Part shown: piece by piece, positions 1-64,000 of the stretch
How positions within the stretch are numbered: the stretch's first letter is position 1
How the letters are laid out: the number at the start of each line of letters is the position of its first letter
DNA from: a virus
Lineage: Duplodnaviria; Caudoviricetes
IMG/VR virus record: IMGVR_UViG_3300007214_000006
Strand: one strand, 5' to 3'
DNA: 64,000 nt
The notes under the pieces: model-generated
Told to the model about the DNA's origin: nothing
The model's database searches: none
What the model saw: the letters and a program-made list of their open reading frames with translations, nothing else
Made by a program: the position numbers and the translations under genes

Positions 1-974
1 ATAAAATTATTATCATATTTTTCAAAACTATCCATAACCATTTGTAATTGTTCTGGAGAATTAAAAGTGTTTATATATAATAATATATCATTATTTTCAT
101 ACTGTTTTCTTATATTATTATTAATATTTATTATATTATTTATTGGTATATTTTTTATATCTTCAAAAAATTTATATATTAATCCGTTATCTTCTATCAT
201 ATGTATTTTATATAAATCTTCATCAAGATATGTCATTATTGTAAAAATACTTTCCTCTGTGCCCATGAATCCTGCGCTTAATGAATCATTTAACAAAGAA
301 TAATATTGAGCATTAGCTTCCGAAAGATAATCTATATGACCACCGAATAATCCTCCCCTAGCAACTCTTGTAACTTTTGATTTTGCATATTTTTCCATTG
401 CTGATATACTAAAACCATGTATTTCTGTATTTGTGCTGTATGGAAAACAGATAAATAATAATTTATCAACAATTTTTTCTAATTTATGGATAATCTTATC
501 GTGACTAAAATATCCTTCATGTATTGTATTTGTTATTCCACCATCCAACCAAAACATATACTCTGTATTAAATGGATTATATATCTTTGCGTTATGCAGC
601 ATAAACATTTTGCTCATAACCATAGGATTATACATTGGCATCTTTGCTTGAGTGCTATCTTTTAACCATCCAACTTGGTTAATCCATTCCTCTTTTGTTC
701 TAATTGTTTGCACCTTATCAAAGAATGGAAAAAAATTTCCACCAAAATCTTCTGTCTTTTGATGATATACCACAGTATTAGATCTATTTCTTACAGACCA
801 TACTATATCCTCATGTTTTTGGTCTATAAAAACAATTACAGGCACATCTTCGCCTAGGCTGGATAACAGTTTCTTGAAATTATTTACATAATGGTCAAAA
901 TTTCTTGACCAACCATCTGATAGCTCGGACCTACCAAGATCCCATATCCCAGTAACTATAGTGGTATTTATCAT
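1..974 (-). CDS. HtrL/YibB (WlaTC-like) glycosyltransferase-family protein, 3'-partial (runs off the window edge)
   Basis: Manually translated from the ATG at 974: MINTTIVTGIWDLGRSELSDGWSRNFDHY...YMFWLDGGI...VARGGLFGG...GFMGTEESIF. The frame is open to base 1 and is absent from the ORF track because it has no stop in the window. Confidence 0.8.
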   Translation of the reverse strand, partial: MINTTIVTGIWDLGRSELSDGWSRNFDHYVNNFKKLLSSLGEDVPVIVFIDQKHEDIVWSVRNRSNTVVYHQKTEDFGGNFFPFFDKVQTIRTKEEWINQVGWLKDSTQAKMPMYNPMVMSKMFMLHNAKIYNPFNTEYMFWLDGGITNTIHEGYFSHDKIIHKLEKIVDKLLFICFPYSTNTEIHGFSISAMEKYAKSKVTRVARGGLFGGHIDYLSEANAQYYSLLNDSLSAGFMGTEESIFTIMTYLDEDLYKIHMIEDNGLIYKFFEDIKNIPINNIININNNIRKQYENNDILLYINTFNSPEQLQMVMDSFEKYDNNF

Positions 975-1015
975 TAGAATGTCTTACATAAGAATATATC
1001 CAACCGACTGCATAA

Positions 1016-1044
1016 TATATAATCAGATTTTATGGTTTTGTCAA
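1016..1044 (-). promoter_or_regulatory. sigma70-like promoter for the leftward gene
   Basis: Minus strand TTGACA-N17-TATATA upstream of the ATG at 974. Confidence 0.5.
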
Positions 1045-1066
1045 CACAAAAAATTTTATTTCGGTG

Positions 1067-1094
1067 TTGACTTTTTGTGGAATGATGATATTAT
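1067..1094 (+). promoter_or_regulatory. sigma70-like promoter
   Basis: TTGACT-N16-TATTAT with an extended -10 TG, in the divergent intergenic gap. Confidence 0.55.
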
Positions 1095-1096
1095 GA

Positions 1097-1318
1097 ATGG
1101 TGAACTTTGGGCATGGAAAAATGAAAAATCCAGAAGATAATACAGACAGAAAAAATCTAAGAAGAGAGAAAATAAAGAAGAAAAATCTAATAAAAGATTC
1201 TTCTTTTGAGGATGAGAAACAGGAAAAAAAGCATCTTCAAAAAAAAGAACTAAAAAAAATAAAAGAAAGTTTTGACGACGAAGAATGGGAAGATTGGGAT
1301 AGATATTATAATCACTAA
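1097..1318 (+). CDS. small highly charged hypothetical protein (start may be the ATG at 1127)
   Basis: ORF in operon orientation; K/E-rich, ends EWEDWDRYYNH. Confidence 0.6.
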   Translation: MVNFGHGKMKNPEDNTDRKNLRREKIKKKNLIKDSSFEDEKQEKKHLQKKELKKIKESFDDEEWEDWDRYYNH

Positions 1319-1323
1319 ATAAT

Positions 1324-1569
1324 ATGAAATATTTAGAGGAATTGTCGTTTGGTGATTGTTTTATATATAATGATAATAAATATATATTAACAACTGATTT
1401 CAAGAATAATTTTCAAAAATTATGCGTTTCATTAAAAGATGGTCATATGAAATGGATAAAATCAGATCAAATTGTAGATATCATAGATATTTTTATTTTT
1501 GATAAAGAATCAAATGTGATAGCAATAAAAGAAAGAAAGAAACAAGATGATTTTTTTGATAAAAATTAA
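1324..1569 (+). CDS. hypothetical protein
   Basis: Tightly packed ORF; N-terminal EELSFGDCFIY motif resembles 61515..61694. Confidence 0.65.
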   Translation: MKYLEELSFGDCFIYNDNKYILTTDFKNNFQKLCVSLKDGHMKWIKSDQIVDIIDIFIFDKESNVIAIKERKKQDDFFDKN

Positions 1570-1798
1570 AACTTTTTTAAAGTCTTTATTTTTCCATATA
1601 TATGCCGGATCACCAAAATCCACAAAAGATCAGATTATGTATAGATATCAGATCTGTTTATCTTGTCCAGAATATAATTCTAATAAATCTGAGTGTGGGG
1701 TTTGTGGTTGTGCTATTAGTACAAAAAGTATATTTTTAAATAAGTTAGCGTGGGCCGATCAAGAGTGTCCTTTAGGCAAATGGAACAAAATATTATGA
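1547..1798 (+). CDS. Cys-rich putative zinc-binding phage protein (DUF6171-like)
   Basis: R..IC..C...C..CGC...K...CPLGKW pattern. Confidence 0.65.
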   Translation: MIFLIKIKTFLKSLFFHIYAGSPKSTKDQIMYRYQICLSCPEYNSNKSECGVCGCAISTKSIFLNKLAWADQECPLGKWNKIL

Positions 1799-2367
1799 CA
1801 ATTATAAATTCTAAAAACTTAAATAAATTAATGACTACTAATATTGATATATTTGAAATGTCGAAAAATAGAGTTTTGGCAGAAAAAAATGGAGCAACAG
1901 TTTTTATTCCCCATGTTTGTAACAACATCGATTTATTCGGAGCAGGATTTGCCGCAGATCTTGCAGAAAAATTCCCATCTGTAAAAGCAGATTATCATAT
2001 GTTAGGTAAAAATTTCTTAAAAAATAATTTTGGATATTGTCAAATAATAAAAGTCCTAGAAGAACCAAAACATAAACAAAAATTATATATAGCAAATATG
2101 ATTGCTCAAAATGGAATAAAATCCAGAAACAATCCTCGCCCACTGAACTATTTTGCGCTTGCAAAATCTATGGGTGCCATGTCATCTTTTATATTATCAA
2201 ATACTGGCTTTTTAAATAAATCTGAAAATATTGAGATACATTGTCCAAAATTTGGCAGCGGATTGGCTGGCGGCAACTGGAATTTTATAAATGATTTAAT
2301 TTATGATATTTGGGGGAAATATAATGTAACTGTTCATACTTTTAATAAACCAAATCATGAAAGATAA
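1795..2367 (+). CDS. macrodomain protein (Poa1/DarG-like ADP-ribose processing)
   Basis: IPHVCNN..FGAGFA, IANMIAQ and IHCPKFGSGLAGGNW motifs; the ATG at 1795 overlaps the upstream TGA. Confidence 0.8.
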   Translation: MTIINSKNLNKLMTTNIDIFEMSKNRVLAEKNGATVFIPHVCNNIDLFGAGFAADLAEKFPSVKADYHMLGKNFLKNNFGYCQIIKVLEEPKHKQKLYIANMIAQNGIKSRNNPRPLNYFALAKSMGAMSSFILSNTGFLNKSENIEIHCPKFGSGLAGGNWNFINDLIYDIWGKYNVTVHTFNKPNHER

Positions 2368-2650
2368 AATTTTTCTATCTTGGCTATTAAATAGGCTAAA
2401 ATTTAAATATAACGAAAAAGATATACAAATATTAGACAGAGTAGACTCAATTATTAACAATAGGCTAATTATAGATTATTCAATAGATCAAAATATAATA
2501 GAAAAAATATGTAAAAAGTATCACCAAGATTGGGATTTTGAAAAATGTGAATTGGGTTTCGGGCATTCCGATGACTCCAGGCAAGAAATAAAAAATTATA
2601 CAACAAATATTATTAAGGATTATATTAATGAAATATGTATTGCTAGATGA
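2357..2650 (+). CDS. hypothetical protein
   Basis: ORF overlaps both neighbours in operon fashion. Confidence 0.6.
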   Translation: MKDKIFLSWLLNRLKFKYNEKDIQILDRVDSIINNRLIIDYSIDQNIIEKICKKYHQDWDFEKCELGFGHSDDSRQEIKNYTTNIIKDYINEICIAR

Positions 2651-3509
2651 TGATGCCATAGAAATAGGTGGCACGAATCTAACTATACTATCAATGTTTG
2701 AAGACAGGCTAAATGAAACTACTAAAATAGCTTGTAAAAATCTCTCCAAACTAGATATTATAAAATATGCTGACCAAATATGGATTATTGGTAATATCAT
2801 GGGTTTGGCACAAAAAACAGATGATACTGTTAAATTCTTATTTGACACTGTGAAAAAATTTGTAAAAATAGAATTTGATTATAATTTTTGTCCATATCGA
2901 GGAGAAATACCTCATCAGAAACTTGGTAAATCTGAATGTTCTTGCCCTTATGGTACAACTGGATTAATACAGTTATCTTTTATTTACGATAAAATCATAG
3001 AAAATAGCAAGCATATTTTTTTTATGTCCGAAAGACAAAGATCAATATACGCTAATCATATGCCATTGCTAGATTTTTCTAAAACTACTATTTTATCTTC
3101 ATGTTTTTCTAAACAATCGTTAAATTTATTTGATTCTTTAAAAGATAGCCCTAAAAATAATAAATATGCTATATTACAAGGTTTCGGGGGATGGCATAGC
3201 GAAGCAAAAGGATGTGATGTTGCCAAAAATTTTTGCACAATTAATAAACTAGATTACGATATTCTTCCTATACAAAAATATGAAGATCATATAAAAACTT
3301 TATCTAAATATAAAGGAATAATATTTTTACCAATAGTAGACGATACATGTCCTAGAGCTATAATCGAAGCAAGATTATTAGGTCTGGATATTATTACAAA
3401 TATTAATAGTCAACATACTACAGAGTGGTGGTGGAAAGATCCAGAAAAAACACTAGAATATATATCATCTAGACCAAAAGTATTCTGGGAAAATATAGAT
3501 AATATATAA
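2628..3509 (+). CDS. glycosyltransferase, GT-B (GT4-like)
   Basis: N-terminal IGGTNLT; C-terminal GIIFLP..DDTCPRAIIEARLLG..IITN donor-binding motif. Confidence 0.7.
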   Translation: MKYVLLDDDAIEIGGTNLTILSMFEDRLNETTKIACKNLSKLDIIKYADQIWIIGNIMGLAQKTDDTVKFLFDTVKKFVKIEFDYNFCPYRGEIPHQKLGKSECSCPYGTTGLIQLSFIYDKIIENSKHIFFMSERQRSIYANHMPLLDFSKTTILSSCFSKQSLNLFDSLKDSPKNNKYAILQGFGGWHSEAKGCDVAKNFCTINKLDYDILPIQKYEDHIKTLSKYKGIIFLPIVDDTCPRAIIEARLLGLDIITNINSQHTTEWWWKDPEKTLEYISSRPKVFWENIDNI

Positions 3510-3511
3510 TT

Positions 3512-4231
3512 ATGATTAATATCGTTACATGCGTGTGGAATTCCGAAAAATATATTAATTTATGTATAGATTCTGTATTAAGCCAAAAAAATCAAAACTA
3601 CAGAATGTTTATTATAGATGATGTTTCGGACGATAATACGTGCTCAATCATCGAAGATAAAACTAAAAATTATCCTAATATAAAATTTATAAAAAACGAA
3701 ACAAAAAAATATAAACTTAAAAATTTTGATGAAATTTTATCCAATAATAATCTAATTAAAGACGAAGATATAATTCTAGAATTAGATGGAGATGATTGGC
3801 TAGCTCATAATAATGTTATAGATATTATATATGATACGTATAAAACAAATAATATCTTAATAAGTAATAGTAAATTTGTTTATTCTAATGGAAAAATCGG
3901 ATTTTCTGATAAATGCAATATAAGTTTGATAAGAAAATCTCCATTTATATTTTCTCATCTAAGAACGTGGAAAACTAAATTGTGGAGAAATATCAATAAA
4001 AAATATTTCATAGATCCAAGATCAAATGATTACTTTAAAATTACAGCAGATATGGCCTATTCTTTGCCTATGCTGGAACTCGCCACACAAGACAAATATG
4101 TACATATACCAGAAATACTGCTAGTATATAATGATCAAAATCCACATAATGATCACAAACCAGGTTCAGCCGCAGGAGGTCAATTGGAACAAGGCATTGT
4201 TGAAAAAATAATCAGAAATACTTTATTATGA
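3512..4231 (+). CDS. glycosyltransferase family 2
   Basis: IVTCVWNSEKYI..CIDSVLSQ, IIDDVSDD and LDGDDW (DxD) motifs. Confidence 0.9.
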   Translation: MINIVTCVWNSEKYINLCIDSVLSQKNQNYRMFIIDDVSDDNTCSIIEDKTKNYPNIKFIKNETKKYKLKNFDEILSNNNLIKDEDIILELDGDDWLAHNNVIDIIYDTYKTNNILISNSKFVYSNGKIGFSDKCNISLIRKSPFIFSHLRTWKTKLWRNINKKYFIDPRSNDYFKITADMAYSLPMLELATQDKYVHIPEILLVYNDQNPHNDHKPGSAAGGQLEQGIVEKIIRNTLL

Positions 4232-5130
4232 AAAATATAATACTCATTAACACCCCAACGCTGCCATGCCCAGGTAGTCATTATTTTACTTCTTCAAAAT
4301 TTTGTCATGGATTTTTACATAATGGATTTAATTTTTTAGAAATAAATGATATAAATAATTCATTATCTAAATATAATAATCAAGATAATATTTTTTTGAT
4401 ATCTAATCATTTTGTATCGCAAGGAAATAAAGAGGATGCTTACAGACTAGGAAAATTATTACCAAATGCATATTTTATTTGTTGGCATTTTAATTTTGAA
4501 AAAGAACTAATTGATAATATGCCGTTTAAAAAATTTATTATAACAGGAGAGCATTATTTATATCCTCCCAAATCTTCGGATAGACATATCGAAGCTTATA
4601 ATTTTAGCAAATCTTGCAATGAATGGGAGCCATTTATTTTTTCTAGTAATATAGATCCTAACCGAGTTGGAAATTTTACAAGAAATATAATATATGATTC
4701 ATTTTTTATAGGATATCCTTATAAAACAGAGTGGACATCTCTATTACAAAATAATTATGTTCATAACAGTAATGGATTATTTCTTCCAGAAAATGATAGA
4801 ATTCGCATTTATTTATCCAGTAGGGTTTGTTTGGGGTTTCATAGCGATGCAAATATAGCTAATTCTTGTGTTGTAGAAAGAGTATTTGAAGGAATGGCAT
4901 ACGGTTGCGCTGTTATTAGCGATAATAAAGCCGCAACAGATTACACAGATAATACTGTTAAATATGTACAGTCATATGATGAAGTAATATCCTATATAAA
5001 TTTTTATAAAAATAATAATAATGAATATATAAAATTACAAGAACAAGGTTACAAATTTATTAAAGAAAAAGGAACTTACTATCATTTATCTCAAAACTTT
5101 ATTAAAAAAATAAAACACTTATATGAATAA
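4228..5130 (+). CDS. glycosyltransferase (YkvP/CgeB-like GT-B C-terminus)
   Basis: YLSSRVCLGFHS..ERVFEGMAYGCAVISD...GY.F...KGTY. Confidence 0.7.
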   Translation: MKNIILINTPTLPCPGSHYFTSSKFCHGFLHNGFNFLEINDINNSLSKYNNQDNIFLISNHFVSQGNKEDAYRLGKLLPNAYFICWHFNFEKELIDNMPFKKFIITGEHYLYPPKSSDRHIEAYNFSKSCNEWEPFIFSSNIDPNRVGNFTRNIIYDSFFIGYPYKTEWTSLLQNNYVHNSNGLFLPENDRIRIYLSSRVCLGFHSDANIANSCVVERVFEGMAYGCAVISDNKAATDYTDNTVKYVQSYDEVISYINFYKNNNNEYIKLQEQGYKFIKEKGTYYHLSQNFIKKIKHLYE

Positions 5131-6058
5131 AAAAATATTAATTACTGGCGGCTGTGGTTTTGTCGGTAGGCACTTTGCTAGTTATTTTTCTAAAACAAAT
5201 GATGTTACTATCGTCGATAATATGTCATCAGAAAGCTCTCTATATCCAGAACAATGGATGGATAGATTGCAATGTTCAATAAAATTTATTGAGTCTGATA
5301 TTATAGAATATCTAAAAACAAATATAGAGCATTTTGATATAGTAATCCATTTAGCAGCAGTAGTGGGAGGCAGACAAAAGATAGAAAATAATCCAATGGA
5401 TATTGCTCAGGATTTAAATATAGATTCGTATGTTATAAATTGGTGTGCAAAAAATAATTCTAGGCTAATTTTTTTCTCATCTAGCGCCGTGTATCCTGTA
5501 TCACACCAAACATATAATACTCATCAAAAACTTCACGAAGATTTGATGAATTTCGATGATAATTTTGGTGTTCCAGATTTGACATATGGCTGGGCAAAAA
5601 TGACTGGAGAATATTTATGTAAAATAGCACATCAAAAACTTGGACTAAAATGTATTGTATATAGGCCATTTTCTGGATACGGAGAGGATCAAAATGAAGT
5701 TTATCCATTTCCAGCGATTATAAAAAGAGTAATTCATCAAGAAAATCCTTTGTCTATTTGGAGTAACAGTATTAGGGATTTTGTGCATATAGACGATATT
5801 GTTAAATATGTCGATAAAACTATGTTTGATTTTTCTGATGGTAGTCCATTAAATATCGGAACTTCAATAGCAACATCTTTTATGGAATTAGCAAACCAAG
5901 CAGCTATTTTATATGGTTATAATCCAAAAGTTATTGTCCTAAATGATAAGCCACAAGGAGTTTATTATAGAGTATCAAAATCGTCAATCGACTATTCCAT
6001 AAACTTGACCAATGGAATTGAAAAAAGCATAAACCATTTATTAAAAAGAACAATATAA
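5123..6058 (+). CDS. NAD-dependent nucleotide-sugar epimerase/dehydratase (extended SDR)
   Basis: ITGGCGFVG, HLAA, FSSSAVY, YGWAK (YxxxK) and RDFVHIDD motifs. Confidence 0.92.
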   Translation: MNKKILITGGCGFVGRHFASYFSKTNDVTIVDNMSSESSLYPEQWMDRLQCSIKFIESDIIEYLKTNIEHFDIVIHLAAVVGGRQKIENNPMDIAQDLNIDSYVINWCAKNNSRLIFFSSSAVYPVSHQTYNTHQKLHEDLMNFDDNFGVPDLTYGWAKMTGEYLCKIAHQKLGLKCIVYRPFSGYGEDQNEVYPFPAIIKRVIHQENPLSIWSNSIRDFVHIDDIVKYVDKTMFDFSDGSPLNIGTSIATSFMELANQAAILYGYNPKVIVLNDKPQGVYYRVSKSSIDYSINLTNGIEKSINHLLKRTI

Positions 6059-6684
6059 TGTTAATTACCTTTAATTCAATAGTACAAAAATATGGAAAAC
6101 CCAAGGGCGTTATACATATCGGCGCCCATCTCATGGAAGAAAGAGATGATTATATTAATGAAGGCATAAACAATATTATTTGGATAGAAGCAAATCCGAG
6201 TGTATTTTCTGTCATAAATAAAAAGCAGATATCCAAAAATGAAAAAGTATTCAATTATACCATATCTGATACAGATAATCAAATAATAAATTTTTATATT
6301 ACAAATAATGGCCAATCATCTTCTATTCTAGAATTAGATAAACATAAAATCTATCATCCATCGATTTTTATCACGGAAACTATACAAACGCAAACTAAAA
6401 GAATGGATACAATAGTATTAGAAAAAAATATCGACATAGGATTATATGACTTTCTAAATATAGATATTCAGGGTGCCGAGCTACTAGCCTTAAAAGGATT
6501 TGGTGATTTAATTAATAATATAAAATATATATATACTGAAATTAATACAAATACACTATATGAAAATTGTGCATTAATTAATGATATTGATGAATACCTG
6601 AATAGCTATGGATTTAAAAGAGTTGAAACAGAACTGACTGATTTTGAATGGGGGGATGCTTTATATATTAAAGGAACTCAATAA
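6058..6684 (+). CDS. FkbM-family methyltransferase
   Basis: IHIGAH, WIEANP, LNIDIQGAELLALKG, WGDALY. Confidence 0.9.
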   Translation: MLITFNSIVQKYGKPKGVIHIGAHLMEERDDYINEGINNIIWIEANPSVFSVINKKQISKNEKVFNYTISDTDNQIINFYITNNGQSSSILELDKHKIYHPSIFITETIQTQTKRMDTIVLEKNIDIGLYDFLNIDIQGAELLALKGFGDLINNIKYIYTEINTNTLYENCALINDIDEYLNSYGFKRVETELTDFEWGDALYIKGTQ

Positions 6685-6686
6685 CT

Positions 6687-7430
6687 ATGTTTAATCAATG
6701 TGATTCAAATATGATAACACTTGCAATACCTAATTATAATAGATCTGAACTAGTTATAGAAAGCTTTGCTCATGTTATAAATGACAATAGAATAAATGAA
6801 ATAATTATATTAGATGATTTTTCTGATATAATAATATATAATGACTTAAAAAGTAAAATACAAAATATTAATAATCCAAAAATTAAACTTTATAGGAATG
6901 ATAGCAATCTTGGAGCTTTTTTGAATAAAAAAAAATCTGTTACACTATCAAAGAATGATTGGATAATATTATTAGATTCTGATAATATAATTGATATAAA
7001 TTATATTGATGCTATTATAGATAAAAAAGACACCAAAACTATCTATTGTCCGTCACATGCTATTTGTGACTCATCAACACTAAATTATAAACCATATGTG
7101 AGTATATTATCTAAAAAAGATTATAAAAATATCATTTGTAATGGAAGAAGTATTTGGGATTGTATTTTTAATACTGGCAATTATTTTTTTTATAAAAACA
7201 CATATTTGGAATGTATAGATAAAGAACAAAAAATAAAAAATCCATTTGCTGCGGATGCTTATTATATGATTTATTTACTATTTAAGAATATAGAAGATTC
7301 AAAATTCGAAGTTGTTGATGGTCTATCATACTGTCATAGACTTCATTCTTCAAGTTATTTTTTAAATAATAGTCACAATAGTGAAAAATTTATAGCTGAA
7401 ATAAATGAAGATATTAAAAAATGGTTATAA
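6687..7430 (+). CDS. glycosyltransferase family 2
   Basis: LAIPNYNR, ILDDFS, IILLDSDN. Confidence 0.85.
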   Translation: MFNQCDSNMITLAIPNYNRSELVIESFAHVINDNRINEIIILDDFSDIIIYNDLKSKIQNINNPKIKLYRNDSNLGAFLNKKKSVTLSKNDWIILLDSDNIIDINYIDAIIDKKDTKTIYCPSHAICDSSTLNYKPYVSILSKKDYKNIICNGRSIWDCIFNTGNYFFYKNTYLECIDKEQKIKNPFAADAYYMIYLLFKNIEDSKFEVVDGLSYCHRLHSSSYFLNNSHNSEKFIAEINEDIKKWL

Positions 7431-7433
7431 GTT

Positions 7434-8270
7434 ATGTTAAAAATTAATGAAAGTTTTAGACCAAGAAACATATTAGAATATCCACCAAATAACAAACAAA
7501 CATTTGAAGAATATTTTTATGATCAATATATTATAGACAATACAATAACAGATAGAATCTATATTCCAATATTTTGGACCAACTATTATATATCAAAAAA
7601 TTATGGACAAGCAGAGTTATCTGAACTACAAGAAGTTTTAGATAATTTAGACAGAAATAAAAAATATTTTACTATTATTCAATATGATGATAATATCTTA
7701 AATAATTTAAAAGATCTTGATATAATAATTTTTGCACAAGGTGGATATGGCAATTTTAAAGATAAAAGTTATGCTATATCATTAAATTGTCAAGGAAATT
7801 ATCATACTAATACAATAGATAAAAATATATTTGCTTCTTTTGTCGGTAGACAAACCCATCCTATAAGAAGTATGATTTTCAATCAATTTAAAGATAAAGA
7901 GAATTATTTTATTTCTAATCCTATAGACTATAGCTCATATAGAGATATTATGAATAGAAGCTTGTTTTCTCTTTGCCCTAGAGGATATGGTCTAACATCA
8001 TTTAGAATATGCGAATCTTTACAGTTTGGGTCTATACCTGTATATATTTATGATGATGAATTTATTCCTTTTAAAAATGAATTCGAATTTAATAAGATTG
8101 GAATTTTAATAAAACAAAATGATATTCAATATATAGATGAAATATTAATATCTAATAAAAATAATATTAAAACATTTAATGAAAATAGAAAAAATATATA
8201 TAATAAATATTTTAATTACAGTGGTACAAAAAATTCTATTTTGGAAATCTTAAAAAAAAGTAACATATAA
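7434..8270 (+). CDS. exostosin-like (GT47) glycosyltransferase
   Basis: ASFVG..THPIR, SLFSLCPRGYG.TSFRICESLQFGSIPVYI.D...PF. Confidence 0.8.
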   Translation: MLKINESFRPRNILEYPPNNKQTFEEYFYDQYIIDNTITDRIYIPIFWTNYYISKNYGQAELSELQEVLDNLDRNKKYFTIIQYDDNILNNLKDLDIIIFAQGGYGNFKDKSYAISLNCQGNYHTNTIDKNIFASFVGRQTHPIRSMIFNQFKDKENYFISNPIDYSSYRDIMNRSLFSLCPRGYGLTSFRICESLQFGSIPVYIYDDEFIPFKNEFEFNKIGILIKQNDIQYIDEILISNKNNIKTFNENRKNIYNKYFNYSGTKNSILEILKKSNI

Positions 8271-8334
8271 AATGGTAGTGGTTCAAATATAAATGGAACC
8301 TCATACACAACTAATAATAGTATTGCCATAAAAA

Positions 8335-9045
8335 ATGAAATATATTAAATTTACTGAATCAGAGATTAAACTTTTCTATTCAACTATTATTAAAAAAGAT
8401 GAAACATATCTTACAAGATATGATATTTTATCAAATGAAGATAAAGAATTTTTAGATAATATCTTATCTCGTCCAAGTTACAGATGGGATGTTAGAGATT
8501 ATAGTAGAGTTAGAACAATATTAGATTTTAAAAATTGGATCAATAAATACCAAATAAATATTGATAAATTAGCATATACATATGAGGATGATCCCGAAAT
8601 TAAATTATTAAATTATAATAGCAAATTTCTAATAAATTATGACGGAGTAAATGGAGATTTACATGAAATAGATTATGATAATGAGTTTGATTTTTTCTTA
8701 TTCAATCAGACAATAGAGCATTTGTATAATCCCTTTGTGTGTGTTCAAAATATTTACAAATCACTAAAATTAGGTGGTTATGTTTTTACAAGTGTTCCTA
8801 CTATAAATATACCGCACTCTACCCCAATACATTTCAATGGATTTAATACTATGGGTTTATCAATGCTATTCAAAACGTGCGGATTTGAAATTTTAGAAGT
8901 CGGCCAATGGGGCAATTATGAATATATAAATAAACTTTTTAGTACACATATGTGGCCAGGATATTCAAATCTATCTGAAAATGGTATCAAAAACGAAGAA
9001 AAAAATATAGTTAGTTGTTGGATTTTAGCAAAAAAAGTAACTTAA
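8335..9045 (+). CDS. class I SAM-dependent methyltransferase
   Basis: FDFFLFNQTIEHLYNPF...LK.GG..FTSVP...H..P.HF. Confidence 0.8.
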   Translation: MKYIKFTESEIKLFYSTIIKKDETYLTRYDILSNEDKEFLDNILSRPSYRWDVRDYSRVRTILDFKNWINKYQINIDKLAYTYEDDPEIKLLNYNSKFLINYDGVNGDLHEIDYDNEFDFFLFNQTIEHLYNPFVCVQNIYKSLKLGGYVFTSVPTINIPHSTPIHFNGFNTMGLSMLFKTCGFEILEVGQWGNYEYINKLFSTHMWPGYSNLSENGIKNEEKNIVSCWILAKKVT

Positions 9046-9046
9046 A

Positions 9047-9835
9047 ATGATAATAATAAAACTACAAGGTGGATTGGGAAATCAGCTATTTCAATGGGCT
9101 CTTGGTAAAAGTTTATCAATAGAACTAATCTGTGAAACATATCTTGATTTATCTTTTCTTAATTTAACAATTCCAGGGATAACTAAAAGATATTTCGAAT
9201 TAGACAAATTTCCATACATTACAGAAAAACCTATTATGAATAAATATAAATATTTTAATTTTAATGTTATTAATGATGATTCATCAATTGATAATGTTAA
9301 TAAAAATATGAATTATTATCTTGATGGATATTTTCAACATAAAAAATATATTGCTATATATAATGATAATATATCAAAACTTTTACAACCGGATATAAAC
9401 AATATAAATATTGACAAATCCCTATTAGAAAAAATAATCAATACAAATAGCCTGTCTATACATGTGAGAAGAACAGATTATTTGACATCAAAAGGATTTC
9501 ATCCAGTACAGAGTATCAAATATTATAATAATGCAATTGATCAAGTTAAAAATTATGATAATATATTTATATTTTCTGATGATATTACCTGGTGCAAAAA
9601 TAATTTTATTTATGAAAATATGCATTTTATAGAAGGATTAAGCTCTACATATGACTTATGGCTCATGTCATTATGCAAAAATAATATAATTGCAAATAGT
9701 TCTTTTAGTTGGTGGGCAGCGTACCTAAATAGAAATGTAAATAAAATAATTGTAGCTCCACAAAAATGGTTTGGTTCATCGAAATCAGACAATGACAGTC
9801 TTGTAATGGATGGCTGGATTAGAATTGATTCATGA
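9047..9835 (+). CDS. alpha-1,2-fucosyltransferase-like (GT11)
   Basis: GGLGNQLFQ, HVRRTDY, IFSDDI.WC and ANSSFSWWAAYL motifs. Confidence 0.92.
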   Translation: MIIIKLQGGLGNQLFQWALGKSLSIELICETYLDLSFLNLTIPGITKRYFELDKFPYITEKPIMNKYKYFNFNVINDDSSIDNVNKNMNYYLDGYFQHKKYIAIYNDNISKLLQPDINNINIDKSLLEKIINTNSLSIHVRRTDYLTSKGFHPVQSIKYYNNAIDQVKNYDNIFIFSDDITWCKNNFIYENMHFIEGLSSTYDLWLMSLCKNNIIANSSFSWWAAYLNRNVNKIIVAPQKWFGSSKSDNDSLVMDGWIRIDS

Positions 9836-9843
9836 AAAACAGC

Positions 9844-9871
9844 TTGATTCCGCCTGACTATCTGTTATCAT
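9844..9871 (+). promoter_or_regulatory. sigma70-like promoter
   Basis: TTGATT-N16-TATCAT with a TGn extension, upstream of an AAGGAG RBS. Confidence 0.55.
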
Positions 9872-9889
9872 ATGGAAGAAGGAGATACT

Positions 9890-9979
9890 ATGTCAGAATT
9901 CGTTTTATTTTGCATATTTTGCGCCTGTGTATTGGGGTGGTTTGATGGTGGAAAAAAAATAAAAAATTATGATCAATAG
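9890..9979 (+). CDS. 29-aa hydrophobic peptide (not in ORF track)
   Basis: MSEFVLFCIFCACVLGWFDGGKKIKNYDQ, preceded by GAAGGAG; its stop overlaps the next gene. Confidence 0.55.
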   Translation: MSEFVLFCIFCACVLGWFDGGKKIKNYDQ

Positions 9980-10517
9980 ATTAAAAAATCAAAGAGTATA
10001 TCTTGCTGGTGCTATGGATAGGGCTGCAGACAGAGGGAATGGTTGGAGAGACAATATAACTCCATTTTTGGAGTCTCTGAATATTATTGTGTTTAATCCA
10101 ATAAAAAAACCATCCTTAATAGGAAAAGAAGACGAGGCAACTCATCAATTAAAAAAAATATTAAAGTCTGAATTAAAATACGATGATTTGTCTCAGCTAA
10201 TGAAAACGATTAGGTCAGTAGACCTAAGACTTGTGGATATCAGCGATTTTCTGATAGTTAATCTAGATTTAGATATACATCCATGCGGAACTTATGAAGA
10301 AATATTTTGGGCAAATAGACAAAAAAAACCGATTATAATACATATGGTACAAGGAAAACAAAATGCTCCAGATTGGTTATTTGGAACTATACCTCATCAA
10401 ATGATTTTTTCATCCTGGAATGATATCCAAAAATACCTCATTTCTATTGCAAATAATACTGATATAATTACCTATAATAGATGGCACTTTTTTACATGCA
10501 AGGAAAAAAATGAATAA
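9969..10517 (+). CDS. nucleoside 2-deoxyribosyltransferase / nucleotide N-hydrolase-like protein
   Basis: VYLAGAMD, VFNP, DL..VD.SDFLIV and GTYEEIFWA...KP motifs. Confidence 0.8.
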   Translation: MINRLKNQRVYLAGAMDRAADRGNGWRDNITPFLESLNIIVFNPIKKPSLIGKEDEATHQLKKILKSELKYDDLSQLMKTIRSVDLRLVDISDFLIVNLDLDIHPCGTYEEIFWANRQKKPIIIHMVQGKQNAPDWLFGTIPHQMIFSSWNDIQKYLISIANNTDIITYNRWHFFTCKEKNE

Positions 10518-11340
10518 GATACAAATAGAAAATCATGATTTTTATTATTTAGATTCAGATGATCCTGTAATATCTAATCTAAAAACAAAAAAACTATATG
10601 GCTTAAGCAATTATATACTATTAAAACATTTTTCTCAGAATGCACAAGGATGGATTATAGACTGCGGCGCTCACATAGGAACATTCTCTTTTGTGCCAGC
10701 TATAGAACAAAATAAAATACTGCTCATTGAAGCAGCTACTCAGAATTACGAATGCTTAGAATTAACATTTAAACATTTTACTAATGCTATTATAGAAAAA
10801 GCTATAGTATTAGATAAAAAACAGAACTGTAATTTTTCTTCAGATTATGGGCCATTTGGCTCGCCAGTATTGGAAGACTCAGGCTCTGAACAATCAACAA
10901 CAATAGATGAAATATGCAATAAACACAATATAGATTCAGTATCTATGATAAAAATAGATATTGAAGGCTTTGAAGAAGAAGCAATCATAGGCGCTCAAGA
11001 TACAATTAATAAAAATAAACCAATTATGCTATTGGAAATAAATGGACATTGCCTAAGAATTAGAAATAAAAAACCATTAAGTATTTTTCAAAAAATAGAA
11101 GATATGAATTATTTTTCATTTATTATTAATGGTAATATCTTAATACCAATAAATAAAAATGACAAATTCCCATTTTGTGTCACAGACGTTCTTTGTATCC
11201 ATAGAGATAATATTCATAAATATATTGGTTTTTGTAAAATTTCTGATCAACTATCCAATGACGATATAGAAAAAATACTAGAGCATAATTATGCACAGTC
11301 TAATGAGGATTGTAAAAAATATTTTCAAACTATAGTATAA
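10510..11340 (+). CDS. FkbM-family methyltransferase
   Basis: IDCGAHIG, LIEA, IKIDIEGFE..I.GA...I....P. Confidence 0.88.
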   Translation: MNKIQIENHDFYYLDSDDPVISNLKTKKLYGLSNYILLKHFSQNAQGWIIDCGAHIGTFSFVPAIEQNKILLIEAATQNYECLELTFKHFTNAIIEKAIVLDKKQNCNFSSDYGPFGSPVLEDSGSEQSTTIDEICNKHNIDSVSMIKIDIEGFEEEAIIGAQDTINKNKPIMLLEINGHCLRIRNKKPLSIFQKIEDMNYFSFIINGNILIPINKNDKFPFCVTDVLCIHRDNIHKYIGFCKISDQLSNDDIEKILEHNYAQSNEDCKKYFQTIV

Positions 11341-11346
11341 TAGCAC

Positions 11347-11550
11347 ATGCCAAAATATTATGTCAAATCAGGACAAATTAAATTTATAGTTGACTGTACT
11401 GATCACATATGTGCTATATTAGCTGCGCTAACTCATTATAAGGGTAAAGGTATTTTGACTGGACCAAAGATATGCGTTGGAGAGCAAGGGTTCGAAGATT
11501 TTAAAAAATGGAAATGTTATGATACGGATAAATTTTTGAAAGAAATATGA
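11347..11550 (+). CDS. hypothetical protein
   Basis: MPKYYVKSG ORF; its stop overlaps the guaC start. Confidence 0.6.
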   Translation: MPKYYVKSGQIKFIVDCTDHICAILAALTHYKGKGILTGPKICVGEQGFEDFKKWKCYDTDKFLKEI

Positions 11551-12668
11551 TGCAAAAAATAATTAACGAAATTAAGTTAGATTTTGATGATGTTCTAATA
11601 AGACCAAAAAGATCAACACTAAATAGTAGAGCAGAGGTTTGTCTTCAAAGAGAATTCAAATTTAAATATTCTCCAAGAAAATTATTAACTGTTCCTATTA
11701 TGGTTGCAAATATGGATACAGTAGGAACATTCGCTATGGCTAAATCTTTAGGTGTCCAGAGGGCTATTACTTGTCTACATAAGCATTATAAAATAAACGA
11801 ATACGTTGCATTTTATACAGATCCTAGCATAGTCAATAAAAATCTTGCATTTTATTCTATTGGAACAAGTGAAAAAGATATCATGAAAGCTGTTGATGTA
11901 TTCAACCAAATAAAAAGTTTTAAACTTGAACCTCCAAATATTTGTTTGGATGTCGCCAATGGATACACAGAACAGTTTGTAAAAACAGCATATAGACTTC
12001 GTAATTTGTTTCCCGATTCCATAATTATGGCTGGAAATGTAGTCACTCCAGAAATGACAGAAGAATTGATCATTCATGGTCAGGTAGATATAGTAAAGGT
12101 TGGTATAGGATCTGGTAGCGTGTGTACCACGCGGTTAAAAACTGGTGTGGGATACCCCCAATTGAGTGCCGTAATGGAGTGTGCGGATGCTGCACACGGT
12201 CTTGGCGGACACATTTGTTCAGATGGTGGGTGTAAAGTTGTTGGAGATGTTTGCAAGGCATTTGGAGGTAATAGTGATTTTGTTATGTTGGGCAGTATAT
12301 TTGCTGGTGTTGACGAATGTGAAGGAGAATGGAAGTACGAGTACCTTACTGCTCAAGGATTTTGGCAACCATTAAGCCCAAATGACTTGATTGATTGCAC
12401 AAAAAGAAAAGTATCTTTAAAATACTATGGTATGAGTAGTAAAAACGCTATGGATAAACACCACAATGGTATTGCACAATACAGAACATCTGAAGGTAAA
12501 TGCGTAGTAGTTCCATATAAAGGAACAGCTGAAGAAATTATTAATGATATTTATGGAGGAATACGAAGCGCTTGCACATATATTGGTGCTAATAAAATTA
12601 AAGACTTTGGGAAAAAAACAACATTCATGCAGGTAAACAATACACACAATAAAGTATACGAAAAATGA
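11547..12668 (+). CDS. guaC: GMP reductase
   Basis: KLDFDDVLIRPKRSTL.SR, VANMDTVGT, DVANGY, KVGIGSGSVCTTR..TGVGYPQLSAV.ECADAAHG, YYGMSS, SEGK. Confidence 0.95.
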   Translation: MMQKIINEIKLDFDDVLIRPKRSTLNSRAEVCLQREFKFKYSPRKLLTVPIMVANMDTVGTFAMAKSLGVQRAITCLHKHYKINEYVAFYTDPSIVNKNLAFYSIGTSEKDIMKAVDVFNQIKSFKLEPPNICLDVANGYTEQFVKTAYRLRNLFPDSIIMAGNVVTPEMTEELIIHGQVDIVKVGIGSGSVCTTRLKTGVGYPQLSAVMECADAAHGLGGHICSDGGCKVVGDVCKAFGGNSDFVMLGSIFAGVDECEGEWKYEYLTAQGFWQPLSPNDLIDCTKRKVSLKYYGMSSKNAMDKHHNGIAQYRTSEGKCVVVPYKGTAEEIINDIYGGIRSACTYIGANKIKDFGKKTTFMQVNNTHNKVYEK

Positions 12669-13726
12669 ATATAAATATTTCATGTCCTATTAATAATACG
12701 GGTTATGGATTAGCATCAATAAATATTCTCAAATCGTTATATGAAAAGGGTTCAAATATAACATATTTTCCCATAGGAAATCCGCATATTAATTCTGAGC
12801 AAGACAAAGAAATAATTGTTCAGATGTATAATAATAGATTAAAATGTGATATTTTATCTCCATATATTAAAATATGGCATCAGTTTGATTTATTGGATCA
12901 TGTGGGTAAAGGTAAATATTATGCTTTTCCTTTCTTTGAGTTAGACACATTTAACGATCAAGAAAAAATAAGTCTCAGTGTTCCCGATGTTATATTTGCT
13001 ACAAGCGAATGGGCTAAAAATATTATACAAAATAATATTTCTACTCCTACAGAGGTTATACCTCTTGGTGTTGACATATCTATTTTTGATAGTATAAAAA
13101 TACAAAAAACAAGAAAAAACGAAAAATATATTTTTCTAAATATTGGTAAATGGGAAATAAGAAAAGGTCATGACTTTATATATAAAATATTTAAAGATGC
13201 TTTTCCCAAAGAAAACGATGTGGAATTATGGGTCCTGGCTTCTGAAAAAACAAACAATTACTCTAGCGAAAATGAACTTAAAACATGGAAACAAATTTAT
13301 TCGAATGATCCAAGAATAAAATTATTTAATGGAATGAATAATCAATACGAAATTGCTGAATTAATAGCAAATTCAGACTGCGGACTTTATCCATCTAGAG
13401 CAGAAGGCTGGAATTTAGAGCTATTAGAAACAATGGCTATGAATAAACCTGTTATAGCAACAGATTATTCGGCACATACAGAATTTTGTAACAAAAATAA
13501 TTGCATGCTCATAGATATTGATGAGACAGAAAAAGCATTTGACAATAAAGCATTTGTAGGTCAGGGAAATTGGGCTAAAATAGGACCAAATCAAATAGAA
13601 CAAACTATAAATCATATGAGAAATGCTTATAATAATAGAATTGTTACTAATAATAATGGATTAATAACGGCCAATAAATACACATGGTCTAACACTGCTG
13701 ATCATATATTAAGGTGTATATCCTAA
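12665..13726 (+). CDS. glycosyltransferase family 4
   Basis: NTGYG, IPLGVD, FLNIGKWEIRKG, YPSRAEGWNLELLETMAMNKPVIATDYS. Confidence 0.9.
   Translation: MNINISCPINNTGYGLASINILKSLYEKGSNITYFPIGNPHINSEQDKEIIVQMYNNRLKCDILSPYIKIWHQFDLLDHVGKGKYYAFPFFELDTFNDQEKISLSVPDVIFATSEWAKNIIQNNISTPTEVIPLGVDISIFDSIKIQKTRKNEKYIFLNIGKWEIRKGHDFIYKIFKDAFPKENDVELWVLASEKTNNYSSENELKTWKQIYSNDPRIKLFNGMNNQYEIAELIANSDCGLYPSRAEGWNLELLETMAMNKPVIATDYSAHTEFCNKNNCMLIDIDETEKAFDNKAFVGQGNWAKIGPNQIEQTINHMRNAYNNRIVTNNNGLITANKYTWSNTADHILRCIS
13713..13722 (+). promoter_or_regulatory. candidate phage late-promoter motif (GGTGTATA)
   Basis: Copy of the recurrent motif inside the last codons of the GT4 gene, upstream of 13752. Confidence 0.35.
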
Positions 13727-13751
13727 TAACTCTAATATTATAGGAATAATT

Positions 13752-14423
13752 ATGCCAATACCAAAACCAGAAAAAAATGAAGATAGAAAAAAATTTATAT
13801 CAAGGTGTATGGGAAATGACACAATGGTTAAGGAATATCCTGATAATAAACAAAGAATTGCTATTTGTCTAGGACAGGCTTCTCTAGTGACGGCGGATAA
13901 CGATTCTGTTTTGGCTCGGGTATGTGAATCTATAGAACTGATCAGATTTATGGAAGAAGCAGATTTCGGTTTCGAAGAAGAACTAACGGCAGAAAATTTT
14001 TATGATCCAAAACAAGAAGACTATGAAGATTTAGGATACCCAGTAGAAGATATAGAAGAATTCGATATCATATTTTCTAAATTTGAATATAGAGATCCAC
14101 AAACCAATGAATTATATTACTATGACAGAAAAGGTATTTATACTAAAGATGGAAGACAACTAATTTACATAGGGAAAGCATCTGAATATCAGGGAAGGAA
14201 AGTTCAATTAAATAAACCATTCAGAACTCCAGGTGGTCCTAAAAAATTTAGCGTTTATGTCAAGAACGATAAAGGAAACGTGGTTAAAGTAAATTTTGGT
14301 GATCCAAATATGAAAATAAAGAAAAATATTCCAGAAAGACGCAAAAGCTTTAGAGCAAGACACAACTGTGATAATCCTGGTCCAAAATGGAAAGCAAGAT
14401 ATTGGTCTTGTAGAGCGTGGTAA
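13752..14423 (+). CDS. modular phage hypothetical protein (possibly head-associated)
   Basis: N-terminal MPIPKP..FISRCM module; C-terminal EYQGRKVQLNKP..KKFSVYV..VNFGDP..RRKSFRARHNC..ARYWSC module that I recognise from T4-like aquatic phages. Confidence 0.7.
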   Translation: MPIPKPEKNEDRKKFISRCMGNDTMVKEYPDNKQRIAICLGQASLVTADNDSVLARVCESIELIRFMEEADFGFEEELTAENFYDPKQEDYEDLGYPVEDIEEFDIIFSKFEYRDPQTNELYYYDRKGIYTKDGRQLIYIGKASEYQGRKVQLNKPFRTPGGPKKFSVYVKNDKGNVVKVNFGDPNMKIKKNIPERRKSFRARHNCDNPGPKWKARYWSCRAW

Positions 14424-14428
14424 ATATT

Positions 14429-14860
14429 ATGAAATCTATATCAGAATTATTACAAGAACAAGAGCAAAATAATACCGAAGTAGTTAGCACTTGTCCAGGA
14501 GCTACTCAAGATATTTCTATAAACTTATCTAATAGACAAATATGCGTTAATAAAGCAAACTACGGACCAGCTAATCCTTTGCTGGATAATCCAGATTTTT
14601 GGACAAAAAAAGCTGAATTATTCAAAACATCCATAGAAGAAGCAAAAACTATGAGATGCTATAATTGTGCTGCATTTATCAAAAAAGATAAAATTATGAA
14701 ATGTATAGAAAAAGGAATCTGCGAAGAAGATATGAATGAGGCCGCTAAAATAGTTGAACTTGCTAATCTTGGATATTGTGAATTATTCGATTTTAAATGT
14801 GCTGGCGAACGAACCTGTGATGCGTGGATTGCGGGTGGTCCTTTAACTGATGAGGTATAA
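14429..14860 (+). CDS. Cys-rich phage hypothetical protein
   Basis: CYNCAAF..CI..GYCELFDFKCA..RTCDAWI.GGP. Confidence 0.7.
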   Translation: MKSISELLQEQEQNNTEVVSTCPGATQDISINLSNRQICVNKANYGPANPLLDNPDFWTKKAELFKTSIEEAKTMRCYNCAAFIKKDKIMKCIEKGICEEDMNEAAKIVELANLGYCELFDFKCAGERTCDAWIAGGPLTDEV

Positions 14861-14862
14861 CA

Positions 14863-15333
14863 ATGGATCGTATACATGATATCTTAAATTCTGTAAATGA
14901 AACCTTAAAAAATAAAGCAGAAGAAATGGATTTTACAGAGATAGAACAGATAGAGGAGACGCCAGAAATGGAAATGATGGAATATAAAAAAGATTTCTAT
15001 GAAATGAGTCTTGGATCATTAAGAGCAATCGCTACTCATGCCAATGAAATATTAAAATCTGTGGACATGCCACATGTAAAAGAAAACTTGACAGAAAGCT
15101 GGCTACAGGGTAAAATCGCCATAACAGAGGACTACATGAGAACGATTCACGATTTTATCATGTATGTATCTGAAGCATCCGATAATATATCAGCAGCCGA
15201 TAGACCAGGACTCTGGGAAAACATAAGAAAAAAGAGAGAAAGAATGGGCAAAAAATACAAACCAGCTAAACCTGGAGATAAAGATAGACCAAATCCAGAA
15301 CAATGGAAAAAATTAACCAAAAAAGATAAGTAA
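14863..15333 (+). CDS. phage hypothetical protein
   Basis: Acidic N-terminus; C-terminal GLWENIRKKRER..KPGDKDRP motif. Confidence 0.7.
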   Translation: MDRIHDILNSVNETLKNKAEEMDFTEIEQIEETPEMEMMEYKKDFYEMSLGSLRAIATHANEILKSVDMPHVKENLTESWLQGKIAITEDYMRTIHDFIMYVSEASDNISAADRPGLWENIRKKRERMGKKYKPAKPGDKDRPNPEQWKKLTKKDK

Positions 15334-15375
15334 AACTACTTAGATTTATTTTTTATAGGACTTGAAAGGATATTA

Positions 15376-15981
15376 ATGAATACTAAATTTGATTCTCTGT
15401 CTACATATATGTCTCTAGCAAAAAAAACCATATCAAAATTTGCACCAAAATTTTATAATGGACTTGCAAAAGAAATGCTGTCTAACGAAGAAGCTGTCTC
15501 CGATGTTGCTTCAGCAATAATGTACGCAGATTGGCGGTTTGATCCAGATAGACAAGGAAAAACTGGTCTTAAAAAGACGCTCTATTCTTATAGAAACCAA
15601 TGTGCTATATGGGCAATTAAAACATATGTTACAAATAAATATAAGAACAAAAATAAAAAATCTTTGAGTTTAGATAATAACTTAAATTCTGTAGAAGAAT
15701 ATATTAACGCATATGATCTATTAGCGTCCTCTTCTGAAAAAGATCCTTTAGAAAAACTTATAGAAAAAGAAGAAAATCAAGAGATTACTAATAATATTAA
15801 CGAATTATTAACCAAAGCAAATATTTCAGAAAAACAAAAACAGCAAATTATTATGTATTATTTTAATAACCTGACACTATCAAAGATAGGTAAGCATTTC
15901 GGTGTATCTCGTGAAGCCGTAAGACAGAGTATAAAAAGAGCTATAGAAACAATAAAAACTTATGATAAAGCCTATAGTTGA
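15376..15981 (+). CDS. sigma-70-family-like transcription factor
   Basis: Region 4 HTH: EKQKQQIIMYYF..LTLSKIGKHFGVSREAVRQSIKRAI; divergent region 2; AGGA RBS. Confidence 0.8.
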   Translation: MNTKFDSLSTYMSLAKKTISKFAPKFYNGLAKEMLSNEEAVSDVASAIMYADWRFDPDRQGKTGLKKTLYSYRNQCAIWAIKTYVTNKYKNKNKKSLSLDNNLNSVEEYINAYDLLASSSEKDPLEKLIEKEENQEITNNINELLTKANISEKQKQQIIMYYFNNLTLSKIGKHFGVSREAVRQSIKRAIETIKTYDKAYS

Positions 15982-16312
15982 ACTATATTGTATTATCTTT
16001 GATAAAGAAAAACAAAAATACCAAGTGTTGTCCGAACATTCTGAAACTTTTATTGTCCTCTCCAAAGAGATAACACAAGATACAAAAAGTATTATAGACA
16101 TACTATCATCATTAATAGATAAATATATCCTTGTGTCTGCTGATTATATAAAATTTATTCATTTAGAATCGACTATATCTGATGGTAAAATTATTATTCC
16201 TTATTTTTGTTTAATACCATACAATTTAGAAATTAAGGATTGCTATAAACATTATACAGAGGATCTGATAAATGATTTTCCGATACTTAGAAAAATTACT
16301 AATATCGCATAA
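15962..16312 (+). CDS. hypothetical protein
   Basis: Overlapping operon ORF. Confidence 0.55.
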   Translation: MIKPIVELYCIIFDKEKQKYQVLSEHSETFIVLSKEITQDTKSIIDILSSLIDKYILVSADYIKFIHLESTISDGKIIIPYFCLIPYNLEIKDCYKHYTEDLINDFPILRKITNIA

Positions 16313-16679
16313 TAAACCAAGAAATGCACATAATCATGGCATTATTGGTTCTATCAATTTTTCTATATTAGATAATTATACCATAGATATAAATATTGAT
16401 TTGCCTGACATGTCTAATGCTACTCCAGCTGAAACAGCCATTTTAGCAGAAAGATATGCGGAATTTTTATTATCTATAAACCAAGGATTTCATAAAGATA
16501 CTATTTTACAAATATTGGAGTCTAAAATAAATACTCAAAATAATCAAGAATATTTATTTATAGATAATATTATTACATTTTGGAAATTATTATATGATCA
16601 ATATAAAAAAAGCAAAAAAATATATGTACAATATAACCAACCTGTAGTCAAACCATCGCAAGTTTTTAGAATACAATAG
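16272..16679 (+). CDS. hypothetical protein
   Basis: Operon ORF; ends PVVKPSQVF. Confidence 0.6.
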   Translation: MIFRYLEKLLISHNKPRNAHNHGIIGSINFSILDNYTIDINIDLPDMSNATPAETAILAERYAEFLLSINQGFHKDTILQILESKINTQNNQEYLFIDNIITFWKLLYDQYKKSKKIYVQYNQPVVKPSQVFRIQ

Positions 16680-16710
16680 AGTTATACATAAAAATGGTTT
16701 GGTCGATTAA

Positions 16711-17148
16711 ATGAGCAATATAGAAAAAAAACTTATAATGTGGGAAAAGTGGAGAGATCCTTTTGGAGAAAAGGACGATAACGAAATAGATAGTGAAGAA
16801 TATAATAATTTTTATCAAGATGAGGACGAAGAAGAATTCGAACAAACTATAAAAAATAATCTTGGACAAAAACAAATTAAAGTTATTGCTACGCCAATGG
16901 GTATAATCCCGATGAACGAAAATACAGCTAGCGGTAAAATTTTTAATTTTTGGGTTGGACATACAAATTTTGATATTACTAAACAAATTGCTGATATTAT
17001 AGAAAAAATTCGTGGAGTAGAATCTCTAGATATTTTTACTAGGTATAGATTTAGAATCGCTATTGGAAAAGCTTTTTTTGATTCTGATGTAAAAAAAGAT
17101 ATCCAGGATACAATTTACGATATTGTAGAACACGATGAAACTAAATAA
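16711..17148 (+). CDS. hypothetical protein
   Basis: WEKWRDPFG, TPMGIIP, FNFWVGHTNFDIT and TRYRFRIAIGK blocks look conserved. Confidence 0.65.
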   Translation: MSNIEKKLIMWEKWRDPFGEKDDNEIDSEEYNNFYQDEDEEEFEQTIKNNLGQKQIKVIATPMGIIPMNENTASGKIFNFWVGHTNFDITKQIADIIEKIRGVESLDIFTRYRFRIAIGKAFFDSDVKKDIQDTIYDIVEHDETK

Positions 17149-17812
17149 AGAATCATTAGATTTAGACTATATTCATAATTATAATATAGATATTAATAAT
17201 AGAGAAATTTATTTACACTCTTATCTATCGGATGGAGAAGACGAGAGTGGTGTTGATTACAGAAGTGCTGTAATGTTTGAAAAAAATCTTAGATATTTAA
17301 ATATGGTGTCTATGGACCCTATATTGGTGCATATGCATCTTCCTGGTGGAGAATGGCAAGATTGTCTGGGGATGTACGACGCAATAAAATCTTGTACATG
17401 CAATATAATTATATTGGCTTACGCTAAAGCAGAATCTTCAAGTAGTGTGCTATTACAATCTGCTGATCTGAGAATATTAATGCCAAACACTAATGTTTTA
17501 ATACATTATGGATCTTTTAGTATTAATGAGGAACACAGCAAAGCAGCAGCGAGTTCCATACAATGGAACGAACAAGAATGCGATAAGATGATAGATATAT
17601 TTACAGATAGGTGTATATCAAGTAAGATAGCAAAAGAAAAAAAGTGGAAAAAAATGATCGCAAAAAAACATATAGTTTCTCAAATAGCCAATAAATGCGA
17701 CTGGATTTTAACAGCCCCAGAAGCAGTAGACTATGGTTTTGCAGATGGTATTTTGGGATCAAAACAGTTTCCAAATATAGACTATATCAAACATTATGCT
17801 AAAAAACTATGA
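17135..17812 (+). CDS. clpP: ClpP-like serine protease
   Basis: R.IYL, I.VHMHLPGG, AKAESSSSVLLQ (Ser), ILMPNT.VLIH (His), DWILTAPEAVDYGFAD (Asp). Confidence 0.82.
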   Translation: MKLNKESLDLDYIHNYNIDINNREIYLHSYLSDGEDESGVDYRSAVMFEKNLRYLNMVSMDPILVHMHLPGGEWQDCLGMYDAIKSCTCNIIILAYAKAESSSSVLLQSADLRILMPNTNVLIHYGSFSINEEHSKAAASSIQWNEQECDKMIDIFTDRCISSKIAKEKKWKKMIAKKHIVSQIANKCDWILTAPEAVDYGFADGILGSKQFPNIDYIKHYAKKL

Positions 17813-18489
17813 TTTATATAGAGTATGCTTGTCTGGATTATTCTCTAAATGAGATAGAGACAATCAAAAATATTACCGATGCTATAAAAAATGGTATTAC
17901 AAATATTGTTGTATTACCATATAGTTTAACTACTTTAAAAACAATAGATGAAATAAAAGAAAAAAATATTAGCATAGCTTGTCCTGTTGATTTTCCTTTT
18001 GGGCTATCTGATCAAAAATCTAGATCTTTCTCTGTATCTAATTTATGTAAAAGTTATCATAATTTTCTAAAAAAAATTGATTTGTTTATTCCTACAAAAA
18101 TTATTACAAATAGAAAATATGATAAACTAAGAGAAGATATAAAAACTAATTTGGAAATATGTAATGAATTTGATATACAACTTAGATATATTTTAGAATA
18201 TAGAACATATAATCATGAAGTATTAGCTAAAGTTTGTCAAATATTTATGGACTACGGTATTAATACGGTTCTACCTTCTTCTGGTACTATGATTGATGAT
18301 ATTAATGATAATTTAATTGCTTGCAATTTTTTGAACAGCAAAAGCAAAATTAATACTATTACTACTGGGAATATCTATAATGAAAAACAAGCAGCTAATG
18401 TTATCAAAATGACCGATTTATATGGTATAAGATTATTTAATGTTCATAGTCTACATATGTTTATAGAGCATATTAATCTAAAAAAATAA
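17809..18489 (+). CDS. DeoC/DERA-like TIM barrel lacking the Schiff-base lysines
   Basis: CPVDFPFG ~ TVVGFPLG, KIDLFI ~ EIDMVI, LRYILEY ~ LKVIIET; the KTSTG position reads LPSSG and the KASGG position reads ITTGN. Confidence 0.65.
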   Translation: MIYIEYACLDYSLNEIETIKNITDAIKNGITNIVVLPYSLTTLKTIDEIKEKNISIACPVDFPFGLSDQKSRSFSVSNLCKSYHNFLKKIDLFIPTKIITNRKYDKLREDIKTNLEICNEFDIQLRYILEYRTYNHEVLAKVCQIFMDYGINTVLPSSGTMIDDINDNLIACNFLNSKSKINTITTGNIYNEKQAANVIKMTDLYGIRLFNVHSLHMFIEHINLKK

Positions 18490-18547
18490 AAAATATAAGT
18501 TTTGGGGTACTAAATATTAGTTTAATTATTCTCTATGGAGACATAAA

Positions 18548-19084
18548 ATGTCAATTCATAATGCTCAAATTGATAATACAAATATTGATAACAATTCTGG
18601 AACCGGTATAAATCTTGGAGATTCTTTGGTATTAGATTCTATAAATCAGGGTAATGAAGTAGCAGTTTATTCAATAGGATCGATAGTTATAGACGGAGAA
18701 GATACAGATCCGGCTCTAGATAATGGCGAATTTGCCTATAACAACAGGACTCCTATTGCAAAAAGAATTTCAACAAATTTAGGCGGTGTTGATAATGACG
18801 TTTTATTGAGTGGTGCAGCTGCTCCCGATCTAATTACCGGTATTCATAAATTAGAAAGTATTATTACTCGTAGACAATCCACATCATTTAGAAACGGTGA
18901 TTTTAATAGTTATACCGGCAAATTTACAACAGACCCACAAACCCCGACTGACACTTTTCATAAAGCAGTGGCTTCCAAACAATTTATAGACTTGGCAGCT
19001 AATTCTAGTAGATCAAATACCGGTAAATTGATATATTTTATTGGAGGCAAACCATCTTCTAGGTCTTACGATTCTAAAAGATAA
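18548..19084 (+). CDS. hypothetical protein, probably structural
   Basis: GGAG RBS; G/N/D/S/T-rich; followed by a terminator. Confidence 0.65.
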   Translation: MSIHNAQIDNTNIDNNSGTGINLGDSLVLDSINQGNEVAVYSIGSIVIDGEDTDPALDNGEFAYNNRTPIAKRISTNLGGVDNDVLLSGAAAPDLITGIHKLESIITRRQSTSFRNGDFNSYTGKFTTDPQTPTDTFHKAVASKQFIDLAANSSRSNTGKLIYFIGGKPSSRSYDSKR

Positions 19085-19106
19085 TCAAAAATTTAGATAT
19101 ATTTAT

Positions 19107-19118
19107 AGTGTATAATAA
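19107..19118 (+). promoter_or_regulatory. candidate phage late-promoter motif (AGTGTATAATAA)
   Basis: Intergenic copy of the recurrent motif, overlapping the terminator stem. Confidence 0.5.
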
Positions 19119-19144
19119 GCCAGAGTGATCTGGCTTATTTTTTT
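19114..19144 (+). terminator. intrinsic terminator
   Basis: Perfect 11-bp stem AATAAGCCAGA/TCTGGCTTATT, GTGA (GNRA) loop, T-run. Confidence 0.75.
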
Positions 19145-19158
19145 ATGGAGCTTATAAT

Positions 19159-19482
19159 ATGTCCGAACATATAACTCATTTCTGGCAATCTTTAGCTACT
19201 GTTAGTCTGGGTATAATAGTAACACTTATAGGATTCTGGGTAGGCATAGGCAGAAAAATAGTGTCCAGAGAAGAGATTATAGATATAGTTAAAAACGATT
19301 CTCCATATCTACAAGATAAACAATTTATTATGGAACGATTAGCCATTAATAAAGAAACGCAAGCTGCTTTTGCTAATGCTCTACAAAGAAATAGCGATGT
19401 TATGAATGATTTAAAAATTCAATTAGCGACTTTAGGAAAAACCCTAGAGGCTCTAGAAGAAAAAATAGAAAATAAAGCATAA
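19159..19482 (+). CDS. single-pass membrane protein with a coiled-coil C-terminus
   Basis: Hydrophobic SLATVSLGIIVTLIGFWVGIG followed by heptad-like LKIQLATLGKTLEALEEKIE. Confidence 0.7.
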   Translation: MSEHITHFWQSLATVSLGIIVTLIGFWVGIGRKIVSREEIIDIVKNDSPYLQDKQFIMERLAINKETQAAFANALQRNSDVMNDLKIQLATLGKTLEALEEKIENKA

Positions 19483-19850
19483 TGACTAAAAATTGCTTGT
19501 TGGTATACCCTAATGAATTTATATTTTTTTGTCCTGGTCAAGCACCTTTGACAGACGATAGGTGTCATGGGTCACAAAATCAAAGAATGCTATTCGATAT
19601 CACCGTCCCATCTGGATCAGATTCTGCAGTGGTAGAGATTCAATTAACAAATACTAGAACAACAAAAAAAGAAACATATTTTATATATACGGATCAACAG
19701 TGCTCATGCTCAAATAATTGTGTCATAGATCAAGGAATTAAAAATAATAATAAATATTCTATAGCAATTAATATTGGTAATTTAATTCCTGGAGAACAGT
19801 ATTCTGGCATAGCGTGTGTTAACTATATAGATATTCTAACTGGTGTATAG
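19482..19850 (+). CDS. hypothetical beta-rich protein with one Ig-like repeat
   Basis: IAINIGNLIPGEQYSG resembles repeats in the downstream genes. Confidence 0.6.
   Translation: MTKNCLLVYPNEFIFFCPGQAPLTDDRCHGSQNQRMLFDITVPSGSDSAVVEIQLTNTRTTKKETYFIYTDQQCSCSNNCVIDQGIKNNNKYSIAINIGNLIPGEQYSGIACVNYIDILTGV
19842..19850 (+). promoter_or_regulatory. candidate phage late-promoter motif (GGTGTATAG)
   Basis: Motif overlaps the TAG stop, upstream of 19897. Confidence 0.35.
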
Positions 19851-19896
19851 TTTAATATACTAGGAATGAGCATCTAACTGGATAATTAGCCATATT

Positions 19897-21549
19897 ATGA
19901 TCATATATTCTAAAAATTCTATATTTACATACGATGCTGAGACTTCGTTTGATCTATTAAACCCACCAAAAAACGATAAATATATAGCTAGTTATAATAA
20001 ATTTATTAATCATGTTTTATATATATATGGTCAAATAAAAACAGATGGATCTATTCCAGTCTTTTTTACGAAAGCTATGGAATCTGGAACACAAAGACAA
20101 GCAGATAGAAACAGCACATTAACTGCTCTAGAGCCAAATAAAACATATTATATTGTTTTATCTTCTGATGAAATTTTACCTTTAACTATCCCAACTAATA
20201 TTACATCCGAAGAATTTTTATCAACCTATTATTGCCATAATGATGATCGGTGCGATAACGTCGATATATGCAATAAAAGTCTTTATATAGTAAAAAAAGA
20301 CCATCATAATATTTCATTAACTGGTAATTATACTTATGATATTAATTTAACAGTTAGTAATCTCTATTCTTCTAATCAATATTATTATGAAATAGAACCT
20401 GTTTATTCTAATTGGCCCGCAAGAATATCGTCACAGTCTGGTTTTATTTCAATACCATCGAACAATATGGATAATCTAGGCTATACTAGCGGTACAATAA
20501 AATCATTCTTTAGTTATTATCCTAGTGGCGAAAATTATGAAAATAGTATACCATACGATAATAATATAGACATATCTAGTAATTTTTATTATAAAAATAT
20601 TTTTAGTATTCTTAATTTATCTATTTATTCTAATAATATGGATTTATTGTTTACGGATTATATAAATATTAAATGCGATAGTTGTTTACCAAATAAAAAT
20701 AGAAAAAATCCAATTTTTAAATTGTCAAACACGGCAGGAAGTTTTGATAAAATTAACCAAATAGATTGCAGCGGATCTGTGCCTATTTATATAAATTATT
20801 CTGGATTAGATCCATCAAAAACTTATTCTTTTGGTTTTGGATCTGTCAATGGTAATTGGCCAGCAAGAATTTTACCTAAGATAAAAAATCTGGTTCCAGA
20901 ATATTTATACGAAGATCCAGAATCTAATATGGTTTACGGAACAGGAACCGTTGTTGCTAATTTTAGTTTTTCTCCAGTCTATAATCCCTTCCCGTCGTGG
21001 CCAAACTTACAGTACAATCTGGAGTCCTTCGCCAAAGAAAAATTTGTAGATGACAATATATACAATATACTCTCATTATCTGTTTCAGAATCTTCTAATA
21101 ATTTATATAAAGAATCTATAATCATTAAAGGAAACATCGAATCAAATAATGAAAATTGTATAAATAGTTTATATATTAAATTTGATAACACTAGCAATAC
21201 ATATCCTTCTGGCGGTTTAACAGAGACATCTCGACCAGGATCAGAAATCAATTTAACAGATAAATTGTGTTGCAATAAGGATCAAATATTAACAGCAACA
21301 ATTAGTGGAGCATGTTGTGGCAAAGAATACGGATATAGATTTTATAATAGTAATCAGTACACTTCTATCACCCCATTATCTGGCACAATTTCTTTTGGAA
21401 ATGGAGTAGGAAAAATTGGCGCTGTTTATAACTTAAATAATAGACCAGCAACTACAGTAAGATTAGTTATTTTTGATACTACTGATAATACTTATGCTGT
21501 AGATAATATTATTTTACGATGTCCAAATAAAATTCCAATATTACCATAA
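19897..21549 (+). CDS. putative virion protein with repeated Ig-like modules
   Basis: Three VSNL/YSGL..Y.Y....NWP.RI...SG-type repeats. Confidence 0.65.
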
Positions 21550-21560
21550 TAGGAAATAAT

Positions 21561-23849
21561 ATGTCATTGCCAATAGGATATAATAGTGCAAATTATAATA
21601 ACCAAGCCGTCTGGAACGGAGTAAATGGTAATGTCACCTCTGTTGGAACAAATGGTGGACAAAGCGCATATGGTACATTAGATCAATCTGGGAATGTATG
21701 GGAATGGTTAGAGTCATTAAATGAAATAGATGGTAGTATTTATGCAGATATTTTTGGAGGAGCATGGAATAGTGATGCAAATAGTATATCTTGTTATGGG
21801 AAAAATAGTATTAATTACAATACTTTATCCAACAATATTGGAGTTAGACTTGTAAGTTTTGTTTCAAATGATACATTTTTATCTTGTGTAGATATTAATG
21901 ATATAAATAATACAAATGATATAAGAACAGGATACGGGGCGGTATCCTATGGCTATAGAATAATGTTGCGTCCTATTACAAATGCGCAATACTCAGTATT
22001 CTTAAATTCTGTAGATCCTAGTGGATTAAATACATACCAGCTTTATTCTTCATTAATGTCAACATTATTAAATGGTAATAATAATCCAAGGGGAGGAATT
22101 AATTATATATCATCTAATCCAGTTGGACAAAAATATGTTGTTAAAAATAATTTTAATAATAAACCAGTAAATTATGTTTCTTTTTTAAGCGTTGCAAGAA
22201 TGTGTAATTGGTTACACAATGGATCATCCTCAAATATAGATACGGGATCCTATACAATATCTCAAAATTCTGTTATATCAAGAACAAACACGCCTGGTAG
22301 CGAAGCTAAGTATGCAATACCCACTATCAATGAATGGTATAAAGCAGCTTTTTATGACACTAGTGGCGGTTACTGGACATATGCTACTCAAAGTAATAGT
22401 CTACCATGTTCTATCGGCACCATAGGATGTGCATCTTTTGATAGCAGTATTGGTGATGGCGGTATCACAAATATTGATCCCACGCCCACGCCTACTCCAA
22501 CTAATACCATAACTCCAACAAAAACAACAACTCCCACCCCAAGTAAAAGTATTGGGGCCAGTCCTACTCCGACACAAACACGGACACTAACACCAACAAA
22601 TACTACAACCCCTACCATAACACTGAGTCCAACACAAACACCAACTATTTCTGTGAGCCCTACGCAAACCCCAACTATTTCGATCACGCCAACAAAAACT
22701 GTTACAAAGACTCCTACAATCACCCCAACTATTACTAGTACTACCACTCCAACAAGAACACAAACAAAAACACCAACAAAAACTCCCACAATTACTCCTA
22801 CTAGGACACCAACTCTAACAATAACGCCTACAATTACTCCTAGTATAACTCCAACTATTTCTTTGAGTCCATCTCCTGAGCCATGTTCTAATCCAGAATT
22901 ATTAGATAAAATATATAATATTAAAGAATATCCAGCTACTGCTTTGACGCCCATATCATTGTTATCTCCTCCAAGCGGATTATCTAATAGTAAAGCTACT
23001 AAAGATTGGCATAATTTAATAAATAGCATATCTACAATTTACAATTCGTCAAATACTTTATTTTTTAATACTGTAACTAGTGGAAATAATATTTTGCCAA
23101 ATACAAAATCAACTCTAACAAATCTTGTACCTGGAGAAGCATATTATTTCATTTTGAAAGAAGACTCGAAGCTACCCGTTAAATTACCTATATATAATAA
23201 AGTAAAAACAGAATATTTATCTAAAAATTTAATAAATAATATAAGCGCATTATCTATAAATGATGCAAAAATCAAAACACTAACAAATAATGAAAAAATA
23301 TCTTTTATAACCGCTGTACAAGCTATCAAAGAAGATATAGAAAAATATAAATATGATAGTTTAAAATTAAATCAATTAGAGGCACTATTTAATGAATTAT
23401 TATTAGAATATTCAAATAATGATTTTGGATGCGATAAAACAATACATTATACAAATATAAAAGATAATTGCTTAAGTTACTATATCTCTAATGCATCTGA
23501 TAATACATATAAAGAAATACCAGGATTTATAAATACAAATTTTAATTTTCAAACTATAGAAATGTCTGGACAAGGAAATCTTACACAACAAATAAATATT
23601 TTTATATCTGGTTTACCAGATACAAACAAATACAATGTTAGATACCACTACAGATTAAAAGATGCGTCACAGGCATGCTCTGTATTTCCATTATCTGGTA
23701 CAATAATACCAGATGCTAATAATTCATCTAATATATCTAGCGTTTTTGAATTTTGTGCCGACGCAATTAGGGGGCAGCACGCTAATTTGCTAAAAGCAAC
23801 CCCATCGCCAACTCCAAGCATAACTCCAACAATAACTCCATCAGTATAA
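21561..23849 (+). CDS. FGE-sulfatase (SUMF1)-fold protein, halves in reversed order, with Thr/Pro linker
   Basis: [13 protein letters not shown] precedes [34 protein letters not shown]; TPT tract at about 22480-22885. Confidence 0.8.
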
Positions 23850-23854
23850 TTACT

Positions 23855-26845
23855 ATGAACAATATATATTCTAACATCGAACTTGTTATAGATATTGAAC
23901 CAAAAATATCAACCATAAATACTGCTAATTATAAAAAATTAGCAAACTGGAATGGTTCTATCAATGGTAATGTTACAACAACAGGATCTAACGGAAATTG
24001 TTCATCATATGGAATTTATGATATGGCTGGTCAAGTTTACGAATGGACAGACTCATGTTCTTCTTCGTTATTAGGCACTGCCTTGGATTCTTCTTTTAGC
24101 TCTGGGGCATCGTCAAAAAATTCAAATGTTAAAATACTTAGAGGAGGATCTTTTGCAGATTCCGATCATTTAAATCTTAGTAAACTATATCGAAAAGAGC
24201 TCGATATATTTTCTATGATAGATTATGGCTGTATAGGATTCAGGGTGGCAAATAATGAATCAACAAATTTTGCAAGACCTTTGGATCCAAATAGTATATA
24301 TACTACAATAAATAATACGGGAAATTTGCCAGATGATTGTTATCAAGCTATTGATTCTAAATTAGGTCAAGTAAATTATATATATAATATACAAAATCAA
24401 TTAGTTACAAACAGCGAATATTGTCTGTATTTAAATACTATAGATCCATCTGGTACTAATTCATCATATATTTATGATACTAGAATGTCATCATCCCCCG
24501 TTGGAGGAATTACCTATAATGGTTGTGCTACTACAGGCTCGGTATATTCTGTAAAAAATAATTTTGGAGACAAACCAGTAACATTTATTAAATGGATTAT
24601 GGCAGCACAATATTGCAATTGGTTAACAAACAACCAGCAATCCGATATATCTTCCATCGCGTCGGGATCATATGACACAACAATTATAAATAATACCGGC
24701 ATAGCAACGTATTCTGGGATATTTAGACAAAATACAGCAAAATATTTTCTTCCTAGTGAAAACGAATGGTACAAGGCCGCATACTATGATGCTTCTAGTA
24801 ATAAATATTGGATGTATCCAACACAAAGTGACGAAACACCAACAGCCGTTATATCAAATTCTTCTGGAATTGCCATATCATCAGAAAACCAATCTAGTTC
24901 GACACAAATAATACCCATAATATTTAGAACAAACGATATCTTAAAAACATCCGATAAACAAGATATAAAACACATTGTTGAAAATTCTATCGACGTTAAT
25001 CTTTATAATAGATACATAAATACATTAAATAAAAATTACTGTCCTTCTGTTAATATTCTGTCTATAAATTCTTCCGGACAAAATATAATTAATTCTGGAA
25101 CCCCAGAGTCTTCCGGAACTTCGGGCATTAATCAGTCTTATAATTATATTTTCCCAATAACGGCTGAAGTGTCAAACCTTAATCCTGGACAGAAATATTA
25201 TTATTCATTTTCGTCTGATGGATCAAATTGGCCAAGTAGAATAGAGCCTCTTTCTGGATCTTTCGTTGCTTTTAATAATAATTTTAATATTAATGCTATA
25301 TTAAAATTTAAACCAAATGACATTTATCAAATAGCTGCTTTTAATACTAATCTAAATTATAATCATTTAGAACAAAATGAACTTAGATTATATAAAAACA
25401 TGGATATATATAATAATTTAAATATTGATGTCTCCACAGAAGATTGTTCATTATGCAGAGATTCCTTGAGGATATCATTTAATCAAAATTTACTTCCAAC
25501 TATATCTCAATTCGATAAAGCTGGCATATCTTTTCAGTCACCATCATCACATCATGTAATTAATGTTAGTGGTGGCCTATGTGATCAATACATTCCTTTG
25601 GTAATGAATGTTACAGATCCGCAACCTGGTAAAATATACTCTTTTACATTATCTTCTAATGAAACAGGTGTTATATTTATGCCCAATAGCGGAAGAGTTT
25701 CTTTTGGCGGAGCTAGCGGCAACCCAAATAGAATAACTTCTCTATTAGCTTTAAATGATGCTCAAAATGCTATTGCAAAAGTTAATTTATCTAGAATAGA
25801 TATTCCCTATAGCGTATCTGATTATATAGGTGTTTTCTGTATGGAAAACTGTGATAATAGTTTAAGTAATTATGCAAATTATAATAATAGAGCAATATGG
25901 GGCTATTGCGTTGATAATTGCCCAGGAAAACCACCAGAATTAAGAAGATTTGCTAGTGTTACAAGAGCCGGTACAAATGGTGGTCCAAGTTCTTATGGAA
26001 CATATGATCAAGATGGGAATATCTTAGAGATATGTTATACTACAAATAATATTAGTTTAACTGGCTATGTTTATCGTGGAGGATCATTTAATAGTACTAT
26101 TATTGGTAAATATGCTAGATATGAATTCGATACAGATTCTAATGATCAATACGACGATTATATAGGTTTTAGAATAGCATCATATACAAATCCATATAAT
26201 TTTAGTGGTATGATACCAATTACCGACATAGGATCTCCGCCACTTGGCAACAATTATGATCCTGATACCGGATATGGTTCTGTAAACTATAATTACCAAA
26301 TTGGCGTATATCCTGTTACTAATTTTGAATATACTCAATTTTTAAATAGTACTGCTACAACTGGATATAATGGGGACAGTAATAATCTTTCGTCATTATG
26401 GTTATATAACCCATACATGAGTGGCTGTTATGGCGGAATAGATAGAACTGGCAGTGGCACATTAGCAAGTCCTTATGTGTACACGACTCAAACAAATATG
26501 CTTTATAAACCAGTAAGATTTGTAAATAGAAGAATGGCATGTAGATATATAAATTGGCTTCATAATAATAAACAAAGCGGATGGCAATATCAAATTAGTG
26601 GTGCTTATGTATTAAACAACAATTCGGATGGTTTTAGTACTTTTGGCACAACAATCGGATGGGTTAGGTCTTCTTGTGCTCGTTATTTCCTTCCAAATGA
26701 AGATGAATGGTATAAGGCCGCATATTATGCTGGTACAAACTCAAATAATATAACATCTAATTATTGGACATACGCAACACAAAGTAATGTTTTGCCCGGT
26801 TGGGTAACGGCTACAGATAGCGGCCATGGTATTATTCCTAATTAA
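23855..26845 (+). CDS. protein with two reversed-order FGE-sulfatase-fold domains flanking Ig-like modules
   Basis: YGIYDMAGQVYEW/RGGSF/GFRV then EWYKAAYY, repeated as YGTYDQDGN/RGGSF/GFRI then EWYKAAYY. Confidence 0.8.
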   Translation: MNNIYSNIELVIDIEPKISTINTANYKKLANWNGSINGNVTTTGSNGNCSSYGIYDMAGQVYEWTDSCSSSLLGTALDSSFSSGASSKNSNVKILRGGSFADSDHLNLSKLYRKELDIFSMIDYGCIGFRVANNESTNFARPLDPNSIYTTINNTGNLPDDCYQAIDSKLGQVNYIYNIQNQLVTNSEYCLYLNTIDPSGTNSSYIYDTRMSSSPVGGITYNGCATTGSVYSVKNNFGDKPVTFIKWIMAAQYCNWLTNNQQSDISSIASGSYDTTIINNTGIATYSGIFRQNTAKYFLPSENEWYKAAYYDASSNKYWMYPTQSDETPTAVISNSSGIAISSENQSSSTQIIPIIFRTNDILKTSDKQDIKHIVENSIDVNLYNRYINTLNKNYCPSVNILSINSSGQNIINSGTPESSGTSGINQSYNYIFPITAEVSNLNPGQKYYYSFSSDGSNWPSRIEPLSGSFVAFNNNFNINAILKFKPNDIYQIAAFNTNLNYNHLEQNELRLYKNMDIYNNLNIDVSTEDCSLCRDSLRISFNQNLLPTISQFDKAGISFQSPSSHHVINVSGGLCDQYIPLVMNVTDPQPGKIYSFTLSSNETGVIFMPNSGRVSFGGASGNPNRITSLLALNDAQNAIAKVNLSRIDIPYSVSDYIGVFCMENCDNSLSNYANYNNRAIWGYCVDNCPGKPPELRRFASVTRAGTNGGPSSYGTYDQDGNILEICYTTNNISLTGYVYRGGSFNSTIIGKYARYEFDTDSNDQYDDYIGFRIASYTNPYNFSGMIPITDIGSPPLGNNYDPDTGYGSVNYNYQIGVYPVTNFEYTQFLNSTATTGYNGDSNNLSSLWLYNPYMSGCYGGIDRTGSGTLASPYVYTTQTNMLYKPVRFVNRRMACRYINWLHNNKQSGWQYQISGAYVLNNNSDGFSTFGTTIGWVRSSCARYFLPNEDEWYKAAYYAGTNSNNITSNYWTYATQSNVLPGWVTATDSGHGIIPN

Positions 26846-26873
26846 TATATAAATAAAGTAAAAGGTTATTATA

Positions 26874-29381
26874 ATGTTACATATATATAATCCAAATCTT
26901 AGACAAGATACAGAAGAAAATATTATTGTTACTAACGCTAAGATTTTGAACGCCAATGGCACATACTTTAAAACAACCTTTTGGGTCCCTATCCCTGGCA
27001 CAAGAGGTCGTTCGTATATATGGACAAAAGATAAATTAGATTCTTATCCAAGAATTTTTAGATCTAATATAAATATTTGGGCTTTGGTTTTTTCATCGTC
27101 ATCTTCGGGAGCTTATTTTAGCGAACTTTCCATAGACCAACAAACCAATGATTATCCTCCAGAATTTTATACCGGAGATATTCCACTATATAATTGGCAA
27201 TATATTAATGATCCACAAGACGTATTAAATATTATATACAATAGGTACTCCCCTGGAGATCCTGGTAGCGGAGAAAATGTTACACAACAACCAACTATAT
27301 ATAAGCCTTATAAAAAATTATATAATAATAAACCATCAGAATTTGGAAAAGAAAATATATCATCAGATCCTCAAATAAATAACAATAAAACTTTTATTCC
27401 TAAAAATAATGGGATTAATCAATCAAAATCTATTTATATAAATAAAATATCTCAAGCTATTAAAGATGATAAATTTAGCTTAGAAAAGGGCGATTTTGAA
27501 ACAGGATATCCTCAAACAGCAGATTACGATTTATGTGATCAAAAATTATCAATTGTCTATTCTATGAATAAAGATAAATATAGTAGACACATAAACAATA
27601 ATACTATAGATAATACGATAGTTAATAAAAATCCTCATGACTCACAATCTTGTAATATTGATCCACCAACACCATCTCCTAGCATACCAATACTAGCAAC
27701 TTCCACACCAACACCAACACCAACTGCTACTATTACAACAACCCCAACCGTAACCAAAACTCCTACACCAACGCGAACAACCACAAAAACACCCACATCA
27801 ACAGTTACTCCAACGCGAACAACCACAAAAACACCCACATCAACAGTTACTCCAACACGAATTGTTGTTCTAACACCAACACAAACACCAACACAAACAC
27901 AGACACCAACACGAACACAAACACCAACACCAACACAAACACAGACACCAACACGAACACAGAGCCCAACACCGACAACAACTCGGACCCCAACAGCTTC
28001 TCCAATTATAAATAATTGTAATTATTTCCAAAAATTAATAAATATACCTGGAAGTTGGATAGATATAACATGTTCTGCTGATGGTCAAAAAGTTGTTGCC
28101 ATAGCCGACAATGATTCCGTGGATCCTCAAGCAATTGGGGCACATCTTAGCATAAACGGAGGAATATCCTGGACGAGTATATCGTCAAGATCAGATTTAA
28201 TCGGATGTTTCATATCAAAAAATGGACAAATTATAGTATTACACAACGAAAACGAGATATTTGTATCATCTAATAATGGAGCATCTTTTAATCAAACAAA
28301 TTTTGGTCCAGTTTGGCCTTATAGATTCGACTTCGAAGGTTCGTCACTTTGCGCATCTAATGATGGTAGTATTATATATGTTGTTGACTGGTATAGAAGA
28401 AATATTTATAAAAGCACAAATTATGGAATTAATTGGACAACTATACAAATAACATCAGATTCTACTCAATACATAACATCTATAGCTTGTTCTAGTAATG
28501 GTTCGAAACTATTAGCCACAGGAAATAATTTTAGTAATGGAAAAGTATTTGTAAGTAATAATAGTGGTGAAAATTGGTCAGAACATATTTTAGGGCCAGA
28601 GCCTGTGGCTTATTTAAATGGAGCATGTGTGTCTGCGGATGGTAGCAAAATGTTGGTTTCTGTCAGACAGTTTGGAGCAAGTTTTCAAAGACCGGATATA
28701 TTCAATGGAATGTGGAGAAGTCTTGATGGTGGCATAACATGGTCAAATATATATTGGCCTGTAGATAATAATCTAATCGTTAATGATTTTGCTGCGGTTG
28801 TCGTATGCTCTGATGATTTTAATACAATTGTAGGTGTCACGCCAGGCGGTTATTCATATATAGTAAGCAAAGATGGAGGTAATTCTTGGGAATCATTGGT
28901 TGATCTTAATAAGCCCACTTCAATCCAAACAAGATATATTAGCGGAGCAGCCATTACAGCAAACGGAAATATGGTATATTTGTCTGCTTATGGTGGACTA
29001 AGAATAAATGCTGATCAGTCGATGGAACAATTTCGTGGATCAGAATATGTTTATAAAGCAAGTTGTGAACTATTACCCGGTGGCCCTCAAACAACGCCAA
29101 CCTCTACGCCAACCATTACGCCAACAAAAACCTCTACGCCAACCATTACGCCAACAAAAACATCTACCCCAACTATTACTCCAACAAAAACTTTAACTCC
29201 GACAAAAACTTCGACACCTGGAGTTAGTCCTAGCCCCACAAGAACATCAACTGTTACCCCAACCAAGACTATTACTCCAACAAAAACTTCAACCCCAACT
29301 AAAACCCCAACACCAACCCCATCATCGTCAGAGAGTAAATTATTTACTATGTTTTTAGCATGGAAAGACTATAACCCTTAA
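26874..29381 (+). CDS. Asp-box (BNR/sialidase-like) beta-propeller protein flanked by Thr/Pro tracts
   Basis: Six S.D/N.G..W/F boxes ([47 protein letters not shown]). Confidence 0.8.
27768..27851 (+). repeat. exact 42-nt tandem duplication within a Thr/Pro tract
   Basis: ccaacgcgaacaaccacaaaaacacccacatcaacagttact x2. Confidence 0.85.
29101..29160 (+). repeat. exact 30-nt tandem duplication within a Thr/Pro tract
   Basis: cctctacgccaaccattacgccaacaaaaa x2. Confidence 0.9.
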
Positions 29382-29392
29382 TAGGAGCTTAT

Positions 29393-31963
29393 ATGAGCCA
29401 CATAACACCAGCCATAAAAAAGCAAATTTTAGACTTATACAATGACACAGGCGATAATGTGCATGGTATTGGATTTGGATATAAATATATAAATAATCAA
29501 AAAACAGATCAAATAGGTATAGTTTTTATTGTATCTCAAAAAAAACCTTTATCAGAGTTGAATAAAAATGAAATTATTCCATCTACTATACAAATAGAAG
29601 ATACATCATATGTGACAGATGTTGTGGAGCAACGAGAAATACCCAAAGCCATGACTTGCTATTCAATGAGCAATCCTGTTGATCCAGAAATTAGAAGATT
29701 GCGTAGTGATCCAAATTTTTTATATCCGATTAAGGGAGGACAAGAACTATATAGATTTCCTCATGATTGGAACTCTCCTAATGGAATATCGTATAGCGCT
29801 ACCGTCGGAACATTAGGATTTTTGGCAATAGATAATTTTGACAATAATATTGTAGGAATAACAAATTGTCATGTGGCAGTATCCAATATATTCATTGCGT
29901 CCGATAGAATAAAAGCTAATGAAATAGCTAATCCATATAATACTTTTGAAAGCTCAGAGTGGATTAATGGTCAAAAATACTATCCAGGAACTTTATGTAT
30001 TTCTTCTGGTAGTAATTATTTTATATCTTCATCTTTAAAAAGACATATTCCGATATGTAGAAACATATTAAATACTGTTGATTGTGCCGCAATGTTTATA
30101 GATAATAATATTGTTACTCAAAATTCATTTGGGATGCATGCCCCGTCCACACAGCCGATTAGTGCGATAAAACCACCATTTGCAACAACACAAGAATTAG
30201 ACGCATTATTGTCTACTAATCCTTTGTTATTTAGCACAGGGAGAACAACTGGACCAAAAGGATGGACACCTTCACAATCGTGTCAAATGAGTGTTTCTTT
30301 AATTGGTGTCACACTTGATGTAGATTTTGGTACCGAGAGTAATCCTTCTATTACAACATTTAATTCTATTATAGAATATGAATATAAAGATAAAAGCATA
30401 TTTCCAAGCGCCCCGGGAGATTCTGGATCAGCGGTACTAGCCAATATTAATGGAACTATGAAAATTATAGGACTATGTTTTGCTGGCGCTGGTTCGAAGG
30501 CTTATTTATGCAGAATAGACGAGATCGCCGAACGATTAAACATAAGAGCATGGGATGATAGTTATACAATTAATGCTTCTGCTCCATGCGGAAATCCATA
30601 TAGAAGTTCCGACCTTACTGTTCCGACTAATCCTAGACTAGCTGATGTTGTGGTTTGTGACTTTGATAATTTTAGATCTTCGTTGCCAAGTATAATTGTA
30701 AATGGTACAACTTATTATCAGGCGGGGTGTACAAATAAAACTAATTATACCCATATAAATAATATACAAACATTATCTTGGAATACTCTTAATGATGAAG
30801 TACACGAGTGGGAAGCCCCCCCAAAAACAATATTATCTAATTTTCATAATTTATATAATTTTCATGTTATTAAATTACCAGGAGTATCATCCACTAATTA
30901 TCCTTATAGAGCTTGGTTTTTTGGATGGAGCACAGCAAACTTTAATCCAAATCTAGTGCCAATTAATGAACCACCACAACCAGACGGAAATATATATGCA
31001 AATGACGCAATATTTTATGCTAGATCAAATGATCTTATTAATGGCTGGGAGGTATACAAGGGGGCTGGCTCTTGGGATTCAACAATGAATCCATCATTAT
31101 GGTATCCGGTACTATATAGAACAAGTCGAACCAGTAATCCAGCATATCAAGAATTTGCTTCTGAAGTAGCGGGTGATCCCTCTGTTGTATATTATAATGG
31201 AACATATTATATGGCTTATTCTTCTATTGGTAATAAAACAATTGGCGGAACAAATTATTTTATAAAATGTATAATGGGAGCAACATCAACAGATGGTATT
31301 AATTGGACAAAAAGTACTGCTCCTATATTAGAGTGGCCAAGCGAGCGAACTAATCCTTATGTACCTGGAGCAACATGGGGTCCTCCAGGATATTATGGAG
31401 GATATCATAGACCATCATTAATGTTAGATGATAATAAATGGAAATTATGGTTTGATTATTATACTCCAGATGCTGATAAAAAATTATGCCTTGGTTATGC
31501 TGAAAATGCTACGATAAGCTCTTTTCTTAATGGTAATTTAACAAGTAATCCATCGTCACAAAAATGGCAAGTATTACGAGCAGATACTAATCCTTTGATG
31601 GAAAATTGGCCTAATCCAGAAGTAACAAAGATTAATAATGTGTATTATTCTTTTTGTGATGCTACTACAGTTGGTCCTCCTACTCCTTTAGGTTCTCCTC
31701 CGCCAACAGGACTAGGAGGAGATGGTAGAGTTATTACAATGGCTCAATCATTGGATGGTATAAATTGGCAAAAAACAGGATTTTTATTACCAGAAGGAAG
31801 AAATTGTGCCCATGTTCCAGATCCTTATGTTCATACTGAACCTAATGGAGAAACATGGTTATATCTTTATTATGCTTGGAAAACTAGAACTACTCAAAAT
31901 CCTCCTCCAGCAGATTGGTATCAATATAAACAAATTAAATGTATACGCAAAAGGATTTCATAA
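29393..31963 (+). CDS. Nal1-like trypsin-fold serine protease fused to a five-bladed beta-propeller glycoside-hydrolase-like domain
   Basis: VHGIGFGYK..IVFIVSQKKP prodomain; TNCHV, VDCAA and PGDSGS triad; C-terminal GDPSVVYYNGTYYMAYS, STDGINW, RPSL, SLDGINW. Confidence 0.75.
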   Translation: MSHITPAIKKQILDLYNDTGDNVHGIGFGYKYINNQKTDQIGIVFIVSQKKPLSELNKNEIIPSTIQIEDTSYVTDVVEQREIPKAMTCYSMSNPVDPEIRRLRSDPNFLYPIKGGQELYRFPHDWNSPNGISYSATVGTLGFLAIDNFDNNIVGITNCHVAVSNIFIASDRIKANEIANPYNTFESSEWINGQKYYPGTLCISSGSNYFISSSLKRHIPICRNILNTVDCAAMFIDNNIVTQNSFGMHAPSTQPISAIKPPFATTQELDALLSTNPLLFSTGRTTGPKGWTPSQSCQMSVSLIGVTLDVDFGTESNPSITTFNSIIEYEYKDKSIFPSAPGDSGSAVLANINGTMKIIGLCFAGAGSKAYLCRIDEIAERLNIRAWDDSYTINASAPCGNPYRSSDLTVPTNPRLADVVVCDFDNFRSSLPSIIVNGTTYYQAGCTNKTNYTHINNIQTLSWNTLNDEVHEWEAPPKTILSNFHNLYNFHVIKLPGVSSTNYPYRAWFFGWSTANFNPNLVPINEPPQPDGNIYANDAIFYARSNDLINGWEVYKGAGSWDSTMNPSLWYPVLYRTSRTSNPAYQEFASEVAGDPSVVYYNGTYYMAYSSIGNKTIGGTNYFIKCIMGATSTDGINWTKSTAPILEWPSERTNPYVPGATWGPPGYYGGYHRPSLMLDDNKWKLWFDYYTPDADKKLCLGYAENATISSFLNGNLTSNPSSQKWQVLRADTNPLMENWPNPEVTKINNVYYSFCDATTVGPPTPLGSPPPTGLGGDGRVITMAQSLDGINWQKTGFLLPEGRNCAHVPDPYVHTEPNGETWLYLYYAWKTRTTQNPPPADWYQYKQIKCIRKRIS

Positions 31964-31965
31964 TA

Positions 31966-34900
31966 ATGAATGAAACAAAACAGTATGCTATTGTAGTTAA
32001 AAATTATACAGACTTAGATTCTTTATATTTAGATATGGAAAATGACGGTTGCGGAATAAATGATTGTTGTCCTCATAGGAGTGTTAATTGTTGTGAAAGA
32101 AAACCATCCAGCAGAGTTACTTATTATGAATTAACACATTCAGAAGCAGAAATTTTAAAAAATGATCCAAGAATAGAATCGATAGAATTAGGTATCCAAG
32201 AGCAAAAAGATATCAAAATTGTTTTGTCAAATAATCAAACAGAATGTCCAGATGGATTATATCCATCAAATTGGTATTGCTGCCCAAGTGGTGGCGCCGC
32301 ATCAGAACTTCAATATTGCGGAATTACCGGACTGAATTATATTCCTCCACCATCATCTTATATTCAGTCTAATGCTGTATGTTCCAAAGAATCAAAGTAT
32401 ACATCTAGTTCTCATCGAAGTAGTAAAAATTGGGGATTAGCATATTGTTCTTATACTGGCATTTTACCAAATTGGAGCGATATTGGATATGTGGAAAATA
32501 TTCCAAGTGGGAAAGTTACTAATCCAGTCGGATATACTTGGGGTAGCGAAGTAGAAATTCCATTTTATATACCATTACAAACCGGAATAAGCCCAGATCT
32601 AGTATTTGATATCAATTTTAATTCTAATGCTCTGGGACAGAATGTTGACATAGTAATAATAGATGGTCCTGTTTATACTGGTCATCCAGAATTTGCAGTA
32701 AATTCGGATGGTACTGGAGGATCTAGATTTATACCGTACAATTGGTTTCAGCACGATCCAGAAGTAAGGGGATATTACAATCCTTCACTCTATATATATA
32801 AAATCGGTGCCAACGAACAAGGCATAGATCACGGCACCCACGTGGCGAGTACAGCTGCTGGAAACACACAAGGTTGGGCCAAAAAAGCTAATATATACAA
32901 TATTAATATATTTGATGGTCAAATTAGTCCTTATCTTTGTTTTGATTATGTAAAAGCCTTTCATAGAAGTAAACAAGGTAGTAGGCCAACAATAGTCAAC
33001 TGTTCTTGGAAATTTTTTGGAGAAGTTGCCAATGCTATTGGGGCAATACACACTTATCCTAGCGGAGAACCTCTTCCTTCCGGATACGTCTGCCACTATC
33101 CAAAATGCGACTTCCCACCTCCAGCACCATATTACGGTGAAATAAAAAGTATAGTTTATCAAAACATCGAACATAGTGGAAGATTCATATTTGACCATAT
33201 ACAAAATAAATGCGAACCACCAAAATGGGATAATGGAGATCCTGTATTTCCATCTGGTTATTGTTGTGATATGCATCCGAATCTCTGGACACCAGAAGTA
33301 GACACAAACTGCTTATTTAAGGATACCCCATATTGCGTGTGCTTAAAGACACCGTCCCCGATAGTATTCGAAAATGAATTAAGAATTAGATCACTATATT
33401 ATGATCCTAATAGTCATAGCAGAGATGATATTCTTGGATCGGATTTTACCAATGGGACTATAAGTTTTAATGATGTTGGATTTAATTTTAGGAGAATGTA
33501 CGTCGCCTGCTCAGACAAACCTATTGATCCTACAGATATATGGTTTGACGGCCCAGCGTATGCTCAGTATGCATTTTATGATGATGTCGTATTAGATCAA
33601 ATTAATGCTGACATCAACGATCTTGTTGATGAGGGAGTAACAGTAATTTGTGCTGCCGCCAATGACAATAGATATTTAGCAGCATCTGGGGATATCAATT
33701 ATAATAATAAAATTATCCGATATGATGGTAAAGAACATTACTATATGAGAGGGGGCACACCATTAACGCCTAAAACGATTGTTGTTGGAGCATTATCAAA
33801 TGAAAATTTTTCGTCATCAATAGATCCAATTCGTAAACCATCTATTGCTAATTTTTCTAATAAAGGACCTGGAGTAGATATATGGGCACCAGGAACAGAC
33901 ATACTAGGTGCTGTATCTAGTAACAGTAGAAATGCTTTTAATGATAGTAGAGATCTAACCGGAAATTCTTTTCTCAACTATTTAAGCGGAACAAGCATGG
34001 CTTCTCCTCAAGTAGCTGGGGTTTTAGCGTGCTTATCATCTATCAGGTCGATAGATTCATCAAACGCAAAAGAAGTACTAACTTCGTATGCTAAATCAAA
34101 TAGTATTTATCATGGCTACGAAACATACACACCAGCACCAACGGGATATGGTCCATATTTTAGTCTGATATTAAATCCATTAAATAGTGGATTGGTCTTA
34201 CAAAATCCGTACGCTACTGCGACAATAAAAAAAGATGCCTCAGTGTATTTTGATGTTTCAACAGGTATTATGGAGCTTGATCCTGGTGATCACATTCTAC
34301 GATCATTTAGTATTACATATGCAGATATTGTAAGTAATGTTACTTATAATACACCTGGCCCATTTATTTGCAATTATGGATGTGAAACTGGCTTTCCACA
34401 ACCACACCCAGCTGTATCGACAGCAACAGAAAAAAGATTATTTCCTGCTGGAGCATGGATGGTGTCACAAGAATGGAAATCAAGAATAGCAGGTGTCGTA
34501 GGATTCTCTCCAACTCTTGCTACATCAGGAAATAATAGCGCATCTACTAATGGTTGGATCGACAAGCGATGGAATTTTGGTGTTGTAATACCTCCAAATT
34601 CTCTTAGCGTTAGCGAAGCTCAAACAAGATTTGTAAGCCATAGCATACAAGCTTCAGTTGATTTACCGGATTTTGGATATGGAGCACCAGGAAAAGGAGT
34701 ATTTTCCTATAGTACTCCTGATGGACTAGTATTATACGGTCGAGTTTTTGTATATGATTCTTCCATCCCCACGCCCACCCCAACACAAACACAAACTCCT
34801 ACTCCAACGCCTACCCGAAATACGCCGACACCAACGCCTACTAAGCCATTGAAAATTACTATAATAAAATCTAGTGGCGATCCTATTACTATATCTTGTG

Positions 34901-35448
34901 GCCCCGACACATACATCTTGGATGCTGCCGAACAGAATAATATTTCTCTGCCTTATGTTTGTAGAGCGGGAACTTGTGGCACTTGTATTTCTACTTTAGC
35001 TAGTGGAATAATAGATCAAAGCGATCAAAGTTATTTGGATTCTGACCAAGTATCAGAAGGATGTATTTTGAGTTGTGTTTCTGTGCCTTTGAGTGATACA
35101 ATTATATATGTTCCAGGTTCATGTTCTATACATGCTCCTACCGCCACTCCGACTCCTACCCAGACTCCAACAAAAAGTGTTACTCCCACTAAAACTCCAA
35201 CACCAACTCCTACTATTACACCAAGCCAAACTCGTCGGTTAAGAGCGTCTTTTACTGATGTAATTCAAGAAGTTAGATTACCTAACCAAATAGATAATAC
35301 AAAAACAAAAAATGGTTCTGTTGTTGTTTCATGTTCTAGAACGGGCAAATATTTTACACTAGATACTGCCGTTAACAAGACAAATGTGGATGATGTTGCT
35401 AATCTTTATAAAGATAGATTTGACGATCCTGATTACTATGGATACTAA
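31966..35448 (+). CDS. subtilisin-like S8 protease with C-terminal extra domains including a 2Fe-2S ferredoxin (ORF open from 31939)
   Basis: VDIVIIDG (Asp), HGTHVASTAAG (His), AAAN, SGTSMASPQVAG (Ser); ferredoxin YILDAAE..LPYVCRAGTCGTC..VLSC-type motif between TP tracts. Confidence 0.85.
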   Translation: MNETKQYAIVVKNYTDLDSLYLDMENDGCGINDCCPHRSVNCCERKPSSRVTYYELTHSEAEILKNDPRIESIELGIQEQKDIKIVLSNNQTECPDGLYPSNWYCCPSGGAASELQYCGITGLNYIPPPSSYIQSNAVCSKESKYTSSSHRSSKNWGLAYCSYTGILPNWSDIGYVENIPSGKVTNPVGYTWGSEVEIPFYIPLQTGISPDLVFDINFNSNALGQNVDIVIIDGPVYTGHPEFAVNSDGTGGSRFIPYNWFQHDPEVRGYYNPSLYIYKIGANEQGIDHGTHVASTAAGNTQGWAKKANIYNINIFDGQISPYLCFDYVKAFHRSKQGSRPTIVNCSWKFFGEVANAIGAIHTYPSGEPLPSGYVCHYPKCDFPPPAPYYGEIKSIVYQNIEHSGRFIFDHIQNKCEPPKWDNGDPVFPSGYCCDMHPNLWTPEVDTNCLFKDTPYCVCLKTPSPIVFENELRIRSLYYDPNSHSRDDILGSDFTNGTISFNDVGFNFRRMYVACSDKPIDPTDIWFDGPAYAQYAFYDDVVLDQINADINDLVDEGVTVICAAANDNRYLAASGDINYNNKIIRYDGKEHYYMRGGTPLTPKTIVVGALSNENFSSSIDPIRKPSIANFSNKGPGVDIWAPGTDILGAVSSNSRNAFNDSRDLTGNSFLNYLSGTSMASPQVAGVLACLSSIRSIDSSNAKEVLTSYAKSNSIYHGYETYTPAPTGYGPYFSLILNPLNSGLVLQNPYATATIKKDASVYFDVSTGIMELDPGDHILRSFSITYADIVSNVTYNTPGPFICNYGCETGFPQPHPAVSTATEKRLFPAGAWMVSQEWKSRIAGVVGFSPTLATSGNNSASTNGWIDKRWNFGVVIPPNSLSVSEAQTRFVSHSIQASVDLPDFGYGAPGKGVFSYSTPDGLVLYGRVFVYDSSIPTPTPTQTQTPTPTPTRNTPTPTPTKPLKITIIKSSGDPITISCGPDTYILDAAEQNNISLPYVCRAGTCGTCISTLASGIIDQSDQSYLDSDQVSEGCILSCVSVPLSDTIIYVPGSCSIHAPTATPTPTQTPTKSVTPTKTPTPTPTITPSQTRRLRASFTDVIQEVRLPNQIDNTKTKNGSVVVSCSRTGKYFTLDTAVNKTNVDDVANLYKDRFDDPDYYGY

Positions 35449-35463
35449 TTTGTTATATATAAT

Positions 35464-35475
35464 GGTGTATAATAA
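35464..35475 (+). promoter_or_regulatory. candidate phage late-promoter motif (GGTGTATAATAA)
   Basis: Intergenic, upstream of AAGGAG and the ATG at 35499. Confidence 0.55.
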
Positions 35476-35498
35476 TATTATCAATAAAGGAGCATATT

Positions 35499-35738
35499 AT
35501 GGCTTTAGATATAAAAAAAAGCAAAGTTGATAATTTAATTAAAAACGGTTCTATTATTGTTAGCGTGTTAGTAACTGGACCAACATCTAAAAACCTATTG
35601 AATACATATGTTAGCAATGCTCCTAAGATAGAGGATATTGAAAATAAATATGATAATTTATTAGATGAAATCAATTATTATGGCGGTGGCGGCGGTGGCG
35701 GCGGTGGTAATATTAACGGCAATGTATTAGGAGTCTAA
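35499..35738 (+). CDS. small hypothetical protein with a Gly9 tail
   Basis: AAGGAG RBS; ggcggtggc-type 9-mer x3 at 35682-35708. Confidence 0.65.
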   Translation: MALDIKKSKVDNLIKNGSIIVSVLVTGPTSKNLLNTYVSNAPKIEDIENKYDNLLDEINYYGGGGGGGGGNINGNVLGV

Positions 35739-35744
35739 TTACCA

Positions 35745-37403
35745 ATGCCAATTATAAGAATTAACGAATTACCAGAAAATACTAATATTAGTGGTAATGA
35801 TTTATTGGTAACTATGGATGATCCTAATGGCGCTGCTATCACAAAAAAAATTACTGTAAATTCATTATTGTCTCTTGGTTCTGGCGCCCAAGGACCACAA
35901 GGAAATCAAGGCTTTCAGGGTGCTCAAGGCAACCAAGGAAACACTGGAGCACAAGGTCCGCAGGGTACTCAAGGACTTACTGGACCACAAGGTTCAAGCG
36001 GAGCCCAGGGAAATCAGGGTTTTCAGGGAAATCAAGGTTACCAAGGTAGTCCAGACGGTAATCAAGGGCCAGACGGTAATCAAGGTCCTGACGGTAATCA
36101 AGGTCCCGACGGTAATCAAGGACCAGACGGTAATCAAGGTCCTCAAGGAGATCAAGGTTATCAGGGTTATCAAGGTGATCAGGGTAATCAAGGCGATCAG
36201 GGCTACCAAGGTTTTCAAGGTCCGCAAGGAGACGAAGGACCACAAGGTAGTCAATCTTTTAATTATATGGGAACTTATAACAATGGCATAACATATAATG
36301 AAGGAGATGCTGTCACATATGATGGTTCTTTATATGTAATGACTAATTTTATTGGTGCTGCTGGTTATATTCCCCCATCTTATCCAGCAAATTGGGAATT
36401 AGTTTTGAGTAAAGGAGATCAAGGTGATCAGGGTAATCAAGGATATCAAGGCGATCAGGGCAACCAAGGATATCAAGGTGACCAGGGTAATCAAGGCTAT
36501 CAAGGCGATCAAGGTAATCAAGGCTATCAAGGCGACCAAGGTTATCAAGGAGAAGCAGGGTTTTCTGGCAACCAAGGACCACAAGGAGATCAAGGGTACC
36601 AAGGGTATCAAGGTGATCAGGGTTATCAAGGGGATCAGGGTTATCTAGGAACTCAAGGCGATCAGGGCAACCAAGGATATCAAGGCGATCAAGGCTACCA
36701 AGGCTATCAGGGCGATCAAGGCTATCAGGGCGATCAAGGCTATCAAGGTTACCAAGGAGATCAAGGTGTTCAAGGAGATATTGGGCCTCAAGGTATTGAT
36801 CCTGGCCCTCAAGGAGACCAAGGTAATCAAGGCTATCAAGGCGACCAGGGCAACCAAGGCGACAATGGTAATCAGGGCGATCAAGGATACCAAGGATATC
36901 AAGGAGATCAAGGATACCAAGGTTACCAAGGCGACCAGGGTTATCAAGGATATCAAGGCGACCAAGGATATCAAGGCGACCAAGGTGTTCAAGGAGATAT
37001 TGGACCTCAAGGTATTGATCCTGGTCCTCAAGGCGATCAAGGTTATCAAGGATATCAAGGCGACCAAGGTTATCAAGGCGATCAAGGGTATCAAGGTGAC
37101 CAGGGCTACCAAGGCTATCAAGGCGACCAAGGATATCAAGGGCATCAAGGCGACCAAGGTTATCAAGGCGATCAAGGCTACCAAGGTTACCAAGGCGATC
37201 AGGGCTACCAAGGCGACCAAGGTTATCAAGGATATCAAGGCTACCAAGGTTATCAAGGCGATCAGGGCTACCAAGGTGATCAAGGGCCTGATGGATTACC
37301 GGGCACATCCTTAGATATTAATACCTTGCCGACTAGTGATCCACTTGTTGCTGGACAAGTTTGGAGAGATGGAACAACACTTAAGGTTAGTTTAGGACCT
37401 TGA
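35745..37403 (+). CDS. collagen-like fibre protein, (Gly-X-Gln)n
   Basis: Long QG-periodic triplet repeat; N-terminal IRINELP..KKITV anchor, internal Y..GDAVTY.GS.Y..W module, C-terminal LPTSDP..GQVW.DG..LKVS cap. Confidence 0.9.
   Translation: MPIIRINELPENTNISGNDLLVTMDDPNGAAITKKITVNSLLSLGSGAQGPQGNQGFQGAQGNQGNTGAQGPQGTQGLTGPQGSSGAQGNQGFQGNQGYQGSPDGNQGPDGNQGPDGNQGPDGNQGPDGNQGPQGDQGYQGYQGDQGNQGDQGYQGFQGPQGDEGPQGSQSFNYMGTYNNGITYNEGDAVTYDGSLYVMTNFIGAAGYIPPSYPANWELVLSKGDQGDQGNQGYQGDQGNQGYQGDQGNQGYQGDQGNQGYQGDQGYQGEAGFSGNQGPQGDQGYQGYQGDQGYQGDQGYLGTQGDQGNQGYQGDQGYQGYQGDQGYQGDQGYQGYQGDQGVQGDIGPQGIDPGPQGDQGNQGYQGDQGNQGDNGNQGDQGYQGYQGDQGYQGYQGDQGYQGYQGDQGYQGDQGVQGDIGPQGIDPGPQGDQGYQGYQGDQGYQGDQGYQGDQGYQGYQGDQGYQGHQGDQGYQGDQGYQGYQGDQGYQGDQGYQGYQGYQGYQGDQGYQGDQGPDGLPGTSLDINTLPTSDPLVAGQVWRDGTTLKVSLGP
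36051..36143 (+). repeat. five tandem 18-nt units encoding GPDGNQ
   Basis: gacggtaatcaagg(n)cc(n) starting at 36054, 36072, 36090, 36108 and 36126. Confidence 0.85.
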
Positions 37404-37476
37404 TAGGAGATACATTTATTTTACTATAATTAGTAAGTATAATTGTTGATCTAATCCTATTAAAAAATATAAATGC

Positions 37477-38721
37477 ATGAAATTTTCTATTATAACCCCA
37501 ACACATAAAAATATTAATTATATTTTTGATTTATATAATTCTTTAAAAAACCAGACCTATTCTAATTGGGAATGGATAATATGGATTAACGGGACCGCAA
37601 CACATGATTTTTTATCTATATTAAATAAAGACGATAAAATAAAAATTTATACAGATTATTCTAATAATACCAATGTTGGATACCACAAAAATAAAGCTTT
37701 TAATTTAGGGTCTGGAGATGTATTAGTAGAAGTTGATCATGACGATATCTTATTGCCACAGTGCTTACAAAAATTATATGATATATATTCAAAAAATAAT
37801 GACATTGGTTTTGTATATTCTGATAACGCCAAACTTTCCGATAGCTTCAGACCATATAGCGAATCACACGGCTGGAAACATTCAAAAATTACATTCGAAA
37901 ATAAGACTCTATGGGTTCCGCAATCCTTTGAAGCATCAAGCCATTCTATATCATTGATTTGGTATGGGCCGGATCATGTCAGATCATGGAGAAAAGATAT
38001 ATACCATAAAGTAGGTGGTCATAATATAAATTTAAATATATTAGATGATCAAGAACTGGTAATAAAAACATATTTACAAACAAAATTTTTCCACATACAA
38101 GAACCACTATATGTTTATAGAATACATGGACAAAATACTTGGCTTGAAAGGAATAAGCAAATACAATCAGGAACCATAGAGCTTCGCAATAAATGGATCA
38201 AATCTTTGGCAGAAAGAGATGCTTACTTACAAAATTTGCAGATGATAGATATAGGTGGAGGAATAGATGGAAAACCAGGATATATAACTATCGATCAAGA
38301 GGGCGGAGATATTAATTGTGATCTTAACGAAGGTATTCCTATGCCAGATAATTCTTGCTATGTAATTAATGCTAGTCATATAATAGAACATTTAAAAGAT
38401 CCATTCAAAACTATGAAAGAAATACATAGGGTTTTAGCTCATGGCGGCTGGTCATTTATAGAAGTTCCATCAACAGATGGCAGGGGAGCTTTTCAAGACC
38501 CAACCCACGTTTCATTTTGGAACGAAAATAGTTTTTGGTATTACACAAAAAAAGAGCAAGCCAGATATATAAGAAATAATACCATAAAATTCCAAACCCA
38601 TAGATTAGAAACATCATATCCATCAGATTGGTGGAAGAAACACAATATTCCTGTTGTTTATGCGGACCTAATCTGCATCAAAAATAACGATCATCGATTT
38701 CCTGGGTTATTAGAAATATGA
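37477..38721 (+). CDS. GT2 glycosyltransferase fused to a C-terminal SAM methyltransferase
   Basis: FSIITPTH, LVEVDHDD (DxD), DH.RSW; then IDIGGG..ASHIIEHL..EIHRVL..GG. Confidence 0.88.
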   Translation: MKFSIITPTHKNINYIFDLYNSLKNQTYSNWEWIIWINGTATHDFLSILNKDDKIKIYTDYSNNTNVGYHKNKAFNLGSGDVLVEVDHDDILLPQCLQKLYDIYSKNNDIGFVYSDNAKLSDSFRPYSESHGWKHSKITFENKTLWVPQSFEASSHSISLIWYGPDHVRSWRKDIYHKVGGHNINLNILDDQELVIKTYLQTKFFHIQEPLYVYRIHGQNTWLERNKQIQSGTIELRNKWIKSLAERDAYLQNLQMIDIGGGIDGKPGYITIDQEGGDINCDLNEGIPMPDNSCYVINASHIIEHLKDPFKTMKEIHRVLAHGGWSFIEVPSTDGRGAFQDPTHVSFWNENSFWYYTKKEQARYIRNNTIKFQTHRLETSYPSDWWKKHNIPVVYADLICIKNNDHRFPGLLEI

Positions 38722-38731
38722 TCAATTAGAT

Positions 38732-38743
38732 GGTGTATAATAA
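38732..38743 (+). promoter_or_regulatory. candidate phage late-promoter motif (GGTGTATAATAA)
   Basis: Intergenic, identical 12-mer to 35464. Confidence 0.55.
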
Positions 38744-38789
38744 TTTTGTGACAAGTCTATAAATTTTATTATGAATATAGGTAATATCT

Positions 38790-39137
38790 ATGATTAAACC
38801 TGGTTACAGAACTAGTGAATTTTGGTTTACCCTTGTAAGTTTTATATTTAGTGGATTTTATTTGGTTGGTATTATCAACGATAATAGTCAAAAAGAGGAT
38901 TTAATTAGAGATGTTAGTCATGGTGTAGAAAGCGTGATATTGATAGGCGGCCAATTAGCTTTATTATGGAAATATATGAATAGCAGAAAAGAAATCAAAA
39001 AAACTTGGTGGGATACTGCCACCAAAGAAGAGAGAACAATGGTTGTAGAAAAAAATATCAAACCAATAATTTCTAAACCTAAAAAAGTTACCAAACCCAA
39101 AATCACAAAAAAATCTAAAAAGCCACCAAATAAATAG
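38790..39137 (+). CDS. holin-like two-TM membrane protein
   Basis: KPGYRTSEFWFTL start, two hydrophobic segments, basic C-terminal tail. Confidence 0.55.
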   Translation: MIKPGYRTSEFWFTLVSFIFSGFYLVGIINDNSQKEDLIRDVSHGVESVILIGGQLALLWKYMNSRKEIKKTWWDTATKEERTMVVEKNIKPIISKPKKVTKPKITKKSKKPPNK

Positions 39138-39149
39138 ATCATATTCTAC

Positions 39150-39161
39150 GGTGTATTACTA
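39150..39161 (+). promoter_or_regulatory. candidate phage late-promoter motif (GGTGTATTACTA)
   Basis: Intergenic variant upstream of 39202. Confidence 0.45.
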
Positions 39162-39201
39162 ATATAAGACCCCACACCCTGCCAAAATAAAAAAGGACAA
39201 T

Positions 39202-39645
39202 ATGCTAGATATAGATATACAAAATATTGTTAATGAAGAATTAAAAAAGTTAGAGACAGAAACAAAAAATTCTATAAAAGAAATAAAAAATATAGCAATT
39301 AATCAGGCTTGGAAAATTCTGCAGCTTACGATTGCTTCTACGATACAAATCATTGAAAAGTCGGCAGAGGATATGGCCGGAAAGGATAAAAAAACCATAG
39401 CATTAAATGCAATATCTAAATTTTATGATAATGTGTTTATGGTTGTAAATGTTCCTTTTATTCCCAGCATATTAGAAGGGATGCTACATAAATATGTAAA
39501 AATTTTTCTAATGAGTCTTGTTGGCTCAAGTATAGATGCTATGGTTACAACATTTAGGCAAGTTGGTATATTTAAAACTAAGGATCAAATAAAATCTTTA
39601 TCCTTCAAAAAAACGAAACCAAAAACTAAAAGGAAAAACAAATGA
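39202..39645 (+). CDS. hypothetical protein, possibly holin-associated
   Basis: AAGGA RBS; G.DKK..A motif and amphipathic helices. Confidence 0.6.
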   Translation: MLDIDIQNIVNEELKKLETETKNSIKEIKNIAINQAWKILQLTIASTIQIIEKSAEDMAGKDKKTIALNAISKFYDNVFMVVNVPFIPSILEGMLHKYVKIFLMSLVGSSIDAMVTTFRQVGIFKTKDQIKSLSFKKTKPKTKRKNK

Positions 39646-39995
39646 ATTACACAGAAACATTTAATGATTTTGCCACGAGAGTTTCTACTTTGGATCTTGC
39701 TTTGTATGCTGGAATAGGATTGGTACTATGGACTCTGTTTAAAGATAAACTAAGTCCTGTGCAAAAATTTTTACTAGATTTTACAAATAATATAAAATCA
39801 AAATCAGATTCTGAAAAAAGCACTACGATTACCACTCCAATCGTAAATAAAGAAGATATATTTTTTGAATTGGTTTCATCATGGAAAAATACAAGAGATC
39901 TTGCTGTTCGAAGTAATTGCGAACAAGCAGTAAAAGTTGCTGATCAAATGTTTCCGTTTTTAAGTCCAAATTCTTGTCAAACAAAATCAGAATAA
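39642..39995 (+). CDS. single-TM hypothetical protein
   Basis: LDLALYAGIGLVLWTLF hydrophobic segment. Confidence 0.65.
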   Translation: MNYTETFNDFATRVSTLDLALYAGIGLVLWTLFKDKLSPVQKFLLDFTNNIKSKSDSEKSTTITTPIVNKEDIFFELVSSWKNTRDLAVRSNCEQAVKVADQMFPFLSPNSCQTKSE

Positions 39996-40008
39996 TAAAG
40001 GATAAAAA

Positions 40009-40491
40009 ATGAATAATAAAGCATTATTAACTATAGCAGGATTACTTATAGCTATTGGATTAATTAAACCTGATTTTTCTAATTTAACGCCAATTAAGAA
40101 ACCAAGCAACAACATCGTATTGTTAGATGTTCCAGCAGACGCAGCTATTAAGAAAGAATGTGATGATGTCACAAAAATTTTAAAATCGGGGTCGCCAAAT
40201 GATGCTGTTAGATTAAGAGATTTGTTTCTTGATATTTCTAAATTAATAGAATTAGATGGAGAAGATCTGGTAATTAAAACTACGGAAGAAATTCGTCAAG
40301 CTAATAGTTTAGCCGGGCCTATGCTAAAGCTAGATATCAAGGGTAAATATCCTAATCTTGCTAATGAGTCCAAAGAAGTAATAGTGGCCGTTATAGGCGA
40401 TGATAGTGTGCCATTAACTGTAGAATTGAGGAAACAAGCTGTTAATGCTTTTAAATATTTGGCATGGGCGTGTAATGAAGGAGCAAAATAA
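40009..40491 (+). CDS. secreted or membrane-anchored hypothetical protein
   Basis: N-terminal signal-like KALLTIAGLLIAIGLI; AAGGA RBS. Confidence 0.7.
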   Translation: MNNKALLTIAGLLIAIGLIKPDFSNLTPIKKPSNNIVLLDVPADAAIKKECDDVTKILKSGSPNDAVRLRDLFLDISKLIELDGEDLVIKTTEEIRQANSLAGPMLKLDIKGKYPNLANESKEVIVAVIGDDSVPLTVELRKQAVNAFKYLAWACNEGAK

Positions 40492-41420
40492 TGTCAAGAT
40501 TATCCCCTCAAGATCTGTATAACAATTATCGTAAAGGATTTAGTGGATGTTTGTGGGAACAGCATATATTTGATCATCTAATAGAGGTTAGTAAATATCC
40601 TATGTTTGGAGATGCTATTGGTAGTAGATTTAAAAATAGTGGAAAAGGCAAATTATCTACCCCGTACAAAAGTGTATTGAAGTTTGATAAAAAATCTTAT
40701 GATGAAAGACAAACAACAGGAGATTGTGTTAGCCATGCAACGCGAAATGCTTGTGATGTTAGTAGAGCTGTAGAGATAGATATAGAAGGACAAAAAGAAG
40801 CTTGGATAGCAAGAGGAGCCACAGAAGCTATCTATGGTGCTCGCGGTCATGGTGGTCAAGGTATGAGTTGCGCACGAGCAGCAGAATTTGTTAGTAAAAA
40901 TGGCGGTATTTTATTAAGGAAAAACTACAAAGGAGTAGCGGACTTTAGCAAATATAACGGTAATCTGGGAGCAGGATGGGGCGCAAGAGGCTTGCCCGAT
41001 GTTGTTATAGATGCTGCTAATGATCATCAAATCCAAACCGTGAGTTTGGTGAGAACAGTAGAAGAAGCACGAGACGCATTAGCTAATGGATATGGATTAT
41101 CTGTGTGTTCTAATTATGGATTTAGTAATAAAAGAGATAAAAAAGGCATTAGTAATACGAGTGGGCATTGGGCCCATGCTATGGCATGGATAGCGTGTGA
41201 TGATACGGGAAGCGAGCCCTTGTTTCTGGTACAAAATAGCTGGGGTAAATGGAATGATGGTGGTCATCCAGAATGGGGTCCTATTCCGGACGGATCATTT
41301 TTAATACGAGCAGAAGTTGCGGCCGGTATGCTAGGAGCTAATGCTAGCTATGCTTTTAGCAACTTTGACGGATTTCCTGTGCAAAAATTACCAGACTATG
41401 GTTTTGGGGAGTACCTATAA
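40491..41420 (+). CDS. papain-like cysteine peptidase (C1-like)
   Basis: QTTGDCVSHA (Gln, Cys), GHWAHAM (His), LVQNSWG (Asn). Confidence 0.85.
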   Translation: MSRLSPQDLYNNYRKGFSGCLWEQHIFDHLIEVSKYPMFGDAIGSRFKNSGKGKLSTPYKSVLKFDKKSYDERQTTGDCVSHATRNACDVSRAVEIDIEGQKEAWIARGATEAIYGARGHGGQGMSCARAAEFVSKNGGILLRKNYKGVADFSKYNGNLGAGWGARGLPDVVIDAANDHQIQTVSLVRTVEEARDALANGYGLSVCSNYGFSNKRDKKGISNTSGHWAHAMAWIACDDTGSEPLFLVQNSWGKWNDGGHPEWGPIPDGSFLIRAEVAAGMLGANASYAFSNFDGFPVQKLPDYGFGEYL

Positions 41421-42433
41421 TGGCATTAGTAAGAATTTATGCTGTTTGTGGTGGAACTAACGCCGCTAATGGTTTTTATACAAACGATGGCACTGATCAA
41501 TATATTAATGAAAAAAATAGCTCTTATAAAATTCATTATGCGGACGGTTATTGGTATATAAGCTATATTGATTCTCCGTTATATAGATTAGCAGCTGCCT
41601 CATCTTCTGTTGATCCAACAAGTGATACTGCTTGGACAATAATGAATGGTTCTAGTCCAACGGTAAAAACATTCAATGGAGATAGTTATTCTTCTGGTGT
41701 AACAGATTCAAATAATAATTATGTATTTGGTACAGTAGTAATTAGTGGTGCTAGTATTAGTGCTGCAAATGGGAATTATTTATTCAATAATAGTTCTGAA
41801 TGGACTCACACGAATGGACTGTATGAGATAGCGGTTTTCTCATGCAGTGACCTAGCCATATACAGAATCTCTGACAATACTCCTTTATATCGTTGCACTA
41901 GTAACCTTGTTGGTTTTCATCCGGTCACTATCTATGACAATAGCTCATCTTGGGAAACTGTGGTTGGTAACGGTGGTGGTACCGCACCTACTTCTTCATC
42001 TTATGACTCAACAACTATTTGCTCTACTGGTGGTAGTGAAAATGCCGGTAATAATTATACTCATAGCAGATTAGTAGACACAATAACAATCACAGGGGCT
42101 GCTGGATCATATACCGGCGCTAATGGCACATATTATGCTTCTAGAAATTGGGCTTCTGGAACATCAGAAGCTAATGGAGATTTACCAATATTCGTACACG
42201 CGAACGGTAATTATATTATATATTACAATACTATTGGTGAATGGTGGCAAATTTCGGAGAGTCTTATAAGTGGAGCATTATATGTGAATGGCGAATACCT
42301 CTCAAGTATTCCTGTTGGAAGCTGGACAAATGAAGATGCTCCGTCTGGCAATGTAACTAGCACAACATCTACAACCAGACGATTTTTTGTTCGCAAAAGT
42401 GGCAATAACTTTTATTTAAGACACACATCATGA
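41420..42433 (+). CDS. S/T/G/N/Y-rich protein with three internal repeats
   Basis: AANGFY / AANGNY / GANGTY, each followed by Y.I....W...LY...P...W. Confidence 0.7.
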   Translation: MALVRIYAVCGGTNAANGFYTNDGTDQYINEKNSSYKIHYADGYWYISYIDSPLYRLAAASSSVDPTSDTAWTIMNGSSPTVKTFNGDSYSSGVTDSNNNYVFGTVVISGASISAANGNYLFNNSSEWTHTNGLYEIAVFSCSDLAIYRISDNTPLYRCTSNLVGFHPVTIYDNSSSWETVVGNGGGTAPTSSSYDSTTICSTGGSENAGNNYTHSRLVDTITITGAAGSYTGANGTYYASRNWASGTSEANGDLPIFVHANGNYIIYYNTIGEWWQISESLISGALYVNGEYLSSIPVGSWTNEDAPSGNVTSTTSTTRRFFVRKSGNNFYLRHTS

Positions 42434-42588
42434 ACTTACTAGATAAAATAGCATTAAATAGACTTATTAGCATAGTTACTAATTTTATATTAGGTTTGAT
42501 TAAGATTTTTGCTCCAAAAGCAATAAACGATATAAAAGTACCAAAACCAAAACGTAAAATATTTCCATGGAGAACACAAGATGAATAA
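42430..42588 (+). CDS. 52-aa amphipathic hypothetical protein (not in ORF track)
   Basis: MNLLDKIALNRLISIVTNFILGLIKIFAPK...; ATGA overlap with the upstream stop; fills the gap. Confidence 0.6.
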   Translation: MNLLDKIALNRLISIVTNFILGLIKIFAPKAINDIKVPKPKRKIFPWRTQDE

Positions 42589-42913
42589 CTTTCTGTCTTT
42601 TCTTTTAATCGGATCCATATTAACGTTTGGTTCGATAAAATACAACGGATCCACAACAGGTGCTGTTGTATTAGCAGGAGCCATAATCAAAACACAATCG
42701 GTAGTTGTGGATAAAAAATACAAAAGAAAAGATTGTCCAGTTTGTAAAGGTAAAGGATATTATATAAGTGGCGATGGTATTAGCAAAGTAGATTGCGGAT
42801 ATTGTGAACCAGAAAAAAAAGATGGAGCGCCCGCATATGATGATGCTGTTACCCATCCTCCTGTGGTCATAAAACAAAATTGTCCTGATGGATCTTGTAA
42901 ATCTAAAAAATAA
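42581..42913 (+). CDS. secreted protein with a DnaJ-type zinc-finger-like motif
   Basis: Signal-like N-terminus; CPVCKGKG...DCGYCEP. Confidence 0.7.
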   Translation: MNNFLSFLLIGSILTFGSIKYNGSTTGAVVLAGAIIKTQSVVVDKKYKRKDCPVCKGKGYYISGDGISKVDCGYCEPEKKDGAPAYDDAVTHPPVVIKQNCPDGSCKSKK

Positions 42914-42923
42914 GGGTTTAATT

Positions 42924-43319
42924 ATGAGTAATGATAATCCAGAACTAAAAAATGTAGCTCACAAAGTTTTACAACAAAGTAACATACCTGACGATCAAAA
43001 ATTTGGTAGCATTATTGCTATATTAATGATGATAAGCATAGTACTAACCGTTATACGAGTTCTACAAGAATGCAACAAGGCTAAAACTGTTGGCATGACC
43101 AGCAAAGATAAAACACCAATTTATGCCGAAAATATAAGAACATACAGTAAAAAGCGCGGTTGGTTTACTCGTATGAGAATCAAGCGTATTGTACGAAAAC
43201 AAATGAGCGCCGAAGATTACAATAAATATGGTATAAAGTTAACAGAAAGTTTGTTAGACGTAGGAGAAAACCTCACGGATGATGAAGTTTACACACTAGT
43301 GGAGGCCGCAAATGTTTAG
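42924..43319 (+). CDS. single-TM hypothetical protein
   Basis: FGSIIAILMMISIVLTVIRVLQEC segment. Confidence 0.65.
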   Translation: MSNDNPELKNVAHKVLQQSNIPDDQKFGSIIAILMMISIVLTVIRVLQECNKAKTVGMTSKDKTPIYAENIRTYSKKRGWFTRMRIKRIVRKQMSAEDYNKYGIKLTESLLDVGENLTDDEVYTLVEAANV

Positions 43320-43563
43320 TTTATTAATATGGTGCGTTTATGGTTTATTTACTGGCAGTATCGCTAAAGCTATTGTACCAGGAGAAGAAAATTTTGGTTT
43401 TGTGAAAACAGTAGCATTAGGAATAGCTGGCTCATACATGGGCGGGGCAATATTATACTTATTAGGAGAGTATGATAGCTTGAGTCCAGCTGGAATATTC
43501 ATGGGTGTTGCCGGAGGAATTGTTACCCTTGTCCTATACAATAAGCTCAACATCAAAACATGA
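43312..43563 (+). CDS. GlsB/YeaQ/YmgE (transglycosylase-associated) membrane protein
   Basis: W..YGLFTG.IAK.I.PG....G...T..LGIAGS.MGG..three TM pattern; GGAGG RBS. Confidence 0.8.
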   Translation: MFSLLIWCVYGLFTGSIAKAIVPGEENFGFVKTVALGIAGSYMGGAILYLLGEYDSLSPAGIFMGVAGGIVTLVLYNKLNIKT

Positions 43564-44509
43564 TAAGGTAGCCGTAATACTATGGTTATACCATATTGAT
43601 TTATGGAAAGAATTTTATCAATTATTAAAACCAATTAATAATGATATAGTTTTATATCTAGGATTACCAACAGAAGCTAGCTGGTTTTATGATTCTATAA
43701 AACAAGATATAGCCGATTTTAATCACAATATACATTACAATCCAAATTACGGATGCGATGTGGCCCCATTTTTAAATCAACTGCACTATATATCTGAACC
43801 CACATTTATAAAACTACACTCTAAAAAATCCTCCTGGGGCGTTAAACGCAATATTCCGTGGAGGTCTGTTTTGTTGCACGACCTGATCGGATCTAAAGAA
43901 ATATTTGATAAGAATAGAATTATCATTAATAACGATGATGCAGGGGCCGTCTGTAATAAATTATTATTGCTAAAAGACAGAGAACTTACCAATACTAAAA
44001 TTATCAAAAAAATTTGTAAACTTATCAATATTAAATATTCTCATGTTGCTAAGTCTGAATTTTCTGCTGGTAATATGTTTTGGTCTAAAACCGATATTTA
44101 TAAAAAATATTTTAAAAAAGAAATTTGCGAAAAGCTCTTAAATAGTCTACAGAAAGAAAAAGGTAAAATTACAGACGAGTACTACGGAACATATTCTCAT
44201 TCTTTAGAGAGAGTATTCGGCTATATTATCAAACAAGAAGAGAAAAAATTTCTTTATCCGAATCATAAGGCAATAAAGATTTTAAATAAACAAGCAGAAA
44301 ACGGTTATTATAATCTTGTAATCACCTATGATAAATGTTGTTATCTAGAAGAAGATTTAAATGCCTTCGGCCATATTATTAAACTTTCTAAAAAAAATAT
44401 GTTGATACAATGGCTACATATGCCTACTATAATTTACCAAAACTACAGAATCTTAGACAATAATACAATCATAAAAGACGATAATGCAAAAACAAATATT
44501 ATTTCTTAA
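43505..44509 (+). CDS. rhamnan synthesis F (RgpF)-like glycosyltransferase; start uncertain
   Basis: VAVILWLYHIDLW.EF, N.G.DVAPFL, IKLHSKKS, F.AGNMFW, HSLERVFG. Confidence 0.8.
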   Translation: MLPEELLPLSYTISSTSKHDKVAVILWLYHIDLWKEFYQLLKPINNDIVLYLGLPTEASWFYDSIKQDIADFNHNIHYNPNYGCDVAPFLNQLHYISEPTFIKLHSKKSSWGVKRNIPWRSVLLHDLIGSKEIFDKNRIIINNDDAGAVCNKLLLLKDRELTNTKIIKKICKLINIKYSHVAKSEFSAGNMFWSKTDIYKKYFKKEICEKLLNSLQKEKGKITDEYYGTYSHSLERVFGYIIKQEEKKFLYPNHKAIKILNKQAENGYYNLVITYDKCCYLEEDLNAFGHIIKLSKKNMLIQWLHMPTIIYQNYRILDNNTIIKDDNAKTNIIS

Positions 44510-45938
44510 AAAAGCGTCTGAGAACCCATTGTTGAAAAAAATCATGGAGGACCACCATTATTTGATTCCTCCTGATTTTGATTATAGAGCGTATTTGTTT
44601 TTCTCTAAGGATTTGGATTATCCGGGAATAACAGAAAATATGTTAAAAATACATTATATAATTTTCGGTAAAAAAGAAAACAGACTTTATAAATTTCACG
44701 ACAATATTTTAACAACGCAAACAATATTAAGTAAGTACAAAGATTTTGATCCTAGGATCTATAGGATATTAAATCCTGATTTAACTTGTTTTGACGATAA
44801 TCAAACTATAATACATTTTATAAATCATGGTATTAATGAAAAAAGAAAATATAGTTGTGATTTTACATATACAAATATCATAAAAAAAACAAATAAAACA
44901 AATAAACAATTAAAAAAAACAGATATAGTATTAATTAACCATGACACCTCATTAACCGGGGCTCCAAAAGCATTACAAAATATATATAATCATATAAATC
45001 GTAAACATAAAACGTTATATGTGGACGTTGTACCAAATAAAAATATACATATTAATAATATAGCATATCATAGTAATAATTATTCTAATATATATAGTAT
45101 AATAAAAAAAACAAAACCATCAATAATTGTTTCAAATTCTTTAAATTCATATTTACAAAATATAAATAAATTTAATATTGATACAATAAATAAAACTATA
45201 TTTTATTTCCATGAAACATACGATGGATTTAAGCATTTTACGCTAGAAAAAAATAATAAATTGCTAAAAATGGCAAATATTTGGGTGGTATCAGAAAAAA
45301 TCAGAGAAGAATTTAAAAATCATGGGTTTAAAAAATTATCAGTTATTCCGCCATTTATGCCAATTAGTGATCAAAAAAAGATAGATAAACTAAAATTAGA
45401 ACGAATTAATAAAATAAAAAATATATGTAATTCTAGATTTATAAATAAGAAAAAACCCATAGTCGGTATGTGCGGCACTATGGATATAAGAAAAAATTTT
45501 TCTATGTTTTGCGAAATTGCTAACTTATTGCCTCATATAGAATTTTTGTGGATAGGAGGAAATCTGTCTCATGTGGAAGATAAATACAAAAAAATTAAAA
45601 ATTTATTTATTATAGAAAATACAATTAATCCATATAAATATTTTCAAATATTAGATTATTTTTTTCTAACCAGTAAATCTGATCCTTGTCCATTTGTTGT
45701 TTTAGAGAATTTGTATATGAATAAAAAAATTATTGTTTTACATGACAATATACACTATGAGCATAATCCCGATTTGCTTGAAAATTATACTAATTTATAT
45801 AATCATAAAAATGATGCAAAAATTATTGCATCTAAGTTAAAAAAAATGAAACTAAATAAAAAACGCAATATTACAAATAAAAATATAGACTATATAAAAA
45901 ATTATTTTTCTATTCCAAATTTAAGCTTGACCCCTTGA
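44484..45938 (+). CDS. GT4-like glycosyltransferase with two N-terminal FD..Y...DL..HY..G..E.R repeats
   Basis: INHDTSLTGAP, VGMCGT..RKNF, FLWIGG, FLTSKSDPCPFVVLE. Confidence 0.8.
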   Translation: MQKQILFLKKASENPLLKKIMEDHHYLIPPDFDYRAYLFFSKDLDYPGITENMLKIHYIIFGKKENRLYKFHDNILTTQTILSKYKDFDPRIYRILNPDLTCFDDNQTIIHFINHGINEKRKYSCDFTYTNIIKKTNKTNKQLKKTDIVLINHDTSLTGAPKALQNIYNHINRKHKTLYVDVVPNKNIHINNIAYHSNNYSNIYSIIKKTKPSIIVSNSLNSYLQNINKFNIDTINKTIFYFHETYDGFKHFTLEKNNKLLKMANIWVVSEKIREEFKNHGFKKLSVIPPFMPISDQKKIDKLKLERINKIKNICNSRFINKKKPIVGMCGTMDIRKNFSMFCEIANLLPHIEFLWIGGNLSHVEDKYKKIKNLFIIENTINPYKYFQILDYFFLTSKSDPCPFVVLENLYMNKKIIVLHDNIHYEHNPDLLENYTNLYNHKNDAKIIASKLKKMKLNKKRNITNKNIDYIKNYFSIPNLSLTP

Positions 45939-45962
45939 CTTTTTAAATATTGGCTTTATCAT
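45935..45962 (+). promoter_or_regulatory. sigma70-like promoter for the nucleotide-metabolism block
   Basis: TTGACT-N16-TATCAT; the -35 box contains the upstream TGA stop. Confidence 0.6.
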
Positions 45963-45968
45963 GGTTGT

Positions 45969-46436
45969 ATGAGACCATCGTGGACAAATTATTTTTTAGG
46001 ATTAGCCAAAGTTGTATCTCAACGCAGTCACGATATTCACACCCAGCACGGATGCATAATAACAGACACTTATAATAGAATATTGGGTGTTGGATATAAT
46101 GGCTATCCCAGAGGAATGAAAGATCACGATCTTCCTAAAAATAGACCAGATAAATACCATTGGATGATACACGCAGAAAAAAATGCATTATCAAATTGTA
46201 TCGTTAGGCCACAAAATGGGATCGCTTATGTTACTGGTCAATGTTGTAATGATTGTGCGATATCTTTGTGGCAAGAAGGTGTGGAAAAAATAATTATGAT
46301 AGATGATCATGGAACTCATCTATTTGATTTGGAGGCTCAAAAAAGATTTGATATGTTTGTAGAAATGAGTGGAATAAAAATTTACAAAGTAAAACCAGAT
46401 CTTTCTTGGATTAAAAATCTTTGTGGTGTATTATGA
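45969..46436 (+). CDS. dCMP deaminase
   Basis: YFLGLA..VS.RS, GYNG.PRG, HAEKNAL and CC.DC zinc motifs. Confidence 0.9.
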   Translation: MRPSWTNYFLGLAKVVSQRSHDIHTQHGCIITDTYNRILGVGYNGYPRGMKDHDLPKNRPDKYHWMIHAEKNALSNCIVRPQNGIAYVTGQCCNDCAISLWQEGVEKIIMIDDHGTHLFDLEAQKRFDMFVEMSGIKIYKVKPDLSWIKNLCGVL

Positions 46437-46491
46437 TATCACCTAAATTTTAACGCACTCTGCGACAACAATATGATAAAGGAATGAATGT

Positions 46492-47466
46492 ATGATATTT
46501 GACGAACAAATTACCAGAAAACCAGATAATTATCCTTGGACTCAAGATTTCATTGAGGCTATGCATAACGGGTTCTGGACTCACAGAGAATTTAACTTTC
46601 AGAGCGATATACAAGATTTTTTGGTTAATCTAACAGATCAGGAAAAACAAATAATTATCAGAGCACTATCAACAATTGGTCAACTAGAAATATCTGTTAA
46701 AAAATTCTGGGCCAAACTTGGAGATAATCTACCTCATCCTTCGATCAATGATATGGGGTATGTTATGGCCAATGTGGAAGTAATACATGGTGATGCTTAC
46801 GAAAGACTTTTAGAAGTATTGGGTATCGACGATAGTTTCGATGAAATTCTTAAATTAGATATCATAAAAGGACGTGTAAATTATCTTAGAAAACATTTAC
46901 ATAAATTTCATGAAAATAACAAAAAGCAATTTATATATTCTTTAATTCTTTTTACCTTATTTGTTGAAAATATAGCTTTATTTTCTCAGTTTTATACCAT
47001 TAGTTGGTTTGGTAGATACAAAAATCTACTAAAAGATACCAATAAACAAGTAGAATATACATCCAGAGAAGAAAATTTACATGCAATGATCGGGATAAAA
47101 ATAATCAATACAATAAGAGAAGAATATCCAGACCTATTTGACGATGAGCTTAAAAACAAAATAACATTTGAAGCATCAGAAGCAATAAAATATGAATGTC
47201 AAATTATAGAATGGATAGTAAATGGGTATGATCATAAAAAATTAAACTCTCCTCTTCTCAAAGAATTTATAAAAAATAGAATGAATGAATCATTAGTGAA
47301 AATAGGTTTTGATCCTATTTTTGATGTTGACGAAACTATGGTATCAAAAACCTCTTGGTTTGATGAACAAGTACTAGGAAATAATATGACGGACTTTTTT
47401 CACAGTAGGCCGGTCGAATACGCTAAATGTACACAAAGTTTTACAGAAGAGGATCTATTCAATTAG
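46492..47466 (+). CDS. nrdB: ribonucleotide reductase class Ia beta subunit
   Basis: FWTHREF, E..H...Y, VENIALFSQF, SREENLH, DFF..RP.EY. Confidence 0.93.
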   Translation: MIFDEQITRKPDNYPWTQDFIEAMHNGFWTHREFNFQSDIQDFLVNLTDQEKQIIIRALSTIGQLEISVKKFWAKLGDNLPHPSINDMGYVMANVEVIHGDAYERLLEVLGIDDSFDEILKLDIIKGRVNYLRKHLHKFHENNKKQFIYSLILFTLFVENIALFSQFYTISWFGRYKNLLKDTNKQVEYTSREENLHAMIGIKIINTIREEYPDLFDDELKNKITFEASEAIKYECQIIEWIVNGYDHKKLNSPLLKEFIKNRMNESLVKIGFDPIFDVDETMVSKTSWFDEQVLGNNMTDFFHSRPVEYAKCTQSFTEEDLFN

Positions 47467-47481
47467 GATTGATAAGGAAAT

Positions 47482-49131
47482 ATGAATAAAAAATATTACT
47501 GGCTAAATTCTCATAGTAGAATTTTTCTTGAAAGAGGATATCTAAAAGAGGGAATAACTCCGGAAGAAAGAATAAGACAAATCGCAGAAAACGCAGAAAA
47601 TATTTTGCATATAGCCGGATTTGCAGATAAATTTGAAGATTATATGAGTAGGGGATTTTATTCATTAGCTACTCCAGTATGGACTAATTACGGAAACGAT
47701 AGAGGTTTGCCAGTATCTTGTTTTAATTCTTATATACCGGACACAATGGACGGTATATTGGATAAGGTTGCCGAAGTTGGGATGATGAGCAAACTAGGAG
47801 GAGGAACTTCTGGATTTTTTGGAGATCTAAGATCCAGAGGATCAAAAATAAGTGTAGGTGGAGAGTCTAGTGGCCCTGTACATTTTATGGAACTTTTTGA
47901 TAAAGTTGCCGAGGTCGTATCCCAAGGGTCTGCTAGAAGAGGATCATTCGCAGCATATTTACCGGTCGAACATCCCGACATCAATGAATTTTTGCAAATA
48001 CGATCAGAAGGACATAACATACAAAATATGAGCATAGGAGTAACTGTCACAGATGATTGGATGAGGCAGATGATCGACGGGGATAAAGATAAAAGAAAGA
48101 TATGGGCAAAAATTGTACAAAAAAGATTTGAGACAGGATATCCTTATATTGTATTTGTAGATAATATAAATAACCATGCCCCACAACCCTACATAGATCA
48201 AAAACTAAAAATTAAAAATAGCAATCTCTGTTCAGAGATAGCTTTGTTTTCTGACGAACAAAATTCATTTGTTTGTGTTTTGTCATCATTGAATTTATTA
48301 CATTGGGACGAAATAAAAGAAACAGACGCAATAGAAACATTGATTTATTTTCTCGATTCCGTAAACGAAGAATTTATTAGAAAAACAAAAAATATTAGAT
48401 TCATGGAGTCCGCCAGAAATTTTGCTATCAACCAACGAGCGCTCGGAATGGGCGTATTAGGCTGGCATTCTCTGCTACAGTCAAAGTCTATAGCTTTTGA
48501 GTCAATGGCCGCAAAAATTCTTAATATCGATATTTGGAAAACTATAAGATCTAAGGCTGATAATGCTAGTTGCGAATTAGCAAAACTTTTGGGAGAACCT
48601 CCTTTATTAAAAGGTTACAATAGAAGAAATATAACAACTCTAGCTATAGCTCCTACGACTTCTAGTTCTTTTATTTTGGGGCAAGTTAGTCCGTCTATCG
48701 AACCATTAAATTCGAATTACTTTGTGAAAAAATTAGCCAAAGGTAATTTTACATATAAAAATCCATACTTAAAGAGATTACTTAAAGATAAAGATCAAGA
48801 TAAAGAAAACGTTTGGAAAGATATTCTCATAAGAGGAGGGTCTGTACAGCATTTAGATTTTTTGTCTCAAGAAGAAAAAGATGTTTTTAAAACATTCGGT
48901 GAAATTTCTCAAAAAGAAATAGTTATACAGAATATACAAAGACAAAAATATGTGGATCAAGCTATATCTCTTAATCTTATGATTCCGCCAAACTGCCAAG
49001 CAAAAGAAGTCAGTGAATTATTAATATATGGATGGCAAAATGGAATAAAAACATTCTATTATCAAAGATCGTCCAATCCTGCTCAAGAATTAGCTAGAAG
49101 CATTTTAACTTGTTCATCATGTGAGGCTTAA
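47482..49131 (+). CDS. nrdA: ribonucleotide reductase class Ia alpha subunit, compact, no ATP cone
   Basis: GLPVSCF, GGGT, RRGSFA.YL, SNLCSEI, LAIAPTTSSS, DQAISLN, KTFYY, C-terminal CSSCEA. Confidence 0.95.
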   Translation: MNKKYYWLNSHSRIFLERGYLKEGITPEERIRQIAENAENILHIAGFADKFEDYMSRGFYSLATPVWTNYGNDRGLPVSCFNSYIPDTMDGILDKVAEVGMMSKLGGGTSGFFGDLRSRGSKISVGGESSGPVHFMELFDKVAEVVSQGSARRGSFAAYLPVEHPDINEFLQIRSEGHNIQNMSIGVTVTDDWMRQMIDGDKDKRKIWAKIVQKRFETGYPYIVFVDNINNHAPQPYIDQKLKIKNSNLCSEIALFSDEQNSFVCVLSSLNLLHWDEIKETDAIETLIYFLDSVNEEFIRKTKNIRFMESARNFAINQRALGMGVLGWHSLLQSKSIAFESMAAKILNIDIWKTIRSKADNASCELAKLLGEPPLLKGYNRRNITTLAIAPTTSSSFILGQVSPSIEPLNSNYFVKKLAKGNFTYKNPYLKRLLKDKDQDKENVWKDILIRGGSVQHLDFLSQEEKDVFKTFGEISQKEIVIQNIQRQKYVDQAISLNLMIPPNCQAKEVSELLIYGWQNGIKTFYYQRSSNPAQELARSILTCSSCEA

Positions 49132-49135
49132 AATA

Positions 49136-49561
49136 ATGATTAAAGTAAAAAAAATGGTTGATAATGCCAAACTTCCTACCAGATCAAACTATAACGATGC
49201 TGGGGCAGATCTCTATTCTACCGAAACTGTTGTTATTCCTCCATTAAGTAGAGCCTTGGTAAGTACTGGGATTACAATAGAATTACCAGAAAACATATAT
49301 GGTAGAATAGCTCCTAGATCCGGACTCGCATTAAAACATGGTTTGGACGTATTAGCCGGTGTCGTGGACGAAGGATACAGAGGTGTGATAGGCGTTGTGA
49401 TTTACAATACGGATAAAAATAAAGAATATATTATTAATGTCGGTGATAAAATTGCTCAACTAATTTTAGAAACATATCACAAACAAGATTTTATCTGGTC
49501 CGATAATTTATCGGAATCTGACAGGTCTAACAAAGGATTTGGTTCAACCGGAACCAACTAA
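49136..49561 (+). CDS. dut: trimeric dUTPase
   Basis: AGADL, GRIAPRSGLA, GVVDEGYRG, GDKIAQL, RSNKGFGSTG. Confidence 0.95.
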   Translation: MIKVKKMVDNAKLPTRSNYNDAGADLYSTETVVIPPLSRALVSTGITIELPENIYGRIAPRSGLALKHGLDVLAGVVDEGYRGVIGVVIYNTDKNKEYIINVGDKIAQLILETYHKQDFIWSDNLSESDRSNKGFGSTGTN

Positions 49562-49574
49562 TATTTTATAGTAA

Positions 49575-49586
49575 GGTGTAATATAT
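49575..49586 (+). promoter_or_regulatory. candidate phage promoter motif variant (GGTGTAATATAT)
   Basis: Intergenic, upstream of phoH. Confidence 0.35.
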
Positions 49587-49627
49587 AGTATATAATTGCT
49601 TACATCTTTCTATAAAAGAGGCTCACA

Positions 49628-50356
49628 TTGAAAAAAAATAATAAAACTGGTAAAAATAAACAAAAAATTATTGATGCAACAAATTCTATTCAGCCAAACA
49701 TATCAACATATAGGAATAAATTAAAACCAAGAACAGAAAATCAAAAAAATTATATTAGATCAGTCTTAGATAATACTATCACGTTTTGTCAAGGATTAGC
49801 TGGTAGTGGCAAAACACATATAGCTATAGGTATGGCTATAGAATTTTTACTAGAAAATAAAATCAATAAGATTATTATAACTAGGCCGGTACTGGAAGCT
49901 GGAGAAAAAATAGGATATTTACCAGGATCAGCAGAAGAAAAATTACATCCATATCTTTTACCAATTATAGATGAAATTCATTATTTTATAAATCCAGCAC
50001 AATATGCTGCTTTTAAACTAAATAATAAAATAGAGGTTGTACCACTTGGACTTATGCGGGGTAGAAATTTTCATAACGCTTTTATTGTTGCTGATGAATG
50101 TCAAAATGCGTCTTACGAACAATTAAAAATGTTATTAACAAGAACTGGCCAACAAAGTAAAATGGTACTTACCGGAGATATAGGACAATCTGACCTCAGT
50201 AGGCATTTGCAGGGTGGTTTTATTACGATGATAGAAGCTCTTAATGGTGTTAATGGAATAGGATATTGTAAATTAGAGTCATCTGATATTGTTAGAAATC
50301 CTATAATATCAGATATTTTACTAAGACTAGATGATTATGAAAGAAATAAATCATAA
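49628..50356 (+). CDS. phoH: PhoH-family ATPase (TTG start)
   Basis: KPRTENQ, GLAGSGKT, IIITRP, GYLPG, MRGRNF, DECQN, GDIGQSD. Confidence 0.95.
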   Translation: MKKNNKTGKNKQKIIDATNSIQPNISTYRNKLKPRTENQKNYIRSVLDNTITFCQGLAGSGKTHIAIGMAIEFLLENKINKIIITRPVLEAGEKIGYLPGSAEEKLHPYLLPIIDEIHYFINPAQYAAFKLNNKIEVVPLGLMRGRNFHNAFIVADECQNASYEQLKMLLTRTGQQSKMVLTGDIGQSDLSRHLQGGFITMIEALNGVNGIGYCKLESSDIVRNPIISDILLRLDDYERNKS

Positions 50357-50939
50357 GCAATGTTTATTATTAAATGCTGATTATACTCCGATACGGATTA
50401 TATCATGGAAAAAGGCTATTGTATGGTCTATGAAATACGAACCGAACCATAAATATGGTATCGAGATTATATCTTATTATCAAGATGAAGTTATACGTGG
50501 CGCGTGTGGTAAAAACTATTTGGTTCCTGCTGTTGCTAGAACCAGGCATTTCTTCAATCTATATAATAAAAATATTAATTTTTCACGAAAAAATTTATTT
50601 ATCAGAGATGATTATACCTGTCAATATTGTGGTAAACAATTTCCTGTATCTCAATTAACATATGATCATATTATTCCAAAAAGCAGATTTGATATTCACA
50701 CCAAACATAAATGCACAAATTGGATTAATATCGTAACATGCTGTTGGCAATGTAATCATAAAAAAGGAAATAAAACACCAAAAGAAGCAAATATGAAATT
50801 GCTTAATCAGCCTATAATTCCAAAATATTGTGCCGTATACTTGCCCTGGTACCGAGATCTATTTACTATAAATAACAGTTTTCCTGAATGGAATCCATTT
50901 ATAAAGGGTTTGATTAATAATGAAAATAAATGTATCTGA
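50331..50939 (+). CDS. HNH endonuclease (McrA-like)
   Basis: LLLNADYTP, RDDYTCQYCG, LTYDHIIPKS, NIVTCCWQCNHKKGNKTP. Confidence 0.9.
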   Translation: MIMKEINHKQCLLLNADYTPIRIISWKKAIVWSMKYEPNHKYGIEIISYYQDEVIRGACGKNYLVPAVARTRHFFNLYNKNINFSRKNLFIRDDYTCQYCGKQFPVSQLTYDHIIPKSRFDIHTKHKCTNWINIVTCCWQCNHKKGNKTPKEANMKLLNQPIIPKYCAVYLPWYRDLFTINNSFPEWNPFIKGLINNENKCI

Positions 50940-51333
50940 TTATAAAATTTCAAATAGAGATACCACAGAAGATAAGTTTTATACTATCAAAGGGATAGAG
51001 TCTTTTATAGACGAAAATGGTGACCCAAGAACAAATAATGACTCCGATAATATTTATGCAAAAGCGATAAAGAGCTATGCGTCTAAAGATATACAAAATA
51101 AAACTTTGCATTATAGGTATTATATACTAACAGACTCCAATGGAAATCCACATAATCCTATAGAACAAACTTCTTTATCTTCTATTACAAAAAAAAATGA
51201 ATTATATATGAATAAAGTTTGCAAGACAATTCATATCTTCACAGAAGTGCCGAAAAATATTTTTGATTATTATATTTCTTTCTTAAAAACAAAAAGTAAA
51301 AAATTTTTAATTGCAGTACAGAGAGAATTATAA
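50920..51333 (+). CDS. hypothetical protein, paralog of 52011..52400
   Basis: FID..G.PR.NN and F.EV.K..FD.Y..FLKT blocks shared with 52011. Confidence 0.7.
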   Translation: MKINVSDYKISNRDTTEDKFYTIKGIESFIDENGDPRTNNDSDNIYAKAIKSYASKDIQNKTLHYRYYILTDSNGNPHNPIEQTSLSSITKKNELYMNKVCKTIHIFTEVPKNIFDYYISFLKTKSKKFLIAVQREL

Positions 51334-51678
51334 ATGCCCACTTACACATATTTTTGTAATAAGTGTTCATGTAAATTTGAACTATTTTTTTCTATAGCAG
51401 AGTACGATCCTAATCCTAAATGTGTGGGATGCAAATCTGGTCTAACAGAACGCTCATATAAGGATGATATGCAAAATATGATGGGGTGCGTTAAAAAATC
51501 TGATTCTGAACTAAAGACTGTTGGTGATTTGGCAAATAGGAACAGAGATAGAATGCCAGATGATCAGAAAAAAGAATTATATAACAAACACAATTCTTAC
51601 AAAGAAGAAGCAGCAGATAAACCTCTACCAAAAGGTATGACTAGACTTAAAAAACAGAATAAAATCAAATGGACATAA
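51334..51678 (+). CDS. FmdB-family zinc-ribbon protein
   Basis: MPTYTYFCNKC..FE....CVGC. Confidence 0.8.
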   Translation: MPTYTYFCNKCSCKFELFFSIAEYDPNPKCVGCKSGLTERSYKDDMQNMMGCVKKSDSELKTVGDLANRNRDRMPDDQKKELYNKHNSYKEEAADKPLPKGMTRLKKQNKIKWT

Positions 51679-51681
51679 TAT

Positions 51682-52014
51682 ATGATAAATGAAGAAGATT
51701 TTCAGGAAAAATTAAAAGAACTAGAAAACTTGAGTGTCGAAGAATTAAAAGAAATCTTGGACATGAAAAACGATTATGAATTTGAAGACAAAAAAAAACT
51801 TATACAATGTTCCCATGAGATAGTATTTTCTATTAATGCTTCTGTATTAATGGAAAATGAAAAGGGAGAATTAACTGGCACCAGAGAAATATGCACAAAA
51901 AATTACCATATACCAGTACCAATCGATAAAGATTATGAAATATTCATGAAAACATTTTTTGATTATATAGAAAATTGTTTGAAACATGGCATTAAGGAAG
52001 GAATAAAAGAATGA
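51682..52014 (+). CDS. hypothetical protein
   Basis: Operon ORF with ATGA overlap to the next gene. Confidence 0.6.
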   Translation: MINEEDFQEKLKELENLSVEELKEILDMKNDYEFEDKKKLIQCSHEIVFSINASVLMENEKGELTGTREICTKNYHIPVPIDKDYEIFMKTFFDYIENCLKHGIKEGIKE

Positions 52015-52400
52015 AAGAGGATTTTATTTTTTCTCAACAATCAAAAAACATAAAAACATCAAATGAAGATAGTTTTTTTTGTCGCTTAAAACATAAAGAT
52101 TTTATAGACAAGGACAATAATCCAAGACTGAATAATGAAGAAGATATAAAAATATTAGCTAAAATTAAATACAAATCAAATGGTATTCCAAAATATTTGA
52201 TTAGAATAGACGAAACCAAAAAATTATTTAATCCAACATTAGATTTACCAGAAGTAAGGAGTATCAAAGCCTTACATTCTATCGGTGGTTCTGGTTTATC
52301 TTTTAAAGAGGTAAATAAGAAAGCCTTTGATCACTATTTAATGTTTCTTAAAACAGATAACCCTTCATGGATTTTAAATGCAGAAAGAGAGGATTTGTAG
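52011..52400 (+). CDS. hypothetical protein, paralog of 50920..51333
   Basis: AAGGA RBS; shared motifs with 50920. Confidence 0.7.
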   Translation: MKEDFIFSQQSKNIKTSNEDSFFCRLKHKDFIDKDNNPRLNNEEDIKILAKIKYKSNGIPKYLIRIDETKKLFNPTLDLPEVRSIKALHSIGGSGLSFKEVNKKAFDHYLMFLKTDNPSWILNAEREDL

Positions 52401-52739
52401 ATGTCAAAATTAAATAAAACACAAATATATGCAATTAGATGGTTGGCTAGTCAAGCCACTTCTCCAGAAATTATAGCGTCAGAATTAGAAATAAACATAG
52501 AGCAAGTCAATAAAACTATGGAAAAATATGGATCTTCTACAACTAATGAAGACAATGTTCAAGTTAAAAAAAGCTCTACAAAAATATCAAATATGATAAC
52601 AGAAACTTCTGGCAAAAAAACCAATAGTGTTGCTATAATGACTAAAGAAGCATCAGAAAGACATGATGCTATGAGAAACAAAACTCAAACCAAGCATAAT
52701 AATGAAAAAACTATCTTTAGACCAAAAAATAATGGATAA
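52401..52739 (+). CDS. hypothetical protein with an N-terminal HTH-like segment
   Basis: SPEIIASELEINIEQV; GAGG RBS. Confidence 0.6.
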   Translation: MSKLNKTQIYAIRWLASQATSPEIIASELEINIEQVNKTMEKYGSSTTNEDNVQVKKSSTKISNMITETSGKKTNSVAIMTKEASERHDAMRNKTQTKHNNEKTIFRPKNNG

Positions 52740-53142
52740 ATATATATCTAAATACTCGAACGGAAAACCAGTTTCTGCAGCACAGTATATTACGGAATTA
52801 ATCTGTGAAAATAAAGCTAAAAAAGATAAATTAGATTTACATTATAGATTTTGGACAAGCAAATCATGGTCTCTTTTTTATAGAAATCAAATAGCTTCAG
52901 CAAATAAGCTTGTAGAAAAATATGATGCCAAAGCTATAATAGCAGCATTAAAACATAAAGATGCAGCAAAAATATATTCGTTGCGAGCGCCTCACCTTCC
53001 TGCTATAATAGAAAAAATGCAGCAAGAGATAGGGTCCCAAAACACTGTATTAAGTCAAAAATTTGATAGATCGGATAAAACATCTATCAGACCTCAGCAA
53101 AAAACGAAAAATATAATTTCAAAATTAGAGGAACTAGAATGA
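52732..53142 (+). CDS. hypothetical protein
   Basis: Operon ORF directly before recA; KYISKYS..AAQYITELIC. Confidence 0.65.
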   Translation: MDKYISKYSNGKPVSAAQYITELICENKAKKDKLDLHYRFWTSKSWSLFYRNQIASANKLVEKYDAKAIIAALKHKDAAKIYSLRAPHLPAIIEKMQQEIGSQNTVLSQKFDRSDKTSIRPQQKTKNIISKLEELE

Positions 53143-54152
53143 CCTTAAAAGAGGATGTAATTAAAAATTTTGGTGATGAGATTATCTTAAGTGGCAATGC
53201 TTTGGTTGACAAAAAAGTTCTTACGATACCAGTAGGACCGTCTTTAGATATAGCTCTAAATGGAGGTATCCCAGAAGGAAGTTTTGTTGTATTAACAGGA
53301 CAACCCAAATGCGGCAAGACAACAACTTCTCTAGATTTTGCAGCCACCGCTCAAAAATTAGATTACGCCTATGGACCATTTAAAGAAGGCAGACAAGTGT
53401 ACTACCTTAACATCGAAGGTAGACTAAAGAAAAGAGATTTAGAAGGCATTCCTAATCTTGATCTATCAAGATTTCATATTATTGGTAGTCAACAAGGAAA
53501 AATATTACATGCCGAAGAATATTTGCAAATAGCAGAAAGAATTATAAACGAGATACCTGGATGTATTCTGATAATAGACTCATACTCTGCATTATGCACA
53601 GAAGCAGAAATAACTAGCGATATGGATAAAATGCAAAGAGCAGACGGAGCAAAACTATTAGCAAAATTTTGTCGTAAAGTAGCAAATGTAATACCTGTAA
53701 ATAAAAATATTGTTATAGGCATTACGCATTTAATGGGTAATCCAACTGGATATGGAGCTGAATTTAAAGAAAAAAGTGGACAAGCTATCGCGTATCAGAC
53801 AGACATAAAATTACGAGCAAAAACATTTAAGCCGTGGATTGTTGGTACCGATAATACTCAAATAGGTCAAGAAATAGAATGGCAAGTCGTTTGTTCTGCG
53901 CTAGGTCCGCCAGGAGCAACAACAACAAGCTATATAAGATATGGGCAGGGTATAGATAAACATACTGAATTAATTAATTTAGCTTCGGATGTCGGAATAA
54001 TACATAAAGGCGGAGCGTGGTATACTATTACCAATCTAGAAGATAAACCTAAATTTCAAGGAACAGAAAAAGTTAGGGTTTTTCTTTTAGAAAATACAGA
54101 AGCGTATGCAAAAATAGAAAAAGATGTTAAGGATGTTTTGGGAATAAAATGA
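53139..54152 (+). CDS. recA: RecA/UvsX-family recombinase
   Basis: SLDIALNGGIP.G, Walker A GQPKCGKTT, LIIDSYSAL, G.AI.Y, GAWY. Confidence 0.92.
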   Translation: MTLKEDVIKNFGDEIILSGNALVDKKVLTIPVGPSLDIALNGGIPEGSFVVLTGQPKCGKTTTSLDFAATAQKLDYAYGPFKEGRQVYYLNIEGRLKKRDLEGIPNLDLSRFHIIGSQQGKILHAEEYLQIAERIINEIPGCILIIDSYSALCTEAEITSDMDKMQRADGAKLLAKFCRKVANVIPVNKNIVIGITHLMGNPTGYGAEFKEKSGQAIAYQTDIKLRAKTFKPWIVGTDNTQIGQEIEWQVVCSALGPPGATTTSYIRYGQGIDKHTELINLASDVGIIHKGGAWYTITNLEDKPKFQGTEKVRVFLLENTEAYAKIEKDVKDVLGIK

Positions 54153-54556
54153 AAATTGTAGATTTGGATGGAAATATCCACCATTGGCACTTGACAGGAC
54201 ATATAGCAAAAGGTAGACTGGTCAATAAGTCTTCTCTGCATTTGGCAGCAAGAAAATTAATAGCATCAATGTTTCCAACGTTTCAGATTCTGGAAGAGGT
54301 TTCCATACCTCTTAGAAAATCTGAAGTATTATATCTAGATTTTTATTTACCATTACCCAAATTATGTATAGAAGTTCATGGCGAACAGCATTTTAAATTT
54401 GTTCCCTTTTATCATAATAATATTCTGAGTTTTTTAAAGTCTCAAAAAAGAGATACAGAAAAAACAGAATGGTGCGAAAAAAATAATATCAAACAAATCA
54501 TATTTGCTTATAACGAAACAGAATCACAATGGAAAGAAAAACTTCAATATGAGTAA
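54149..54556 (+). CDS. PD-(D/E)XK endonuclease (DUF559/Vsr-like)
   Basis: LDFYLP..KLCIEVHGEQHF....FY...Q.RD..K..WC..N.I. Confidence 0.75.
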   Translation: MKIVDLDGNIHHWHLTGHIAKGRLVNKSSLHLAARKLIASMFPTFQILEEVSIPLRKSEVLYLDFYLPLPKLCIEVHGEQHFKFVPFYHNNILSFLKSQKRDTEKTEWCEKNNIKQIIFAYNETESQWKEKLQYE

Positions 54557-55040
54557 AACAACACAAGAAGAACTACAGCATTGGGATAAAATTCTAGACG
54601 ATTATGAAAAAACACTATCATTACCGGAATACAGCGCTGGATGTTCAGTTCCAGAAATAGAAATAAATAACTATCTTAGCATGTCGAGAGATCAAATAGA
54701 AAAATTAAACCCAGAAGATTGTGCGCAGATATCTTATAGATTGTCTCAGTTCGGATTTTATTTACAAAGAAGCTTAAATAGAGAAATAGCAAGATTTAAT
54801 TGGTCAGAAGAAAGTATCAAAGAGACTATTGCAGACGAAATAAATAATTATAAAGGATATGGGTATTTAGAAAAATCTTTGCAGGCTATTAAACACAATG
54901 ACAGAGCATCAAATCTATTTAAAATAAAGAAATATGCTCAACAAAGAATGGACAGACTAAGTTATTTGGCCAATAATCTAAAAAATTTATCTGATATACT
55001 CCTCTCTATTCAAAGAACCAAGGTGAAGCATGCCTCTTGA
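54549..55040 (+). CDS. helical hypothetical protein (possible recombination mediator)
   Basis: All-alpha, coiled-coil-like; sits between recA and dnaB; function inferred from position only. Confidence 0.6.
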   Translation: MSKTTQEELQHWDKILDDYEKTLSLPEYSAGCSVPEIEINNYLSMSRDQIEKLNPEDCAQISYRLSQFGFYLQRSLNREIARFNWSEESIKETIADEINNYKGYGYLEKSLQAIKHNDRASNLFKIKKYAQQRMDRLSYLANNLKNLSDILLSIQRTKVKHAS

Positions 55041-55410
55041 TAACGATGATATCAAACAATTAATAGCAATATTACAAAAGGGCTTATCGGACGAAACCGA
55101 TAGCATAGCTGAGTCACCTAAAAAGACTAAACAAACATTTACGAAAACTAAAAACTATACAAAATCAAACAAAAAAGATAACAAGTCTAATAATAAATTT
55201 GATACAATGATGGAAAAAAATCTTCACAAAGAAGATCTTGAGGTAGATAAATTATTATCAAAGTATCCACCAACAGCAAGATCTAGAGAATTCTCACCCG
55301 TATCTGTAAAATGTAGAGTTTGTGGCAGAGAAGAGGAAATTAATCCGGCATTGATGAATGATGCTCCAAATAGATATAAATGTAATAGATGCTCAAAGGA
55401 GCCTGGGTAA
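55030..55410 (+). CDS. hypothetical protein with a C-terminal zinc ribbon
   Basis: CRVCG...YKCNRC. Confidence 0.65.
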   Translation: MPLDNDDIKQLIAILQKGLSDETDSIAESPKKTKQTFTKTKNYTKSNKKDNKSNNKFDTMMEKNLHKEDLEVDKLLSKYPPTARSREFSPVSVKCRVCGREEEINPALMNDAPNRYKCNRCSKEPG

Positions 55411-56867
55411 TGGTATTGTGTGATCCGTCAGCAGAAAGAGCGGTCCTCAGTTGTATTATGCAATACGGGGAAAAAGCATATTTCGAAATTAATGATATAA
55501 TAAATGAATCTTGTTTTACTATAGATAGTAATCAACTTATTTATAGTTGTATCAAGCATATATTTGCTAATAACCAGGTCAGTTCCCTAGATATTGCGTC
55601 GATATATTCGGCGGCACAGGACATTGGTGTGGCTCATATTCTAAATAAAAAAGAAGAAGCTCAACATCTTAAAGCTGTTTTAGATTTTCCCGCCAATCTT
55701 GAGAACGTAAATCAATTTGCTATAAAAATAAAAAAACTAGAAATAGCAAGATCTTTACACAAAGAATTAGAGAATGCTCAAGATAAATTATTAGACGTTA
55801 CCGGATCTGAATCTATAGCATCGATATTGTCAATTGCAGAAGATACACTTCTTGACTTTGGTTCACATCTATCAAACGATAACGAACCAAAAGCTATCGG
55901 AGATGGCATAGACGATTACATAGAATATTTAAAAACTAATCCTGTTGATCAGATAGGAATATCAACGGGCTTCCCGATATACGATCACGCAATAGGCGGA
56001 GGTTTCAGAAAAGGTACTGTTAATGTTATTGCCGCAAGACCAAAAGTAGGCAAAACATTATTAGCAGATAATATAGGATTTTTTATAGCTAATAAATTAA
56101 ATATTCCTGTTTTGAATATGGACACAGAAATGAGCACAAACGATCATATTCACAGAATATTAGCAATGATGACAGAAACAGAAATTAATAGTATCGAAAC
56201 AGGAAAATTTGCAACAACTCCAGCAACAGAAAAAAAGATCAATGACGCAAAAGAATCATTAAAGAATACCAAGCTATACTATAAATCAATAGCAGGAAAA
56301 CCATTCGACGAGCAATTAAGTATCATGAGAAGATGGTTATGTAAAGATGTTGGATTAAATACTGATGGAACAGCTAAGGATTGTGTGATAATATATGACT
56401 ATTTAAAACTTATGGATAGTGCTGGCATAAGCCAAGATTTAAAAGAGTATCAAATACTAGGCTTTATGATGACATCTTTACACAATTTTGCAGTTAAATA
56501 TCAGATACCAATTTTAAGTTTCATTCAATTAAATAGAGACGGCATAACAAAAGAAAGCACCGATACCGCATCTGGTTCAGATAGAATTATATGGCTATGT
56601 AGTAATTTTTCTATTTTTAAGAGAAAGTCAGACGAAGAGATTGCAGAAGATTCTGGAAAAAGCGGTAATAGAAAATTAGTTCCATTAATATCTAGACATG
56701 GAGGATGTTTAGATGATAATGATTATATAAATTTTAATCTTAAAGGATGGTGCGCAAAAATTACCGAAGGCCAGACAAAATTAGAAATATCAAATGGCAT
56801 CAAAAATACAAAAGATGGATTTATAGTAAATGAAGACAATGACGAAGAAGAAATCAGTTTCATATAA
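55410..56867 (+). CDS. dnaB: replicative DNA helicase
   Basis: AERAVL, GISTGF..D..IGGG, ARPKVGKT, DTEM, IIYDYLKLM, QLNR; AAGGAG RBS. Confidence 0.93.
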   Translation: MVLCDPSAERAVLSCIMQYGEKAYFEINDIINESCFTIDSNQLIYSCIKHIFANNQVSSLDIASIYSAAQDIGVAHILNKKEEAQHLKAVLDFPANLENVNQFAIKIKKLEIARSLHKELENAQDKLLDVTGSESIASILSIAEDTLLDFGSHLSNDNEPKAIGDGIDDYIEYLKTNPVDQIGISTGFPIYDHAIGGGFRKGTVNVIAARPKVGKTLLADNIGFFIANKLNIPVLNMDTEMSTNDHIHRILAMMTETEINSIETGKFATTPATEKKINDAKESLKNTKLYYKSIAGKPFDEQLSIMRRWLCKDVGLNTDGTAKDCVIIYDYLKLMDSAGISQDLKEYQILGFMMTSLHNFAVKYQIPILSFIQLNRDGITKESTDTASGSDRIIWLCSNFSIFKRKSDEEIAEDSGKSGNRKLVPLISRHGGCLDDNDYINFNLKGWCAKITEGQTKLEISNGIKNTKDGFIVNEDNDEEEISFI

Positions 56868-57990
56868 TCAACATAAATTAAAACTATTGTCGGACAAATT
56901 GTGCGATAATATAGAATCTTTATTAGATTATTTCGGAATAGAATACAAAAGATTATCAAAAATGATAACAATGAGCTGTCCTATACACGGGGGAGATAAT
57001 ACATCTGCACTTAATCTTTATCCAGAAGGCGATACCTACAGAGGTAATTGGAAATGCAGAACTCATCATTGCGAAGAAATATTCAAATCTTCTATTATTG
57101 GATTTATTAGAGGTGTTCTATCCCACAATAATCATAATTGGCTAAAAAATGGAGATACTGTATCATCTTTTGACGATGCTTTAATTTTTGCTCAAGATTT
57201 TATAAAGCAAAATTTATCGGATCTAAAAATTGATAAAAAAATTATAGAAAAAACAAGTTTTGTCAATACCGTCAACTATATAAATACTAAACATAATAAT
57301 AATCAATCTCGCGTTACTAAACAACATATAAGAAAATCATTGGCGATACCATCTTCTTATTTTTTATCTCGTGGATTCTCGGAACAAATATTAAATAAAT
57401 ATGACGTAGGAGACTGCTTGACATTAAATAAAGAAATGTCCAATAGGGCAGTTGTTCCTGTTTATGACTCAGAATATAGATATATGGTAGGATGCACAGG
57501 AAGAAGTATCCACGAAAAATGTCAAATATGCTCATATTTCCATGAACCAGGGCATCCGTGTCCCAAAGACGATTACGCTTGGTTGATGTCCAAATGGAAA
57601 CACAATAAAGATTTTAAAACACAAGAATATTTATATAATTATTGGTTTGCAAAAGATTTTATAAAAAAAACAACGTGCGCTATTATAGTTGAAAGTCCCG
57701 GTAATGTATGGAGATTAGAAGAAACAGGGATACATAATTCTGTAGCAATATTTGGTTGTTCATTATCCGATAAACAAAAAATGTTATTAGATATTTCTGG
57801 AGCATTAAGTTTGGTTCTTATTATGGACAATGATGATGCTGGCAGTAAAGCTGCTGATGCAATAGAGAAAAAATGTAAAAAAACATATAATATTCATCAT
57901 GTTAAAATTAGTAAAGAAGATATTGCATCAATGAATACAGAAGAAATAAAAAAAGAAATATTACCACAAATAGAAAGATTGTGTCTATGA
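56830..57990 (+). CDS. dnaG: DNA primase (zinc-binding domain plus TOPRIM)
   Basis: CPIHGGDN..WKCRTHHC; YF..RG; RAVVP; IIVESPG; MDNDDAG. Confidence 0.85.
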   Translation: MKTMTKKKSVSYNQHKLKLLSDKLCDNIESLLDYFGIEYKRLSKMITMSCPIHGGDNTSALNLYPEGDTYRGNWKCRTHHCEEIFKSSIIGFIRGVLSHNNHNWLKNGDTVSSFDDALIFAQDFIKQNLSDLKIDKKIIEKTSFVNTVNYINTKHNNNQSRVTKQHIRKSLAIPSSYFLSRGFSEQILNKYDVGDCLTLNKEMSNRAVVPVYDSEYRYMVGCTGRSIHEKCQICSYFHEPGHPCPKDDYAWLMSKWKHNKDFKTQEYLYNYWFAKDFIKKTTCAIIVESPGNVWRLEETGIHNSVAIFGCSLSDKQKMLLDISGALSLVLIMDNDDAGSKAADAIEKKCKKTYNIHHVKISKEDIASMNTEEIKKEILPQIERLCL

Positions 57991-58589
57991 CCAAAATAAT
58001 AGCATTTGCTGGACGCAAGCAGTCTGGTAAGACAACATCTGCTGAATTTGTTTTAAATTTATTTAATAGTTTAGTCGCAAATAATCTGAATGATGGTATA
58101 GCTAAAATATATAATTTTGCAGATCCTCTTAAGACTTTATGTATAGACGTACTAGGTTTAGAATACAGACAATGCTATGGATCAGATACTGATAAAAATG
58201 AATTAGTTGACTGTTATTGGGATGGACATCAATTATCAGCAAGAGATGTTATGCAAATTGTGGGTACTGATATTTTTAGGAAAATGAAACAAAACGTATG
58301 GTCTGACGCTACCATTAGAAAAATCTTGAAAGAAAAACCAGATATTGCCATTATAGCAGATTGTAGATTTCCAAACGAAGTAGATGTTATAAAGTCTGTG
58401 AATGGTATCATTATCAAGCTGAATAGAAATCCATATAATTCATGTCATTCTAGTGAAATAGCATTGGATCATAATCAATACGATCAATCTATATTTGATT
58501 TAATCATAGAAAATCAAGATATGAATATAACAGAACAAAATAAAATTATCTATGATTTCATAAAATCAAGGAGCATACTACCATTATAA
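57987..58589 (+). CDS. deoxynucleoside monophosphate kinase
   Basis: FAGRKQSGKTT, FADPLK, RDVMQIVGTDIFR, IADCRFPNE, H.SE. Confidence 0.88.
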   Translation: MTKIIAFAGRKQSGKTTSAEFVLNLFNSLVANNLNDGIAKIYNFADPLKTLCIDVLGLEYRQCYGSDTDKNELVDCYWDGHQLSARDVMQIVGTDIFRKMKQNVWSDATIRKILKEKPDIAIIADCRFPNEVDVIKSVNGIIIKLNRNPYNSCHSSEIALDHNQYDQSIFDLIIENQDMNITEQNKIIYDFIKSRSILPL

Positions 58590-59632
58590 TAACATATTTT
58601 AGATCGTCTAGCTTTAATGCTCATTCTATGTGCGAGCAGCAATATTTTATAGAATATGTTTTGGGTTGGAGAGGACCGTCTGGACAAAAGGCGGACAAAG
58701 GAACAATAGTACACAAAGTGCTAGAAGTATTAGCCGTTATTAAAAAAGCTAAACAAGATAATTTAACATTTATATGCGATGATATCATTGGTAATATTGA
58801 TATAAATAACTATAATCTTGATAATTTAATAGATATAATATACAACCATTACTCACTATCAGCAAAACATCATAAATGGTATCCAAAAGACAAAAAAGAC
58901 TGTGCAGAATGGGTTTATAAGGCTATTAATTTTAATGATGGTATGTTCGATCCCAGAAATAGAAATATTTTGGAACCAGAGCAGCATTTTGATTTTACTA
59001 TAAATAAATCTTGGTCACAATATTCTTATAAAACACCAGATGGAGTTATTTCAGGTAATCTGGCCCTAAAAGGAACTATAGACTTAATAACGTTAGTTAA
59101 TGAAAAAACTATAGAAATTATCGATTGGAAAACAGGAAAAAGATTAGATTGGGCTACTGGCCAAGAAAAAACTCAAGAAAAACTAGAAAATGATCCTCAA
59201 TTAAGAATATATCATTATGCTATCAGTCATTTGTATCCTCAGATCGAACATATAATTTTTTCTATATATTTTATAAATGATGGCGGACCATTCTCTATAT
59301 GTTTTGATAAAAATGATCTTCAAAAAACAGAAGATATGCTAAGACAAAAATTTGATATAATAAAGTCTGCAAAAAGGCCAAAATTGCACAAAAGCTGGAT
59401 GTGTAATAAACTATGTCATTTTGGCAAAACAAATTTTTCTGATTCAAGCATATTGCCTATATTAGAATACAGAGATGGGCAAATATGCAAACAGGGCGAA
59501 TTTATGACTAAATGTGAACAAATCAAACATGATTTAGAGTTGCATGGTATGGATTTTGTTGTACAATCATATAAGCATCCAAATCATTCATTTGGAAAAT
59601 ATAAAGCACCAGGAAGTATAGAAGGAGAATAA
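58583..59632 (+). CDS. PD-(D/E)XK exonuclease, Cas4/AddB-like (proposed ATT start; first ATG is at 58628)
   Basis: S.S....C.Q.Y, GTIVHKVLE, LKGTIDL, IIDWKTG, QLRIY and C-terminal Cys cluster; AAGGAG 9 nt upstream of the ATT at 58583. Confidence 0.8.
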   Translation: MIITYFRSSSFNAHSMCEQQYFIEYVLGWRGPSGQKADKGTIVHKVLEVLAVIKKAKQDNLTFICDDIIGNIDINNYNLDNLIDIIYNHYSLSAKHHKWYPKDKKDCAEWVYKAINFNDGMFDPRNRNILEPEQHFDFTINKSWSQYSYKTPDGVISGNLALKGTIDLITLVNEKTIEIIDWKTGKRLDWATGQEKTQEKLENDPQLRIYHYAISHLYPQIEHIIFSIYFINDGGPFSICFDKNDLQKTEDMLRQKFDIIKSAKRPKLHKSWMCNKLCHFGKTNFSDSSILPILEYRDGQICKQGEFMTKCEQIKHDLELHGMDFVVQSYKHPNHSFGKYKAPGSIEGE

Positions 59633-59635
59633 GTA

Positions 59636-61513
59636 ATGGGCGTGATTAAGGAATATGTTCCTTTACACGTCCATTCCTAAGTGACTCATTATTCACTTTT
59701 GGATGGACTAAGTAAACCAGAACAAATAGCTAAACGATGTCAAAAAATAGGAGCAAGCACGTGTGCAATAACGGATCACGGGACCATATCCGGATCCGTT
59801 CAGTTTTATGCTTCTATGAAAAAATACGGAATTAAACCAATCCTAGGATGCGAATTATATATCAGTCATAATGATTGTATGATAAAAAGTCCAGATAATT
59901 CAAAATTAAGTCATTTCATAATTTTAGCTAAAAACTATGAGGGTTGGAAATCTTTAATAAAAATAGTATCTAAAACAAATACTCCTGATGTATTTTATCA
60001 TAAGCCAAGAATAGATATAGATACTTTGTTACCATACCTGGATGGCAATATTATTGGTTTTGCTGGTCATCTCGGTTCTGTTATAGCTAACGCCATAAAA
60101 GACCAGGATTCGAACTATACAATCAATTTGATTCAAAAATTAAAAGATGGTTTTGGTGAGAATAATTTTTTTCTTGAGTCTCAACTAATAGATCAAGAAC
60201 AAAATATTGATCAAATTAATTTAACAAAAGAAGTTAGAAGACTGGCACAGATCACAAAAACAAAAGTCATAGCTACTCCAGATGCTCATTATTGCGAATC
60301 TGATGATGCTGTTGATCAAAGAATTTTATTATGCAATAATTTAAAAACAACATTAACAGAGATAAATAGAAAGCTTATTGCAGATGAAGAGGCTCCTATG
60401 TCATGTTTTTTTAAATCTGATAAGTATCATATTCCAAATTTTGACGAAATGAATAATATACATTCTACAGAAGAGCTGTATAATACGATAGAATTAGCAA
60501 ATATGTGCGAAGATTATGATATTACAAATAAGCCAATGCTGCCTTTATTTAAATGTCCTAATTCTGATACTCCAGATGCATATCTTAGGCAATTATGTCG
60601 TAATGGATGGAAAGAAAAAATAGCCAATAATATACCTTCAAATATACAGGAAGAATATGTTGATAGAATCAAATACGAATTATCTGTTTTACAGGGCGCT
60701 GGGTTGTCCAGCTATTTTTTAATAGTGCAGGACATAGTGAACTATGTATCTTCTAATGGGTGGCTTCCTGGTCCCGGAAGAGGTAGCGCTGCTGGTTGTC
60801 TTGTGTCTTATCTAATAGGAATAACAAGTATAGATCCGATAAAAAATAATTTAATTTTTGAAAGATTCTATAATGCAGGAAGGAATACGAGCGACAGAGT
60901 TTCTATGCCAGATATAGATGTTGATGTTCCGATCAACAAACGAGAAGCTGTAGTAGAATATATAAAAAATAAATATGGCCATGATAAAGTGTCTCAAATG
61001 ATTACTTTTAATACGATGAAAGGTCGTGGCGCTCTTAAAGAAGTCCTTAGAGTTTATGGAAATATATCTTTTGACGAAATGAATAAAATTACAAAATACA
61101 TACCAGATGAAGCAAAAATAGCGGATGAATTACAAGAAATGAAAGAAGAAACAGGAGAGGCGTCCATTATTAGATGGGCTTTAGAAAATAATGTTGACAA
61201 ACTCAAGGAATGGTGTTATTTATTAGATGACGGTACGCTCGCCGGACCGCTTGCTAAAAGATTCGAACAAGCAATTAGACTAGAAGGAACCAAATCTAAT
61301 CAGTCAAAGCATGCTGCTGGAGTCGTTATATCTCAAGAAAAATTATCGGAGATTTGCCCAATGGTTTATGATAGTAAAAATAAACAGCTAATAGCAGGAA
61401 TGGAAATGCAAGATCTAGAATCTTTAGGTGTAATCAAATTTGATATCCTAGGCATAGCCATGTTAGATAAAATTATGAATATTTCACAAATATTAGCTAA
61501 AGAAGGAGTTTAA
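59636..61513 (+). CDS. dnaE: DNA polymerase III alpha, N-terminal part (PHP plus palm), with an in-frame TAA at 59678-59680
   Basis: MGVIKEYVPLHVHS*VTHYSLLDG, AITDHG, KPILGCE, DAHY, GPGRGSAAG, FERFYN, MPDIDVD, HAAGVVI, KFDILG. Confidence 0.9.
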
Positions 61514-61514
61514 A

Positions 61515-61694
61515 ATGAATAAAGTTTTTTCAGAATTAGCTATCGGAGATAGATTTGAACTAAATGGAAATAGTTATATTAAAATTCAAGAAGTAAGAGT
61601 TAGTTGTTGCAGATCAATAAATGCTCAGGACGCAAATAATCCGTCGAGCAAAACGTTTGTGCAAGCAACAACCACGGTGACAGTTAATGCCTAA
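61515..61694 (+). CDS. 59-aa hypothetical protein between the dnaE halves (not in ORF track)
   Basis: MNKVFSELAIGDRFELNGNSYIKIQEVRVSCC...; AAGGAG RBS; stop overlaps the next gene. Confidence 0.7.
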   Translation: MNKVFSELAIGDRFELNGNSYIKIQEVRVSCCRSINAQDANNPSSKTFVQATTTVTVNA

Positions 61695-62388
61695 TTTTCA
61701 AAAAATATGTGTGTTTGATATGGAAACTGACGGGGTTAACCCTGATCAGTGTAGTCCTGTGCAGATTGCTGCTGTTATTGTAGATCCAATAAAACTAGAA
61801 ATAGTTAAAGATTCCGAATTTAATATTAATTTAAAGCCAGAATTATTAGAAAATAATATAAGTTACAAATATGAAGATAGTGATGTTCTTGACTTTCATT
61901 CAAAAGTACGAGGTTGCTCCAAGTCTTCTATATTAGAATCTTGGGGCAAATACCAATCACAAGAGGCTGGTTGGAAAATGTTCGTTTCGTATCTTGAAAT
62001 GTATCATACAAAGTCTAACGGAACTAAAAAATCCTGCTTTTCTGCACCAATAGCTGCTGGCTTTAATATAAATAAATTTGATTTACGAATTATAGAGAGG
62101 CTTAGTGTAAAATATAATTCTCTAAATAAAGAAGGCAGATCCTCGTTGTTTTATCCCAGAGATGTAATTGATGTAATGAATCTTTTATTTTATTGGTTTG
62201 AATATAATAATGAACTTAAAAACTATACACTAGATAATCTAAGAGATTATTTGGGTATAGATAAAACTAATGCTCATGATGCATTAAAAGATGTGAAGGA
62301 CACAGCCAATATCATGATAAGGTTTTTAAAATTGCATAGAAACCTGTCTAATAAAGTTAAATTTAAAGGATCTTTTGTAAATGCCTAA
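61687..62388 (+). CDS. DEDDh 3'-5' exonuclease (DnaQ/epsilon-like)
   Basis: VFDMETDG, AGFNINKFD, IDVM, AHDALKDV. Confidence 0.88.
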   Translation: MPNFQKICVFDMETDGVNPDQCSPVQIAAVIVDPIKLEIVKDSEFNINLKPELLENNISYKYEDSDVLDFHSKVRGCSKSSILESWGKYQSQEAGWKMFVSYLEMYHTKSNGTKKSCFSAPIAAGFNINKFDLRIIERLSVKYNSLNKEGRSSLFYPRDVIDVMNLLFYWFEYNNELKNYTLDNLRDYLGIDKTNAHDALKDVKDTANIMIRFLKLHRNLSNKVKFKGSFVNA

Positions 62389-63997
62389 ATGGTCTTTTGA
62401 TTGCGGATGTTGTTTTGATATCATTGAGAATAATGGAGAGAAACATAAGTTATTATTTTCTCCAAAAATTGAATCTATAAATTTATGTTGCGCTAAAACA
62501 TGGGAATTGATTTCTTCTGGAAACACTAAAGGATGTTTCCAGTTAGAATCTAGATTAGGCCAAATGATGGCTAAAAAATTAAAACCAGAAAATATAGAAC
62601 AATTATCTGGACTAATCAGTATACTTAGGCCGGGATGCCTAGAAGCAATAAGAGATGGGAAAAGCGTAACAAACCATTATATAGATAAAAAAAATGGTCT
62701 GGAATCTATTAATTATTTCCATGAGGCTCTGGAGACCTCATTAAGTACCACCTACGGGGAAATGATATACCAAGAACAGGCTATGTCTATCGCAAAAGAT
62801 TTGGCTGGATTCGATTTACAAGAAGCAGATTCTTTAAGAAAAGCTATCGGAAAAAAGAAACCAGAAGAAATGGCAAAAGTTAAACAAAAATTTTTAGATG
62901 GCACAAAAAAACTTAATATAGTCAATCAAAAAGAAGCAGAAGAAATCTTTGGATGGATAGAAAAAAGTCAAAGATATTCATTCAATAAATCTCACGGTAT
63001 TTCATATGCTATGAACGCATATTTATCGGCGTATGCTAAAGCCCATTTTCCGGAAGCCTTTTTTGTTTCTTATTTAAAATTTGCTAAGGACAAAATAGAC
63101 CCACAACAAGAAATCAAAGAATTAATTAAAAATGCCACGGAAATGGATATAAATATCTGTCTGCCAGATTTAAGACTACAAAACTCTAATTTCGGAATCT
63201 TTAATAATAAAATTTATTTTGGTTTAACAGACATAAAGGGTGTTGGGGACTCAGTGTTTGCTAAATTATCGGATATATGTAAAAATATTGATCTATATAA
63301 AATATCATGGACTGAACTGCTTATCAAAATTTTATTAAATATAAATTCCACAGCGGCTAAAGCTTTGATTTCTAGCGGAGCAATTGATTATCTTAATAAA
63401 AATCGTACAGAAATGTTGTTTGATCTAGAAATAATAAGCTCTCTTACTAAAAAAGAATTAGAATACATTGCGCCTATACTATCGAACACCATTACCTTAA
63501 AAGATATTATGAGTTATCTTATTAATTACTCAAAAGTGAATACAAAAAGAAAACAAGCAATACAAAGCTTATTGCAAACTATTAAAAATCCGCCGTATTC
63601 CTTAATAGATAAAATAGAATGGTTAGCAGATACGGAGTCATCTTTATTGGGTACGGCGATCTCTTGCTCAAAATTAGACACATATGACATAGAAATGACA
63701 AACACAGATTGCAAAACATTTAAAACTACAAATAGTATTTCTAATATTATAATGGCTGGAGAAATTACTAATATTAATATTATAAAAACAAAAAAAGGAA
63801 AATTATCCGGTCAAGAAATGTCTTTTGTCTCAATAGAAGATCAAACTGGTTCTCTAGATTCTGTGATATTTTTTCCAGAAATCTATGCAAAATATAAACA
63901 CCATTTATTCGAAAATAATATTTTAATATTTGTGGGAAATAAGAGCAAAACAAAGGATGGTTTGATTGTGGATAAGTGTTTTGTGCCTAGGTCTTGA
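62381..63997 (+). CDS. dnaE: DNA polymerase III alpha, C-terminal part (fingers, HhH, OB fold)
   Basis: TWELI..G.TKGCFQLES, LRPG, TYG.MIYQEQ, LRKAIGKKK, YSFNKSH, FGLTDIKGVG, TKKG..MSF..IED. Confidence 0.92.
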   Translation: MPKWSFDCGCCFDIIENNGEKHKLLFSPKIESINLCCAKTWELISSGNTKGCFQLESRLGQMMAKKLKPENIEQLSGLISILRPGCLEAIRDGKSVTNHYIDKKNGLESINYFHEALETSLSTTYGEMIYQEQAMSIAKDLAGFDLQEADSLRKAIGKKKPEEMAKVKQKFLDGTKKLNIVNQKEAEEIFGWIEKSQRYSFNKSHGISYAMNAYLSAYAKAHFPEAFFVSYLKFAKDKIDPQQEIKELIKNATEMDINICLPDLRLQNSNFGIFNNKIYFGLTDIKGVGDSVFAKLSDICKNIDLYKISWTELLIKILLNINSTAAKALISSGAIDYLNKNRTEMLFDLEIISSLTKKELEYIAPILSNTITLKDIMSYLINYSKVNTKRKQAIQSLLQTIKNPPYSLIDKIEWLADTESSLLGTAISCSKLDTYDIEMTNTDCKTFKTTNSISNIIMAGEITNINIIKTKKGKLSGQEMSFVSIEDQTGSLDSVIFFPEIYAKYKHHLFENNILIFVGNKSKTKDGLIVDKCFVPRS

Positions 63998-64000
63998 CAT

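Follow-up and report, generated by a model that had tools for sequence, protein, structure and literature searches.

Domain halves in reversed order in two phage genes

A large uncultured freshwater phage carries two adjoining genes, P0001 and P0002, that encode three paralogous units of the FGE-sulfatase family (Pfam PF03781) in which the usual second half of the domain comes first. The question raised by this locus is whether such units are complete, circularly permuted domains and what role they would have in a phage. That each unit is a circularly permuted FGE-sulfatase domain we regard as close to certain. The full statement, that the units are complete, non-catalytic, permuted C-type-lectin-fold domains which originated from tandem arrays and act as binding heads on the virion, is in our judgment likely. 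Features of the window (the whole 64,000-nucleotide stretch of DNA analyzed) are collected in Table 1.

Table 1. Coordinates of the permuted units, their genes, and associated features in the window
Feature	Position	Strand	Description	Evidence
Gene P0001	21561..23849	+	762 aa; N-terminal permuted FGE-type unit, Thr/Pro linker, 320-aa C-terminal region	ORF list, translation, Pfam
Permuted unit 1	21567..22430	+	P0001 aa 3-290	Inverted split Pfam matches; purpose-built half-HMMs in C-N order
Unit 1 halves	C-half 21588-21854, N-half 21951-22394	+		
P0001 Thr/Pro-rich linker	22446..22880	+	aa about 296-440	Translation
Gene P0002	23855..26845	+	996 aa; permuted unit at each end, Ig-like beta-sandwich-type middle	ORF list, translation, Pfam
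Permuted unit 2 (modelled unit)	23903..24862	+	P0002 aa 17-336	Pfam; AlphaFold2
Unit 2 halves	C-half 23924-24250, N-half 24383-24850	+		
Most variable segment, RGGS...GFR	24152..24241	+	P0002 aa 100-129	Column entropy, 78 units
P0002 middle region	24875..25849	+	aa 341-665	Weak Pfam Pur_ac_phosph_N/PhoD_N matches
Permuted unit 3	25853..26818	+	P0002 aa 667-988	Pfam, unit alignment, half-HMMs
Unit 3 halves	C-half 25961-26179, N-half 26291-26755	+		
GGTGTAT, candidate phage promoter motif (lead only)	19842..19848	+	49 nt upstream of gene 19897-21549	

A sequence-only reading of this DNA had proposed three FGE-sulfatase-fold domains with swapped halves and a common breakpoint, and had suggested that a Pfam search would return split hits in inverted order. 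This is what was obtained: the PF03781 pieces are inverted in 3/3 units, with profile positions of about 150-254 preceding 36-140, all three are cut just before the ANY motif, and the positions given for them in that reading agree with ours. In P0001, residues 10-98 align with profile positions 150-254 (E 8.7e-06) and residues 131-278 match 36-137 (E 3.1e-06). The first unit of P0002 matches 149-254 with residues 24-132 (E 5.9e-12) and 37-142 with residues 177-332 (E 8e-09), while in the second unit the corresponding matches are residues 703-775 to 165-254 (E 0.0086) and residues 813-967 to 36-133 (E 1.3e-05). The match at residues 703-775 is weak alone but credible because the three units are paralogous, being mutually alignable over their full length at 40-42% identity. 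Both proteins score as members of the family (P0002, 100.2 bits; P0001, 45.2 bits; cut-off, 23.3), and no colinear match to the whole model was seen, so that they are homologous to the family but permuted.

Neither side of any unit in the window is flanked by a missing half-domain. Unit 1 begins at residue 3 and leads into the Thr/Pro linker, and unit 3 stops 8 residues short of the stop codon. In solved FGE-fold chains, it is the C-terminal end that the profile of the C-half matches (pFGE, 196-266 of 284; TvpA, 189-292 of 294; PorK). The chain of a permuted unit begins at the ANY motif, normally in mid-domain, and continues with what is usually the C-terminal half (YG.YDQ.GNV.EW, RGGS, GFR). 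A short connector of about 8-10 residues (NPxNxxN) then leads into the usual first strand (FVxVGD) and on through the usual N-terminal half, finishing at YATQS.

The two-gene layout is kept in three relatives (L081-L083), and P0002 orthologues of 70-72% identity have an unchanged arrangement of one C-N unit, the middle region, and another C-N unit. The middle of P0002 probably consists of Ig/FN3-like spacer modules; it has BLASTP similarity to the gene at 19897-21549 and weak shape matches in the Atlas to adhesin beta-sandwiches, and Atlas look-ups of this region and of the P0001 C-terminal region gave no usable family. Repeat families coding for the Thr/Pro linker of P0001 (D4-D6) recur in genes at 27.7, 29.1, and 35.1 kb. 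The gene at 19897-21549 heads a run of genes that includes P0001 and P0002, and the only nearby terminator-like site on the plus strand is at 19114-19139, with none onward to 37900. The GGTGTAW pattern was not enriched across the window (15 matches versus 11.4 expected). P0001 closes with a short Thr/Pro tail, 5 nt ahead of P0002, which prompted the idea of a frameshift fusion; this was dropped, as extending the P0002 frame upstream yields no linker-like sequence. The putative binding head of P0001 lies at the N-terminus, an unusual place for tail fibres and a point against the binding-head reading.

Predicted fold of the permuted unit

The structure of P0002 residues 10-345, predicted by AlphaFold2 with an alignment of 78 units, is a single compact domain (pLDDT 86.4; pTM 0.88), and its 11 main secondary-structure elements map one to one, in rotated order, onto those of a canonical relative (model pLDDT 90.6). 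Over 190 residues the N-half of the model fits canonical Planctomycetota models to 2.3 A; it also aligns with the N-terminal portions of TvpA, CarF, PorK, and FGE (Z 4.3-6.4), and the C-half aligns with residues 334-442 of EgtB-IV. In a control search with Foldseek, the canonical model retrieved 63 PDB chains over its full length at E<=1e-3, the best being TvpA of Treponema denticola (PDB 2y3c; E 4e-08), a member of the same fold family that also ranks near the top of the half-matches obtained with the permuted model (Z 6.3). The permuted model itself retrieved none from PDB or BFVD at that threshold, and in the AFDB clusters and the ESM Atlas its matches were limited to half-domains or to tandem proteins that fitted non-rigidly. 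A phmmer search of PDB placed designer 'Pizza' propellers on top for residues 255-339, which we treated as compositional noise.

The half-by-half matches, the pTM, and the order of secondary-structure elements point to a predicted FGE-type C-type-lectin fold. The profile matches, structure prediction, control fold search, and homologues together support the circular permutation of such a domain. Of 83 proteins with only C-N units, 59 have no more than 30 aa ahead of the unit and 33 have no more than 30 aa after it, and proteins of 307 and 333 aa contain little beyond one unit. As judged from these boundaries, the permuted unit is predicted to be an autonomous domain.

Distribution and proposed origin of the permuted order

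The sequence-only reading had proposed a search for the same permutation in other phages, and the rotated order proved widespread among them. Across 75 viral loci of IMG/VR, where "viral" denotes the IMG/VR contig classification, 94 two-half reading frames are in C-N order and 0 in N-C order. Among bacterial loci (the best 80 of at least 588 candidates) the counts are 84 N-C and 0 C-N, and all 30 loci fetched following a search of 401 Verrucomicrobiota genomes are N-C. Cellular homologues with the permuted order, which would have spoken against the proposal, were absent from the collections searched, where cellular copies were canonical throughout; the rotated order is confined to viral contigs in these collections. 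A second breakpoint variant is present in phages. A tblastn search of the unit against 50,697 GenBank phage records gave no match at E<=1e-5, and PHROGs holds only a canonical-order family (phrog_18508, 'kinase'), which matches the C-half alone.

The closest sequence relatives (35-45% identity per half) are tandem FGE-sulfatase surface proteins of Planctomycetota and Verrucomicrobiota, which have the motifs NEWYKAAYY, KPV..V.W..AARYCNWLHN, and YGTYDQ.GNV.EW in common with the phage units. They are automatically named 'SUMF1/EgtB/PvdO family nonheme iron enzyme', and many have a PEP-CTERM anchor. Unlike the phage proteins, they are cellular, are always N-then-C at the loci inspected, and have a first domain that begins 40-60 residues into the chain, leaving room for a putative signal peptide.

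Phylogenetic trees were built from re-ordered units, both permuted and canonical. The IQ-TREE reconstruction shows 1 switch of order (SH-aLRT 87), or 2 switches (SH-aLRT 95) when junction columns are removed, and FastTree with 430 units shows 3. On these sequence phylogenies the permuted units form essentially one clade. FastTree nested 6 canonical units within this clade; reversions to canonical order are not claimed, because the mixture model in IQ-TREE shifted those units to the base. The nearest canonical units in the tree belong to the tandem-array surface proteins of Planctomycetota and Verrucomicrobiota. The gap between the half-profiles at the joined old termini (median, 20 aa) can be set beside the spacer in canonical tandem arrays (median, 26 aa), and the FVxVGD strand lies upstream of the N-half in permuted and canonical forms alike. 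The permuted domain may have arisen from tandem canonical arrays, as in these surface proteins, that lost their outer half-domains. The clade and its nearest tandem-array relatives fit an origin by duplication and truncation.

Proposed binding role and alternative explanations

The sequence-only reading had offered two functions, a permuted binding domain or half-domains that pair across neighbouring chains and so polymerise into a fibre or coat. The former is better supported, being backed by the single compact predicted domain, the short connector between the old termini, and the small single-unit proteins, while no result favoured polymerisation. We think it rather probable that the units are binding heads on the virion, and their ligands would probably be glycans or surface proteins. 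Thr/Pro and Ig-like stalks would carry such heads, mounted at the ends of virion fibres or of decoration proteins. The fusion partners seen in viral homologues are Mtd_N, RCC1 and FG-GAP propellers, DUF285, fn3, LamG, the phage tail repeat, and tail-fibre PHROG domains. The neighbouring genes encode a collagen-like tail fibre (downstream and in the same orientation), a BNR propeller, and a subtilase, and Thr/Pro linkers occur among them.

Column entropy across the 78 units peaks at 2.9-3.2 bits in the RGGS...GFR segment, which would form the binding surface. In a profile alignment this segment falls on the C-terminal stretch of TvpA (189-292), which we take to be the variable, binding region of a non-catalytic DGR variable target. 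TvpA differs in having canonical order where the phage units are rotated, and in its retroelement-type repeats: DGR-type repeats were not found in the 64-kb window, nor adenine-biased repeat pairs in the window or the 75 viral loci with 6-kb flanks. DGR systems pair a variable repeat with a template repeat from which it differs at adenines and have a reverse transcriptase close by; a reading of the phage units as DGR variable proteins was rejected because no such repeats were found there.

The binding modules could instead act outside the virion, released at lysis or working intracellularly, for example on host envelope polymers or glycosylated phage proteins. Their genes adjoin glycosyltransferase, protease, and sialidase-like genes rather than tape-measure or baseplate genes, but the tail-type fusions of some homologues and the collagen-like fibre gene that follows argue against this, as do the first residues of P0001 and P0002, which by eye lack a signal peptide. 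We regard a role outside the virion as unlikely.

Complementation between chains, in which the C-half of one chain joins the N-half of a neighbour (P0001 and P0002, or copies of either) and domain swapping yields a polymeric fibre or coat, is decidedly less probable than that. The order of the halves permits it in principle, P0002 with a unit at both ends and P0001 with one could link head to tail, and structure prediction does not separate an intrachain from a swapped fold. However, the old C-terminal and N-terminal strands pair in the FGE-type fold, the connector seems long enough for closure within one chain, the monomer is modelled as one compact body, and single-unit proteins are common, including those of 307-333 aa.

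The Pfam family name and the label of homologues in source databases, 'formylglycine-generating enzyme required for sulfatase activity', would suggest enzymes (FGE, or an EgtB/PvdO-like oxidase) that modify a phage or host protein, a reading to which we assign little credence. In catalytic FGE/SUMF1, a conserved pair of copper-binding catalytic cysteines lies between RGGS(W) and the last strand, GFR. The absence of this pair, noted earlier from the sequence, was borne out, with no conserved Cys column in the 78 units or in 29 C-halves and zero Cys in that segment of the third copy; the units are not formylglycine-generating enzymes because no cysteine is conserved, and the segment concerned is their most variable part. 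Among solved structures, the C-half profile is best matched in sequence by pFGE/SUMF2 (PDB 1y4j; E 4.3e-09), presumably an inactive FGE paralogue also without the Cys pair, although it is eukaryotic, canonical in order, and stand-alone. EgtB/OvoA-type sulfoxide synthases have an N-terminal DinB-like iron-binding domain preceding the FGE-like domain; Pfam found no DinB-type domain in P0001 or P0002, and the NCBIfam EgtB score was 18.5 bits against a cut-off of 360. The fusion partners are also adhesion-type modules. In PorK/GldK of the type IX secretion ring (PDB 9mzu, 9ots), to which each phage half was matched separately in sequence and fold, the FGE-fold domain is a structural, non-enzymatic module. 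PorK/GldK is unlike the phage units in being a lipoprotein of canonical order with large insertions, and the phage score of 43 bits against 350 in NCBIfam is far under the family cut-off.

That the C-N order is a reading register of decayed or mis-called tandem N-C arrays is scarcely credible: N-C-N-C arrays are common in relatives and colinear C-N matches arise across domain borders, but each unit in the window abuts the end of its protein, a Thr/Pro linker, or unrelated sequence, the layout is kept in 70%-identical relatives, and consecutive C and N halves of a tandem canonical protein do not fit the model as one body (rmsd 24.9 A).

Implications

The domain family is known, and its rotated form appears to be new; literature searches returned no description of such a permutation in this domain. 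No such domains were reported in a survey of 224 jumbo phages (PMC7824862). Order-dependent tools fail on the domain, with Pfam giving two partial matches and Foldseek none at E<=1e-3 against PDB or BFVD, so candidate receptor-binding modules of large uncultured phages are being overlooked. The enzyme label carried by databases stands against evidence for non-catalytic, rotated, lectin-like modules. For protein evolution, the units would offer a clear natural example of a permutation brought about by duplication, whose presumed precursor, the tandem array, survives in bacteria.

A bolder reading, to which we give a small chance, is that the rotated domain is a purposeful phage-specific invention and a distinct class of shuffling adhesin, with half order marking viral versus cellular copies. 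If so, the chain ends would have left the base of the lectin fold for the YATQS/ANY loop, a head could be mounted on either end of a stalk or heads of neighbouring chains could interlock, and adhesin modules would diversify through shuffling instead of retroelement mutagenesis. Half order separated viral from bacterial copies at every locus inspected and is a possible marker for freshwater metagenomes.

Reversed order of the FGE-sulfatase halves

P0001 and P0002, the products of two adjacent genes with one and two FGE-sulfatase-type units, respectively, both exceed the gathering score of Pfam family PF03781 (FGE-sulfatase). When pieces of these proteins were scanned separately, the back of the profile preceded the front in all three units. 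In unit 1, P0001 residues 10 to 98 match profile positions 150 to 254 and residues 131 to 278 match positions 36 to 137. The corresponding matches in P0002 are residues 24 to 132 (profile 149 to 254) and 177 to 332 (profile 37 to 142) for unit 2, and residues 703 to 775 (profile 165 to 254) and 813 to 967 (profile 36 to 133) for unit 3. These split and inverted matches confirm the sequence-only reading, which had claimed reversed halves in three copies. The units are paralogous, with 40 to 42% identity over their full length. A profile of 29 C-halves aligns to the far C-terminal regions of solved chains with the FGE fold, matching pFGE (196 to 266 of 284), TvpA (189 to 292 of 294), and PorK. 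The flanks of the units rule out a register artifact of a tandem array: unit 1 starts at P0001 residue 3 and leads into a Thr/Pro linker, the sequence after unit 2, which starts near P0002 residue 17, is unrelated, and unit 3 ends 8 residues ahead of the P0002 stop codon, so that the last copy closes the protein, as had been noticed before.

Distribution in viruses and bacteria

Searched exhaustively with HMMER, a set of 1.84 billion representative proteins yielded 6,589 relatives at an E value of ≤1e-3. Among the best 150 of these, half-HMMs assigned 50 to the rotated order only (C-N), 73 to the canonical order only (N-C), and 27 to mixed or partial arrangements. Of 83 C-N-only proteins, 59 have the unit starting no more than 30 residues from the N-terminus, and 33 have it ending no more than 30 residues from the C-terminus; proteins of 307 and 333 amino acids contain barely more than one unit. 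In the loci scanned on public contigs, half order separates viral from bacterial loci cleanly. The 75 IMG/VR viral loci (contigs of 7 to 244 kb) encode 94 C-N reading frames and none with N-C only, while the bacterial loci (the best 80 of at least 588, drawn from a collection with a single genome for each prokaryote species and belonging mostly to Planctomycetota and Verrucomicrobiota) encode 84 N-C reading frames and no C-N frame. A search of 401 Verrucomicrobiota genomes found 30 loci, all N-C or N-C-N-C. The permutation therefore recurs in other phages, where the earlier reading had proposed to look for it, and differs from the order in the cellular homologues of the collections searched. 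The permuted form was absent from GenBank phage records, PHROGs, and BFVD, and full-text literature searches turned up no account of such a permutation in an FGE-sulfatase domain. In 224 jumbo phages surveyed elsewhere, no domains of this type were reported (PMC7824862).

We also observed a second rotation, in which the cut falls inside the N-half: the first unit reads N-half (HMM positions ∼105 to 169), C-half, N-half (positions 2 to 122), and the chain continues with a standard C-N unit. The metagenome proteins P0003 (1883 aa) and P0005 (1787 aa) contain serial C-halves or serial N-halves (e.g., N-N-N-N-C-N-N-N), which suggests partial duplications of half-domains.

Structure models and the junction of the old termini

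AlphaFold2, supplied with an alignment of 78 isolated C-N units, modeled P0002 residues 10 to 345 as a single compact body (mean pLDDT 86.4, pTM 0.88), which answers the earlier suggestion of a monomer prediction. The control, residues 30 to 316 of the canonical relative P0125 modeled with 66 canonical units, reached a pLDDT of 90.6 and a pTM of 0.90. The main secondary-structure elements of the two models correspond one-to-one in rotated order: the canonical front half contributes seven elements, which recur with their order kept at permuted-model residues 168 to 301, and the back half contributes four, which recur at residues 53 to 108. In an order-dependent fold search, the canonical model retrieved 63 PDB chains at an E value of ≤1e-3 over ∼300 columns (best, TvpA, 4e-08), and the permuted model retrieved none at this threshold (best E value, 0.18, over 127 columns); such outcomes would be expected from a permutation, and the folds were compared half by half. 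A second aligner placed permuted-model residues 127 to 330 on the N-terminal part of CarF, TvpA, PorK, and FGE (Z, 4.3 to 6.4) and, separately, residues 10 to 125 on EgtB-IV 334 to 442. The front half fits canonical Planctomycetota models at 2.3 Å over 190 residues. Consecutive C and N halves of a tandem canonical protein, which are not one body, fit the permuted model only at an rmsd of 24.9 Å.

Where the old termini are joined, the half-HMMs are separated by a median of 20 residues (IQR, 17 to 22; n = 248). In canonical units the halves abut (median gap, −1), and successive units in canonical tandem arrays are spaced by a median of 26 residues. Because an FVxVGDxxNxxD strand motif lies immediately upstream of the N-half in both forms, the true connector from GFRxAS to this strand is predicted from the sequences to be only ∼8 to 10 residues (NPxNxxN), so that a short hairpin would be sufficient for fold closure in a single chain. 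The alternative raised by the sequence-only reading, that halves complement each other between neighboring chains and thereby polymerize a fiber or coat, gained no support and is very improbable: the connector appears long enough for closure within the chain, single-unit proteins are common, and the monomer is modeled as one body.

Origin of the permutation

For phylogenetic analyses, all units were re-ordered to N+C and each half was aligned to its own HMM. In the FastTree reconstruction of 430 units, one branch (support, 0.977) splits 218 canonical units from 206 permuted and 6 canonical units, and half order changes three times. IQ-TREE under a site-mixture model, applied to 87 units including those 6 canonical ones, recovered one order change (SH-aLRT, 87), or two when junction-adjacent columns were removed (SH-aLRT, 95). 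The nearest canonical units include bacterial MAGs labeled Akkermansiaceae, Planctomycetaceae, Akkermansia muciniphila, and Chthoniobacterales, the remainder being metagenome proteins without a taxon; N-C-N-C tandem arrays are common among canonical relatives. The simplest history would be one or very few duplication-and-truncation events in a phage lineage carrying an acquired bacterial tandem gene, with a putative bacterium-to-phage direction of transfer.

Putative function and genomic neighborhood

No conserved Cys column occurs among the 78 units or the 29 C-halves, in agreement with the earlier remark that no FGE catalytic Cys pair is evident. In human FGE this pair (Cys336 and Cys341) sits between RGGS and GFR; in the permuted units the RGGS-GFR segment varies more than any other part (entropy, 2.9 to 3.2 bits). 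Pfam detected no DinB-like domain in P0001 or P0002. Judged by these sequence features, the units are very probably not enzymes. The variable segment aligns with the C-terminal stretch of TvpA, which a retroelement diversifies to form the TvpA binding surface. Neither the window nor the 75 related viral loci yielded a retroelement-type repeat.

Fusion partners of the unit in 50 diverse viral homologues are RCC1, FG-GAP, and NHL propellers, DUF285, fn3, laminin-G, and DUF642, and also Mtd_N (two proteins), the phage tail repeat, and tail-fiber PHROGs. The genes around P0001 and P0002 encode large, modular products that carry Thr/Pro linkers: a BNR/sortilin-type propeller, a protease-like protein, and a subtilase into which a ferredoxin is inserted. 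A collagen-like tail-fiber gene comes next. By eye, no signal peptide was seen at the start of P0001 or P0002. Together, these features make it reasonably likely that the units are non-catalytic binding heads at the ends of virion fibers or decoration proteins.

Features of the two genes, their neighborhood, and the second rotation
Feature	Position	Strand	Remarks
GGTGTAT, candidate promoter motif	19842-19848		49 nt upstream of gene g19897, which spans 19897-21549
P0001, 762 aa	21561-23849		Same orientation as P0002
Short Thr/Pro tail at P0001 end	23797-23849		5 nt before P0002 start, different frame
P0002, 996 aa	23855-26845		Same orientation as P0001
835-aa gene after P0002	26874-29381		BNR/Asp-box, sortilin-Vps10-type propeller; long Thr/Pro tracts
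GGTGTAT, second site	35464-35470		Upstream of collagen-like fiber gene
Collagen-repeat tail-fiber-like gene	35745-37403		9-nt periodic repeats (Gly-X-Y); very strong PHROG tail-fiber matches
Second rotation, related locus L137	4591-6834	+	
Second rotation, related locus L154	4585-6828	+	
Second rotation, protein P0041			

The window is AT-rich (G+C, ∼30%), with nearly all genes on the + strand, and includes genes for RecA, DnaB helicase, primase, a split PolIII alpha, and ribonucleotide reductase, as well as many glycosyltransferases; a protein database entry assigns P0002 to a contig of 222,380 bases. The two GGTGTAT sites have no + strand terminator-like site between them, the last one ahead of them being 19114-19139, and the six large genes may therefore form one transcription unit; GGTGTAT is not enriched across the window as a whole. 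No sign of a P0001-P0002 frameshift fusion was seen. The 835-aa product shares phrog_15511, probably a model of the linker, with 25 of the 50 viral FGE-bearing proteins. A short Ig-like module is common to P0001, P0002, and the g19897 product: P0002 residues 430 to 643 align with g19897 residues 296 to 523, and P0001 residues 501 to 543 align with g19897 residues 57 to 99.

Follow-up and report, generated by a model that had tools for sequence, protein, structure and literature searches.

A probable short translational bypass cassette at the 5' end of a replicative DNA polymerase gene of freshwater phages

The translational bypass of T4 gene 60 was reportedly described by Huang in 1988, and to our knowledge efficient programmed bypassing is known experimentally only from the gene 60 family and from one yeast mitochondrial lineage. 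The elements of gene 60 include a take-off codon located in the 5' side of a stem-loop, as well as an A-site stop codon and a 5' stem-loop formed at the ribosome exit (bioRxiv 10.1101/2022.08.31.505936; 10.1101/2024.12.09.627546), while its coding gap spans 50 nt and homologues occur in myovirus topoisomerase genes (Manning and Atkins, bioRxiv 10.1101/2022.08.31.505936). Synthetic stop-hops, in which peptidyl-tRNA passes over a stop and re-pairs with a matching codon close by, have been obtained with reporters in E. coli (Weiss et al. 1987, reviewed in Atkins et al. 2016, PMC5009743); these events are of low efficiency and occur in artificial constructs that lack dedicated RNA structure. According to the same 2016 review (PMC5009743), natural in-frame stop hopping is not known and natural counterparts acting over short distances have 'long been presumed'. 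The byp inserts of Magnusiomyces capitatus mitochondria, as outlined in two reports (Lang 2014; Nosek 2015), are 27–55 nt in length and dispersed over a genome in 81 copies, in the manner of mobile GC clusters; an unused sense codon occupies the A site and special mitochondrial ribosomes are needed. A further case, from Streptomyces, involves a short coding gap in a phage gene. Here an interruption at the 5' end of a phage dnaE gene is described that, judged by its natural variants, is most likely a short natural counterpart of the T4 gene 60 hop.

The window analysed is a stretch of 64,000 nucleotides from a Caudoviricetes record (IMGVR_UViG_3300007214_000006), and all features given here lie on its plus strand. 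The Shine-Dalgarno sequence AAGGAG of dnaE (59622–59627) lies outside the 5' stem-loop described below, and an AGGAG-like sequence is kept at the matching place across alignment A1. Coding segment 1 consists of the 14 codons MGVIKEYVPLHVHS (59636–59677), which start at ATG 59636, carry the HxH of PHP motif I and end with the proposed take-off codon TCC (Ser14, 59675–59677). This is followed by a coding gap of 9 nt, TAAGTGACT (59678–59686), that starts with the stop TAA as slow A-site codon (59678–59680) and ends with the proposed landing triplet ACT (59684–59686). Coding segment 2 resumes at the histidine codon CAT (59687–59689), at the position where uninterrupted homologues read HVHS-H-YSLLDG, and extends to the stop codon at 61511–61513. 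The interruption noticed in the preliminary description is real, in that the 14 codons, TAA, GTG ACT and CAT TAT TCA CTT TTG GAT GGA (HYSLLDG) lie in one frame, with exactly 9 nt in excess of the 59 uninterrupted homologues reading H-x-H-S-H-Y-S-L-L-D-G. The list of open reading frames opens a 610-aa ORF at GTG 59681, without the upstream 14 codons, as had been remarked. Assembly error, raised at the same time, is refuted by independent contigs of a reservoir metagenome (run X1), which show the window allele and two further variants of the insert, and by 73 IMG/VR contigs that carry it.

The protein was assigned by domain searches. The match to the Pfam PHP profile (PF02811, E = 5e-34) begins with profile position 6 at residue 2 of the GTG-initiated ORF, and the first five profile positions, which make up the HxH strand, are encoded by the upstream 14 codons. 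Together with PF07733 (DNA_pol3_alpha, E = 5e-76) this PHP domain identifies the product as DnaE (Pol III alpha), the Finger, HhH and OB domains of which sit in a separate C-fragment of the polymerase. Neighbouring genes encode a Toprim primase, a dNMP kinase, a PD-(D/E)XK nuclease and a DnaQ-like exonuclease, and no tRNA genes were found in the window. Megablast of the region against GenBank phages returned no match and tblastn against the same phages gave at most 35% identity. There is no cultured relative among sequenced isolates and hence no annotated precedent; a published description of a dnaE hop cassette was not found.

Alignment of the site in related phage dnaE genes, which the preliminary description had proposed, revealed that the stop is conserved and that the insert is not private to the genome of the window. 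A gap initiated by a stop codon occurs at exactly the same site in 73 IMG/VR contigs from roughly 62 datasets, in addition to the window, always directly after CAY GTC CAT TCY. Among the 49 distinct site sequences the gap is 10 nt (n = 18), 11 nt (n = 17), 9 nt (n = 9), 8 nt (n = 3), 6 nt (n = 1) or 12 nt (n = 1) long, so that all three frame relations occur and the gap is in frame in 11 alleles and not a multiple of 3 in the other 38. Without the gap, every allele reads HVHS-(H/M)-(Y/F)SLLDG, as the 59 uninterrupted homologues do. The take-off codon is TCC or TCT and the codon next to it TAA or TAG in every interrupted allele; every gap ends in N-C-N and none holds an earlier TC. The terminal triplet is TCT, TCA or TCC in 30 of the 49 alleles and ACT, GCT or GCC in 19, the window (ACT) included, and 8- and 10-nt gaps with the same ACT triplet occur as well. 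In the allele with the 6-nt gap, L165, the site reads TCT TAA TCT. A direct CATT repeat around the insert, noted earlier, is absent as a family feature.

The two coding segments are maintained on either side of the gap. The downstream ORF is intact, at 607–620 aa, in 81 of 81 loci. Segment 1 comprises 14 codons in 39 of the 49 distinct alleles, 13–15 residues having been made at take-off, and it keeps Y-x-P-L-H-V-H-S although the Leu codon before HVH varies over 5 synonymous codons; both coding segments are, on this comparison, under selection. Codon choice is fixed in interrupted alleles: the Val codon is GTC in 18 of 18 interrupted and 1 of 42 uninterrupted alleles, and the codons GAT GGA CTN are fixed in interrupted alleles only. 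A pattern describing segment 1 of the 5' stem-loop type, applied with the following sequence ignored, matched 50 viral and 16 true metagenome contigs. Stop and gap were present in all of them, and no 5' stem-loop allele without a gap or with a longer gap was found among these matches. Interrupted lineages have polymerases that are only 69–90% identical.

The codons favoured in interrupted alleles form RNA helices. Segment 1 of the window (59636–59677) folds in its entirety into a 5' stem-loop at −19.2 kcal/mol (z = −5.4). Its 5' arm (U), ATGGGCGTG (59636–59644), is formed by the start codon and codons 2–3 and is the reverse complement, with one G.U, of the shared arm (X), CACGTCCAT (59666–59674), which consists of the H-V-H codons immediately before take-off and can pair with either U or the downstream arm (D) described below. 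Across the family 99.3% of cells are paired in the 9 pairs of this stem, compared to 24–47% for shifted registers of the partner; a compensatory pattern is seen at one pair, which is GC in 28, AU in 20 and GU in 2 sequences, and in L165 ATG...CAT is replaced by GTG...CAC. The mean energy is −18.8 kcal/mol in interrupted alleles versus −3.6 for the same segment of 42 uninterrupted alleles. Every allele forms some apical helix in a varying register; the particular apical helix of the window, AAGGAA/UUCCUU, was rejected as a family feature, since pairing in fixed columns holds for only 52% of cells. Because the AUG is buried in the 5' stem-loop, initiation should be hindered unless an alternative fold forms.

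Such a fold would be provided by a 3' hairpin composed of an outer and an inner helix. The outer helix, found unaided by RNAalifold, pairs GTCCATTC (59669–59676), which overlaps the shared arm and includes the TC of the take-off codon, with arm D, GGATGGAC (59701–59708), in the Asp-Gly-Leu codons. All 8 of its pairs are kept, invariant, in 50 of 50 sequences, and it and the 5' stem-loop are in competition, as both draw on the same nucleotides. In the inner, or take-off, hairpin the 5' arm AAGTGA (59679–59684), located within the gap, pairs with TCACTT (59693–59698) in the Ser-Leu codons, where compensatory changes are found. The preliminary description had placed this hairpin correctly at 59679–59698, but its wording 'weak' does not hold, since the hairpin is part of a much larger structure. 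Two larger helices, between the start codon region and CACGTCCAT and between GTCCATTC and GGATGGAC, had been overlooked.

Covariation in the inner helix was counted independently of register, because the stem starts at base 1 of the stop (TAG-AGA types) or at base 2 (TAA-GTGA types) and a column-wise count on the MAFFT alignment therefore hides it. The pairs are T:A in 35, A:T in 4 and C:G in 3 alleles at the Ser third position, A:T in 35 and T:A in 10 at the Leu third position, and G:C in 19 and A:T in 14 at the Tyr third position; the compensatory changes in the gap thus follow the synonymous choice of Tyr, Ser and Leu codons. The inner hairpin has 5–8 bp in 47 of 48 alleles, with a mean of 7.0 bp versus 6.08 ± 0.11 when gaps are permuted among alleles. 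Where the first base of N-C-N is A or G, that base belongs to the inner stem. The 3' hairpin as a whole averages −19.6 kcal/mol in interrupted alleles, compared to −3.5 for the same segment of 42 uninterrupted alleles, and the region 59655–59725 of the window folds at −24.7 kcal/mol, with shuffles at −9.6 ± 2.7 (z = −5.5). Judged by these comparisons the three helices are specific to interrupted alleles, and as G.U pairs are freely used, the structure belongs to the sense-strand RNA. The outer helices of the window's minimum free energy fold, UUUAC/GUAAA and UGUUC/GAACA, are not conserved in the family. No Rfam match was found in 59400–59900 at E <= 1, that is, no known RNA family.

Taken on comparative grounds, the 5' end of the replicative polymerase gene probably carries a programmed translational bypass (ribosome hop) cassette of roughly 75–95 nt. 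A short hop was among the options listed earlier and is the one singled out by the comparative data; we infer the hop, and the part that each helix would play in it, from what is observed, namely a conserved site, gaps in every frame and helices that covary. Across the family the gap, with its initial stop and lengths in all three frames, cannot be coding, and the two segments jointly encode one conserved protein. Following initiation at ATG 59636 and translation of 14 codons, the ribosome would stall with peptidyl-tRNA-Ser on TCC (59675–59677) and the stop TAA in the A site. The tRNA would then unpair, 9 nt of mRNA would be threaded and the tRNA would settle on the N-C-N triplet ACT (59684–59686), after which decoding would restart at CAT 59687 to give one protein, ...LHVHS-HYSLLDG..., with the spacing of uninterrupted homologues; the expected joined peptide is EYVPLHVHSHYSLLDGLSKPEQIAK. 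Prior to translation the 3' hairpin would hold the shared arm and leave the AUG free. At take-off the 5' stem-loop would zip behind the ribosome and pull the mRNA forward by about the length of the lower stem, and the A site would be kept undecoded by the stop codon and by the inner hairpin, whose 5' arm is the gap including the stop. The landing triplet would fall on the uppermost part of the inner stem or on the beginning of its loop. ACT is not a Ser codon, and 19 of 49 alleles allow two-of-three pairing at best. As the nascent chain is 14 residues long, an exit-tunnel signal of the gene 60 type is impossible, leaving at most a short-range effect of ...PLHVHS.

This arrangement resembles gene 60 in several respects. 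On the proposed reading, one protein is made in both from two ORF segments, and coding can resume in any frame. In each case a stop comes directly after the take-off codon, which sits on the 5' side of a stem-loop with an upper part beginning at that stop, and a separate 5' stem-loop is formed by sequence just upstream of take-off. The distribution across the host-gene tree is patchy, and the site falls in a metal-binding motif of an essential replication enzyme the gene of which is also split. The dnaE gap is however 6–12 nt as opposed to 50 nt, and its proposed landing triplet is placed in the loop of the take-off hairpin or adjoining it, whereas that of gene 60 lies far beyond the hairpin. 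The tunnel signal of gene 60 acts 25–30 residues from the P site, so a 14-residue chain has no room for a signal of the KKYK type. The dnaE 5' stem-loop is strongly conserved, covaries and includes the start codon, unlike that of the gene 60 family, which is not conserved, and the dnaE cassette has no homing endonuclease within 3 kb in contrast to the MobA-type enzyme of gene 60. Gene, take-off codons (Ser TCY) and phage group all differ and there is no sequence homology between the cassettes.

The remaining systems share fewer features. TCT TAA TCT of L165 has exactly the form of a synthetic stop-hop, but the dnaE site lies in an essential gene, with proposed hops of 8–12 nt in the family and conserved helices. 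As with byp, a short non-coding insert in an essential gene would be bypassed and imperfect take-off/landing triplets with two-of-three pairing be tolerated; in contrast to byp there is a single site per genome, with gene-specific helices, in a bacterial virus. The Streptomyces case likewise combines a short coding gap with a slow A-site codon and a Shine-Dalgarno-like element, and is supported solely by comparison, as is dnaE. It differs in having the rare sense codon UUA instead of a stop, in its proposed regulatory role and in gene and structures.

Taken alone, the window allele, with its in-frame gap and in-frame GTG, is compatible with readthrough or re-initiation. Termination at TAA followed by re-initiation at GTG 59681 (ATG in some relatives), which would yield a DnaE N-fragment lacking the first two His of PHP motif I and a small peptide that is discarded or non-covalently bound, is the most viable of the alternatives and nevertheless improbable. 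The GTG lies in frame 6 nt before the resume codon, a start codon is present in the gap or at the resume codon in 24 of 49 distinct alleles, and the gap is purine-rich and Shine-Dalgarno-like (AAGTGA, AGGTGG). The use of ATG as resume codon, found in some lineages and confined to interrupted alleles, may point to an additional route by which segment 2 is expressed. As a general explanation re-initiation, one of the earlier suggestions, nevertheless fails because 21 of 49 alleles have no ATG, GTG or TTG in the downstream frame; in 4 further alleles the only start codon lies 33 nt upstream, inside segment 1. The GTG is moreover structural, being part of the 5' arm of the hairpin, and does not lie in frame where the gap is 10 or 11 nt, while segment 1 is the conserved N-terminal strand of the homologues and under amino-acid selection. 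Re-initiation also gives no role to the invariant C of N-C-N or to the 5' stem-loop.

Removal of the gap from the RNA, by a micro-intron or by hairpin-guided cleavage and ligation that would give a continuous mRNA, appears slightly less probable still. The site is embedded in a strong covarying RNA structure, the boundaries of excision are ambiguous and a Ser codon would be rebuilt whatever the first base of N-C-N. Against this, a gap of 8–12 nt (6 in L165) is far below any known self-splicing core and leaves the micro-intron proposed earlier no room for one, Rfam returned nothing over the interval searched, and the structure differs from bulge-helix-bulge. The invariable stop after the Ser codon and the exclusion of an earlier TC are features of decoding, not splicing, and no ligase or endonuclease gene is linked, synteny being identical in interrupted and uninterrupted loci. 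The group I boundary rules invoked in the preliminary description (U before the insert, G at its end) are an artefact of choosing TCCTAAGTG as the insert. What stays constant in the family is TCY + TAR on the 5' flank and N-C-N on the 3' flank, and the site is therefore most naturally divided as TCC / TAAGTGACT / CAT, a parse that restores HVH-S-HYSLLDG and not HVH-T as had been supposed.

Readthrough, which in this in-frame 9-nt allele would give HVHS-X-V-T-HYSLLDG with three extra residues, is very unlikely. A downstream hairpin can stimulate readthrough, but as a general explanation it does not survive the 38 of 49 alleles in which the gap length is not a multiple of 3, and a three-residue insertion inside the HxH-S-x-Y-S strand is absent from the 59 uninterrupted loci. 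A lesion or artefact, whether a dying gene or a functionless templated insertion in a quasi-palindrome, has next to no probability given the 73 contigs from about 62 datasets, the intact ORFs, the compensatory changes and the run X1 contigs, even though the insert matches the reverse complement of coding sequence close by, as template switching in a quasi-palindrome would yield. Such template switching may well be how the insert originated.

The cassette has a patchy distribution across the polymerase tree. A single origin of interrupted alleles was rejected (AU test p = 8e-07, delta lnL 385), and the tree requires at least 9 changes of state, of which well-supported branches force 7 or more, gain and loss being indistinguishable. 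Homing endonuclease linkage as in gene 60 was likewise rejected: within ±3 kb no homing endonuclease and no ORF cluster specific to interrupted loci were found, as 22 interrupted and 59 uninterrupted loci share the same ORF clusters. A long co-conversion tract was not supported either, as inter-clade identity of interrupted alleles was raised neither beyond the first 60 nt after the site nor in the upstream gene.

We tentatively propose, with rather less confidence than the hop itself, that the cassette is a bypass device independent of the nascent peptide with the 5' stem-loop as motor, an initiation-bypass switch and a new selfish or regulatory module among freshwater jumbo phages. As a motor, the start codon region and the 9 nt before take-off would zip, and stem length would set the hop of 8–12 nt. 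As a switch, the same 9 nt would alternate between the 5' stem-loop and the near-isoenergetic 3' hairpin (−18.8 vs −19.6 kcal/mol), and the AUG would be free only in the 3' fold, coupling initiation to bypass and dosing the polymerase. Given its patchy spread without an endonuclease, it would constitute a recoding module, selfish or regulatory, of a new kind that is exchanged between these phages. What the 5' stem-loop does in gene 60 is a matter of debate, since conservation is lacking there, and it is this element that covaries in dnaE. With about 50 naturally occurring variants of a very small cassette, distributed over all three frames, the family raises the questions of whether mRNA pairing at the ribosome exit drives bypass and what minimum a hop needs, both of which are directly testable given a covarying 5' stem-loop and a nascent chain too short for a tunnel signal. 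Gene callers start such dnaE genes at the internal GTG or split them, and phage annotation pipelines will mis-call the replicative polymerase in a widespread group of freshwater phages.

Re-reading of the window reproduced the preliminary description of the start of dnaE. A Shine-Dalgarno-like AAGGAG (59622–59627, + strand) precedes an ATG at 59636 that opens 14 codons, MGVIKEYVPLHVHS, the last of which is TCC (59675–59677, the take-off codon). This is followed directly by a TAA stop (59678–59680), by GTG ACT and by CAT TAT TCA CTT TTG GAT GGA, encoding HYSLLDG, all in a single reading frame. The mechanical ORF list opens a 610-aa ORF at the GTG (59681), in which Pfam identified PHP (E = 5e-34) and DNA_pol3_alpha (E = 5e-76). 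The PHP alignment begins at profile position 6, meaning that the HxH strand is encoded by the upstream 14 codons.

Scanning IMG/VR at the protein level gave 80 loci whose DnaE N-fragments are 69–90% identical. At 59 of these dnaE is continuous, with the sequence M-x(2-4)-Y-x-P/V-L-H-x-H-S-H-Y-S-L-L-D-G, while 21 and the window carry a TAA- or TAG-initiated insert at the same place. Interrupted alleles were found on 73 contigs from roughly 62 datasets by a DNA pattern scan, and at one further locus, L165, using a codon-degenerate pattern for P-L-H-V-H-S-stop. Among contigs of run X1, a reservoir metagenome, that cross the site, the window's allele and two other variants are represented. The insert is thus neither an assembly error nor private to this genome, both of which the preliminary description had considered, and the alignment of related phage dnaE genes that it proposed revealed a TAA or TAG stop in every interrupted allele. 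Over window positions 59647–59730, run X1 held at least three cassette variants (the window type; TCT TAG GTG... with two extra bases; TCT TAG AGA ATC A), so related phages with different gaps co-occur and could recombine.

The gap was defined as the bases between the Ser codon and the codon aligned with the post-Ser His of continuous genes and was analyzed in 49 distinct site sequences. Gaps of 10 nt (18 distinct alleles) and 11 nt (17) were followed by gaps of 9 nt (9), 8 nt (3), 12 nt (1) and 6 nt (1), and the frame relation across the gap was in frame in 11, +1 in 18 and +2 in 20 of the 49. Without exception the codon 5' of the gap was TCC or TCT and the first gap triplet TAA or TAG. The 3' end, or landing triplet, was N-C-N throughout (TCT, TCA or TCC in 30/49; ACT, GCT or GCC in 19/49), and no earlier TC occurred within the gap in any of the 49 alleles. 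The downstream ORF was intact (607–620 aa) at all 81 loci, and the upstream segment retained Y-x-P-L-H-V-H-S with a Leu codon that varied over five synonymous codons. No ATG, GTG or TTG was present in the downstream frame in 21 of the 49 alleles, and the window's GTG, a piece of a hairpin arm, is not in frame in alleles with 10- or 11-nt gaps. The three frames, constant boundaries, intact ORFs and missing start codons exclude readthrough, re-initiation and a lesion as general explanations, so that what remains is a mechanism linking two frames at one fixed position. Of these earlier proposals, readthrough fails for the 38 alleles that are out of frame and re-initiation at the GTG for those lacking a downstream-frame start, yet either is possible in the window's in-frame allele alone; a lesion is contradicted by the recurrence on 73 contigs, the intact ORFs and the compensatory changes. 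The intron also put forward was not supported, and the short ribosomal hop was supported by the comparative data. An ACT landing triplet accompanied a TCC take-off codon in 10/10 distinct alleles, an association that may be phylogenetic in origin; TCT take-off codons occur with TCT, TCA, GCT or TCC.

Three helices, namely a 5' stem-loop, an inner hairpin and an outer helix, were found in interrupted alleles only, and Rfam has no model for the site. The arms of the 5' stem-loop are the initial 9 nt of the ORF and the 9 nt that immediately precede the take-off codon, each the reverse complement of the other. Thirteen distinct sequences have the arms ATGGACGTG and CACGTCCAT, 15 have ATGGACATG and CATGTCCAT, and G.U variants, among them the window's ATGGGCGTG, also occur. 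In A1, an alignment of 50 sequences, 99.3% of the cells of this stem-loop were paired versus 24–47% with a slid partner, and one pair varied (GC 28, AU 20, GU 2). The stem-loop covers the entire first coding segment, burying the AUG, and folds in the window at -19.2 kcal/mol (z = -5.4). The 5' arm of the inner hairpin is the gap itself, beginning with the first or second base of the stop, and its 3' arm the downstream Tyr-Ser-Leu codons, with a length of 5–8 bp in 47/48 alleles. The gap co-varies with the third positions of Ser (T:A 35, A:T 4, C:G 3), Tyr (G:C 19, A:T 14) and Leu (A:T 35, T:A 10), and the mean length was 7.0 bp versus 6.08 ± 0.11 bp when gaps were permuted among alleles. The outer helix GTCCATTC/GGATGGAC, which has the take-off codon on the 5' side of its stem, was predicted unaided by RNAalifold and is kept in 50/50 sequences. 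The frequent G.U pairs place the structure in the sense RNA rather than in DNA or the antisense strand.

Mean folding energies in 48 interrupted alleles were -18.8 kcal/mol for the 5' stem-loop and -19.6 kcal/mol for the 3' hairpin; matching segments of 42 continuous alleles averaged -3.6 and -3.5 kcal/mol. Interrupted alleles found by protein similarity were compared to continuous alleles for codon usage. The Val codon was GTC in 18/18 versus 1/42 and the second Ser TCN in 18/18 versus 19/42, and interrupted alleles further used GAT for Asp (18/18) and GGA for Gly (16/18). This skewed usage is a footprint of the helices. The 5' stem-loop and outer helix, which compete for GTCCAT, differ little in folding energy. 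The 5' stem-loop and 3' hairpin (59636–59708 in the window), sharing GTCCAT, are close in energy family-wide and look like a two-state RNA switch.

The comparative data strongly support the site as a putative short programmed translational bypass, and its arrangement matches the one described for T4 gene 60. There, a stop directly follows a fixed sense codon, this codon sits on the 5' strand of a stem-loop whose upper part begins at the stop, just-upstream sequence forms a separate 5' stem-loop, and coding resumes in any frame (bioRxiv 10.1101/2022.08.31.505936). All four elements are common to both and the dnaE cassette would work alike. It is however a different gene without sequence homology and not a gene 60 family member, its gap is 6–12 nt rather than 50, it has neither a MobA-type endonuclease nor room for a tunnel signal, and, unlike the gene 60 counterpart, its 5' stem-loop is conserved. 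Programmed translational bypassing is already known as a mechanism class, of which the cassette would, judged by comparison of alleles, be a new form; a full-text literature search found no description of dnaE bypass.

In the window, peptidyl-tRNA-Ser would leave TCC, the mRNA would shift by 9 nt and the tRNA would settle on ACT, His at 59687 being decoded next. As it zips up, the 9–10 bp stem at the base of the 5' stem-loop may supply the pull and set the distance, and the 3' hairpin may keep the AUG free before translation. Exit-side pairing has been proposed to drive forward movement (bioRxiv 10.1101/2024.12.09.627546). Counting against bypass, the landing triplet ACT is non-cognate in the window allele, the landing site lies inside a hairpin, the nascent chain has only 14 residues, and the resume codon, the first after the gap, is ATG in some lineages. 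Two-of-three pairing, as ACT would give, is tolerated in yeast mitochondrial byps (PMC5009743). The ATG resume codon (M-Y/F-S-L-L-D-G) was seen in several interrupted lineages (L084, L088, L095, L105, L112, L136 and relatives), preceded by GGTGGG or AAGTGA, while Met at this position occurred in 0/42 distinct continuous alleles. These lineages may have evolved, in addition to the hop, a separate start for the second segment.

Coupling was investigated by searching for first segments of the 5' stem-loop type with a pattern blind to downstream sequence. The matches, on 50 viral and 16 true metagenome contigs, all had the stop plus gap, and none was a continuous allele or had a longer gap. Interrupted alleles are scattered on the polymerase-body tree, which requires at least 9 changes; well-supported branches force at least 7 of these. 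A single clade of interrupted alleles was rejected (AU test, p = 8e-07). Gene order within ±3 kb is equal in interrupted and continuous loci, no endonuclease gene lies within ±3 kb of the site, and raised similarity outside the cassette between interrupted alleles of different clades was not found. The scattered tree, the shared gene order and this lack of raised similarity point to either exchange of the cassette as a short patch or many losses.

The replication module of the window runs Toprim primase, dNMP kinase, PD-(D/E)XK nuclease, DnaE N-fragment, 59-aa ORF, DnaQ-like exonuclease and DnaE C-fragment, the latter with finger, HhH and OB domains. In the window (59636–63997) dnaE is in two pieces, a 610-aa N-fragment that ends with KFDILG and a C-fragment of 538 aa or more; between them lie the 59-aa ORF and the DnaQ-like (RNase_T) exonuclease gene, whose product has 233 aa. 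The module order holds at essentially all 81 loci (the window and L001–L080), with or without the hop cassette. Against sequenced phage isolates, megablast gave no match to the region and tblastn no close isolate (identity ≤35%).

The minimal variant, CAC GTC CAC TCT TAA TCT CAT, occurs in L165 (3742–3852); its gap is 6 nt, and the codons of take-off and landing are identical. TCT TAA TCT takes the same form as the synthetic stop-hops described by Weiss et al. (1987), of which a 2016 review (PMC5009743) knew no natural example. L165 retains the 5' stem-loop (-21.6 kcal/mol), whose closing pair is GTG...CAC, a compensatory change, and has nearly lost the 3' hairpin (-5.0 kcal/mol), which suggests that the 5' stem-loop is the indispensable helix. 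Two loci that adjoin the window's clade in the tree, L026 and L027 (~2960–3030), are the sole continuous alleles with Thr for Ser (CAC GTC CAT ACT CAC TAT, HVHT). Their GTC CAT codons are elsewhere characteristic of interrupted alleles, and they look as though TCCTAAGTG had been precisely deleted from an allele of the window type, yet they begin MKNY and are without the 5' stem-loop.

Follow-up and report, generated by a model that had tools for sequence, protein, structure and literature searches.

A DnaE-type DNA polymerase encoded in two pieces around a DEDDh exonuclease gene in a large freshwater phage and its relatives

The DnaE-type DNA polymerase of a large, uncultured freshwater phage is encoded by two ORFs, and this two-piece DnaE is common to hundreds of its relatives. 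In the window, by which we mean the whole stretch of 64,000 nucleotides analysed here, the features of DnaE-type C-family polymerases were found in DnaE order but spread over two ORFs (Pfam, NCBIfam TIGR00594/PRK05673 and PDB alignments), and both chains keep the conserved catalytic residues. A small ORF (orf59) and a gene for a DEDDh exonuclease are located between the two halves. We consider it probable that the halves form a non-covalent two-chain C-family polymerase which is co-expressed with its proofreader. The genes and the elements discussed with them are as follows:

59681-61513, + strand: DnaE-N, 610 aa, with the GTG start as conventionally called
60911-60919 and 61442-61444, + strand: codons of the three catalytic Asp, D411 and D413 in the former and D588 in the latter, all in the N-half
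61503-61517, + strand: coupling junction, with AAGGAG in the last N-half codons, TAA at 61511-13, one base, and the orf59 ATG at 61515
61515-61694, + strand: orf59, 59 aa
61687-62388, + strand: DEDDh exonuclease, 233 aa
62381-63997, + strand: DnaE-C, 538 aa
62381-62491, + strand: split-specific leader of the C-half, beginning with MPKWSFDCGCC and with invariant C8, G9, C10, F12 and C37

DnaE-N and DnaE-C are two ORFs and not a single polypeptide, the former being closed by the TAA at 61511-13 and the latter opened by a separate ATG at 62381. Pfam assigned a PHP domain and the whole palm profile DNA_pol3_alpha (2-260 of 260) to the N-half, and the finger domain (19-164 of 166), HHH_6 and OB to the C-half. 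The fingers of the C-half include ADSLRKAIGKKK and YSFNKSH and are followed by an HhH clamp-binding domain and an OB fold; the tau-binding tail is absent. On full-length DnaE profiles the halves meet with no part missing and none duplicated: N- and C-half correspond to positions 51-615 and 612-1055 of PHROG 405 and to 13-576 and 573-1052 of NCBIfam PRK05673. In an alignment with E. coli alpha, the N-half matched residues 14-564 and the C-half residues 586-900 and 993-1054. At the break, ~13 residues of the N-half and ~30 of the C-half remained unaligned; N tail and C leader amount to ~45 extra residues in all. The break is located ~20 residues past the third catalytic Asp, at the border of palm and fingers. 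The original prediction had the N-part end just after KFDILG and, indeed, DnaE-N ends 19 residues past this motif. A leader of about 40 residues had been described in front of GCFQLES; the leader is present but its length is about 50 residues, since GCFQLES starts at residue 51. Structure prediction gave a three-stranded beta meander for the leader. Its CxC...C motif was also found in the distant split relatives L083 and L141; it was absent from contiguous relatives, from the split relative L138 and from the cultured Rossellomorea phage phiT1. Only split forms have this Cys-bearing beta leader; its role is probably to bind a metal or to stabilise the new interface.

The exonuclease matched Pfam RNase_T, and the residues of Exo I (D11, E13), Exo II (D132) and Exo III (H197, D202) were invariant in 46 sequences, so that all catalytic motifs are present and the earlier assignment as a DEDDh enzyme was confirmed. 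The C-terminal tail K-x-K-F-K-x-S-F is conserved as well; in epsilon, it is a C-terminal peptide that binds the PHP domain. The best solved match was the exonuclease domain of T. maritima PolC (2p1j, E = 8e-6), and the likeness to epsilon is at superfamily level only. The most likely role of the exonuclease is proofreading, as an epsilon-like subunit separate from the polymerase chains. A tblastn search with the exonuclease against cultured phages matched only Bacteroides DAC phages, which were considered irrelevant as the neighbour gene there is terminase-like and not DnaE. The second gene between the halves, orf59, codes for a small protein, predicted to be all-beta, in which F14, C31, C32, N36 and V55 are invariant. 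An AF2 model (pLDDT = 95.4) predicted a generic SH3/KOW/Tudor-like barrel; fold searches and the protein atlas returned generic barrels of this kind and unnamed viral clusters but no functional match, and no family match was obtained in Pfam, PHROG or NCBIfam. Theta (HolE), the third subunit, is small and helical and binds epsilon; a Theta-like identity was rejected for orf59, which is predicted to be all-beta and has no family match; it may be an accessory to the polymerase unit. orf59 is not universal among split relatives. Since it is missing in L141, and the leader motif is missing in L138 and phiT1, both orf59 and the Cys leader are inessential to the split as such.

The stop codon of DnaE-N and the ATG of orf59 are 1 nt apart in the window and 1-2 nt apart in most of 80 related loci, and the overlaps of orf59 with the exonuclease gene and of the exonuclease gene with DnaE-C are 8 nt each. 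The ORF and junction coordinates thus bore out the claim that a small ORF and a DEDDh exonuclease gene lie between the dnaE halves and are translationally coupled. Both borders of the exonuclease gene carry AATGCCTAA; this repeat is explained by an 8-nt ATG...TAA overlap design common across relatives and not by target-site duplication. Altogether, 867 nt separate the halves; they are fully coding and under purifying selection. The order N-orf59-exonuclease-C with coupled junctions was found in 80/80 related IMG/VR loci (60-90% identity), which is far beyond chance. Omega values were 0.01-0.09 for N, exonuclease and C and 0.05-0.3 for orf59, which means strong purifying selection on each of the four genes.

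Conservation of the breakpoint was also seen in a wider survey: among cluster representatives (50%-identity clusters), taken as the best 150 matches from 1.84 billion proteins, about 142 break at this one point, ending 12-37 residues past KxDxLG. Contiguous relatives together with relaxed selection had been named as evidence against the prediction; a few relatives are contiguous, and the halves show strong purifying selection instead of relaxation. The rare contiguous forms belong to small nested clades and have neither an adjacent exonuclease gene nor the leader, and two small clades apparently re-fused or stayed contiguous (FastTree, with weakly supported topology). In distant split relatives the exonuclease gene is still found just before the C-half. 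Several unrelated genes (UDG, DSPc phosphatase, membrane proteins, small ORFs) are located between the halves in some relatives and, therefore, tight co-translation is not obligatory. Both halves were co-inherited in every locus where both are visible. The N-half of one relative, P0252, is fused to a cpYpsA domain. In Bacillus phage WH1, dnaE is in three pieces with gaps of 400-700 nt, a different, intron-like interruption. Matches in sequencing runs came only from DNA contigs of reservoir and freshwater metagenomes, and none was listed from RNA. Four close matches in lake MAGs of four phyla were discarded for host inference, as they are probably mis-binned phage contigs; the remaining matches in genome contigs were cellular DnaE with <=31% identity.

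In the proposed enzyme, the N chain would provide PHP, palm, thumb and the three catalytic aspartates, and the C chain the fingers with dNTP-binding basic residues and YSFNKSH, HhH and OB. With the catalytic Asp on one chain and the dNTP-binding fingers on the other, the active site would therefore be composite. N, orf59, exonuclease and C would be one translationally coupled unit, from which near-equimolar products are expected. We infer physical assembly of the chains, the proofreading role and a function of the leader from sequence.

A different question is whether the two products are joined after all. The split site had been predicted to differ from the cyanobacterial one, and this holds: the break precedes the cyanobacterial intein site by ~200 residues, YSFNKSH is intact at C-part residues 199-205, and the NCBIfam models of the cyanobacterial halves (PRK09532, PRK07373) meet at about C-part residue 200. 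Neither half matched an intein or Hint family in Pfam, the position at which an intein would begin shows no conserved Cys/Ser, no conserved Cys is preceded by HN, and the tails are too short; the prediction of a split without intein was thus upheld. A split-intein DnaE of the cyanobacterial type was rejected because neither half carries an intein fragment and the break is not at YxFNKSH. Screening of 59000-64000 with cmscan (E up to 1), which covers Rfam families only, revealed no Rfam family, and a group I or II intron was rejected since no Rfam intron RNA was found between the halves. The locus was also compared with fractured genes, in which split intein halves and a homing endonuclease gene are found between the gene halves (Dassa et al. 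2009, PMC2677866); here, what separates the halves is the DEDDh exonuclease gene and orf59 with its predicted small beta barrel, and no intein parts are present. Rejoining would require a mini split intein that escaped recognition, or RNA splicing in which orf59 and the exonuclease gene are cut out; it would be in line with the dnaE inteins of related phages (one in the fingers of P0130, two in P0177), with P0137 and P0144, which have an intein N-fragment at their ends, close to the cyanobacterial site, and with the Cys residues of the C leader, which superficially recall a +1 nucleophile. However, apart from the lack of Hint, intein and Rfam intron matches and of the conserved nucleophile and HN, the ~13 and ~30 unaligned residues are too few for a HINT fold, the intervening nucleotides are coding and under purifying selection, and both halves possess coupled start and stop codons of their own. 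We regard rejoining as very improbable.

Just as improbable is that the products act apart from each other and do not form a stable heterodimer; the N-half by itself would then be a PHP nuclease or a minimal polymerase, and the C-half would bind DNA and the clamp. The minimal Pol III alpha modules described from other jumbo phages (Iyer et al. 2021, PMC7824862) and the P0252 N-half, with its cpYpsA domain instead, point in this direction, but the catalytic Asp triad is confined to N and the dNTP-binding finger residues to C, and the halves are always inherited together where both can be seen. Somewhat more credible, yet still unlikely, is that the split is a tolerated scar without benefit, left when a selfish or cargo cassette bearing the exonuclease inserted into a permissive dnaE linker that later became an insertion hotspot. 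The variable gene content between the halves, the breakpoint without exonuclease in phiT1 and the two clades which apparently re-fused or stayed contiguous fit such a scar, although the tree topology that bears on these clades is weakly supported. A scar leaves the derived, invariant CxC...C leader and the near-universal adjacency of exonuclease and C unexplained; moreover, it concerns the origin of the split and is compatible with a working two-chain enzyme. We favour the two-chain polymerase. Pol III alpha has been regarded as an enzyme of one chain, from which only the cyanobacterial case with its intein splicing departs, whereas here palm and fingers are apparently on different polypeptides in a very large, abundant group of aquatic phages and at least one cultured phage. 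These phages offer a natural system to ask what holds the palm/fingers interface of a C-family polymerase together, how such an enzyme recruits an external DEDDh proofreader while the PHP site is intact as well, and why the palm/fingers linker is a hotspot for gene insertion.

The exonuclease had been suggested to compensate for an impaired PHP domain. The data on the family do not support this: uninterrupted relatives have retained each of the nine PHP metal-ligand positions seen in Taq and M. tuberculosis DnaE1. In the window phage only the HxH pair is set apart, by an in-frame stop within a conserved recoding-like cassette at the 5' end of the N-half:

59622-59627, + strand: Shine-Dalgarno-like AAGGAG, read from the sequence, 8 nt before the mini-ORF ATG at 59636
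59636-59680, + strand: mini-ORF, 14 codons, MGVIKEYVPLHVHS plus TAA
59636-59674, + strand: stem-loop with 5' arm 59636-59644 (ATGGGCGTG), a loop of 21 nt and 3' arm 59666-59674 (CACGTCCAT)
59675-59689, + strand: candidate bypass site with take-off TCC (59675-77), stop TAA (59678-80) and resume CAT (59687-89)
59678-86, + strand: candidate bypass gap, 9 nt (TAAGTGACT), including the stop TAA

No Shine-Dalgarno-like element was read in the sequence ahead of the annotated GTG at 59681. In uninterrupted relatives one ORF reads ...PLHVHSHYSLLDG across the cassette position, and the HxH of Taq and Mtb DnaE1 aligns at the position of the mini-ORF; by these alignments, the mini-ORF encodes the true DnaE N-terminus with the HxH metal ligands of PHP. 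The 5' arm of the stem-loop includes the start codon and the 3' arm is located directly 5' of the candidate take-off codon. All cells of the 9-bp stem were paired (306/306, across 34 distinct sequences), with a compensatory change of one pair from G-C to A-U in 8 sequences. The full stem (9/9) was found in 16/16 interrupted but in 0/41 uninterrupted alleles, in which 4-8/9 positions pair. There are 22 gap variants of 8-12 nt, at exactly one codon boundary; every variant begins with TAA or TAG, and 19/22 end with a Ser codon (TCN), matching the Ser take-off codon (TCY). The gap of the window allele ends with ACT (2/3 positions match the take-off codon), with the GTG in frame. Alleles with gaps of 10 and 11 nt, such as L018 and L016, lack a start codon in frame. 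Among relatives, the cassette is patchily distributed.

With its 9-bp stem, stop codon and short gap, the cassette looks like a site of programmed translational bypassing. That the N-half is in fact decoded in this way, through a patchily distributed cassette inside PHP motif I, we hold to be evenly balanced between true and false. The cassette would then comprise a stem-loop with the start codon, a UCY take-off codon, the stop, a purine-rich spacer and a UCN landing codon, and a ribosome hop of 8-12 nt would be needed to join the HxH metal ligands to the remaining PHP domain. Since the window allele has an ACU landing codon and an in-frame GUG, hopping versus termination-reinitiation could yield a PHP-complete and a PHP-truncated polymerase. 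If so, the intrinsic proofreader would be conditional and the DEDDh exonuclease constant. If bypassed, the cassette would be a rare natural case of short-range ribosome hopping, with many sequence variants and built-in covariation.

Like T4 gene 60 and the terminase gene of Streptomyces phage Hau3, which are decoded by bypassing, the cassette has a stop behind the candidate take-off codon, a stem-loop on the 5' side and an SD-like element, and it is scattered among relatives in a mobile-looking pattern; a landing codon that matches the take-off codon, another feature of bypassing, is seen in 19/22 gap variants but only in 2/3 positions in the window allele. The gap is 50 nt in T4 gene 60 but 8-12 nt in the phage cassette. 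Unlike in both systems, the 5' arm of the stem holds the start codon, the nascent peptide has only 14-15 residues, and no homing endonuclease adjoins the cassette. In the polymerase unit, as in the E. coli Pol III core (alpha-epsilon-theta), a DnaE-type polymerase is accompanied by a DEDDh exonuclease on its own chain and by a third, small protein. E. coli alpha, however, is one chain with a degenerate PHP, whereas the phage has two chains and all PHP ligand positions are kept; theta is a helical bundle, whereas orf59 is predicted to be an SH3/KOW-like beta barrel. As in the split DnaE of cyanobacteria (Ssp/Npu), dnaE is divided between two genes, and a single C-family polymerase would require the products of both. 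The cyanobacterial break is inside the fingers at YxFNKSH and not at the palm/fingers border, the cyanobacterial halves carry intein fragments, which were not found in the phage halves, and are trans-spliced into one chain, and the half-genes are far apart instead of in one operon.

No description of a palm/fingers split of DnaE was found in the literature. Related in concept are the minimal Pol III alpha modules of T4-like jumbo phages, in which two stand-alone proteins are thought to reconstitute the enzyme (Iyer et al. 2021, PMC7824862). These modules are likewise a phage C-family catalytic module in two stand-alone proteins, but they have no PHP, HhH or OB, are cut within the nucleotidyltransferase core and are encoded by distant genes, alongside a family B replicase (PMC7824862). 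The same breakpoint is found in Rossellomorea phage phiT1 (gp20/gp19/gp18, PV767480), for which we found no paper discussing the split: gp20 ends 22 residues past KFDLLG and a small ORF is located between the halves. Identity to phiT1 is only ~34%; its halves are not separated by an exonuclease gene, the CxC...C leader is absent, and its small ORF, of 49 aa, is not related to orf59. Since phiT1 is a cultured phage and split at the same point, such phages are viable.

The DNA of the window phage has a GC content of ~30% and nearly all genes are located on the + strand. The last 9 kb contain a replication module encoding RecA, DnaB, primase, dNMP kinase and a PD-(D/E)XK nuclease, and these genes are followed by four tightly packed ORFs:

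59681-61513, + strand, N half of DnaE (DnaE-N), 610 aa
61515-61694, + strand, small ORF (orf59)
61687-62388, + strand, exonuclease, 233 aa
62381-63997, + strand, C half of DnaE (DnaE-C), 538 aa

The stop codon of DnaE-N and the ATG of orf59 are separated by one base, with an AAGGAG ahead of orf59 within the final DnaE-N codons, and 8-nt overlaps are found between orf59 and the exonuclease gene as well as between the latter and DnaE-C. The 867 nt separating the DnaE halves are coding throughout and conserved. The gene description in the original prediction was correct overall, but the leader of DnaE-C starts ~50 and not ~40 residues before GCFQLES.

The N half contains PHP and a complete palm/thumb profile and the C half begins in the finger profile, followed by HhH and OB (Pfam). 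On three independent full-length models, PHROG 405 (N, 51-615; C, 612-1055), NCBIfam PRK05673 (N, 13-576; C, 573-1052) and E. coli alpha (N, 14-564; C, 586-900; OB domain, 993-1054), the two ORFs abut with nothing lost or overlapping. In published domain assignments of E. coli alpha, the palm ends near residue 560, which would place the cut between palm and fingers. The N chain carries the PDIDVD pair and the KFDILG aspartate and the C chain the finger motifs ADxLRKAIGKKK and YSFNKSH and, therefore, any active site must be composite. The cyanobacterial intein site corresponds to residue ~200 of the C part and is intact in the window (NCBIfam models); as predicted from the intact YSFNKSH, the split differs in site from the cyanobacterial one. 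It had also been described as intein-less and, indeed, no Hint/intein match was found in either half (Pfam). An intein at the break was rejected since the unaligned ends, an N tail of ~13 aa and a C leader of ~30 aa, are too short and contain neither a conserved nucleophile nor an HN dipeptide. A search of Rfam with E up to 1 gave no match. Judged from the sequence, the halves are not rejoined by any known route.

A scan of IMG/VR revealed 80 loci with N halves 68-90% identical to that of the window. The order DnaB, primase, dNMP kinase, PD-(D/E)XK, N, orf59, exonuclease, C was found in all 80 as far as the contigs extend, and the coupled junctions in nearly all. Omega values (Nei-Gojobori) were 0.01-0.09 for N, exonuclease and C and 0.05-0.3 for orf59, which argues against relaxed selection on the halves, and contiguous relatives are few. 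More than 7,900 90%-identity clusters matched the N half, and every one of the best 120 was 605-630 aa long with PHP and palm domains only. The original prediction had called for a survey of the breakpoint in related phages; in an exhaustive search over 1.84 billion representatives, from which the best 150 matches (39-67% identity) were taken, ~142 shared the break, with a stop 12-37 residues past the KxDxLG motif. The exceptions were three contiguous DnaE proteins (P0136, P0165, P0205), a further contiguous one that contains an intein (P0130), two proteins whose ends, close to the cyanobacterial site, are intein N-fragments (P0137, P0144), one N half (PHP and palm) that continues past the breakpoint into a circularly permuted YpsA (cpYpsA)/SLOG domain (P0252, 762 aa) and one with a longer tail of 48 residues past the motif (P0200). 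In a rough FastTree phylogeny, weakly supported and rooted by a single outgroup, the contiguous and intein-containing forms were placed in two small clades inside the split forms, which hints at a re-fusion of DnaE. In sum, this variant organisation of DnaE is real as well as conserved and abundant, and the halves would most likely assemble non-covalently into a polymerase of two chains that is expressed together with a proofreader.

The replication module of these phages is rich in selfish elements. Inteins were also present in several N-half relatives (P0131, P0138, P0177), and LAGLIDADG matches were found in dNMP kinase and glycosyltransferase of the distant split-DnaE phage L141 (499-1938 and 10614-11896). 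The window encodes a free-standing HNH endonuclease (50331-50939) between PhoH and the recombination/replication genes.

Gene content between the halves varied in distant relatives:

L141: N, exonuclease, C
Contig of P0274: N, uracil-DNA glycosylase (UDG), exonuclease, C
L138, cargo region 3648-4591: N, UDG, 150-aa ORF, exonuclease, C
L083, region 5306-7252: N, two small membrane proteins, dual-specificity (DSPc) phosphatase, exonuclease, 65-aa ORF, C

The related contig L139 has no C half within 3.9 kb and the contiguous relative L084 no exonuclease within 5 kb. These gene orders show that the widely conserved companion is the exonuclease gene shortly before C and that orf59 is restricted to the subgroup of the window; with its varied cargo, the linker behaves like a hotspot for insertions. 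All DEDDh residues of the exonuclease are retained, and its C-terminal tail is conserved; the nearest solved relative, a weak match, is a PolC exonuclease domain. Orf59 is predicted to form a small SH3/KOW/Tudor-type beta barrel (pLDDT 95) and its Cys-Cys pair is invariant. For the leader of the C half, a meander of three strands is predicted, in which C8, C10 and C37 are invariant. This motif is also present in distant split relatives and missing in contiguous relatives and basal split forms; we infer that the motif is derived and adapts the new chain end, perhaps as a metal site. The suggestion that the extrinsic proofreader compensates for an impaired PHP domain is unsupported, since in uninterrupted relatives HxH, D, H, E, H, H (Cys in Taq), D and H align with the ligand positions of Taq and M. 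tuberculosis. From this alignment, the PHP domain of the family looks competent.

The 5' end of DnaE-N contains a cassette (59636-59689) with a stop-bearing 9-nt insert within PHP motif I. A 14-codon ORF starts from an ATG at 59636, with an SD ahead of it, and ends in ...PLHVHS-TAA; GTG ACT comes next and then HYSLLDG. In relatives that lack the 9 additional bases, the sequence reads PLHVHSHYSLLDG. An insert at exactly this point was found in 19 of the 78 related loci with a readable site, the window counted. A DNA pattern scan of IMG/VR gave 50 stretches of this type; their gaps, all at one and the same codon boundary, come in 22 variants with lengths of 8-12 nt. The gap starts with TAA or TAG in all 22 and its length is not a multiple of three in 16. 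It ends with TCN in 19, coding for the same amino acid as the pre-stop TCY codon with a freely varying third base, and with ACT in three, including the window. Alleles with 10- or 11-nt gaps generally lack a usable in-frame start, and in the related locus L018 a TGA immediately precedes the resume point. The mini-ORF opens with nine bases that are reverse-complementary to the nine bases before the take-off codon. The resulting 9-bp stem includes the start codon and is paired in all 306 cells of 34 distinct sequences; in eight of these one G-C pair is replaced by A-U, which links a Val-to-Met substitution to a synonymous change in a His codon. Among the protein-selected loci, 16/16 interrupted alleles showed 9/9 pairing, compared with 4-8/9 in the 41 alleles without interruption. 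Across the N-half tree, the interrupted state has a scattered distribution and requires at least five changes.

These features resemble the bypasses described for T4 gene 60 and, in short form, Streptomyces phage Hau3 (PMC10732093): a stop after the take-off site, codons that match in most variants, a spacer resembling an SD, a 5' stem formable only after the ribosome has moved on, and a patchy distribution. By this analogy, programmed translational bypassing would best explain the cassette when the family is taken as a whole; for the ACT allele of the window, judged by its sequence, this is less sure. Reinitiation at its in-frame GTG, if it occurs, would yield a PHP domain without HxH.

Among cultured phages, the Bacillaceae phage Rossellomorea phage phiT1 (PV767480, 2965-6247) encodes gp20, which ends 22 residues past KFDLLG, a 49-aa ORF and gp18. 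Like in the window, the break in dnaE lies at this point between palm and fingers and a small ORF separates the halves, but phiT1 has neither an exonuclease between them nor a Cys leader. A literature search found no paper on the phiT1 split. The dnaE annotation of Bacillus phage vB_BceM_WH1 (3899-8097) comprises three pieces with non-coding gaps of ~700 and ~400 nt, probably an intron-type interruption unlike the split of the window. The nearest published idea is that T4-like jumbo phages have a minimal Pol III alpha that is split (PMC7824862), which is different from the split described here.
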